A stretch of DNA of 49,385 bases, taken from Catajapyx aquilonaris. Taxonomy: Eukaryota. A model generated the notes under the pieces. The model searched no databases, was not told where the DNA came from, and was given only the letters and a program-made list of their open reading frames with translations. Shown here piece by piece: positions 1-49,385 of the stretch (its first letter is position 1; each line of letters starts with the position of its first letter). The translations under genes were made by a program, and so were the position numbers. The stretch lies in contig KZ538758.1 of assembly GCA_000934665.2 (NCBI GenBank), positions 1 through 49,385 on the forward strand, given 5' to 3'.

Positions 1-1153
1 CAAAAAAGGCCTCAATTTAGCAATTTCCCAAATTCGCGAATTTATCCCTCCTCACGGTATTGAGCAATATGGATGAAACTTGATATTTAGCATTATGAAA
101 TGGTTGTGCACTTCTGTGTTTATTTCCACCAAAATGCGAGAGGGTCAAGCAATGTTTCGTCCCACTTGATTCGGAATGACCCCAAGATTTTTTCGAGGAC
201 TTTGGTTCTTTGACAGCCACAATTTATTAACGTTGAAGACACAATTCAGACAGAGTGATAGGTCATTATGAGTTACCATGACCTAAGGAACATAGGGCTA
301 CAAATGGCGATTAATTTCCAATAACAAAAATGTTGATTTTTGTTACATATTGTAATTATTATAAATGCCTCCTGTCGGGCATTAAAACCCCTAATTAATT
401 AAGATACTATGTGTGCAAGAGGAGCCATGACATTGCAATAGTAGGGGCTCGGTTCCCCAACACCCTATTTGTGTGCATTTATAGCCCTTTTCCTCTTTTC
501 CACATCTCGACTGGCTGCATTTCCAGGGTGTGCATATTGTTCTGTGCTTGTGCAAGTGAAATAAGTTGGCTACCTACTGGCGCATCTCATTGACTGACTT
601 TGTACATTTTATGTCGTTATAAGAAGGGGCCTCTAACATGATCCTGCCCTGGGCCTCAGACAAGCTCTGCAGGGCCCTTTAAATCCATTTTAATTTTCTT
701 CCTGGAGATTTTTACGCAAAATGGGGTAAAATGTGCATTTTATCCCATGAGTTACCCATTTATCCCCACCTCTGGGATAAAATGGGTATAAAACATGAGT
801 GCAATATATTTTTGTAATAATGTTTAATTTTTCATAAAATATGAAAAAAGTAAGACATTCTTATTTCAATAAGCACATTGCATAAAGTAAAAATAATAAT
901 GATGAGGATATACGTACATATTAACCAAGTATTAATTGAAATTGAACAACAAATCCAAAAAAAGGTATTTTTATATCAATTTTACCTCACCTCACTCTTA
1001 TGAACCATTCCATGGTTTATAGTGATGTGAAAACGTAAACAGAAAGAAAAATAGTGTTTCGAGTTATTTTATATTTTAATGTTTAAATCATTCATAAGGC
1101 TGGTTGTAGGCATAGAGGATAGAATGTTCATTCTTCTTGAACTCAAATGAAAA

Positions 1154-1282
1154 TCCTGCCCGTGAGCCCGGGCGCTTCTCAATGGCTCCAACTTGTACAC
1201 TATGTACGATCAAATAATAAAGGTCCGTGCCGAATGCCGAAAGGTGAAGCACTACCCCCACAATTATTATTATTCATTATTA
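1154..1282 (+). mobile_element. 3'-end fragment with the same tail type as the 17369-17746 SINE
   Basis: Shares TCCTGCCCGTG..CCC and AATAAAGGTCCGTGC..GCAC..TACCCC, ends in (ATT)n, and has a 16-bp TSD TGAACTCAAAT(G/T)AAAA with one mismatch. Confidence 0.75.
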
Positions 1283-2888
1283 TGAACTCAAATTAAAAGA
1301 TTAGTTAATTAGTTTTAGTATTGTACAGTATTATACAATGCCACTTTTTGTTATTTGTTTACTTATATATTGTAACATTTAAGCAACATTTCCGTATGAA
1401 ATCTCTACATCGTAGTTCTCAAAATAATACGATATTTTGTGATTCAGCTTTCAATTTGCCAGATAATTATAATTTTGAGAAAGATACATTTTCTTAATCA
1501 AAAGTAGGTCTTATTGTTTACCTCACCATGAGTTAAGAATGGGCATATGTAGATGATAAGTCACAACTTGTTTAAATTAATTTAAACCAAGAATTTGAGT
1601 TTAAACATGGTTTAAACAAAAAAAAAAATCTGGTCTACTCTCAACAAAAAAACAAACGGGTTTTTCCCAACCCTGGTTTGGTTTTAAATGTACCTTGGTT
1701 CATGGGAATGTAGCACTACTCACAATAAATACTGGAATTTACCTTCAACGACCTCCATACACACGAGAACGCGCCAAGATGTGAATCGCCGTACTATCAC
1801 AGGTCCTCCGCAGCATATCGACAACAATAGTCTGGATTTCTGCACTCACAAGTATGTGTTTTGGACCAATACCGTGGCAGATGGCCTCAATTAGAGGAAT
1901 AAAAAATTGAATAAGAGAAGTGCAGACTGCACGCATCACCGAAATGGTCACTACAATGTTTTGTCACAAGAAACTGTGTGTTCCGTTTCCACCTGCCAAA
2001 GAGCTCTAAATGAGTATATTTGAAGACTTGTGCTTCAACAATACACCTCGAGGTATTCAAAAGCAACATCATTGCAGCAATCCAGACTGTTGTTGATAGG
2101 CTATAGTCACAAATGGGGATGCGCATGCGCATCATCTGGGCAGCTCTGACTACCCAACTTGTCAGTAACTTGACATGTATGGGGCTAGGCTCGTTTGGCT
2201 AGATGAGACGTGGTTTGCCTGAGTACCTGGGAATATAGCTGCCAAGAGCCATTCATGACCTTCGTAGCTGGAAAACAATGATGCCAAGTATGGATCCAGG
2301 ACTGCCGCATCGTCATTTGAGGGTGTTTAGCACCGGAAGAGAACCTGTAGGCCTACTCGAACAAGGGTGATGCAATACACCTCTGTAACTAGACAAACCA
2401 CGCATTCTTATGCTGAATGTGTCTGGCACGTTGTATTTTCCATACACTACTGAGTTGCAATGGCAAAATGAGTATAATTTGGTCATGTAAAATGTTTTCT
2501 TGGACATTTCTGGATAGAGTGGAAAGAAAAATATAGCTGATTCTTTCGGAGGACTATACCTAGTAAAACACCCTGTGCTATGACATGGAATACAATGAAC
2601 AGTGTTCTTCAACATACAGTATATGAATGAAATATAGGTCTACTGCACATGCATGAGATTCCACACGAATCTTGGGCTTGATTCTCATCTCTGCTTTGAA
2701 TATCATGTGTAAGAATTGAGTCCATGCTGGTAATTGGCCAAATTGGGTACCCAGATCCAAATGGGTACCTAGGTGCCCTGGTTACCAACCTTACCTGCAA
2801 GGTTTGGGTACCCAGTTCCTACCTGGATTTTTCAGAATTTAGACACAACCACCACAAAGTCAGGTCATAATAAGTGAATTATACTAAC

Positions 2889-2975
2889 CTGGAGAAAGAC
2901 ATATCCTTTCAATGCTAGGATTGTAAGCAACTGTCGTTGCTTTCTCTTCCAATTCTAGATCTTTGTCAGGAGCTT
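2889..2975 (-). CDS. CRIM1: CRIM1-like exon: linker and first Cys of the next VWC (EAPDKDLELEEKATTVAYNPSIERICLSP)
   Basis: Follows a 65-nt intron. Acceptor aattacag|, donor CCAG|gttagt, 87 nt, phase 1-1, open frame. It ends in CLS, like the CLT that opens VWC3 of CRIM1. Remaining exons presumably lie left of the window. Confidence 0.8.
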
Positions 2976-3040
2976 CTGTAATTAATAAACATAATAAATT
3001 TGTTTGAATAAAGGTAACATGCAGCTTGCAAAAACCTCAC

Positions 3041-3295
3041 CTTTGCACTTGCAGATGGGACACCCTTTGTCATTCCTAAGGTATCCATGAAGACAGGCTT
3101 TTCTGCATCCATTCAACCCTTTGCATTTGTTGCACTTGCACACCTCACAGCCATCTTTATTTTGTCTGTACCCATAGCTGCAGTTCTTTTGACAATTGGT
3201 GAGGGGCGGGCAGGTGAGAGGTGCTTTGCACCTACACAGGAAGCCGCCATTCTCATCTTCTTCATAGCCATACTCACAATGCAGATCACATTCCT
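3041..3295 (-). CDS. CRIM1: CRIM1-like exon: three antistasin-like repeats (EECDLHCEYGYEEDENG...CQKNCSYGYRQNKDGCEVCKC...CLHGYLRNDKGCPICKCK)
   Basis: Acceptor tttcccacag|, donor AAG|gtgagg, 255 nt, phase 1-1, open frame. Repeated C-x3-C-xx-G-Y-xx-N/D-xx-GC-xx-C-x-C pattern. Not shown in this frame by the ORF track. An in-frame alternative acceptor lies at 3331. Confidence 0.9.
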
Positions 3296-3647
3296 CTGTG
3301 GGAAATGCACAATAGGTGAAAGCAGTCCCTCCTGAGAGTGCATATTTTTTTACCTCAAGTTATAAACTTTTGAGATGTGGTAGTCTTGATTTGCAATTCC
3401 AAGCACAACCTATTCATTATTCTTTCAAGCATGATAAGCCCACTAACAATTAAACATTTTACAGCTTCATGAGTCCTACCATGTATATTTTATTCAGGGT
3501 TTACCACAGAATCTGACTAAACAATCATGATACATTTTACTTTGATTAGTACTTATTTCAGCAGTCATTCTCAGCTGGCATTTGTTAATTAATTATTATT
3601 CTGAAATTTTAATGACTGCAATTATTATTAAAAGCCATGGAAATATA

Positions 3648-3997
3648 CAGTGTGATCGAAAAAGAATGCACAGATTTTAAAACACTATAACTCGAAAACT
3701 TGTAGACATATCTAAATGATTCCAGTTTTGAAATGCTAACAAATGTCTTAAGTTTTGGACTCACCTTAGTTTGTTTCAATATTAGCTTCATTTTTCGGTT
3801 GGCAGGTAAGAAAAAAAAAACGGTTTTCGGTCTTGTTCCCAACCCATTCAATGATATCTATCTGGATTTACAGTTGCAATCCTATCCCATAGGTACTGGA
3901 TATTTCGTATCATTACACCACACACATTGTTCTTGATGATTCAAATAAAAAAAGTCGCCTAATTCGTGAAACAAACCTGACATTCTTGATCACCCTG
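3648..3997. mobile_element. Tc1/mariner-type MITE, about 350 bp
   Basis: TA-flanked, imperfect TIRs CAGTGTGATCGAAAAAGAATG and CAGGGTGATCAAGAATG. Confidence 0.6.
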
Positions 3998-4045
3998 TAT
4001 TCCAGCACTTGCTGTGATGTCATTTGCTCAGCAACGTTGGAGGTA

Positions 4046-4432
4046 CAGTACCGTTCATAAAGAATGGTACGACTATATGGACAAATGTTTATTCTGGTCC
4101 CAACCCCTGGGTCGCCAGCATGTTTTAGGGGTCATGAGGAAGTCCGGGAAAAGGGAATCAAAATAATATAAAAAAGAGAAGAGAAAAACAAAGCTAAGTA
4201 GGAGAATTTTAGGGGGGAAATTCACATCAAATCTACATAAGCATTGCACCGGGTTCAACATTTTGGTCATTAAAATTTTTATTTAAAAATCGGGATGGGT
4301 CATGCGAGTCACCAGAGGTCCAGAAAAGGTTGTCCATAGGGTTTTGTCGAATTAAAGTTGTGAATAATGCTTGATAATCAGGATAATCATTTCGTCTAGA
4401 TAGAGTCGTGCCATTCTTTATGAGCGGGACTG
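4046..4432. mobile_element. Tc1-like MITE, about 387 bp
   Basis: TIRs of about 33 bp, CAGTACCGTTCATAAAGAATGGTACGACTATAT and CAGTCCCGCTCATAAAGAATGGCACGACTCTAT. TA at the left end. Confidence 0.8.
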
Positions 4433-4884
4433 GTACATGCAAGAGCTTATTAGCTCTTGGTACATGTCATAAAAATTTGATAGATTTGCGTCCATTTATT
4501 TACTATATAATTATAAGAAAATTTTAGGGTTCGGTTATAAAAAAATAACCCTCTACTAGCAGGGTACCCACTCTTTGCACAGGTACATCAATTAAAAAAT
4601 TGAATGAATAGTACAGTAAATCATGCATTCCATCAGAGGTGATCTAGAGCTGCTGTGTATTGACAGGAGTGATAGATTCAAACATGTTTCACATGGGCAA
4701 GACCTGCAGTAGCCTGAATAAGGATGTGCATCAGCCAGTATTTCCATTATTGAAAAATATTATCAAAATGTGGCAAAATAATCTACTGTTAGGAAAAGAG
4801 AACAAACATGATCAGCAGTTACACTGTGCATAGTAATGGACAGTTAATGGTGTAAAGCAAGAGTAAAGCAAATAGTACATAGTG

Positions 4885-5096
4885 CAGTGGTTTCCAACCG
4901 GGGGGTCGCGGGGGGTCGCAAGCCTTTGTTCCACTTTTTGTTTTGTTTTGCAATTTCTGTGTAAATTGAACCATTTTTGCAGCCGTACAGAGTGTATGTT
5001 TTCTGGAAATGGGGCAGTTGTAGAAGGGGCAGGGGGGTCACACATTTATGGAACATGTTTTGGGGGTCGCAGTTGGTAAAAGGTTGGAAACCACTG
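4885..5096. mobile_element. hAT (Buster/Charlie-type) MITE, 212 bp
   Basis: Perfect 15-bp TIR CAGTGGTTTCCAACC / GGTTGGAAACCACTG, perfect 8-bp TSD ACATAGTG (NNNTANNN pattern), subterminal GGGGTCGC motifs. Confidence 0.92.
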
Positions 5097-5408
5097 ACAT
5101 AGTGTATAACCAAGTCCAACAGTAGACAGCTCCTAAGCAGGACATTCATGCTTCACACATTTCTTGCCTTACAGGCTTACTGGTTGGGTTCAGGAATTCA
5201 AGAACTCAAATAAAGTACAGAAAATGGTATTCATTACTACACTTTCCACATATGATAAAATTTACTGTGGTACCACATTGATGTAGCACACTGAAAACAT
5301 GGTACCGGTTCATGTTTGGTCCATAAAATAATGCTTACGTGTGAAATGTGATGCTAAAGTGTATATTATGCACAAACTATGTAGGAATACACTCTTTGAG
5401 TGAAAATA

Positions 5409-5486
5409 TTTTTTTTTTTGTAGAGGGTCGGCCAAGCGGCACGAGCCGCAGACCGACCCTGGAATAAATAAACGCCAACAACAACA
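5409..5486 (+). mobile_element. Short 3'-terminal retroposon (LINE/SINE) fragment with stem-loop and (CAA)n tail
   Basis: AGGGTCGG/CCGACCCT outer stem, GCGGC-ACGA-GCCGC inner hairpin, AATAAA and CAACAACAA tail. Flanked by an approximately 20-bp duplication ACACTCTTTGAGTG(T)AAAATA. Confidence 0.65.
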
Positions 5487-6459
5487 ACACTCTTTGAGTG
5501 TAAAAATACAAATCCAAGTGCATAACATGCATTAATGCATGTGTTGTGTGTTCACACATCCCAACAATGTTTTATTACACCTTTAGCACATAAATTTACA
5601 GCATTCTTGTCACATTACACAGGCAAGCACTTATACCCCAGATGTGAAAAATTACACAGACCAAATTATTCAGTGTAGTTACTTTGGGACAGGGATGCAG
5701 GATCCGTTTCTCAAAACCAATCAGGATTTTTTGTTTAAATTTTCACACACATGCGATGTGTGTGGGTATATATTCAAAAAAAGTTATCCCCAAGTGTAAG
5801 GCTCTACCTAAATACATTTCATTTGAAGTCTTTGGGGGAAGAACGATCAAGGTTCACCTCAGGTGAAACTGACATATTCAAATTTCAAATAATTTCGAAG
5901 GCCCATAAGGTTCAATATTGTAAATCCCACGTTTGGAGCCTTCCATAGAAACCTATGATCATTACTCCACAACCACGACCATACCACCATATTCTAGCCT
6001 ATACTAGTAGTAAAAATGCTACCTTCTGAGATAATGATGTATCTCATTTTTGACAAAAAGTGGCTCTGCTCCCGAGGTCTTCATTTGAGGGGTGTGGTGG
6101 GAAAACATGATAACCCACAAAAATGTAATTTTTCAGGAGAGCAAATTGAAGTTTGCACTTCCTTCACAAATCATAGGGATTGCGGGTTTCGATATCTAGT
6201 CCGTGTTGCCCTCTCATGCATGATATGTGAGCTTGGAGTATACCATACTGTTTGTCATGTCTTTTACATAGTTGATAGGTGTTTAGGTCAAAAATGACAA
6301 AAATAAGGATAATCACGTTTTTCCACCACACCTCTCATTTCATAACGCCTTTGCCTTTCAATAGCAATAGCCCATCTAAAAATTTTGTTCGCCAATTGCT
6401 GGTTACAGTACCTTTAAAATGCACCTCGCCCTTATTGACAGGGAGCCTAAGCTTTTTAA

Positions 6460-6595
6460 CCCTGTAATGCCCCTTGGGTCATATCTGGCACACCATTTAG
6501 AGCAATTTGGCACTTACAGGAAATATAAAAATGGCAAAAATTGCAAAAATTGCACTAAGGTGTGTGCCAAATATGACCCAGTGGGCATTACAGGG
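6460..6595. mobile_element. piggyBac-like MITE, 136 bp
   Basis: TIRs of about 33 bp, CCCTGTAATGCCC..TGGGTCATAT.TGGCACAC. Left flank is TTAA; the right flank is degenerate. Confidence 0.75.
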
Positions 6596-7838
6596 TCTTT
6601 CCTCGTCCACATGTAAGATGATTAGAGAGAAATGTTCCTTCCGCCCTCCCGCAGTAAGTTCCCTTTTGTGGACGCATGAAACTCGTCTCGGGCATATACC
6701 GTATGTAAAGCTGCTTTTTAAAACCCCTTCCATTTACATGACGTTTCGCAGAAAAGTGCAACGTTTAATAATCATATATCTACCGATATCTACGGTTTAA
6801 ATCTTCGAAGGCAGTGGAAACAGAGGGTTGTGGTTGCTCATCCCGTTCTCCCCATGATACAGGTGCTTTGGTCCTTAGGTCATCGGATCCCATATCCTTT
6901 CCACTGAAGTAAGGTAATTTATACGTCTATATGTTTCCATCAACAGACGTATAAATTACATTACTTTTCCGCCTATGCCTTCCACCTTCGCGCACCTTCG
7001 TATGCGATACTATCGTAGCAGTTATCTACCGTGTACAAGTAACACTCGACATACTCTAACAACCGTGAGTAACACCTGGTAACACTATTCAAAGCTCATG
7101 TGCAACTGCAGGCAGCTCTAGCTCTGCCTGATCTTCTTCAACTACCATGCCTACCTGCCTTCCCAATACCCGCCGGAACCCAGGGCTGTGTCCGCTCTGG
7201 CTCGGGGCGAAAACCCCGACGATTTGAACGTCAAGTGAGACGACTAATCTTGTTAGTTCCAAGGATCCGCGGTAGGTGTCGTGGGCGACACAGGCACAGT
7301 ACTGCTGTATCTGGGCAGGCAGGTTGCGATTGAAACCTGGCTGCATTTGCTTCGTAATCAAAATCCAAAAACTCACAACATAAGTTATTCTGAATAAATT
7401 TCGAAAGATTTTGAGGTCAAATTGCCGAGATACCGAACCTAAACACTCCACAGTAGGCTACTGCCAGAGTGTCACATACTGGTGGAAATTGGTCCATTAC
7501 TGGTCCAATAAGCACAGTTTTCTGCTTTCCATAAGCATATAATGCACACTACTTTATACTGATTAAGAAACTATACAGAAACGGGGAATTAGCCCACCCG
7601 TCAATTAGACAGGACCATAGTGGACAGAACAAAAAAAAAAACGTAATTTTCTTCTGCCGTCCCGTTATTGCCAAATATGCAAGAAAAATAATGATTTTGA
7701 CATTTTCGGCAAGTGTTACATCAGTGACAGGTGGCAAAAGCACCCAAGCTCCAGTGTGCAGTGCTTTCCTCGTGTGGGAAAGGAGGCTGGGTAATCAAAA
7801 TCAGCATATTTTTCTCACCGAGGGGTCAAGAAATGGTC

Positions 7839-7990
7839 TGTTATAGTTGAGCTGAGGTGAAAATGAGCCTGTTATATCAGGAGTAAAAATACACGTGGCC
7901 TTCTGGAAGTTTGACCCGCCTCTCGAGTCTGTTATAACCGAAAGTTCATTATAGCTGAGGGCCTGAGGCTGTTATATCCTGATTCAACTG
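7839..7990. mobile_element. One end of a pogo/Tigger-like DNA element remnant
   Basis: Repeated CTGTTATA subterminal motifs ending in GATTCAACTG-TA. Matching left end not identified. Confidence 0.45.
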
Positions 7991-8780
7991 TATTTGTATC
8001 GAATATTAAGAACTACCACCAATAAAATTATCGCGCCTCACAACAAAATCGATCATTTTAGTCCTCCATCTAGTATGGAAATAGCAATAAAGCACAGTAT
8101 ACGTTAGAATTTAGAAACAAACATGCATCCAATCTTTATTGTAATATAATGTGCTTAATCATTATCGTGGGCATACCAGAGAAATGAAATGAAAGTCCCA
8201 AAACCAGTTTCAAATAATAATCAAAGGCAAAGATTGATCTTGCACTTGTTTTCATGCTTGTGAATACAGAAAATCATATCTTTCTGGCTCATTATGAAGT
8301 ATTAGAACTCATACCATATACGCAGCCCCCCCCCCCCCNNNNNNNNGAGATCCCCCCCCCCCATGACGCTTTAAAATCCCATTTTTTCTTGTGTTCTCTC
8401 CTTCATCTTATTTAATTTAATTTAAAAATATATAAATATTGTAAGTTATGGCCGCCCTTCCGCAATTACCTTCTCTACCTGTAGTGGTAAATCAAGCCCT
8501 CAAAATTTTGATTTTCTTTGTGATCTCGTCTTTAGTTCCTATTATTGTATTTGAGAAATACCGTATTTATTGCAACTCGCGGCCGCTCCTATAGGCCAGT
8601 GCCTACTGTGCCTAATGGGAAATCCGGCGCTGATCATACAGTGTACCGTAAATTTTACGCTTTTGTGTTTCAGCTTTATGAATGATGAGCAAGAAAAGCT
8701 AAAATTCAATGCTGGTGCTCTGTACAATGCTTGACTTGAACTTCCCTCGTCCCATTTCTCAGAATTCAAGTAGTACTTGC

Positions 8781-8954
8781 CTTGATCACAGATGGGGCAG
8801 CATTCTCCTTCCACATGTCGTGGGTTCAGGCAGGTTGTTTTACACATCGACACTTGGCACTGGCGCTGGCCATCAACACAAGTGCATGTTGTGCAGGGGT
8901 CTTCTTGCCAGTAAGCAGAATTGTTATGCATTGCTCCTGACTGGGAGCGACAAC
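8781..8954 (-). CDS. CRIM1: CRIM1-like exon: VWC domain 2 (GCRSQSG...WQEDPCTTCTCVDGQRQC...CLNPRHVEGECCPICDQ)
   Basis: Acceptor gttgcag|, 174 nt, phase 1-1 if the donor is AAG|gcaagt (GC donor). It closely parallels CRIM1 VWC2 (W.EDDCT.C.CVNG.R.C...C.NP..V.GECCP.C). Confidence 0.9.
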
Positions 8955-9088
8955 CTGCAACGTTTCAAAGTGGCTTGAGCTAGACAATACTTACCAACTG
9001 ACAAGGTCAAGTCATTACTAAGCATGTCGGGATAAAAACAGGATAAGCAGCATCCCTGATCACAAACAAAACTTGGCCTTAGTTCGAC

Positions 9089-9120
9089 CAGGGATTAGAA
9101 AAGGCCTTTTCTAATCCTTG
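9089..9120. mobile_element. 32-bp palindromic TIR-only hAT-like insertion in the 199-nt VWC1/VWC2 intron
   Basis: CAGGGATTAGAAAAGG directly abuts CCTTTTCTAATCCTTG (15 of 16 complementary), flanked by the direct repeat GTTCGAC(C). Confidence 0.6.
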
Positions 9121-9153
9121 GTTCGACCTACCAATATTTCTCACCGATCTTAC

Positions 9154-9339
9154 CAACGCAAACTGGGCAGCATTCTCCTTCGGGAACTTGGATGACGCTA
9201 CAAGGGGGAAGTGGATGACACTTCGGCCCCTCGCAGAAGGCGAGCCCGTCGCGACACATGCACTGAGTGCACTTGTCTTTCTGCCATGTGGCGCCATTTG
9301 CGTACCTCTGGCCCTGTGCTTTGCAGTGCATTTCCTCAT
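9154..9339 (-). CDS. CRIM1: CRIM1-like exon: VWC (chordin-like CR) domain 1 (DEEMHC...WQKDKCTQCMC...PEGECCPVCV)
   Basis: Acceptor ttcccattcag|, donor TTG|gtaaga, 186 nt, phase 1-1. Canonical VWC motifs W..D.C..C.C and ECCP.C are present. Confidence 0.92.
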
Positions 9340-10621
9340 CTGAATGGGAAGATCGCATGTTACAACTAATATATTCCAACACCTGCATGAACAAATCTGC
9401 AACACTGGAAAACATCATCAGGTTAATATGATTGTGTTAAACACATTTAGGCCTACTATTGAATGTCTACATCAGAACCTCGTAAATTCATGCTGTTCGT
9501 AAAATAATCGTGTTCTTTCAAGGTACGACAGCACTACAGAAGCTACCACTAATTTTATTCTGGGTAACACCCCTGCAATGCCTTGAAAACATTTGATTGT
9601 TTTGCAAATAACACTACCGGTAGGCCTACTGCATACAGGCCTACTATTTAGCCGTGGTAAAATATACTGACCATTCCCGAAACCGACAAAGGAATTAAAT
9701 ATCCATGGTGCTATACACTGCCTCCAACAATTGGGAGAGGTAAAACTCACTCCATCAGCCACTTATGCGCACTCACTCCCACGTAGACAGCTAGACAGAT
9801 AATATACTAGAACATGAATGGGTAAGCTGTTATTATTTGTAAAATGGCTTGTCCTTATCCTCAGAGAATGTGTAAGCAAAAATCTAGGCGATTGAGGCAT
9901 AGCTGAGGCATTCTATTTAGAAATTAATTGAGGGAATTTTAGACGAGGAAAATCGTTCCAAAATGTTTTGCATGAAAGTGTAAGTATAGCTGAATTTATT
10001 GTTTGTAAAATATCTTGTCATTAGATCTTCAGAGTACATCTAAGTGAAAATCTAGGCGCTTCCAGTAGTACAGCTGGTAGCCAAGGGGTTACGTGGGACA
10101 AGTGCAGTACAATTTTCACATTTACTCTACATGATTGTATTCTCTTTTTTTCTAAAAACTTAAGGCATGCTGAACTCTGCGTAGTATTTATGAATCATTT
10201 CTTCAAGTGACATTGTCAACTGTATGACAACATCCTGACAATAGTGATTTATTTCCAGCATCTGCTTCACGTAGCCACGACACTGATTTCACGTCCGGAC
10301 TTTTTTGTGTACTCCAGAAAAGCGTTCAGGTCTTCTTATAATAAGAATTTCGCAATCTGACCATTTTAAAACGATAATTTCGCGAAACTGGTGGTTTGAA
10401 AAGAGGAATTTAGCGATCTGCCCATTTTGAAAAGAGTATTTCGCAAAATGCTCGGTTTTTTCACTCAATGGCTGTTTTCGGGAATTGTGCCTAACATACT
10501 ATGTATTAGGTCCCTACTTCCTGTCTCATATTGTGACATCCTTTTGGCAAGGCTTTCACTAATATCTTCTCAAACAGCAAGACAAATAAAATACAACTAA
10601 CAATAATATTATTATGTTTGC

Positions 10622-10889
10622 CCACCCGGGGTTCCCACCTTCTTTCGTGCAGAGTTGGGCCATCTCTGGCTTCGTTTCGGGTGGCAATTTCCGATAGACT
10701 AAGCCACCCGGGGGAGTTCACAAAATGACCAATTAACTACAGCGCACTTGCACTTTGCACATCCCCTCCTAATTACCCTTGGACCAATTAAGTATATCCA
10801 TGTACATCGCTCCAAACCCCAAATGGTGGTAATCCACCCCCCTAGAAATGACCTATCGGCCAGATAACGGGGTACAACAAAAAAAAAAA
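10622..10889 (+). mobile_element. 5'-truncated SINE sharing the core of the 17369-17746 SINE but with a different 3' tail and poly(A)
   Basis: Core TCGTGCAGAGTT..CTCTGGCTTCGT.TCGGGTGG..CCACCCGGGGGAGTTCAC..TGCACATCCCCTCCT aligns with the other copy. 12-bp TSD TATTATGTTTGC. Confidence 0.8.
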
Positions 10890-13800
10890 TATTATGTTTG
10901 CAGATGAGACATTTCGACCTGATTGAGCGTCGGAACTCATACTTTACATTGTACTATGAATCATGCTGATCTCCAGCACGGCAGCACCCGATAATTTTAA
11001 TACTGCACACCAATAACATTATTCTATCGTGTTATCCCTAGTAAAACATGCAAGTACTGTACAGTACATCATGCACACATCAAGCAGTTTCATTAACAGC
11101 TGCGTGATCTGCAGAGAGGTGAGACGACTCTTTACTGATATTGGGCGACATTTCAATCCCTTTACAAGAGAAGGACATAAAGCGACGCGACGTAAGAGCA
11201 CATTTCACATTTGTTACTGTGGCATCCGCTAGTAGATGAACAGTAGAAATATAAAGCATTCAATGTGCACGTCACTGTCCGGATTTGACCACATGAATAT
11301 TTCATGACAATGTAGTTTATACTGTCTGCTGTTCTCACTTCCTAACAATACATTCATCTTACCGTAACGGAAAAGGTCAATAGCCATACCACATGGCAGT
11401 GTGACCACCATTTCCAATATAACTCTTGGTAAATATTGTGACAAGTTTAGAATGTTACTACACATAATGAATTAATGGCATTCTGAAATTTACATTTGGT
11501 GTTTGTGCACACACTTCATCAGAACTGCCTTGTATTCAAGTAGTGTTTGTTTTGTTCTTGTCACTTGCCCATCAGCATACGTGCGGTATGTGGTTTCGTG
11601 TATAGGCAACAAAAGCACAGCACATTCGAACAATGACAGCGTCCGCTGCTGTGTCATTCCTGTCTAGTGGCCATGTAGACGTTGGTTGATGCGGCTTCTT
11701 TTTGTTCTGTACACGGTACTGCCGAACAGAGCAAAGGATATGTATAGGAACCCAGTAACTTTACTAATAACTTATCAAAAGATGTGACATATTCACCTGG
11801 ACCATACGTCGTATATTTTTTGTAGTATGCATTTTCAGCATGCATGCTCTTAATTTTAGCAGTTCAAGTAAGGTTTGCCACGCCTGTCTGCACACAACTC
11901 CATACTTGACCCAGCAAATACACTCACGAACTGTAGACTACCGCACCAATGTTTTTGACAGAGTTAGACCCTGTATTGCACCTCTGAAGCTATGCCATGG
12001 CCGAAGCTTTATCGATGTTATTGTAAGTTTTAGTTCTGCCACCAATTAACAATCAGCATAAACCCTCGGTCCACGGTCGACCTCCAGCGGTGAAACCGAG
12101 CCTAAATTCATCGGCATGACATTGTACCAGAGGAGTTGGCCACTCGCGTAATCTCAATTGTACACTTCCAAATTGAGTGGCCAACCCCTCCATTGTGCCA
12201 TATGTACTAAGAGAAACACTTGACAAATGCAACCACCAGTTTCTCGATATCGCGAGATGCATTGCAGATTACCACACCCTCTATTTCAGTCGCCTTTACA
12301 GTACATCACTTTTACCAGTCTAAAAATCCATCAACAAAAAATGAAGACATGTAGAGTGTGGTTCATTAGTCATCCTGTCCAGCTGAGTATCCCTCTCGTC
12401 ACTTGAGTCCCTGTCAGTCTCCGCACTCATCATCCCAGTTGGTTCAATAGTAGCGAATCGGTTGACGAACGAGCTCGTAAACAAGTCGACTCCGCACATG
12501 AATACGATACATCCTCGGGGTCTGCCTCGTGACCACTCATCAAGCACAAAAATCAACGGCCAGTGCACAACGAAGAGCTCCGGATTCGAGTCACGCACTC
12601 AGGGGGGTCCTGAACATCACACTTGAAAAACACGTGCGGAGACGGACCGACTTTTTTTCCCCAGAAGACTTATCCTGGCACGTAGGCATTCAGCTACGAT
12701 GGTGGGCTACGTCACAGGATATCACCATGTGTTCACACAGGTTGCTTACAGAACATAACTCCTAGCTGTTAAGTTTCTTGCACACTAATTCATTCACATA
12801 ATTTATGTCCTGATGATATTCTTCGAAGCTTTGTACATTGAAGTATTATCGCTTCAGCTAAAGGAATCTTCTGACATCCCAGAGGATGCATCAATGACTT
12901 TTTTAAATGTCAACAATGAAACTTATAATTATTAATGGCTCGTAATGTCAGTACCCTTCTCCGGTTCAAGCAATAATGGAAGGGTACGGTTTTACATCAA
13001 TGATTTGATGTTTTTATTACAAGGAGGAGGTTGTGCCAGAATTTGGTGGAGGAGAAAAGTTGGGGGACACCTGAAGAGAGACGAACTTACGGGTGCGAGC
13101 TCAATTTTGAAACATGAAGTATTATTCAGATCTGCCAAAAAGGTTTCTGCCAACATATTCTCGCTCTCTGCAACATCTTTCAGTGTGAGAGTTATAAAAA
13201 ATAGCACTAGTGATGATCGCTGGAGCATAGCGCCAGGATGCATTTGGTGAAATTTTTTGACATAATTATAACGTAGCACATGACAAAGAAATCGGAGGTA
13301 CTCTTCCAGCATCAGGAAAACCTTCCACCTGATTTCGTCCTATTAGAGTTTTAAAATTTTAAATAATGTTGTCGTCATTTGCACCTATGCGGACTAAAAT
13401 CTGCAATTTTGTAGACCTATTAGTTAATCACAAAAAAACACACCGAGTGGTACGGACTTTTCCACTGACAGCCACAAACATTTAGACATTTTTCGGTAAC
13501 CCCAGCGAAAATATGGTCTATAGCGGACCCTGGATATACCGGATACTACTTGTCCACTCCGGTAAAAGTTTGTAATCCAGGCAAAAAGACAGGGTTTACC
13601 ATCTGTTTTTGTCGGATACAGCGGAATCAATCTTACACGGAAACGGACAAAAAATTTCATGTTATTTTTAGGAATAATTCAGAATTGGTAGGCTAGCATG
13701 AAGTACTGTAGGTCAGGACGAGCTGCTATAATTTAGCTTCTTTACATTCGAGTGACACTTTGCTTATGGGATTCAGGAAATGGGCAGCAGGCTGGTATAT

Positions 13801-16800
13801 TTTGCCACTCCCCTCAAGTGGACCGCGATTAAGAAATGTTTCAGAAACAATGAAATATAGCCCGAACCAATATCCGATAACATGAAACATCATATATCCT
13901 CTATTCATTCCTATAGAGATGACTGCTAACAATAATTATTACAAAATATATCCACAAAGCCTGAACGACCCCCTTGTGAGTAATTTTAGTAGACACTGGA
14001 CACCATTACTGTCGTTTACACGTACCATGCAGAAAGCAAGTATACAGAGAAACAAAACCAGAAGCAACTGCCTTATGTAACATTATATACCGCCCCTCGT
14101 TTAACATTCTGAAGCCAGTTCTGTGGCTTATGGCCAACTTTTTGTTGAACGACAAAAACAAGTGCTCGCAATAAAAAAACAACCTCTGCCGACAACAACA
14201 AAAACCAATGAATGGAGTGGACCAAAATGCGACGCTCGTTTATCCCGGAAGGCAGATTCCTTTTAACACGTAATCAGCGGACACACGTCCAAGCTGCCAA
14301 CGTGCGTGCGACTCACCCGCACGTGCCCGCGTATCCGATATGAGCACGTGCCCAAGATTACATCACATACTCAAATATATTAGGAAGCCTNGAGCCTCAA
14401 TCTCCCCCCCCCCCCCTACCCTTGCCCCAGTCTACATATCTCCTCCGATTATGGTAAAGGCATCTTGAACAAGAGGTTCGCCGGGCAGGAGGTGGAGGGA
14501 AGTACGGGAGAAAAAGGCACGTTGCCAGGTTCATTGCACCGTGACAAACCTAAGTAGGCTAGTGACCGAGAAGTGGGTCCACAGAGATGGAGGAAGGACA
14601 AGCTCGGTCTGACCAGGCGACCAACACAGTCGACGTAGGAGGCTTCTACATATGCAAGACTTTCACGTATCGGTTTGCCTATAGCCAAGTTTTGCTACAG
14701 TCAAGGTAACTGGCCGGTTGATGCGACTTTCTCGGTGGATTATTATTTATTTACTAGCAGTATATTCGCGCTTTGAATGGATCTACATCTGCCGTGACAT
14801 TCTTGACAACAGTTTTATTGAGGAAGTTGTGTGCCGTAATGATTTTATGGATGGGGTGTATTTTTTATATACTATTTTTATAAATGGGACGGGCCATTTG
14901 GAGCCATATCCGGTCTGCCCTATACCTCTACCTGTGGCATACTTAGGCAGTTGGCGGTTTTGGGTTTAAAGTGGCCCACAATTTGACCTGTAGGATCAAA
15001 TATTTTGGCGACTTTCTAAGAAGGGTCACTACTTCTTTTCTAGGTCTAGTCTGGAAAAGGGTCAGAATTTCCTAACATATAGCATGTAGGAGAAATCCAT
15101 TCCAATTTTGGAGGTTTTGAGTTAGTTGCATCATGCACAATGTCGCATTTTTCTGCTCTATCGCCTGGTGAAGTCCATTTAGTCCTGAAGCATGAACCAG
15201 GAAGCCAGGATAATTTGCATTCACTATCATGTAAGCAAGTGCAAGGTCAAATTGGTTTATCTCGCAACCAGTTTTTCGTGGATTTCTCTTGTATGCCGAA
15301 GATGTAAACTTTATGCTTTACACACTTACATATATTTATTACTTGTTTGTTATTTATTTGCCCCGTGCTGAGGTAATAAAACCTGTTTGGGGGGGGGGGG
15401 GGGNNGGGACACATTCTACACTTTAACATTCATTAGACATTGTGTCAGGAAAGGGAAATAGTGTCGGCAGGGTCACTACCAGCCATAAATGCAATTTACT
15501 AACTTAAATTCACGAATTTAGCTACATTCACAAAAAAAGGGACAGGTTTGAAGATCTTTTTTCTCGAGTAACTTATGTTATCAAATAATTTAACAAATTG
15601 GTTGGTTGGAACTTGGAAGCTGAATGATGTCATGTAAATTATTTTGTCGTGAAATACAAAGTTAATTCATATAACATGCCACAGATTTAAATTGTGCCGC
15701 CATTTACACCCGGGTTGCATGCCTCTGCATCATAAATTTTAATATTTATCACAATCTTGATTCTCAGAAAGGTTCAATTATTTCTTAAGTTGATGATCAT
15801 TCTTGTGTGAGACAAAGGTAACTTAGATCGTAAGAAAAATAATTATATTCCTGAGATGTATTAAATTTTATACTTTTATCATCTTCGTACCTATATAGAA
15901 ACACTTTCTAATTTGTGCAGGAGTTCGTCACATCACTTTTCTTCTGCTTCCTTTAAATAGGTTGGCTCTCAAAAAATAACTTTTCAGGCATTCATCCAGT
16001 TGTGTGATTCAGCTGGCTTGCTATTTGATATTGATACACTGGATATGCATAGGCTAAAATATTATTTTGAGATTTGGTCTTCAACTTCATTTTAAATTCT
16101 GCAGTAGTTTCAAGCAGACCAAGAGATAGAGGGGTAAGACCCGTTTCAATATGTACAAATAAGATACTTCATAAATACTAGATCTCGTTATTAACTTTAT
16201 TGGGGAACGTTTGGGGACTGGGGGTGCTTAAAAGCCCAGAATCAAGGAAGGGCTCATCTCTTCAAGAGCGGGCCAAAACGCCTGAAATAATAATTCATGT
16301 ACGAGAGAGCGGTCCAGGGAACTTCCCCTGGGGAAAATAGGGCATTAACCATGTAAACACAAATTCAGGTGCAATTTTCAGGGTTTGCGCAAGGCCCCCC
16401 TCTGGCCTCCCGGAATGAATGGGAGCGAAATCTTGACAATTTGCAACGTGCACTGGTACACACGAAAATATCCACCTGCGCAGGTCGTTACCACGGCAAA
16501 CACGGACATCACTGCTCCCATTCCTCCTCCAGCCCCCCTGCCCCAAACCTGTCCAGATGCCTTTGGTTGAAGAAGAATGACTTGGTCACCTTCCAAGCGT
16601 TCCGACCACGCCAGGAGATGTTATTAAGAGCATGCCAATATGGCTCTCGGGAGGCGATATGTTGACTGGAAGGTTGTCAAGAATATTAGGGTGGGTTTTG
16701 GCTTTTCTTCAAAGATGACAGCTTTATGAGACAGTGTATGAGTGAGATACAAAAAATATTACGGAAACGTTTATAGGATGTGGCAACTTATTTGGTGCCC

Positions 16801-17368
16801 TAGTTTCGGTAGTGTCGGCGTATTTATAGCCGGGGTGCCAGGATAAGTTACATAATGAGTTACAAATTGTATGTGTCAATTGAAGATGATGCTAGAATGT
16901 GCTTAATAATTAAATGTATAAATTGAGCAGCTGATTTATTACGACAGCAGCAAATTTCAAGCAGTACCACAGGTTGTTTTTTTTTGCGATGGATACATTC
17001 TCACTCCATTAGTTTTTGTTCCTTACCTCGCGTGTTTCAAGTTGTTAAGGAGTACGGTAGACACGATTTAATGCTTACGCGTACATCGCAATTCAGTTTC
17101 AGTTTCTGAAAAATTGCGCAAAGGACTGGAAGGTGAACCGCCTGTCATCGACAATAAAAATGGCTTACCACTATACCATATCATTTTGATGTCATGTTAA
17201 AGGTCCTGCTACAGCGTCATATGTTAAGACACCTCTTGATGCAGGTCTGCTTGCACGCAATAGCTACAACCAGTCCTCATAAACTGCCTAATCATCCTAT
17301 AGCCACTGCTTGATGCTGTAGCCTATATTGCAACCAGCATAACGTTTTCAATACAGGAGATGCTTAAG

Positions 17369-17746
17369 ACGTAATATAATTGTAATATAATTCTAATTCT
17401 AATTATAATAATGCTGGGGTAATGTGCTTTCGCCCCCACCTGGGGGCATATCGCACGGACCTTTATTTGATGAAGGTACATTTCGGCGCCTATTGATTGA
17501 AACGCCAGGGCCCACGGGCAGGATGACAGGAGGGGATGTGCAAGATGCAGTGCAATGCCCTTGTGTGGCCATTTTTAGTGAACTCCCCCGGGTGGTTTGT
17601 CTTAACGGAAATACCACCCGAGACGAAGCCAGAGGTGACCCTGAACTCTGCACGAGATGAAGGGAGTGTCCCCGGGTTGGGATCGAACCCGGGACCTTAA
17701 CATCCGTAGGCGCGTACGTTACCGCAGCCCCACTTCGCTTCCCTCA
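17369..17746 (-). mobile_element. Full-length tRNA-derived SINE (about 378 bp)
   Basis: tRNA-like head with B box GGGTTCGATCCC, a central core, a 3' stem-loop and an ATT-rich tail. Flanked by a perfect 14-bp TSD AGGAGATGCTTAAG (17355-17368, 17747-17760). Confidence 0.85.
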
Positions 17747-19015
17747 AGGAGATGCTTAAGTATGGGTACAGGTACACTTGTTGCTAAAAATGACAATCAC
17801 CGAAGTTCATTATCCAAAGAAAGAACTTTGTTTACAGGCTTAAAGCCCGAACACACAACTATCAGCAGTATAGGCATGTATTTTATCGGTTTTTAATATT
17901 AGTCTAAAATGTTTAATCTTCAGTAGCATCATTTCCACTCTGGAGCTCTAGCTTTTAGCTTTCACATTTTGTGTTAAACCGTACTGCCTGGTTTAAAACC
18001 CCGCTTAAACTCCGCTTGAAATCGGTCCGATTTAAAATCGACGGATTTTGGTCTGTATTCCGACCCGGTATAAACGCATCGATTCTGTGAAAGGCTGACA
18101 TCTAGGCTGATTTGTAGTCCTGCTAGCACGAGCCCGATTTTTTTTTATTCTGCTCGATACCAGTACCACCCGAGTATAAATTGGCAGAGTTTGCCACATA
18201 AACGCTCAAAGACGCGAGATAGCTCCAAGAGAGCTCGACGAGTTGCTGTCACGTAAGTGCTCTCTCTCTACATGCCATATTACCAGTCGTACCAGCACTG
18301 AGGTTAATGATAATATTAACTTCCATAATAGTTCATATTCAACTGACGTAATTACTGTTCCTCCCCTGGAGTGGGGCCATTCTCGCCAGAAATCCTGCTC
18401 TGGTGAAACGCGTGGCCTGAGCTTTTGCAGTTGGGGCCGAAATTAAATCTATGCCTTCAGTGAAAATGTACGGCAAGAACATGTAGACCTACAAGCTAGC
18501 ATATTTGAAGCTGTATAGAATAATGCCTCCGGATAAATAACACTATCATGCTAAGAAGTTTCATGTATTACAAAGAACATATTTTCCGCTCCTAAAATTG
18601 TAGGCAGGCATCGGAAAATGCGATTGTGTAACAGTGTTATATCGCAATTATCCTCTGTGCAGGCTTTACATCACTGTAGACTGAATGCCTCACCATATGT
18701 TCTACAGTGGGACGCTCACTCACCAGTAAAACAACAGTTGCAATGGGGCATATTTAAATGGGATTAAATTAGTACTTGTGTAAGCCCATAGCAATGATTC
18801 ACTGTACAGGAGTACACATCACTGTACAAAGCATTTAGCATGTGTCCAAATCGGGCAACCATGACGTGCAGTGCATAAGAAATATTGCCACCGCAGAACT
18901 TCCCCATGAATTATGACTCAAACCCATGCACAATAGATCCAAGCTCCCGGAACACATCACCCTCCGCCCATCCCTCGCCTCGATACCACCCTGAACAAGT
19001 GCCAAAGACCCCCTG

Positions 19016-19086
19016 TGCCTCTGCTGGGAATTGAACCCAGGTTCCACTCCGTAACAGAGCGTGTTCTGCCACTAAACTACAGAGGC
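19016..19086 (-). pseudogene. tRNA-like cloverleaf (SINE head or tRNA pseudogene), anticodon loop TGTTACG
   Basis: All four stems pair (GCCTCTG/CAGAGGC, GTTT/GAAC, CGCTC/GAGTG, CTGGG/CCCAG) and A/B boxes are present. It lacks U33, purine 37 and an oligo-T terminator. Confidence 0.6.
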
Positions 19087-20355
19087 TTTGCTGGGTCGGA
19101 CAAGCTGGGATGGTGCCACGGTCACACCTCTTCCCTCACATGGAACTAAACAGGAAGAACGAGGCCAAAGATGGACCACGTGTGTCGCACCCGATGCACT
19201 GACGCAATTAATTAGCACAAAAGTTTGTGTTCCGCACGAAGTGATCAAAATAATGGCCGACCGACAAACACTCGTCCCCATCCTTCAGGCATGAAACATG
19301 GGTGATGAGGCGTAGTCAAGTCCCCCTTTTACACAGCATGGCTTCCGTAAAACCCTCTTCCTCCCCACATCCCTCTACCCCCAACTCGTTCTTCAGAACT
19401 AATCCTGGGGCTTGTAATTAACGCCAGAGGGGCGAGGCTACACTTCACTCAGCGTCAAATTCATTTCACGGTTCGGCTTCAAATTTCCAAATAAATGCTA
19501 CAAGGAAAACTGCAAACATGGGAGGACGTTTAGGCTCACACTGGGGTCGAAACAGTGCATATATGACCTGTTTTCAGAAAAGTAGCAGCCTATTATTTGT
19601 GTCCAGTTGCAACACTATCGGTTGTTATAACATAACGGTAACGTACCGGCACCTCTCATCTGGGCGTCAACATTTAATACATGAGTTGTAAATAGCGTTT
19701 GAATGATGCCATACATAATATAAACAACGTATGGCTGTTAACTCTAAAGCTACTTACAAAGGGTTAAAAAACCTTTGATATCCGGATGAATGATTCCATA
19801 TGTGGAATTACAGTATGCGTTTCACGAGCTATATGCCTACATGTAACATGTGGGGCTCAGTACCTACATATCGTGTTGTTAGCTGTAGTCAGGAAAAGTT
19901 TCCGCCACTAAATGTATCATGGTGCTATACAGCACAGTCTGGAAAGGTGAAGTTTCATTCTTTCTTCTGAAGTGCTGATGGTTGTATAGCGCCAGGATAA
20001 TACGTACCAAACATTTTAAAACACACAGAATATTATACTGTTTTATGACACTTCATTAATATCAACATTATTTCGAAAATCATACATCGTTGCACATATT
20101 TTTCACGTAACTTATAAAGCTATGGTCATTCTATACAACTCTTGTGTACACAATAGTTCGCAGTGCAGCCCAATTCTTAGTTAATATTAATTTTGCTTTT
20201 GCTATTGGACTAAACTTGGAATCACCTGGGGCTAGCCTGCTTCATATTTTAGGCTGATTCCACAACACTAGTTACTCTCCATCAACCAGTAGGAAAACGT
20301 AAACTAATACAAAATTCCACATGGCTATATAGATTCCACAAAGTTTCAGACTCAC

Positions 20356-20583
20356 CTGGCACACACTCGTACACTGAGCAGCATATTCCAGGCTTTCCAC
20401 CCTGGGCCAGAACCCTGGGGTGAGAACCCGGAGAGCAATGCGGTGGGGGGCATGGGGTGGGCAGGCAACTACAGCCCTGGCTCACCGCACAGCAACCGCC
20501 CGCGGGCAGGACCCCGGGCAAACGGAAGCTGTCCGGAGGGCACGGAGGCTCCTCCTGGCAAATCACGCCACTGCAGTTGTGCT
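20356..20583 (-). CDS. CRIM1: CRIM1-like exon: Cys-rich repeat preceding VWC1 (EHNCSGVICQEEPPCPPDSF...GKPGICCSVYECVP)
   Basis: Acceptor ttgttgtttccag|, donor CCAG|gtgagt, 228 nt, phase 1-1. The Cys pattern CPPDS..GCC..C.C..C..GS.PR..G.PG.CC.V.ECV matches the repeat immediately before VWC1 in vertebrate CRIM1. Confidence 0.9.
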
Positions 20584-20918
20584 CTGGAAACAACAAAATA
20601 ATCAATTATTTCCGCCTCTTCGACTACCGTGTTCAACTGGTGTGATATCACCACCGTAATTTGTAACACTGCAGGTAACAGGCGTAACGTACAAACAGGC
20701 CAGAATATGTTCCTCACTCTGCTGTCTCAAAAGCGACGATTCACAGCGTGTTTCTGTTGTTCGTTTGACATCTGGATACACAGCCACAAGCACTTACAAG
20801 GTATCAAATGTAGTTGGTCACTTAACATTCAAAGAATCCTATACACACTTGAGGAAATCCCCCCGAAGGCAGCCTTCCCTAAGCCCTCGCTAACGTATGT
20901 GCACACCATTCCTGTTTC

Positions 20919-22898
20919 CTAAGGAATAAACATCCCCGTCGTCGCCGCTTGCCTGCGACTAACGGCCCCTCTCACAAATTCAAACACCCAGGCTAAACCC
21001 GCTGTTCCCAAGCCCGCGCACCAAACTAGAAAAACGCCCGCAATCTTCATCATGGTTAAAGGCGAGCGAATAACGTACTCCTCAGCAACGTCCTCTCTGG
21101 ACCGGAACAGTTTCAGCAAGAAGGAGGTGTGGTAATAATCCGACTCGTACTTGTCAGTCAGCTTGGATTCAAACACCCTCTGGACAAGGTCCCGGAAGGC
21201 CACGGCATACACGTCGCCTCGTCCGAAGATAGGGCTGGTGTAGAAGTCGAAGGCCTTGGCCTCAGAGGGCCAGAACAGCAATGAATGTCCTCGGCCATTC
21301 ACTATAGCGCTGGTCTCCTTTTTCAGGTAGAAGCTGACCCCGATGCAAGCCTGATGACCCTTGGGCACCCTCTCTCTGATGCACTCGCCTAGGTCAACGA
21401 CCACGATCTTGTCGAGTATCTCCTGGTACAGGGACATCTGAGCGGATTCGGACATTTTTCTGAATATCAGGTAATCCACCAGAGGCATTCCTAGACTATA
21501 CCCGGATTGGTGCAGTTCACGGAACGATCCAGGGAGAATCTCGACAGCAGGAGATGTGAGAAATGCAGCCAACTTGGTCTTGTACCCACAGACCACAACC
21601 GTGGCAAAGATGGCGTAAAATGCGGCGAAGAGGCGCACCGCAGACAACGGAGGCACGGATATGGGCTGTTCCATTAGCTCCCTTACGACGTACCGAAACG
21701 AGATATAAAACGGCATCGATGGTTCATCCGAGACTCGCCGTTCCGCCTCCGACACGGAATATATGGCCAGGGCGGAGAATATTAAGCTGAGCAGCAGCAC
21801 GAACCACATTATGCCTGTGTAAGGCTGGAATATAACTTCCCATTTGGCCAGAGTGCTTGGTTCTTTCGTCACGAAGCTGAAATGGACGAAAAAGTAGGGC
21901 TGAGTCTTGAACACGTACTGGGAGGAGACCTGGTCCAGAAAGGACACGGTGCAAAATCCGGCTTGGCTTCTCAATATTTCCCCGACCATTCCCATCCACG
22001 TTCCGTTTGGCTGTCGAAAATCCGCCCCCACATTTACGTAGTCCGGGCGATAAACCTCTAACGTCGCATTTAGGGCTTCCTCAAACAGCAGTAAAATGCT
22101 CTCTTCCGCTGTCAAAAAATGCTGGCCGAGGTGACGCCTCCGTTCTTTGGCCGCCATCAAATCCAAGCCTTTCAGATGAGCCACGCGCATCCGACGTCCG
22201 TTCAGGCGTCCTGAGGTGTCCCAGCACTTCCGGTACGCCTCCTCGACCTCGGTCTCTTGAAAGGTGCCGTTGAAATGCCCTAAAGGCGACAACACATGGT
22301 TGCCACGGTTGCAGAAAAAACAGACTGTGGACACTCTTAATGCGACGTCTTCCATCCATGTTACCATCTTCAGCCGGATTTCGCCAACAGGAGGTCGTAC
22401 AGGAGAGTGCTTCGAGGCTGAAGAGTACAAATGTATCAAAAAGCGGTCATCCAGGTTGCGCATTTTCACCCGATGAGCCGTGTATATCAAAAGCTGCGAC
22501 ACTGATTTGTTGGCCAGGATCACATGAAAGGTGCAAGAGCTTCCGGGCCAAAACGTGGACAGAGCTTCAGGTGGTATGTTACGAAACGTCATCAGCTGAT
22601 CCTCACTAGTTAGTTCCGTGTATTTGGTCCACACCAGGGGGAAGTCGGTCATCATGATGGAGACGGATGGCCTGTACCTGGCAGCCGCCCAGGAGTACAA
22701 ACGCTGCATAGGACGTCTATCCTGAAATTTGTCAGACGCTACCACCAGGGAGCAAGGCGTTTGCTCAGACGCCATCAGCTGTTGCGCCAGGTCAGCAACC
22801 AACGTGTCCTCCAAAGTGTCACCTCTGATTGACACTGCATGGCTCACTCCACTAAAGGCCAGCACCAACCCCATCAAAGTTCCAAACCTTTCGGCCAT
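20919..22898 (-). CDS. Intronless divergent ionotropic receptor (IR, variant iGluR chemoreceptor family), 659 aa, nested in CRIM1 intron 1
   Basis: Single 1980-nt ORF from gacATGG (the ORF track starts at an upstream TTG). It has a signal peptide, S1 (PNGTWMGMVGEI, TQPY), TM1 (WEVIFQPY..WFVLLLSLIF), pore (RELMEQ), TM2 ending GYKTKLAAFLTSP (SYTANLAAFLT equivalent), S2 and a final TM (PLTMMKIAGVFLVW...FEF). Confidence 0.92.
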   Translation of the reverse strand: MAERFGTLMGLVLAFSGVSHAVSIRGDTLEDTLVADLAQQLMASEQTPCSLVVASDKFQDRRPMQRLYSWAAARYRPSVSIMMTDFPLVWTKYTELTSEDQLMTFRNIPPEALSTFWPGSSCTFHVILANKSVSQLLIYTAHRVKMRNLDDRFLIHLYSSASKHSPVRPPVGEIRLKMVTWMEDVALRVSTVCFFCNRGNHVLSPLGHFNGTFQETEVEEAYRKCWDTSGRLNGRRMRVAHLKGLDLMAAKERRRHLGQHFLTAEESILLLFEEALNATLEVYRPDYVNVGADFRQPNGTWMGMVGEILRSQAGFCTVSFLDQVSSQYVFKTQPYFFVHFSFVTKEPSTLAKWEVIFQPYTGIMWFVLLLSLIFSALAIYSVSEAERRVSDEPSMPFYISFRYVVRELMEQPISVPPLSAVRLFAAFYAIFATVVVCGYKTKLAAFLTSPAVEILPGSFRELHQSGYSLGMPLVDYLIFRKMSESAQMSLYQEILDKIVVVDLGECIRERVPKGHQACIGVSFYLKKETSAIVNGRGHSLLFWPSEAKAFDFYTSPIFGRGDVYAVAFRDLVQRVFESKLTDKYESDYYHTSFLLKLFRSREDVAEEYVIRSPLTMMKIAGVFLVWCAGLGTAGLAWVFEFVRGAVSRRQAATTGMFIP

Positions 22899-22911
22899 GT
22901 CTCCCCGCCCC

Positions 22912-22948
22912 AACTGCCATGCCCTTGCCAGATCTTCGACCTTTTATA
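22912..22948 (-). promoter_or_regulatory. TATA box and Inr-like element of the IR gene
   Basis: TATAAAAG at 22948-22941. GCAGTT (Inr-like) has its A at 22915, 33 nt after the first T of the TATA box and 17 nt before the ATG. Confidence 0.6.
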
Positions 22949-25900
22949 TCCACGGATGCGGACTGCATGGTAACACCTCATTTTATCTGACACATGGTCA
23001 CGGCTTCTTCATTCGATCGCCCCTTGCACGAAACCCCAAGTGGACAAAACAAAAACCAGGCATCCGGGCTTCCTCCTTGGAGGTGGCGTCTTGAGGAGGT
23101 CCAGGTCGATCGGTTCAATACCGGCAGTGTCACGGAAACTGCTTCATTTATCACGCCCAGTAAATTGAGGAAACGGTCTGTATATATACAGCAAGAGATT
23201 CGAAAGCTACGAGCCGCGGCTCCCTTTCCGAAGCCATAAAACTGGTAGTCATTACCCGCTTATTACGGCCCCCCTTATAGCCTTCCATTGTGAGGCACGA
23301 TGACAGCCAAATAAACACCCTTTTAAACGCGCATAGAACGAATCTTGGAGGGGGCAGGCTCAAATTACAGTTGTTTGCTGGATAGGAAACCCACAATTTC
23401 TTGATGAGCGAACACATAGGCCAACATCCGGCGGCCATTGGCTGCTGCTGCCTTTGTTGGTGGAAAATTCGCCTGGCATCTCTGCAACTTGCCCGGTTTC
23501 ATATCCACTGAGGGCCAGCCTTTCTGCCTGGAATAACCTTCATGCCAGGCACGTTCCACTGTTTGCTCACACAGAATGACTTAACCTGGCACAAAAACTC
23601 GAGGAGTCGGAGCTACTCTACCGTGTGACGTACAGCACAACACAACACGCCGAGGTCCATGTACTGTACAATGTTACCAATGGTCTGTGCCCAATTGGAG
23701 CCCAAGTATGGAGATTTTGGTCTATTTTCGTGTCAGGAGCATTCGTTTCGGGGTGTTCTGTTTCGTCACACTCGGGCTTTGCTCAAGAATAGAAACTGAA
23801 CAAAACCGCAATGCATTTCCAACCCAAATTATACTCGCTGCAAGAGGTACATTTTAATGTGTGTGTTGCCAGAGTGCAAACTTATGTCGCCATGGGTTAT
23901 GGAAAAAACCGAGTATCAACAGCGTTATATAATAATTCACAGCAGGGTTTACCACATGCTCGTCATTTAAATATTGCACAGGTTACAACACCCCCCCCCC
24001 CCCAATGTGATTCCACTTATATCACTGTTTTACAAATTGTAGCATGTAGGCCCAGTACATAATTTTCCACTCACAAAAATGCGTTCATATTTTAACAGAG
24101 CTTTGCTTGTAGCTTACCCTCGCGAAGCACTACTTTAAATTGCAAAACAGTGAACTGCTGTCGCCACCACACACGGCTCACATGCACACTGTGCGGCAGA
24201 ACCCACACCGACAGCCATATTTGGGCACAAATTGGGCACAATTGTCAGAATGGGTGCGGCTGGCCACACGAACCTCTCAATCTACACAGACGACTAAGCG
24301 TTGTTTGAAGGAACGCACGCTTCATAAATAAGTCATTTATTCTCATGTTTTTTGTGACTTTTTGTTGAGCTGGTACTCTCCAAGTGGCAGCGCAGTATGC
24401 ATTATTGTTCCACTTTCCTCCGTAATTATAATCATTAGCCTTATTAGACTTCAAAAGCTACGCCCAGTCTTGTATGGCTGCGCTTTTAGAATTAGCTTTT
24501 ATTATGCACTAAAAACATGTATAAACCTCCCTGTCTGCACTATTTATTATTCAGCCTGTACTTTCACATTTAGCCTTTACACGGATTTGATAGCCGTCGT
24601 TAAAAGCGCCCCACCTATGAAAACTTCAATTTACGACTTGATCACTCGTGTAATATAAATCCCGCGCTGCCAGCCATGCCAATAACGGCGCCGCAGATGC
24701 CGCACCGCCCCGTGCGTGCCCGCCCGTCAGCGCATGAATCCCTCTATCGGGCAACCAAGGAATGAATCAGTCCAATCAGAAAGAGAGAATAATTCAAATA
24801 ATTGCTTCTTATTGGATGAAAACATTTTCAGTCTCCAGATGGAAACGCAATGCACCACTTGAATGCGCTGGACGGTGGGGGGACATTATAGGACACCTCC
24901 TGTTTCTTATCCGCGCTTTGACACCGAAAGCCGACTTCTTTGGCTCGTTAAAATTTCACAGCATCACCCTCGCTGGCCACTTGGCTTTTGTAATCGGACA
25001 CCCACCGGATGCTTGTCTCAGGCCGGTAACGTTGTAACTACACACTGTACGCGCGTTGGGAAGGGGGGTTCTTTTCGATGTTTTTTGAAGGGCAATCACG
25101 TGACCGGGACAACCGTTGGTGTTCGGGTCGACGTGGACGGCGTGCTTCAAAATGTAACCGAATCGCACTTAGCTGGGATGTATAGCGTTGTCCAGGCACG
25201 GTCTGAGGGAGCCCAAAAACCGTATTTACATAGTACGAGGCTGATTTTTTAACACCTCCTGCAGGTTGTATATCAAGGGAAATTAGCTGAAATATTATCC
25301 AAGGTTGGAGAATTTATCCATATTTTGGTGCAGAACATCAGCCAAAATTAGGCGCAACATTCATTTGCTCGCCCACGATTGTCTCCCTCGTATACCATCA
25401 CGTAGTGTAAAAGAACGTGCATTGTTGGCTCAAAAAATGTGCGAAATCAGCTATGCTAATTGCCATATTTAGAGAGATCGTGACAATTTTCCAGCTACAA
25501 TTCTACTCTAGCATAAAAAGTGCCCCCCCCCCCCTTGAATGAAGCCAACAATCAGGAACAAAAAATCCTGAAAAAGACTTTAATGAGAGCCCACCCATNN
25601 NNNNNNNNNNNNNNNNNNNNNNNNNNNNNNNNNNNNNNNNNNNNNNNNNNNNNNCCCCCCCCCCCCTATACATATACCTTATGCGAGAAAACGTAAAATT
25701 TGTATCTCTATTAAAAGTGATAAATTGGTCTTGCCCAAGTGCAAGACGCGCCTCGTAAATTGGAATTTATTTCTGTATATGCCCTTCCTCTTGACTCGTA
25801 TTAACTGAGGGCTTCCGCGGCTGCGGGAATGAAAATGTCTTGAACTCTGCAGATATTTTTAACAACCTGGCGCTATTTTTACGGGTACACAAGTGGGGCA

Positions 25901-26401
25901 ATTTGGTAAGAGATGTGGGCGCTAGTTCATGGAAAAGTAAACAGTCGCGGCCAGCCTCGGTAAGACAACTCTTGGTATAAGGGACATTAATCTTGGCTCC
26001 CATACCCTGCGTCTTTTGTTCAAAAAAAAAAGAAAAGAAAAGAAAGAAAGAAGGATCCATATTTTTGGAATGAGAGGACCAGCATTATTCCGCGTCTCGT
26101 ACATAGAACTGCCTTTGTGCAATGATTTATGCGCTTCCCTATTGTCCATTGACACGACATACGAGGGTTTTGCCATGTGCACCACGCATGAAATCGCACT
26201 CGTATCAATCAATCACACGGCCACCGTGGACGTTTCTAGTGCACGTGTGATTAATGTCCATCGGCCCACTTACAAGGTGTGGGACTCTACACTGTTCCTA
26301 TCAATGTCCCACTTTTCTTAATAATTATATCGCACTTGATACTAAATCATAAATCATGACCTGACTCCAAGGATAGATATGACCATGGCAATATATACGT
26401 A

Positions 26402-26633
26402 CATTGGAAAAACAGAAATTTTTGGTTAAAATAACCAAACCTATAGAAATTAAGTTATTTCAACCACATTTTGGTTATGTTGAACATTTTTATTTTGGTT
26501 GACAGATACGCCATTATTTCAACCAAATATTGAACCATACCAAACGTATTTGGTTACTTCAACCATTGGCCTTCCTAATTGGTTGAATAAAAAATCATTT
26601 TGGTTTGTTCAACTAAATAATTTTTTTCAAGTG
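26402..26633. mobile_element. TA-flanked MITE with internal TTGGTT/AACCAA repeats; a related partial copy lies at about 33350-33560
   Basis: Short imperfect TIR CATTGGAAAAA / TTTTTCAAGTG and many internal (C)AACCA motifs in both orientations. Confidence 0.5.
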
Positions 26634-29600
26634 TATATACATATAGGAACAATTCCGATTCCTCTCGAGTAAAGTGAGCTGATTTCATATTCGAGCTCCG
26701 GCAGATGCCAATTAAAGTGGCTGATGTCATAACCAATTGCGTCAGCTCTAGAGCCATCCATCAAGTGATTAGTCTCGCGTAATTACCGCAACAAGAATAA
26801 CAGCGAATGTGTGCGGGCCGTCGAAGATTCGCTTCGGAGTTCCTTTCGACATTGGCATTGGAGGTGACAAAAAGTCAGTGGTCCTTGGCATATCTTTGGG
26901 AAAGGGGGACCCCCCAAAAGAAAATATTGCGTCACGTTTCTGCGCCCACGTGGCGGCCATAACCCTATAAAGGTCTCGTGTGCTAGCCACAGGGCGCGCC
27001 CAGCAACGTTTGGTCGCGATTCTGTGTGATCGGAGTCATCTTGTATTCAGCAGCCTTCAAGCTCTTAGCAAGTTAGACAACAAAGGCGGCTGCCACAATC
27101 CGACCTTTTATTACCGGTAAAGTCAGTCTCAATGGCTATCGACTCAGCATGACTTGACTCAGGTACAGGCTACCAAATAGCAGTTATTTGTGAGTGCGTC
27201 AAGAACCGGACAGGAATGACAAATTGTTTAGAATGCATTTGGCGCCGGAGAAAATATTGACTATGCTAATACCCCATGTCCATGCAATGTTGGAAATTGC
27301 TGGCAACCGTCATTTAGTAGCTGCATCCAGATTTGCATTTGGGCCGTATAACTGCGTTTCATGCTACAAAACACTTGTTTTACAGCGCTGATTTGCAACA
27401 ATAATAAAAACCCCAAAAAACCACTGGGGGAATAACAGGCCTGGCAGCCAGCTTTCTCATAACCTTTTGCAGCGGTTCACTTCTGATTATGAAGTGTAAA
27501 ACTGAATAAATATAACTGTCAAGGCTAGAACACGGGACCGCTTTGTATTCTCCAATCCTATATAGCCCTTCCCCCCCGTCCCCAAATGACCTCCATGAAG
27601 CGCACAAGCTGGGGGTCCGGTATAACACAGCTACATCACAACGTGCGTTATGGCTGCCAGCCTGTTGGACGATAAATTATTTCCAAAAGAAGTCAGGTCA
27701 CCAAAAAACAACAACTAGCCGCATGAACATGTGGCACACCGATAAACAAAGTCCGAAACGACGGTCCAGCACCAGGTGATAAAACATCGAGGATCGGTTT
27801 GACGCGATCACAACATGAGACCACGTAATGCTTCGCATACATCTTTTTTCATTGTGTCATTAAACTGTAAATCGTCCGGTGTGGTCACCAAACTTGGACG
27901 TGGAATGTAATCGAATGCGGCTTTCACTTCCGGATAACGTGACGAGAACTGCCGCGTTCATCAAAGCCCATCCCCCCAGCGATGATACTGCATACTACTT
28001 CAGTGCAGATAGACTCGAAATCCCTGGCCAGATACAGAGGAGTCTATTGTTCGGGAGTTATGGCAGCACTGGTTACATCGGGGGGCTATACGAGCCAGAT
28101 TCATAATAATGGCCCAGTGGTCAGGTCGCTATCCTGATATATACCGCTGTAGAGATGGGTTTAAGCCCACGGGCTACTCATGGCCTATTTTATGATGCGC
28201 TGTCAGGCTTGGGGCAATTTTGGCCACTCCATTAAATACGGGGAAGAGGGACGGCATCCCAAAAATATACTACGCGAAATTACATCTTCGGTTTGTGGCA
28301 TGTCACAATTTCACTACTGTATGCAGGTATGCCAAGTTCATCGAGTTCGGACACTGCATGGCAACAAAAGTTCAAACTAATATATTACAGTAATATGTAC
28401 ATTTGAGAGTGTGTACCCCCTTGGCGCAATATGTCACTCAAATGAATTACACTGCATGCAGTTACGTGGTCAGGTGTTATGATCTCATCGGGGTACAGGA
28501 ACCACAGTGGGTAGTAACCACATTATTATCACAAGCAACTTCCAGACAGCGCCTGATTAATAGCTTCAATTATGTGGGAAGTTTTTTAGCGCTCGCTGGC
28601 GATGTTTACAAACGTCAGCCCGACATATTTTACGTATTTAAAAATATATACGTATATATGAACACTCCATTCTTTCTCTCCCCCATTTCTCTCATACAGC
28701 GCAGGGTCATATTGCCCTGTACAGTATTATACTGATCGAAAAATTAGGTCGGAATAGCTAATAAATGCTAGTGTGTGACATCAGACTTCAGAATGCATCC
28801 AGTTGGTATCAACAAGCAGCACCGGCCTGAGGCTCTTATCCATTCGGAGCACGCCTGTCGAGCTTTTTGCCAATTACAATCGCCCTGCGTGAACACAATC
28901 TCAACCCTCCCAGACGCGGATTGAGTCGTCCTGCGCGCTTCATCAAATTCCCTTCCGATAAAAATCACTTTCATTTTCAGGCCCCAGCAGCAGCTCCCGT
29001 GCGCTCCGAGAGCTTCTACCAATATTATTTTGCCGTGGACCACCCCTTACCCCCTCAGGCCGCCATTTTTTTCCGTTATATAGAGGCTCTTGGCTTCGAG
29101 GGATGGGCTTTTTTACACGCAGAAGTTGTCTTTCAGGGCGTTTCCTGGTCACTCCCAGTCATCGATGGCTTCTGGTTAGGACTGTGCGATGACTGATTTA
29201 CATATCGATATTGCATTAATATTGACAAAATATCGCGAATATCGGATTTCAAAATATCAGAATCGTCGCATTCTAAGGGGGAAAATAATATCGAAATATT
29301 TAGTAGTTCCAGCTGATAAGCGTGACTCGTGGCGGCGCTTTCAATTGGGCCAGATTCTTGCCTAATGCCAATCAGCTGTATCTGGCTGATATATGTGACC
29401 TCGGCTTATTTTCCGAGAGGGTGGTGCTAATAAGGGATTGTCGGCACACTTTCCGCTTTCGAGGCTTTCAATTAATATTAATTCGTGGGGAGCAAAAAAT
29501 ACATAAAAAAGTGTAACTGCGAACTTTGGCCTGTGCGGTTATCTATTGTCTGCGCGTTGGCATGACATGGAGCGATATTTTCCCTTTGATCATCGATGCC

Positions 29601-30636
29601 CTCCGAACCAGTGGTTGCAAATAAATCCGGCTGCGGTGGTGAAATTGAAAATCAACCGACGGCATTGCATAATATTGTTTTGTGCCAATATATGTGAACG
29701 TCTGGCAAACTTCATTTCGCTAATATAATCTGCGATTCACAACCAAGCAAACAGTGGCTACAACAATCTGAACTAATCCCCTCCGGCCTTGCCCTTCGTC
29801 ACGTTCAATGCGATAAATATTCGGACACTATTGGTGTTGATTATTGTGAGTCTTCAGGCAATTTTTGCCAACTTGTGCAGTCTGCTCTCGAAAAGAGTCG
29901 AAAATCTAGCCAATATTGGCCCCAGGCAAGCGACTCTGCGCCATAATGTTTCGTCGGCTGGTTCTTGACGAAGTTTACTTCAAGATGGGCAAAAAAAAAA
30001 AATCACCACACAGGACCTTTCACTGGACAAGTTGAATCGTCCTTCTTTATAACAGTTATATCGCATGCAAAAGCAGCCAGAACTTGAGTCAGAAAAAAAG
30101 TTACACTATATCATGGTGGTTGAGGTCGCAGCAGGAGGGACCATTATTATCCAAGACCAAGACTGCACGTGGGTTTCATTGTCTTGGTGTGGTATGTGTG
30201 TGTGACGGGTGGGGGTTCTTCCCTAGACCATGTCAAATGGTGCTTTATGGGCACCCGTTTCCTTTTATCCTTTACGACCATCTGCAAGAGGTTCCCAACT
30301 GTTGCCCTCGACAATCCACTGCCCCCAGTGGCCAGCCAAGCTTTAGGGGAATGATGGCAGCACATGAGTCATTATGCAAGCGCCCCACCCCTCCGGCACG
30401 GCTTGGTACATGTCACACTGTTATGACATTGATGAAGGTTTATTAGATGGAATCAGGCACGGATTGGCGGAATCAACCATCAAGGCGGATGACGTCCTAC
30501 GTGTTGCGTCGCTAAAAATCTGCATTGCTGATAATGTGGTGGCCGAGAGATGGCGAGGGCTTTATACCCATTTTGATACCCATTTCTACAGGAGTGACTC
30601 AGGCCTGCGACGAACAGCCGGCTGCGACGCCCAAGG

Positions 30637-30660
30637 ACTTACCTGCAAAGAAAAGCAATC
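30637..30660 (-). other. Candidate recursive splice site (ratchet point), junction 30643|30642
   Basis: Minus strand reads gattgcttttctttgcag|gtaagt: a polypyrimidine tract plus CAG directly abutting a perfect GTAAGT donor, in sense orientation near the middle of the 23.9-kb intron. Confidence 0.6.
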
Positions 30661-33600
30661 TGTTTTTAGACGCGTACTGACGCTTCCCCCCGAAAAATGG
30701 TTCCTGTCATATTTCAAATTTGGGGGCGATTTTGCGACAGCCCCTCAAGCACTGGCTGCCGTGCTGACACACGGCTGATAAGCGATTTATTGGCCTTCCC
30801 CCACCCCTCCCTCGCCCCAGTCATCCTCTACTCCTTTGTTTAATATATAACCGCCAATAGCTTTTGCCACAAAGTTCCATTGTAATCTTCAAACGGTCAG
30901 GCCTCTCACTGCAATGAGTCGTTTTGTTGGGCTGAAACGAGCACGTCGCGACTCGTAACCCGCGAACATGAACATTTTGGAAGATCTAGTTTTATTATGC
31001 CCGAGCCTCGTTACGATTATTATTGCGGCTGCGTCAGGTGATTACCGTGAAACAGTGCTGGGAGACTGCAAAAAAAAATTATATCAAAATGGGGGCAGTT
31101 CTTTTAGCCAGGACACCTGAACAGAGCCTGTAATGATGTGTACACCTTGTGATAGATGACCTCTGACTCAACTGGATCACGCAGTGTCATATGGTTCACA
31201 CTAGTAAAACCCGGTTGCAACAAAGTTAGTTATATTTTTTACGTTACCCCGTGATAGGGCCAAAGTTTGTTATTTTATTATCTCATTTTATATTTACAAT
31301 TTCACTATTAGTTTTTGTTATTGCACAATTTTATATTGTTAATAATCTCATTCTTTTGTGTTATTTTACTTTTTGTGTGTTTACATATTTGTTTAAATTT
31401 TAAAATTGTCACATAATTCTATTATTTTATTGACTTTAAAAGTTTAAATCGCACGCTCACGATTACTCGCGCAACCAAAGCCATCTACCGGCGAACACCA
31501 TCTACCATATCATTTTGATTACTATTATTCGCGATTGCGCGTGATTCTCCACACCGTACCATTTCGCGATTTCGTGATTACACGACAAGTGATCCTGAAC
31601 TGTATGCAACCGGGTAAGCCCGAGAAAGGTAAGTCCCAGCCGCGGATTACATCAAGAAAAGGGGATTTTGATAAAGAGGCGGGAAAGTAAACGTGGCCGT
31701 ATCCCGCCGGTATCTTCGAAACAAGGTAGGCCTGTAGTTACAACCAAGTCGGTGCGCATTCCCAGACGGGGGAAAAGGGAGTGAGAAAGAAATTCGCCTG
31801 CACTAAGATGGCTCCGGGCAATGGGCTTGGGCGAAAGAAGCCATTTCGAAAACATTTCCGTTGGCTCTGGGAATGGGATGCGGGACTGTAAAGGGGCTTA
31901 ATGCGCAGTTCCGCAGGTTAAAGCTGGTTACAGAATCCCTGAGGCAGACACACGAATGGAGGACCTTCCGAAATTCAACCAGCCGTAAAACTCACCCTTC
32001 CGACTCCTCTTCTATCACGGCACTCTAGTTTTCCAGCAACAAAGTCATCTATTTTTTTTCTTCTCAGGTTCCAACTATGCATCCTGATTATTCTCAACAA
32101 TCAGGCACGGTTATCATACTGGGATAAAAAAATAGCCGATTTTTCGCAAAATTTACTGATTACACGCCCATTTGATAAAGGCAGCCAACCTAATCTAAGG
32201 TTTCAAAGAGCTGCTTCCATTTGTGAGACTTTCTTTCAGCTGGCTCCACTGACAAATGGGTAGCCATTCACTCTAAGACCAGTAGAAAAAGGGCAAAAAA
32301 ATCCAGTAGCTTTAATGGAAACTCACCGATTCATAGTATATGGATACACTCTTGAGAAGTGTTCAGCAATGTTCATCAATAGAAAATAATCAGGTTATAA
32401 TCACGCTGGCTAATTTTAATTCAAATCGAATTTTACGCCCAGGCCTAACTCCCCGGTTCAACTTGATTTGGTCGGATGCCACCCCTTGCGTTTCTCGCTA
32501 AACCGAACCTAATAGGTAATGACACCAGATTGACGTTGATGACGCTACCTTTGACACGACGCGGATTTGCGCTCGAGGTGTGTTTCAAGTTAGGAATATA
32601 AAAAATGTTACAACTTGGAGGTCAATAGTCTGGCTTTGCACGTCAGCTGATAGCTATCATGACAACAACAAATAACAGGCCTCTTGATTCTTATCCGAAT
32701 AACACACAACATACACATGAGTCTAGTATACCCAAAGGGAAGAAAAAGGAATCCAGTCCGCCTCTCTCTCACGTCAGATCCGCCGCGATTCTTTCCTTGA
32801 CAGATACCCCTCCAGGCCACCACCCCACCCTAGTTTGAAACAGAGCTGGGAATCTTGCCAGATTCGCATCTTGGGTGGCAATGGACTCGGCGAAATAATC
32901 ACTCAATATGTACGGCAGGGAAAAGAAAATAGGAAGAAAACTCAAAAAAATACAAGAATAAGAAAAAAAATAGCGTTGGTTTTAGCGACCTGATGATTAA
33001 TTCATGATGAAACGGGCGGATGAAGTAAACAAGTTTCTCACATTGCTCCAGTGAATTCAAATCACTTCGAAATGTCCACCGGTTAGGTAAAGCGTATCCA
33101 TACTAATGAGGACGTAACTTGAATCGCCAATTTTATTTCATGCGCAATGGCTCAGGTGAGGAAAGCCCATAAATAACGTCATTGTTTTTGTTCCCAGATA
33201 TAAATCTCGCACCTTGATTGCTCCTATTATTTCAGTCCAATTATCCTATTACAGTCAGAGCTACTTGTAATACACGCCCCAGGCTGTTTTACAACCAGCA
33301 TTGTCGTGAAAAGTGCGCCGCATTGCCACAAAACTCTAAAAATGTTTAGGTAAATAAACCAAATAAAAGTTTTGTTGATGCAACCAACATTTTGGTTGCT
33401 GTGGTTAACGCAGTAGGTTGGGTTGAATAAATATTTTGTTGAAACAATCGTACCTGTCAACCAAAATATTTGGGTTAGTTCAACCAACTTAAATTTTGGA
33501 TGAAATAATATTTCTTTCAACCAAATAGTATTTAATTTGTTTTTTTTTTTTTTTTTCAGGGTCGAACATCAGTTCATATATCCAATTGCGCTAATACACT

Positions 33601-34373
33601 CTTTGTGTGCCACCATCTTGTATTTGCACTGTTCCACAAAATGGCACCTTTCGAATCCGGAAAACGCGCCTTGTTTTTCCCCTAGGGCTTGCCTATATAT
33701 GCCTATCTTTACGGCCTGCGCTCAGGTGAAAATGAGGGCTGTTGAGAAGCCCGGAAACATGAATAATAAAGAACGGTTTCATTGTGCGGCCGCTTCATTA
33801 CGCGATCTTGCGTCAACACACAAAAGCCCGCGGACGCTTTTCTCTCGGGGATATGTCGCGCCGGATTATACACTGTTATTGAGCTAACTGGCCCGGATTT
33901 TTTGTTATTTTTTAGAGCCCAGAAATTTTTTGGGGTCTGAATCTTCTTTCCGTATTCGCTTCAATTAGCTGGGACCAAAATCACGAGGCCAACACTTCCA
34001 ATTATGAAACACAATGGCGCTTTATCGCGCGCCTCACGTGTATGGTATGCCACGGGCATGGGGGGAAAAAACGGAGCAAATATTTATTCAAGTCTTAAGG
34101 ACCTTAAACTCGGAACTTTGCTTGCTTGATAAAATATTTTGCTGGTGAATGTCAAGAGGGTTTGTGCACACATTCTGTTGGCTGCCATGCGATTGTGCGT
34201 TCTTTGTTTGCTACTCCGAATTTGGCTAATTAAATTAACACATACTTGCCCATACCTGACGCCTACGCTATGTCACTGTACTGCAACAAATGTCAAACTT
34301 ATTTTTAGTCAGGATTTCCGTGGTATAGGCCTATCACCAGGTCGACTGGCAGTAGCTTCATGCAGAACCAATG

Positions 34374-34443
34374 TGCCTCCGCCGAGAATCGAACCCGGGT
34401 CCACGCTCTGAGAGCATGTGTTCTGCCACTGAACTACAAAGGC
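34374..34443 (-). pseudogene. Second related tRNA-like cloverleaf, anticodon loop TCTCAGA
   Basis: GCCTTTG TA GTTC AGTGGCA GAAC A CATGC TCTCAGA GCGTG GAC CCGGG TTCGATT CTCGG CGGAGGC A. Homologous to 19016-19086, with C33 and a 3-nt variable loop. Confidence 0.6.
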
Positions 34444-35510
34444 TGGAAGGTTCTCAATTTTTTTTTTTTTTACAACGTGCAGAGTGCACTGCGAGTCCAC
34501 ACGGTGAAGTTGCAACGGGCCCATTATTTACGAACAAGTTTCAAGGTCCAAGGTTGAGGCCTGGAGGCAGACGGGACGCCAGGAATCCCGGCAGGAACGG
34601 GTCATATCTAGGAGGACGTGCCACATACATTCAAATGCAACTCGAACAGGTATCGACTGGATGAGATTACGTTGCTGACATGTAGGCGTCGCCCACCGTG
34701 TGTGTGTGTTTTTTGCCGGTCATCCGTAAGGACTGGCTGTGAGTGTTTTAAAGTACCGGCTGTCACACAGCCCTCACTCTGGAGAGGATTTCAGACTCCA
34801 TAAACGGCTAGAGCTGCTCAAGTGGGCCCCCGAGTAAAACGTCTCGAACACGGTAGAAAAAAACGGGCCAAAAAATACGCGAATAAAACTATCAAGTAAC
34901 CAAGGACGGGCGGCGATGCGATAACCTCGACCCTTTGGAATTGAAGTGCCGAATCGGCCGACTGCCCCACTTATCTCGCTTTTATCTCATAATTGGGGTA
35001 TTGTACCGCGCCGGTCTAGGATACAAAAAAAAATAACGGAGGCAGATAAGTTGAATTTATTGCATCCCTGATTATATGCCTGGGCTTCCCTATCCTATGG
35101 AAGCATCCACGGTCGATACTATCACCGCGATGGGTTTCTGGGTGCTGACCACCTGCTGGGTCCGGAAGCCATTTCTCATCTGGGTATGGTGTTTCTCAAG
35201 GCGCTCACTCAAAATCAGGATTCGGCGCCTTCCTTTGGCATCGTTAGCCAAGAGTACTGCAACACTACCTGCTCAAAGAGGGCTTGGGATACAGTTTGGA
35301 GGCGCCATTCCAGTCCAATGGATCTGGAGGGAAACGTGCGGCCATGTTGTTCTGGAGGCAATATCCAGCCCAATGTCTGGTTCTAACCTGTCTGAATGAG
35401 GCAGTCTGAGTACGTCACACAGATTTTCGCCCTTTTCACCTCTACACCAAATACCACTCCTCATACTGTAATTTTTTACCCTATACAGACTTATTACATT
35501 TTAACATATA

Positions 35511-35760
35511 CATGGTGTTTCAAGTTCGTGGGGTCCAGGTGTGGTCTTTTAGTTATAGGAAATTTCGCTAAAAGCTGGCATTTTTTGTAGCTTGTTGTGC
35601 CCCGATTCAAGGGTGCCCTATTCAATATCCACTGCTACATTCGACCACCTGATAGTACGTACTGTACTGAGGCACCGGGATCGGGGCACATACTCTACAA
35701 AGAACTACTTCGAGCGACATTAGTGATAAATAAAACTACCCACGAACTTGGAACACCCTG
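35511..35760. mobile_element. Tc1/mariner-type MITE, 250 bp
   Basis: 22-bp TIRs CATGGTGTTTCAAGTTCGTGGG and CAGGGTGTTCCAAGTTCGTGGG (2 mismatches), TA on both sides. Confidence 0.85.
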
Positions 35761-38354
35761 TACGTATAATTAATCTACCAATAAAAGTGCACGGACCCCA
35801 TTTCCCCTTGCATTAATAATTTTACTATCAATCTTTATTGATATGAGCACTATCCTCACCCATGATCCTCACAGACGAACCCCCACGTCACGACCCGTCA
35901 CACTGGTATCGACTCCCCAAAGTCCCATACCTGGTCGTTACGACGCTGTCCTCCACCCCCTGAAGCAAGTTGCTCATTAAACACCTCGTTGTTTTCCAAA
36001 GTGCATGGCTATTCACGGGCGCTGCATCCGCTCTTGAATGGCCGCATTCGGCCTGCACTTGCAGCTCTTTTCCCCCTACCCCACCTCACACCGATTACAC
36101 CACTCTGCCCGCTAATTTCCGCTACAGGGGCTTGGCAAAATGAGCAGCCTGGATGCCACTTGTAACTTGCAACTAGTTCTAACTGCCATGCAAGTTTCTG
36201 CAGGCTCATCACCCCGAGGACACCCACTGCTCTCTACCGAGGAAAAAAAGATTCAGTGGAACACAAAAATGGCGGGTGTGCCTCAATTACAGTGTTCGAC
36301 ACCTTGTTCATTAGCAAAACGTCGGAGGGGAAAAAAAAACAGAAGATGGCTAGCCTCACGTTGGCCTTCTCTCAGTACGTGACTTTTCATCCTGCACTCT
36401 CTCAGCACCGAAAAGACGCCCTCTTCACACGTGCTGCCAGCCCCCATCACGTGCCTCCATTAATCCAACAGCCTCCGGGCCCGGAAAGAAGCAGAAGAGG
36501 TTCCAAGCCAGAAAAAAAAAGAAACTAGCCCGTTTCATCTGGCCACCTTGGCGCCATTACACCTTTCTAATGGGGGTCCCCACCCACACGACCAAACAAC
36601 GAACGTTTTCTAAGCGATTTTCTTCCACTTTGGGCGCAATTGCGGTTGGGGACTCTGATTATTCCCAGGCCTGGAATTGAAACAATCGTAAACCCTAGAG
36701 TTTCGATGACACCGTGTAATGAAGACAACCCCATCCAACCTAGGCAATGTTTAGGGACTTCAATCCCATCGGTATAGTAATCAGGGAGCAGCACCGAACT
36801 AATTAAAGGCATAATTAGGCCATTTCTCAGATCGGCCTGACACTATACCCCTCTGGAAGCTCCTCGGAATTAATCTCCGAAAGTGCACGGGAAAGCAGCT
36901 TTGGACTTAGAGAGGACTCGGGGAAAAAATAATAATGGAGTGAATCTTTTGCTGACTCTGGCAACACTTTTCCTTATCGACTCTGCAATGTTTAGATGAC
37001 TCCTACACCGAGGGGTAGAAGAATAATGCTCATAACTTGAAAATCAATTCAGACAACAATACATTCATAAAAATTTCCATAATGTGTAGGCTATGTAGGA
37101 GCAATTTAAACTGATCTCAATCTTGTAATTTCAGAGCTGAAAAATTATTCGCGAGTAATCTAACGCATCTGCGTATTACAAACTCGTGACGCCATTGTGT
37201 AGTTTATAAAATAAGACGTAAGTTTAGCAAAAGCTAAGGCCGCGATATTGTCACGGCTCATATTGTTCTCCCCTTTTTTTTGGAGTTAACCTGAAATTTT
37301 TACTTGACTAGAAGTACCCGGTGGGGAAACTTACGACGTCGTTGATGCTATCAGTCGAGCAGGACCTGAGAAGCTGGAAGCACACGTACCGCACGGCCAA
37401 GAATTATTAGCGGCACGTAAACAGCGTTTATCTAGGCTCGATTATTTCCCGGAAGCTGCACACACCGATTACGATAAGAAAGTTTTTTTAAAAAAATATC
37501 TCTCTCCATTTCTAGAGTATTTTTTGGGTCCTACTTTTTCGAGACCATCAAGATGCATTCAAGGGTTCAATCTCTGCCCCCATTGAGGTCATCCTAGCAT
37601 GACCACGCACCTCATCTGAACTCGTGCATCCTTGGCCAGATGCATCAGCACACACCTTTACATTACGTCACCATTTTCTGCATCACCCCCCAAGGCCTTG
37701 CAAGCACGACACCCGCCAAATAGACGAAACCATGCATTTTTTTTTTCAGTAAATATTCCCCAGGCATTGTGTTAGCGCTAGCAGCCTACGCTCTGGACTA
37801 AAAGGTTATGCAGTTGACTTGGAAACTATTACTCTTCGCCCGTGCAAGTTAGTCAAAGGGATTACAACCCGCATATAAATGGGCTCATTTGGGAAAACGC
37901 GGGGTAAAAAAAAACACACACACACGAGTCGCGACTTTTAGCGCAATAATCATGGAACAACAACAGCCAGCCAGTTGACGAACGATTTGCATGTCCCGGG
38001 GTTTGAACTTTCATAGCTCGAAAATTGGCCGCCATCTTTCTTCGGCTCCGGAACGCGATTAGGAGAAGGAGGAGGAGGGCAGGAAATTCTTGGCACGATT
38101 GCCGTGCATGGGCAATGCGCAAACCCGGATGTTCTCCATTCCCGCCAATCGATGCCAAAATCAGGCTCGCTTATTTACGACTAAATGCTAATGAAAAAAA
38201 ACAAAAAAACAACAACATCTAAGATCAAAATTATGCTGTCACGACGTCTCTGGAACTTGTTTTGTGTGGATGCCCTTTGAAACTCAGGGGTCTGATCTCG
38301 ATAAGGCGGTCCTGAGCCAAGGTTGGCCTCCGGAAATTCTTGCAAATTTTTGTG

Positions 38355-38640
38355 CATAAAAATTATTGCTCATTAAAATTAATTTCTGCTCGTCAGAAAT
38401 TAATTTCTGTTCACGAAAATTAATATTTTGATACTAAAAATAATATTTCGATATTAAAATTAAAAATTTCGATATTAGAATTAAAAAATTATATGAAAAT
38501 TAATGTTCGCATATGAAATATAATTTGGTGCATTACAAATAATTTATTGCTTTAAAATTAATTTGTGTATTAGAATTGATTGTTAGTGTGTATTACGATA
38601 ATTTCATATAGGTACAAATTAATTAGTGCGTATAAGTAAA
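38355..38640. repeat. Degenerate AT-rich minisatellite, period about 19-20 bp
   Basis: Recurring AAATTAATTT / AAATAATTT units at roughly 20-bp spacing. Confidence 0.6.
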
Positions 38641-41600
38641 ATCTGACGATAAAATTCAACTTGGCGTCAAATTCCAAGGGTGCCAAAATGTTTGCCTCAT
38701 TATGCCATTGTTTCGACTTGGAAGCAACGTAACGAATTGGAACGCGCTGACGCATCAGCCAAGCACTGCGTGCGAGAGAAAAAAAAAATCCAACGCAGAT
38801 CTGCTCGCACGGTACGCCTCATTTGAATGGAATGGACTAAAGGAGCAGCACTAATCGAGTCTGACTCTGATGTCGGATAAGCGTAAAAAACTAATGCTTT
38901 TCAAAGGGAGCATACCGAAGTGTCGCACAATCTATTTCCTCGGCGATGTTCCTTTTCGCCCCCCGTGTGTGTGTGCACCAGGCAGCTAACAAATTACATT
39001 CCGCGCAGGTGCGTGCACGTGATTTACCACAAATGCGACGGAAATAGCGAGCAAAAATTCCGCTGCTGGTATTTTTTTTGTACTGGATTATCGCATCGAG
39101 GGTTACAATTCATCGGATGTCGCGGACGTCTTTGAATAAACACAAGGGTGCGAAACATACGTTGTAATGTAAGGAATGCAGGCAATGTGGGCATATTTTC
39201 ATATTTCGCGGAACCACACACCCACACACACACGCGTCCTTTTATGATGCTGCTTTTGGCCTCCTGGGCTTGAGCGGAGGTTTTATGATGGGTGACTTTA
39301 AATTATGGCCATGATTTATGGCGCTCGTGAGGATATTTTACTTTTGCAGCATCATTGCACTGGCCGTGACCTCCACGAATTCTAAATAAAATGTACCGGT
39401 GCAGCATAGATCTTGAGTGTGTCTAGTATGACTCGAAGTTGTGATGAATGTGTCACATACATGCGTCCCCATTCAATAATAACTACAGCAACATAGCGAC
39501 TGAATAAGAGGACAATGCTTTAGACAAGAACTTATTGTGTAACACGTTCATAAACTTGGGAACAACATTGGTACCGTCGAGTATTTCATAACAAGTTAAC
39601 GGATGGCATCATAAAAACACAAAACAAAACAACAAGGCCAGTTCCTCTCTCCGCCTTTTGTTTATAAGGCGATAACTATTACAAAATTATCATAATAGTA
39701 CCATCTCATTCTTGATTTGTGGCGGGGTCATTACTAAACCCAAGTTACAAGAAATAAGTTACCTAAAGGCTGTAAATTTTACAGGACATGTTTCTCAAAC
39801 CTATGCGCATTTAGGTGTTTATGAAATACATTTATGGAAATTTATTATTGGGGTAAAAAGCAACAATAATTTCTGTCAAGACAGCAAGAATCACAGTTAC
39901 TTTCCATCACATCCTTGGAATTAATGTACCATGCCAGAGTACAGTGCATTATGCACACATAGCTGGATTGATCGCAATGCCCTGGCACATGAGGAATGTC
40001 AACTCAGCACGACTTTTATGACGACATTCACACAGCACATGTGGTGATCGACCCGTACAGAAAACGCGCGTTAACAAATTATTCAAGGATGTAATACTTA
40101 TTCTAGAAAATCTCCCGGAATCATGCATTAGAGTCTTCACTTCACGCTGCGTTACCCACGACGCAAAACGCGCACATCGGGTAGTAACCCATTTTTACAT
40201 CAGTTGGGCGTTTCCCTCGTTATGCATCATGCCCTCCTCTTACAAGTGCCAACTAACTTGGGGAGCCCACGTCGTAAAATCGCACGCCACAGGTTATTGG
40301 AACCACCATTCCCGTCTGGCCAAGTTTCCCACACAAAAAAGGGCATCCTTTGTGCACCCACTGATTGAATGATAATATTGCTGTTTTCGGCTCAATCGGC
40401 AAATATTTTGATGGCTTGCAAATGGCATTCACATATGTTTCGCTCACACGTGGCCAGTCTGATGAGCGACGATTGGTTTCAATTTTGACGATTCACTTGT
40501 TATTGGCACATGAGTGTGGCTAACCGATTCATACACCAAATTACGTCTGTTCTACCATTTTTTCCCCCCCAAGTTGGAAACAGCGATATTTTGATATAAG
40601 CGATATTTTCTTTATGATCGATGTTTTAAATTTTTTAAATGATATATCGATGATTTAACTGGAAAATTGTTATATCGAAATTTTAAATATTTGCCATATC
40701 GATGTTCGATATGAAAATGTCCATATCGGCACAGCCGCAACCCGAGATATGGCTGGCTATCTTCAGACGCCTTATCTCGTGGGTGTTTCCGCTCAAGACG
40801 CACGTGTTACAGCCAGGAAAAGTGCGCCGTTAGTCCGTCACAAAATCAAGCAATGACACTGCGCACATAATACACCTGTGCCACGATTATAGGCCATCAA
40901 ACCCTAAACTCTCTAGTCCCACGGGAAGAATATTTTTCCGCTCTACTCAGCCGCGGCTGGTAATGGCCAAGAATAATTATCGCAACAATTCAGCTCCTCA
41001 AGATGACGCAACACCACCCCGGAACTCCGGGTGCCAACCAAGTAATTTCAAATTAGCTTTACGATAATGTGTTTTTTTGTGTGCACCAAATAGAAATTGC
41101 GCGTCATCTACCCCCACGAATACCACGATGCAAGTGTATTTTACCCCTTTTTTTCTGACAACCCCCCAAGTAACGCGAGTCTGGCAACTTTTCCGTTCGC
41201 TTCACTACCACAATGCATATCCTATTAGCGCTGCCAGTGTGGCGTAAATCAGCCCACCCTCCCCCACTAGCCCTGGTAATTATGAGACGCTTCGTATAAT
41301 TCCTTTGCACGAGCGGCAAAGTAGCTCTGCCAGGAGCAGCATTCCTGGTTGAAAATGTAAGCAAAACCTGACAAAAATTGCAGGTAATGTTGAGGTAAAT
41401 CATTGTCGACAGAAGCAGAATCCTCCCCTGCTGGGCTTTCCTAGTTGACAAAGCAAAGTCATCCGCAATCACCGTCGTCTGCCAGGCATAACGAGGAAAA
41501 CCTGGCTTGGCAGGTCCACCCAAACTTTCCCTAATGATACTATGGTACAGAATAGTGTCCTCCTGCCACCCCGCTGCTTATTATCCGGCCTGGGGAACAC

Positions 41601-44502
41601 AAACAAAACGTTTGGTATAGTTGGGAGCCATTTTGTTTTCCTGACCCACATGGTGACTCACTGTCTGCGCAATCGCCTAAAAATGTCACCACTCTCAAAG
41701 GGTCAAGCAGAAAATGACACGGAAATGGCATGGCCACTAATGACGTGCGATTTCCTGACATTCCACTGACCTTTTTCTAACACCACTCGAGATAAGTGTA
41801 TTTTTATGCCCCCCTTCTCCCTGAGACCCGACGCCGCCGGTGGAAAAATATTTCCCTTATCGGCATACTTTGCCACGGAATGTGATCGTCCTTAACAACT
41901 CCTGGCCACCGGAATCTGTTTTCTTGCCTAACCAGCCAATTACATGTCTATATCATTCTCAGGCACGCAGCCTGATCCTGGAAATATCTCATGATTTTTC
42001 CACCAGCACAACCCGAATATTAATAAATTAAAATATATAGGGACCACCCCCATTGACTCATTACTCATCATCCGCAAGAGTTACATATAGCAGTGGTGAG
42101 TCAATGTTACGCACTTGAGGGGGCTGTGATTGAAGAGCGTTTCGCCATATGCGGTAAAGTTACGACTCCTGCAACACCAGATGAGACATCTTGGTTACGA
42201 AAAAAACAAGTTGCAGGAGTGAAGAGCTCCTATTTAACCAGTGATTGAGCAACACTCCAAATAAGGTCCAAGTGCCACTCCTGTGACGCCCCAACTGCTC
42301 TGGATAGGATGACAAAGCTGGGTATAAGCTTTGCAAAGGGGGGGGGGGGGTACGCACATTCCCTTATCTGGTACTTAATAGGCAGTCAAGGTCATGCAAA
42401 TAGACGCCGACAGATTTTAGCATATATTGACAGCTTCCTCGTGTAATCAATTAACCCCGTTTTATGCAGATTAGAGCGCAAAAAAAATCGAGGGGGTCTG
42501 CAAATCTGCGCGGTTACAATGCAGCCAAAGGTCACGAAGGTCTAGGCGTGTGTTTGTTTGCGAACCTCGGGCAAGGTCAAACCGTTCACGAACGAGTTCA
42601 CGGCTAAACGGCGCCTCAAAACGTCGCGGAATATTAATTTCTCCTATATTGCAGACCCATTCCTATATAAACCGGATTTTACCCACCAGCAGCTACGGAC
42701 ACGTACTCCATTTTCCTTCTCAGGACCCCTAGAAATTTCAGCAGNNNNACCCCCCCCCCCCCCCCCAACTTCATAAATCATCTTTGGCATCCAGGCCTGC
42801 AATGCTGAATACACCTGTCAAAATCCTTTATTAGTCCACCGGGTCCATCGCACGTGCCGTCTGCACCTCTCCAATCAATCACATGCTGACCGTCGTACAC
42901 CTGTACCCTCCCAATTTTTTTTCGCGCAAAACACCAGAAAAAGAGAGAGCGTGTTCACATAAATGCGAAGGGCGTGCCTCCATTCGGCAGACATCTGCTG
43001 GCATAAAACACTGGGCTTATCGCACCCCATTTTTTTTAAAGCGAACTTTCTGTACCACAAGCAGGTGTACTCGTGCAAATATTTGTGCAATTTCAAATTT
43101 TTATACAATTTGTATTTTAAAAATCTGCAAAATTGTGGCGAAACTATTTTAATAGACACGTTATATTTCCATCAATGTCCAAAAATTTCATAGAAAGAAA
43201 CCTCGATTCATCGTTTTTGTCGGAACAAAAACAACGATGGATCCGGGTAAACGATACATCCGGGAACGATAGATCGCGGTTTCACTGTATATTGTTGCCC
43301 AAATATTAGCATAAGCGTTTCCTTATATAGAATGTTCGAAAAAAAATGGTAAGGGCCGGTTTTTCTTGCCAAACATTTTTCTAGCTAACACATAACGGAA
43401 AGCTGGTGTACTTATGCAAATATTTGGTATCTCGAGCGTGGTTCATTCCACTAGTCCCAGCCAGTATACCATCCAATTTGGCAATGCCTAATGATCTAAA
43501 TACGATCAGAACAGTCGGTGCCTTAGGCGCACAAATTCGGTTCCAAAACCGGAGTTACCGGTTGAATCAACCCGAGTGTATAACCTCAACCTCTTGGCCC
43601 TCCCAAACATGGCCGAATCAAACTGCACTTTTCTAGTCACACTCCACTGATTTCAAATGCCCATTAACAGCTTCCTTCTTGCTCATACCTTCCCTATGCA
43701 CTTACATAATAGTCTCCCAACACCTCCCGTCTCATTCCAATTCATCAGACCTTCACCCAGCCATTGGAATGGGCGTTGCCTTTGTTAGGCTCTTTATGGG
43801 TAAAAAAAAGAAACCTAAAAAAAAGATCAGCAGCCGCCAGACTGCTTTTGGCCTGTCTTTTTTTTTCTTTGAAGTCTATTCACACTGCTGGCACACATAT
43901 CCCAACAAGGTGTGCCCAAATCATTCTCCCCGCCGCCCCTGGTCATTCACACGCACTGCCAAAACGGGCCACCTTACATGGCACAAAGAAGCGCGTAATT
44001 GGACTTTACGAGCGACGCGTAATTCTTGGGAGTAGAACAAACGGCCTACAAAACACTTGAGCAATTAGGCCTAATTGTCGGCCGCCTTTCCCAGTATTTA
44101 AAAAGGGGATAAAGCCAAATCTAGATGGCATGTGTGGGGAGGATAAATCTGTTAGGTTTTTTTTGGCGATTTTTTTGTGCTTCAGGCTTGGCAACAGGTC
44201 TCTTTTTTAGTGCAAATTCCATTTGTGCCAATCCTGATGGGGGCTATCTTTACAGCCTGCTGTATTCGCAACACTAAAACGTGCGTTCCGTCCGCATTAC
44301 ATCAGTCCGGACGTGCTTATTGCATTCCCAGAAACGGCCAGTTCCCTTCAATAACAGCCCTTTTTCGGGAGAAAAAAATAGCCGCTCTTCTTTTAACGAC
44401 CGACCTCGTTTTTTAAAACAAAAAAAAACGTATGTGCACATGTTTATCGGGAGATAAAGTGTCAATCGCACCGGGCGCAGGTATGCAAGCGCGCAAGCTC
44501 AC

Positions 44503-44578
44503 CTGCTTCGGCGCACACCAACACTCCGAACACGAGGACCACCAGTGACCACCTGAACATGATTGGGCTTCGTCCCAT
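44503..44578 (-). CDS. CRIM1: CRIM1-like gene, coding part of putative exon 1 (signal peptide MGRSPIMFRWSLVVLVFGVLVCAEA)
   Basis: In-frame ATGs at 44578 and 44560, a hydrophobic core and an A-E-A cleavage motif. It ends at a strong phase-1 donor GCAG|gtgagc, compatible with the phase-1 acceptor at 20583, and sits downstream of an Inr+DPE promoter. Linkage to the downstream exons is inferred. Confidence 0.7.
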
Positions 44579-44691
44579 GTGACCAGTCGAAACGGAGATT
44601 CAGCAACGTCGACAACCGACCATGCTATCACATCGTGCGTTCCGCTTTGAAAACCCGCGCTCAAAAAATTGGCCAGACCACACCACCGGTC

Positions 44692-44731
44692 GGTCTTCCC
44701 ACAGGAACCTCTGGCGCTCGACTGAGACTGA
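44692..44731 (-). promoter_or_regulatory. Inr + DPE core promoter, predicted TSS about 44723
   Basis: Two tandem TCAGTC motifs (Drosophila-type Inr TCAKTY). With A+1 at 44723, AGACC (DPE consensus RGWYV) falls exactly at +28..+32 and G at +24. No TATA box seen, and the surroundings are GC/CpG-rich. Confidence 0.65.
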
Positions 44732-47700
44732 GTGAGAGCGGCCACTCACAGGGTACCAAACACAGGGACTCCCCCGGCCACACCACCGACTCCCTGCACC
44801 CCCTCAACTCAGCCATCCTGAAAAGCCGGCAACCCGTCATACCAAGTTGCCAAGAGTTCCCATCTGAAGTGGTATGTCGGTACAAGAAATGTAGTATGAC
44901 TGGTCTGTTCACAGTCTATCAGATGCGGTGTCTTCTAAGGCGGGCAAACTTCCGGATTGTGTATGGACATTACTGCATGATTCTAGAAATAGAAATGGCG
45001 GGTGGGCGACGAAATTTGGGCTGGCAACATCCCAGCTTCAAGCCCTGGCCCAGATTGGACTCCCTCGCCACTTGACAACATGAAGGACTCAGCTGATGGC
45101 GAAGGCCCGTGCCAGCCAGGTCGCATGTCTGCCACCGCCACGCACTTTTTTGACAAGATTGTCCCATCGCGGTGGGGGTGGTTGCTAGAGGCGAGACATC
45201 TTTCAGGACCCATGTCTGGATGACACGTAGCATTGTAACGCTCCTGGATCCTTGATTGCACCGTCGGATATTGACAGCCTTTCATTTTTGGGGGCCTTAA
45301 TCAAACACCTGTCAACACTGATGAGTCACACACAGTCTGGCTCAGCATGGGTTGTTTTCGAGTGGCTGGCCTAACAGAATCCGATCTGCCGTATCGGATG
45401 ATATGTGATCCTAGATTCTGTAACCAGACTCTAAGCATAAGCACGTTCCTGCCAGAATAACATGTCTAATGATCTCACGCGATTGGAACCCTTTTTGGGC
45501 TGATGATTCTGCGTAGTTTTTGCATCGCATGCATATGCATACCGAAATTCATAGTTTTTCTTTGTTAGTGCAGCCTTGTTCTGATACAGCAAACACTGCT
45601 TGTACTTGGCATTCCTTTGATTCTATTGCCAGGGAGTATGAGAATGCAAGGTGCGCAGCGTGGTAGAGTATGCGCTTCCAAGGAAAAAAAAATGTCTGTG
45701 AGGACAATGCCTGTCCAAAGGTGAGACACAATCAGTTGCAGTGAAAAACAAGGCGCGGGGAGGGTTGCCAATAGGTACAGGATACGGTTTTGACACTACA
45801 CAGTGGACATTCCAATTATATCAGGCTATAAAATAGGGCTAGAAAAATGTTAAAACCTGCACTAAAACAGCAATATCTACCTTACACGTGTTTGCTCTGA
45901 TCCCGAAGAAAGAAACGTTGCTCTCTATTTTTCCTACATAAAACTCGCATATCAGTTTTTTCAGCAATTATCTGCCTAACCTCCATGTTACAATTTTTTT
46001 TGTACCTGTTACTTTCCAGTTTTGTAAGACAGGAAGCGGTTTGGTCAGTTGTAAATTTCTCCTGAAAAAATCCAGCACTGTGCCCAGGATACATAATTTA
46101 CCACTCAAATTCCTGACCGCTAACAACTGCACACCAATCCATCATGAGAAAAAGAAAAAAAAAAACAGTCATTCGAAGGGAGGGCAAAGCAACTCTGGCA
46201 CTCAATCCGAGAAGTCATGCCCAAGACATCCTGACGCCCTTACCAAGGCCAACTACAGCATTAGACGCTCGACGACGCTCGGTGACGTCTTGCCTTTCTC
46301 TTAGCCCCAGCCCGAAGGGACGTGTCTTACCAACCCTAGTCTCTTGGCCAATTTATGCCATACCTGGTTATGACGCCATCACCTTTCCTCTTTCCGGCAC
46401 GGGGACGAACTGTCAACCATTCCTGAATATCTTGGCTGTTTTGTGCAACCTTGGAACTTGGAACTCGTCGCTTCGACCAGGGCAAGCAGTGGAATTTATA
46501 AGATCATGACGTTATGTGTCAGTCCTGCTTATGAGGGGTTCGGTAGAATAACCTATACCGGACCAAAAATGTAGTCAGCGTTGCTATATTTGGCGTCTGC
46601 TTACACAAAAGCGCTTTTAATAGCCATATCCGCCCCCTGCTTTGATTTTTTTCATGTTAGACAAGAAGCTCTGTATGAGCTAGGGTGCTACAAGGGCAGC
46701 CGTACAGTACAGTCTGGTATTGTAGGAGGAACAATCTATGAGATAAGGAAATTACGGTGCTTCAATCCTGGAGGGTAAACACAAGCCGTTTCATGGGGAC
46801 CGGAGCCAACAAAAAAAATAAATGGCTGCAATATTTTCTGACAACACCATAAACTACGTAGTTTTGGTAATAATTCCATATTAAACCTAATTAAGAATGT
46901 AGTAATACTGATAAAAATTAGGTTATGTTAGGGCCGGTCTAAGTGAATTGATAATAATAATTATTAGAAGAGTGTAAATGATATTTGCATCATTTTAATG
47001 AAATGAATCATGATGTATTTTCAGACAATTAAAGGTAAATACGGACTCATTATTTAATTAATACCTCTTACAGTAATAGTTCACAAATGGCATTATTTTA
47101 TACGCTGAAAATGTCGATGGCATCGGTTGGATCGTTAATGCAACAAAGCTATATATATAGTCTACCTGCGCGTTGTGCTGTCCTAATTTACCATTCACAA
47201 TGTAATTGAAATAAAATGAATTTAACACATCACGCACCAGTGCGGACACATTGTTCTAAAAGTGTGCCTGTCCTGTTAATTTCGTGTTCCTTCGTTCCTT
47301 GCCGGCTAATTTTAATTGAGCAACTACTCTATAGTTGATTTAGGAGGGTTTGTCTGAATTATAGAGAAAATGATAAGTTAATTTGTAGTTTTCCTAAATC
47401 CATGTGAATTAATGGAAGACAATTAATGCTGATTATCCCAATTACCAGAGACGGCTACTACACGTCCGTGCACGTCGCATGAGTTTCGGAATGGACAAGG
47501 TGCTCCTGGCAATTCTATTCTCGATTGCGCACAATTTGAAACAAAATAACTTAGTGGACCATGTAAAATAGTAGTTGTCCTAGACCTACAGATCAGCTCT
47601 CTTGCTAACATGATTTCCGAATGGAGAAGTGAGAAGCGGTGCAGTTCAAGTGCGAGTCATTGCAGTTTATAAACTCCATAAACCGCATGGTACTCGATCA

Positions 47701-48973
47701 GCACCATACAGCAGTGAAACCAAGAGTGAAACATTGAAACAATTACAGTACCAGCAGTATTCACGAACAAAGCCATTGTTATCTCAATTGTTACTCGACA
47801 AAGTCACTTGCCATTCTGCATATGGCATGTTAAATAACCCGTGGTTGGGCATTCAGTTCCGGTTGCACCAGCCTCACACGCAGGCACATATACACGCCCC
47901 CCCCCCCCNCCCCCCCCCACACACACACACACACGTGCTGCCTTCACCGAAGGGGGAAATGAAGTTAAAAGGGTAAGTTTCTCAGGCGGGGGGCTTGTCG
48001 GAACCGTACCAAACAACCACTTAGCTGCGAGGAAGTGGAACGAGAGACAATCACGTTTGCCTTTGGAGGACCGTAATTGGCTTAGTCTATTTGGTTGCCC
48101 CTTGCTGCGGGGCCTTATTGCTAGTTCATCCTCAGAGCCAAGGAAGAACTCTGCCTGCTCGTCCTTTGAATGCATGATCGCCTTTCACTACACTCTTTAC
48201 CCTGGTCCTTTTTCACTTATTATGAGGCCGTCCATTTCATAAACACTCTCATAATATTTACGAAAATTTCAACTTCACAGAAACTTGGCGGTGTTTCCTT
48301 CACACTGTATCGTTGTCGCCTAACCCATCTGCACGTCACTTTGGACCGATGAAAACTTGAGGAGTTCCAAGGGCTTCCCCTGACGAGGACCGTTTCACGC
48401 CGGCTTCGCTAAAACAATTAATTTCAAAATAATTGCTGCAGGTAAAGCTATCAACTCAACAGCGTGAGGTAATACAGTACGTCTCTTGCAAGCTGCTCTA
48501 CATAACGGCGATAGTTTCCTGACGCATCAGTTTAAACAAAATCGGCATTAATCGTCGCGAACCACATTAGGCAGCTTATGGGCCAGGCCACATCATGGCG
48601 CAATGGACCTCGGACCACCCCCGGTGCCCATACCCCGTAAACTTACGAAGCGAGAGGGACGATATCGCAAATAAGTCCAGATTAAAGCGCGTGAATCTCA
48701 AGACCCTCATAAAGAAGCAGGGCAAAAGAAGGAGGGAAAGGAGAAACGATCCCTTTTACGAGACACATCGTAAATCCCTGGGTAGAAGCCACACTTTACA
48801 TTGTACGAGAACAATGGACACCGAGATAATCAAGCAGAACGGCGGGTCGTTGAGCTGCACATTTACCTCGGTGATGTCCCTGCTTCTCACAATCTTCGTT
48901 CCGAAAGGGGGAGAGGTAGGGGGGATCCGATTAAAACAAGGACGTCTTTTCAGGTGAAGCCGACGAAATAGCG

Positions 48974-49385
48974 TGTGGTGGAATCCGGATCCTGACCCGG
49001 ATTCTCAGCCAGCTCGTCTAGACCGCTGATCCTCAACCAGGATGTACTGTACCCTTCAACCGGAGCGTTAGCGCCCCCCCCCCCACCCCCATTTTCTGTA
49101 TTTAAGCAGCACCTGAAAATAAACACCGGCCAGTCTTCCTTCAGCTCTGACTTTGATTACAACACGCTAAACTGGTGACCCCGCCGTTCATCACGCAGCG
49201 TCATGGAAGAGCCTACCGCGGTTGCCACTGTCTCGATCAAGATCCCGCCGTTCTGGCCGGCTGACCCTGAGCTGTGGTTTGCACAAGGGGAAGCGCAATT
49301 TTCCACTCGCTCCGTGACCTCCCAGAAGACCAAGTTCGACCACGTCACGGCCTGCCTGGCCCCAGAAGTCGCGACGGAGGTTCGA
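48974..49385 (+). mobile_element. 5' end of a Ty3/Gypsy LTR retrotransposon: LTR (about 48974-49170), PBS and gag start, truncated by the window edge
   Basis: Putative LTR starts TGTGG and contains TATTTAA and AATAAA. The PBS TGGTGACCCCG at 49173 is complementary to the tRNA-Trp 3' end, as in CsRn1/Kabuki-type elements. LTR limits are approximate. Confidence 0.8.
49203..49385 (+). CDS. gag: Gypsy gag N-terminus, partial ([48 protein letters not shown]...)
   Basis: Characteristic [26 protein letters not shown] motif, 30 nt after the PBS start, open to the window end. Confidence 0.85.

What the first reader, a model, noticed from the sequence alone, without database searches (positions are those of the whole stretch)
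20584..22948. Intact intronless ionotropic receptor nested on the same strand inside CRIM1 intron 1, ending 335 nt before the host acceptor
Seen: a 659-aa IR ORF with its own TATA/Inr lies between the putative signal-peptide exon (44503) and the next CRIM1 exon (20583), on the same strand. By eye I found no AATAAA or ATTAAA in the 335 nt between its stop and the host acceptor, while a GTAAGT donor-like motif lies at about 20797-20792. Established: nested genes are more often antisense, and divergent IRs are often intronless and thought to spread by retroposition. Inference: the IR transcript may overlap or splice into CRIM1 exons, giving a bicistronic or chimeric RNA, or IR polyadenylation may truncate CRIM1 pre-mRNA. 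Either would couple a chemoreceptor to a BMP modulator in sensory neurons.
Basis: partly seen in the sequence, partly recalled or inferred. Interest (0 to 1): 0.7.

Follow-up and report, generated by a model that had tools for sequence, protein, structure and literature searches.

The report
Chemoreceptor gene nested inside CRIM1 intron
A complete, intron-free smell/taste-type ion-channel receptor gene sits on the same strand inside a large intron of the BMP-regulator gene CRIM1; this is a real but ordinary gene-within-a-gene layout, and nothing yet shows that the two genes share an RNA.

Summary
A 659-codon ORF lies at 20919-22898 on the minus strand. It is a divergent ionotropic receptor (IR): Pfam Lig_chan, iGluR fold, own signal peptide, ligand-binding arginine replaced. 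It lies 335 nt upstream of a CRIM1 exon (20583-20356) on the same strand. That exon has no start codon or signal peptide, so a host coding exon must lie beyond the IR, and the IR is nested.

"Intron 1" is less sure. The signal-peptide exon at 44560-44503 is the only good candidate and joins in frame. However, all insect CRIM1s found have a further cysteine module before this exon, and that module is nowhere in the window.

The coupling inference is not supported by what could be tested:
- A missing AATAAA/ATTAAA in 335 nt is what chance gives (expected 0.27).
- About 42% of fly cleavage sites lack both hexamers.
- A variant AATAAT lies 22 nt before the acceptor.
- A chimeric RNA could not make a secreted CRIM1.

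No RNA data could be obtained. Same-strand nested genes are mostly single-exon in Drosophila, and this scan has already noted several same-strand nested intronless genes elsewhere in this genome. Verdict: ordinary nested pair, low interest.

The parts
20919..22898 (-). Single-exon coding sequence of a divergent ionotropic receptor (659 aa plus stop). It has a signal peptide, a short N-terminal domain, the S1 lobe, M1 (~361-379), a pore helix (~397-408), M3 (~418-447), the S2 lobe and M4 (~614-639).
22911..22948 (-). Putative IR core promoter: TATAAAAG at 22948-22941 and the Inr-like GCAGTT at 22916-22911 (A at 22915), 17 nt before the ATG.
   Evidence: Read. Motif match only; no transcript-start data.
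20584..20918 (-). 335-nt interval between the IR stop and the host acceptor; presumed IR 3' UTR. It holds no AATAAA/ATTAAA, and one of 18 listed variants (AATAAT at 20610-20605). That variant is followed by a T/GT-rich tract which is also the host's polypyrimidine tract.
   Evidence: variant list from PMC5874996
20792..20797 (-). Donor-like TTG|GTAAGT, 121 nt after the IR stop and 214 nt before the host acceptor.
   Evidence: 1 seen; 0.07-0.14 expected by chance
20356..20583 (-). CRIM1 exon encoding one 'CPPDS...GCC...CC..YEC' cysteine module. It is phase 1-1 and has no Met.
44503..44560 (-). Candidate CRIM1 first coding exon: signal peptide MFRWSLVVLVFGVLVCAEA plus 1 nt, donor CAG|GTGAGC. Two TCAGTC Inr-like motifs lie at 44731-44720.
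   Evidence: It is the only phase-1 candidate of 330 with a signal-peptide-like core, a good donor and a sense junction codon. Predicted only.
9154..9339 (-). CRIM1 exon, VWC domain 1 (phase 1-1).
8781..8954 (-). CRIM1 exon, VWC domain 2 (phase 1-1), with an apparent GC donor AAG|GCAAGT.
3041..3295 (-). CRIM1 exon, three antistasin-like repeats (phase 1-1).

Best explanation
This is an ordinary same-strand host/nested gene pair. A divergent, single-exon ionotropic receptor gene of the arthropod chemosensory IR type lies inside a 5' intron of a CRIM1 orthologue. That intron is at least 24 kb long.

Shown:
- The IR is full length, with its own signal peptide.
- It has the iGluR ligand-binding and channel fold, and has lost the arginine that holds the amino-acid ligand in glutamate receptors.
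- The host exon just downstream cannot start translation, so the host's 5' coding exon lies beyond the IR.

Inferred:
- The IR is transcribed from its own TATA/Inr promoter in a few sensory cells.
- Its mRNA ends at a weak, non-canonical poly(A) site in or just after the 335-nt interval. The best candidate is AAUAAU at 20610-20605 with the U/GU-rich tract behind it.
- In CRIM1-expressing cells the whole IR unit is removed as intron.
- Being intron-free and lacking strong poly(A) hexamers on the sense strand, the IR interferes little with host splicing.
- No functional link between the two proteins is implied.
For: IR identity and completeness:
- Pfam Lig_chan is above its cut-off.
- phmmer found 898 proteins at E<=1e-3; the best is 26% identical.
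- Homologues of 647-673 aa align almost end to end.
- The AlphaFold model has pLDDT 81 and pTM 0.71.
- Foldseek matches GluD2 and GluA2 at E 1e-21. The LBD-TMD chain 7qhb_B gives TM 0.72.
- The arginine of the GluN1 '...NNERAQY...' stretch aligns to Ser in the query. The majority residue of the 40-sequence alignment at the matching place is R.

Nesting:
- CRIM1 exons on the same strand lie at 20583-20356, 9339-9154, 8954-8781 and 3295-3041, all phase 1.
- Exon 20583 has no Met.
- No signal-peptide-like first exon fits in the gap.
- The only good upstream candidate is 44560-44503.

3' end:
- The canonical hexamer count in the gap is 0 against 0.27 expected.
- The rest of the intron carries 25 sense AATAAA/ATTAAA against 19 expected from composition, so the host must ignore such sites anyway.
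- In Drosophila, 47.76% of cleavage sites carry AAUAAA, 10.3% carry AUUAAA, and 22.48% carry none of 13 motifs. The characteristic 3' UTR length is 200 nt (PMC1574307, passages and Table 1).
- AAUAAU is on an 18-signal list compiled for a mammalian study (PMC5874996, passage).

Layout: 72.53% of same-strand nested genes in D. melanogaster are single-exon (PMC3814207, passages).
Against: - No transcript evidence of any kind could be obtained, so the promoter, the 3' end and expression are all inferred from motifs.
- Only a weak variant signal lies before the host acceptor. A crude estimate from the fly numbers (my inference) leaves about one chance in three that IR transcripts run past the acceptor.
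- A consensus-like donor (TTG|GTAAGT) sits in the presumed 3' UTR, 0.07-0.14 expected by chance. It is followed 214 nt later by the strongest acceptor in the locus (75% pyrimidines).
- The host's first exon is predicted only. The N-terminal module present in all 21 inspected insect orthologues is missing from the window.
- No orthologue of the IR was found, so purifying selection could not be measured.
Confidence: 0.62

Rival explanations
1. Read-through or chimeric RNA. IR transcripts fail to terminate in the 335-nt interval. They either run through CRIM1 exon 20583-20356 or splice from the GTAAGT at 20797 onto the host acceptor at 20583 and then follow the CRIM1 splicing pattern. The resulting IR mRNA would have CRIM1 exons as its 3' UTR.
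For: - There is no AATAAA/ATTAAA between the stop and the acceptor. The first listed variants after the acceptor begin with AATAAT at 20072 and CATAAA at 20047; the first ATTAAA is at 19678.
- The gap holds a donor-like TTG|GTAAGT.
- The acceptor at 20583 has a strong pyrimidine tract.
- Earlier notes of this scan report other same-strand nested genes of this genome that share RNA with their hosts (unchecked by me).
Against: - The missing hexamer and the single GTAAGT are within chance.
- 42% of fly sites lack both canonical hexamers.
- The IR stop would lie 121 nt upstream of an exon junction, which by established knowledge of nonsense-mediated decay marks an mRNA for degradation.
- The CRIM1 frame in such an RNA starts without a Met in exon 20583 and without a signal peptide. 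No secreted CRIM1 could be made, so 'bicistronic coupling' has no product.
- There are no RNA data.
Confidence: 0.22
2. The IR is nested, but not in intron 1. The true CRIM1 5' exons (signal peptide plus an N-terminal module or IGFBP-like domain) lie upstream of the window (>49385) or in an assembly gap. The 44560-44503 'signal-peptide exon' would then be a chance look-alike.
For: - All 21 insect CRIM1 N-termini inspected have signal peptide + module 1 + module 2. The millipede and tick proteins have an IGFBP-like stretch before the module.
- The window exon is of the module-2 type (47% identity against 36% to the cockroach modules).
- No module-1 or IGFBP-like exon is found in the window.
- My signal-peptide screen has a background of about 1 hit per 400 candidates: 1 of 507 on the plus strand, 0 of 375 and one locus of 399 in the other minus-strand phases. 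So 0.5-1 false hit among 330 candidates is expected.
- The intron holds N runs of 56 and 4 bases.
Against: - The candidate exon is of high quality: a 12-residue hydrophobic core, an Ala-x-Ala end, a donor matching 8 of 9 consensus positions, and the right phase with a sense junction codon.
- Two TCAGTC Inr-like motifs lie ~165 nt upstream.
- In insects the signal peptide is followed directly by an 'NCS...CPPDS' module start, as it would be here.
- All exons are phase 1-1, so loss of one module keeps the frame.
Confidence: 0.3
3. The IR is an unexpressed or recently dead copy (a retrocopy that landed in the intron) and has no function or effect on the host.
For: - It is intron-free and has weak 3' signals.
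- No RNA holder was listed.
- No orthologue is available to test constraint.
Against: - The 659-codon frame has no defect and GC3 is 0.64 against GC2 0.415.
- All channel elements are present.
- The nearest known protein is only 26% identical, and no look-alike was found in the other scanned windows. This argues for long independent survival of an open frame.
- There is no poly(A) remnant or target-site duplication, so it is not a fresh retrocopy.
Confidence: 0.08

Closest known systems
Same-strand, single-exon nested genes in introns of Drosophila melanogaster genes (Lee & Chang 2013, PMC3814207; abstract and passages read)
   Same: A complete gene lies inside a host intron on the host's strand and is intron-free. 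That paper reports this for 72.53% of same-strand nested genes and explains it by selection against mis-splicing.
   Different: Here the nested gene ends only 335 nt before the host acceptor and has no canonical poly(A) hexamer. Host splicing across it has not been shown.
Divergent (single-exon) ionotropic receptors of insects (Croset et al. 2010, PMC2924276; passages read) and the intronless IR clade of Ixodes ticks (PMC11752866; passages read)
   Same: It has the iGluR-derived S1-channel-S2 architecture, a short N-terminus, no introns, a divergent ligand-binding pocket and rapid sequence divergence.
   Different: The nearest proteins are only ~25% identical; the named ones are from springtails. 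No retroposition hallmarks are left. No tandem paralogue lies in the window.
CRIM1 / crm-1 family of BMP-binding transmembrane proteins (insect 'cysteine-rich motor neuron 1 protein', names given by sources)
   Same: The order of modules is the same: cysteine module, VWC, VWC, antistasin repeats. Exon identities to insect proteins are mostly 41-57%, lower for a few VWC1 matches.
   Different: No IGFBP domain and no first cysteine module are found in the window. The first antistasin repeat was not found either. The 3' part of the gene lies outside the window.
Cholinergic locus type
   Same: A same-strand intron-free gene lies in a 5' intron of a host.
   Different: The IR has its own signal peptide and TATA/Inr. 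The two in-frame AGs just upstream of its ATG have purine-rich tracts of 30-35% pyrimidines. A fusion would put two signal peptides in tandem. No sign of exon sharing was seen.

Membership tests
Ionotropic glutamate receptor superfamily (iGluR) | Ligand-gated ion channel domain (Pfam PF00060 Lig_chan) | tested here: met
   E 2.8e-8, 34.1 bits against a cut-off of 30.8, residues 364-630.
Ionotropic glutamate receptor superfamily (iGluR) | Bilobed ligand-binding domain interrupted by the M1-pore-M3 channel, plus M4 | tested here: met
   The AlphaFold model has pLDDT 81. Foldseek matches GluD2 and GluA2 at E 1e-21, and the LBD-TMD chain 7qhb_B at TM 0.72. Hydrophobic segments lie at 361-379, 418-447 and 614-639. 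The M3 stretch '...GYKTKLAAFLT' aligns to '...SYTANLAAFL' of GluN1.
Divergent / 'tuning' IR (variant iGluR, chemosensory) | Loss of one or more of the glutamate-contacting residues, above all the S1 arginine | tested here: met
   The Arg of the GluN1 'NNERAQY' stretch aligns to Ser of the query 'DQVSSQY' with high posterior there. The majority residue of 40 homologues at the matching place is R. That this Arg is the ligand contact is recalled, not from a call.
Divergent / 'tuning' IR (variant iGluR, chemosensory) | No full-size amino-terminal domain (unlike iGluRs and IR25a/IR8a) | tested here: inconclusive
   The protein is 659 aa, with about 230-270 residues before the matched S1 part. Foldseek alignments to full-length receptors span ~750-800 columns, so a reduced N-terminal domain may be present.
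Divergent / 'tuning' IR (variant iGluR, chemosensory) | Expression in chemosensory neurons with a co-receptor | not testable with these tools
   No RNA run could be listed.
CRIM1 | VWC repeats with antistasin-like repeats between them | tested here: met
   VWC E 1.4e-10 and 5.4e-10; Antistasin E 2.2e-21 with 3 stretches.
CRIM1 | N-terminal IGFBP-like domain | tested here: not met
   No such exon is in the window. None of the insect proteins listed carries PF00219 either, so this feature does not define the arthropod members.
CRIM1 | C-terminal VWC repeats, transmembrane segment and cytoplasmic tail | not tested
   They lie beyond position 1 of the window.
Same-strand host/nested gene pair | Nested gene wholly inside one host intron, same strand | tested here: met
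   The downstream host exon is certain. An upstream coding exon is required because exon 20583 has no Met or signal peptide. Its position at 44560-44503 is predicted.
Same-strand host/nested gene pair | Independent transcript of the nested gene, and host spliced across it | not testable with these tools
   No RNA data and no genome held.
Retrogene | Poly(A) remnant and target-site duplication | tested here: not met
   No A run follows the ORF. No flanking direct repeat of 11 nt or more brackets the gene. The intron-free state alone does not show retroposition of this copy.
Bicistronic or chimeric host-nested mRNA | RNA molecules joining both genes, with a translatable second cistron | tested here: inconclusive
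   RNA is not testable. The sequence shows that the CRIM1 frame downstream of the IR has no Met in its first exon and no signal peptide, so a functional second cistron is unlikely.

The most novel reading that the evidence does not exclude
The IR's only poly(A)-type signal (AAUAAU, 20610-20605) and its U/GU-rich downstream tract are physically the same ~40 nt as the polypyrimidine tract and 3' splice site of the host exon. Cleavage/polyadenylation of IR transcripts and splicing of CRIM1 would then compete for one element. The choice would depend on which promoter fired and on U1 binding at the GTAAGT 190 nt upstream. In sensory cells some IR RNA would be spliced onto CRIM1 exons and degraded, giving a built-in brake on receptor level.
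Probability: 0.1. Interest if true: 0.45.

Novelty: new member of a known kind. Interest (0 to 1): 0.2.

Why it matters
The finding matters mainly for annotation:
- Gene finders tend to miss intron-free IRs inside introns, or to fuse them to the host.
- This CRIM1 model may lack an N-terminal module that all 21 inspected insect orthologues have.

If the IR's 3' end really overlaps the host's 3' splice site, the locus would be a compact natural case for studying competition between polyadenylation and splicing in same-strand nested genes. No present evidence points to a biological link between chemoreception and BMP modulation.

Tried and rejected
- RNA evidence: no RNA holder was listed for 20300-23300.
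- Own genome: not held, so paralogues, typical poly(A) signals of this species and synteny could not be examined.
- Word-indexed protein search with the IR: no hit at E<=1e-3 among 8000 candidates. The full HMMER search then found distant relatives only.
- Metagenome contigs with the IR: 51 pattern matches, none a relative.
- Metagenome contigs with CRIM1 exon 20583: one weak locus, L001 (46% over 34 residues). It holds a CRIM1-like half module and no IR, and was not informative.
- Retrogene hallmarks: none found.
- Other genes in 22949-44502: 74 ORFs of 85 aa or more from the whole window, plus the 69-aa frame at the window's end, were scanned against Pfam. I left out of the 95 listed the CRIM1 and IR frames and the frames overlapping them. 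Nothing above a curated cut-off was found in the interval.
  - There are three ATG frames of 26, 33 and 14 codons.
  - One (20909-20849) has a phase-1 GT but no hydrophobic core.
  - The frame from 20828 to the GTAAGT would give a TAG at the junction.
- Exon sharing with the host, a lead from earlier notes:
  - Of five AGs between 22943 and 22899, two would be in frame with a phase-1 donor. Both have 30-35% pyrimidine tracts (positions read).
  - A better acceptor at 23179/23178 runs into a stop before the IR ATG (read).
  - Rejected as unsupported.
- Module-1 or IGFBP exon upstream:
  - An HMM of 24 N-termini found only exon 20583 (E 1.4e-12; next best 0.71).
  - tblastn with 13 N-termini found nothing else credible.
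- Earlier notes of the scan: none near this place, none like the IR sequence, none on CRIM1 in this genome.
Full report
**Observation.**
- The minus strand carries one ATG-to-stop ORF of 659 codons at 20919-22898.
  - The stop-free run is 674 codons. In 200 shuffles of 20301-23300 the longest run was 234 (mean 136).
  - GC at the three codon positions is 0.527/0.415/0.639, the pattern of a coding frame.
- From the sequence:
  - TATAAAAG lies at 22948-22941.
  - CAGTT lies with its A at 22915, 17 nt before the ATG.
  - The stop TAG is at 20921-20919, and 335 nt follow to the acceptor TTGTTGTTTCCAG|AG (exon from 20583).
  - TTG|GTAAGT has its GT at 20797-20796.
- No AATAAA or ATTAAA lies in the 335 nt.

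**What the ORF is.**
- Pfam gives Lig_chan above its cut-off (E 2.8e-8; residues 364-630).
- A word-indexed search found nothing.
- HMMER against 1.84 billion representatives found 898 proteins at E<=1e-3, 124 at <=1e-10 and 2 at <=1e-30. The best is 26% identical.
- Ten of these were looked up. Five carry names, all from springtails (four Orchesella dallaii, one Allacma fusca), described as ionotropic glutamate receptor domain proteins. The other five are unnamed metagenome or run-assembly proteins.
- The language-model atlas puts the protein among arthropod IR/iGluR clusters, score 0.98.
- Homologues of 647-673 aa align from about residue 180-270 to 630-650, and two fragments align from residue 11, so the single exon holds the whole protein.
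- An AlphaFold model from a 40-sequence alignment has pLDDT 81 and pTM 0.71.
- Foldseek matches GluD2, GluA2, GluK2 and NMDA receptor chains at E about 1e-21 to 1e-18. An LBD-TMD-only chain (7qhb_B) gives TM 0.72 and rmsd 5.9 over 441 columns.
- Hydropathy gives a signal peptide, M1, M3 and M4.
- In the HMMER alignment to GluN1, the M3 stretch is kept. The arginine of 'NNERAQY' aligns to serine. By my recollection this is the residue that binds the ligand's carboxylate. Most of the 40 homologues keep R at that place.
- The gene is therefore a divergent, 'tuning'-type IR and not a glutamate receptor.
- It has no paralogue in the window and no look-alike in other windows of the scan.

**The host.**
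- On the same strand Pfam finds VWC at 9339-9154 and at 8954-8781, and three antistasin repeats at 3295-3041.
- A search with the antistasin exon found one cockroach protein. A search with that protein found 65 proteins at E<=1e-20, most of the named ones called cysteine-rich motor neuron 1 protein.
- tblastn of 62 of them onto the window places exon 20583-20356 at residues ~90-200 of the insect proteins (41-55% identity) and confirms the order of the other exons.
- All four exons are phase 1-1.
- Exon 20583 encodes no methionine, and its frame closes 22 nt upstream of the acceptor. It cannot be a first coding exon.

**Is the IR nested, and in intron 1?**
  - The gap has three ATG frames of 26, 33 and 14 codons, none with a hydrophobic core.
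  - The frame that ends at the GTAAGT would give TAG at the junction.
  - Hence the host's upstream coding exon lies beyond the IR, and the IR is nested.
- Among 330 phase-1 ATG...GT candidates on the minus strand between 20584 and 49385, three passed a crude signal-peptide-plus-donor filter.
  - Two share the donor at 44503 (ATG 44560 or 44578).
  - The third gives a TAG junction.
  - Controls gave 1 of 507 (plus strand), 0 of 375 and one locus of 399 (other phases).
  - So the exon at 44560-44503 is the only good candidate, but the filter alone would yield 0.5-1 false hit.
  - Its quality is high: MFRWSLVVLVFGVLVCAEA, CAG|GTGAGC, junction codon GAG, and two TCAGTC motifs ~165 nt upstream.
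- Against 'intron 1':
  - All 21 insect N-termini inspected have a further ~70-residue cysteine module between the signal peptide and the module that matches exon 20583. The millipede and tick proteins have an IGFBP-like stretch instead.
  - The window exon is of the second-module type (47% identity to cockroach module 2, 36% to module 1).
  - Neither an HMM of 24 N-termini (only exon 20583, E 1.4e-12; next 0.71) nor tblastn with 13 further N-termini finds such an exon in the window.
- Either this lineage lost the module, which keeps the frame because all exons are phase 1-1, or more 5' exons lie beyond 49385 or in the 56-N gap at 25599-25654.
- I put about 0.6 on intron 1 as drawn, 0.3 on another 5' intron, and the rest on neither.

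**The coupling inference.** No RNA evidence could be had, so only sequence arguments remain.
1. The missing hexamer is what chance gives. The expected number of AATAAA+ATTAAA is 0.27 in the gap and 0.74 in the whole 2365-nt IR unit. The rest of the intron carries 25 on the sense strand (19 expected), which the host must ignore anyway.
2. In Drosophila only 47.76% + 10.3% of mapped cleavage sites have AAUAAA or AUUAAA. 22.48% have none of 13 motifs, and 3' UTR lengths follow an exponential with characteristic length 200 nt (PMC1574307, passages and Table 1).
3. One of 18 compiled signal variants is present: AATAAT at 20610-20605 (list in PMC5874996, one passage). It is followed by TGATTATTTTGTTGTTTCCAG and then GTGGCGTGATTTG inside the exon. 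This is a plausible weak site whose downstream element is the host's own pyrimidine tract.
4. One GTAAGT in 335 nt is expected 0.07-0.14 times. That is suggestive, not significant.
5. If IR RNA did splice 20798>20583, the IR stop would lie 121 nt before a junction. By established knowledge that is the arrangement which triggers nonsense-mediated decay. The CRIM1 frame would lack both a Met in its first exon and the signal peptide, so no working second protein would be made.

A rough Bayesian estimate from the fly figures (my inference) gives about two chances in three that IR mRNAs end inside the gap.

**Comparison with what is known.**
- In D. melanogaster 71.27% of nested genes are on the opposite strand. 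Of the same-strand ones 72.53% are single-exon, which the authors explain by selection against mis-splicing (PMC3814207, abstract and passages).
- Divergent IRs are mostly single-exon and are attributed to retroposition followed by local duplication (PMC2924276, passages). In Ixodes ricinus 65 of 90 full-length IRs are intronless (PMC11752866, passages).
- This copy shows no poly(A) remnant or target-site duplication, so how it arrived is unknown.
- Earlier notes of this scan describe several other same-strand nested intron-free genes in the same genome, some said to be spliced onto the host's first exon (unchecked notes).
  - I tested that idea here. The two in-frame AGs before the IR ATG have 30-35% pyrimidine tracts against 50-75% for the four CRIM1 acceptors.
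  - The IR also has its own signal peptide, so exon sharing is unsupported.
- A search of the paper library for an IR 'nested within an intron' gave one unrelated paper. That single search does not show the arrangement is unreported.

**Verdict.**
- 'Intron 1' is plausible but unproven.
- The chimeric/bicistronic coupling is an untested possibility, with sequence arguments mostly against any function.
- This is a new instance of two known things: a divergent single-exon IR, and a same-strand single-exon nested gene.

Noticed in passing
window 8779-8790 (minus): The second VWC exon of CRIM1 appears to end at a GC donor, AAG|GCAAGT. No in-phase GT donor follows before the frame leaves the homology.
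   Followed up: partly
window 20583-44502 and orthologue N-termini: This CRIM1 seems to lack the first 'CPPDS...CC..YEC' module that all 21 inspected insect orthologues have. It also lacks the IGFBP-like domain of the millipede and tick proteins. Either this is a lineage-specific domain loss, or 5' exons lie outside the window.
   Followed up: partly
window 3296-8780 (minus); N run 8339-8346: The first antistasin repeat of the cockroach protein (about residues 292-330) has no match between the VWC2 and antistasin exons. It may be lost, too diverged, or hidden in the 8-N gap.
   Followed up: no
window 19015-19086 (-) and 34373-34443 (-): Two tRNA-like sequences lie in CRIM1 introns. Rfam scores them as tRNA at 51.5 and 46.8 bits; ARAGORN calls them Asn-GTT and 'SeC-TCA'. 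The surrounding frames look alike, which suggests heads of tRNA-derived SINEs and not tRNA genes.
   Followed up: no
window 49179-49385 (+): An open frame running off the window end matches DUF7041 (E 6.2e-18). By recall this domain is seen in gag-like proteins of arthropod retroelements. It lies upstream of the putative CRIM1 start, on the opposite strand.
   Followed up: no
window 17399-17743 (-) and 10506-10736 (-): The frames share the peptide 'HPGEFTK' / 'SPGW', which points to copies of one dispersed repeat in CRIM1 introns.
   Followed up: no
window 44720-44731 (minus): A tandem pair of TCAGTC initiator-like motifs lies about 165 nt upstream of the candidate CRIM1 start codon.
   Followed up: no
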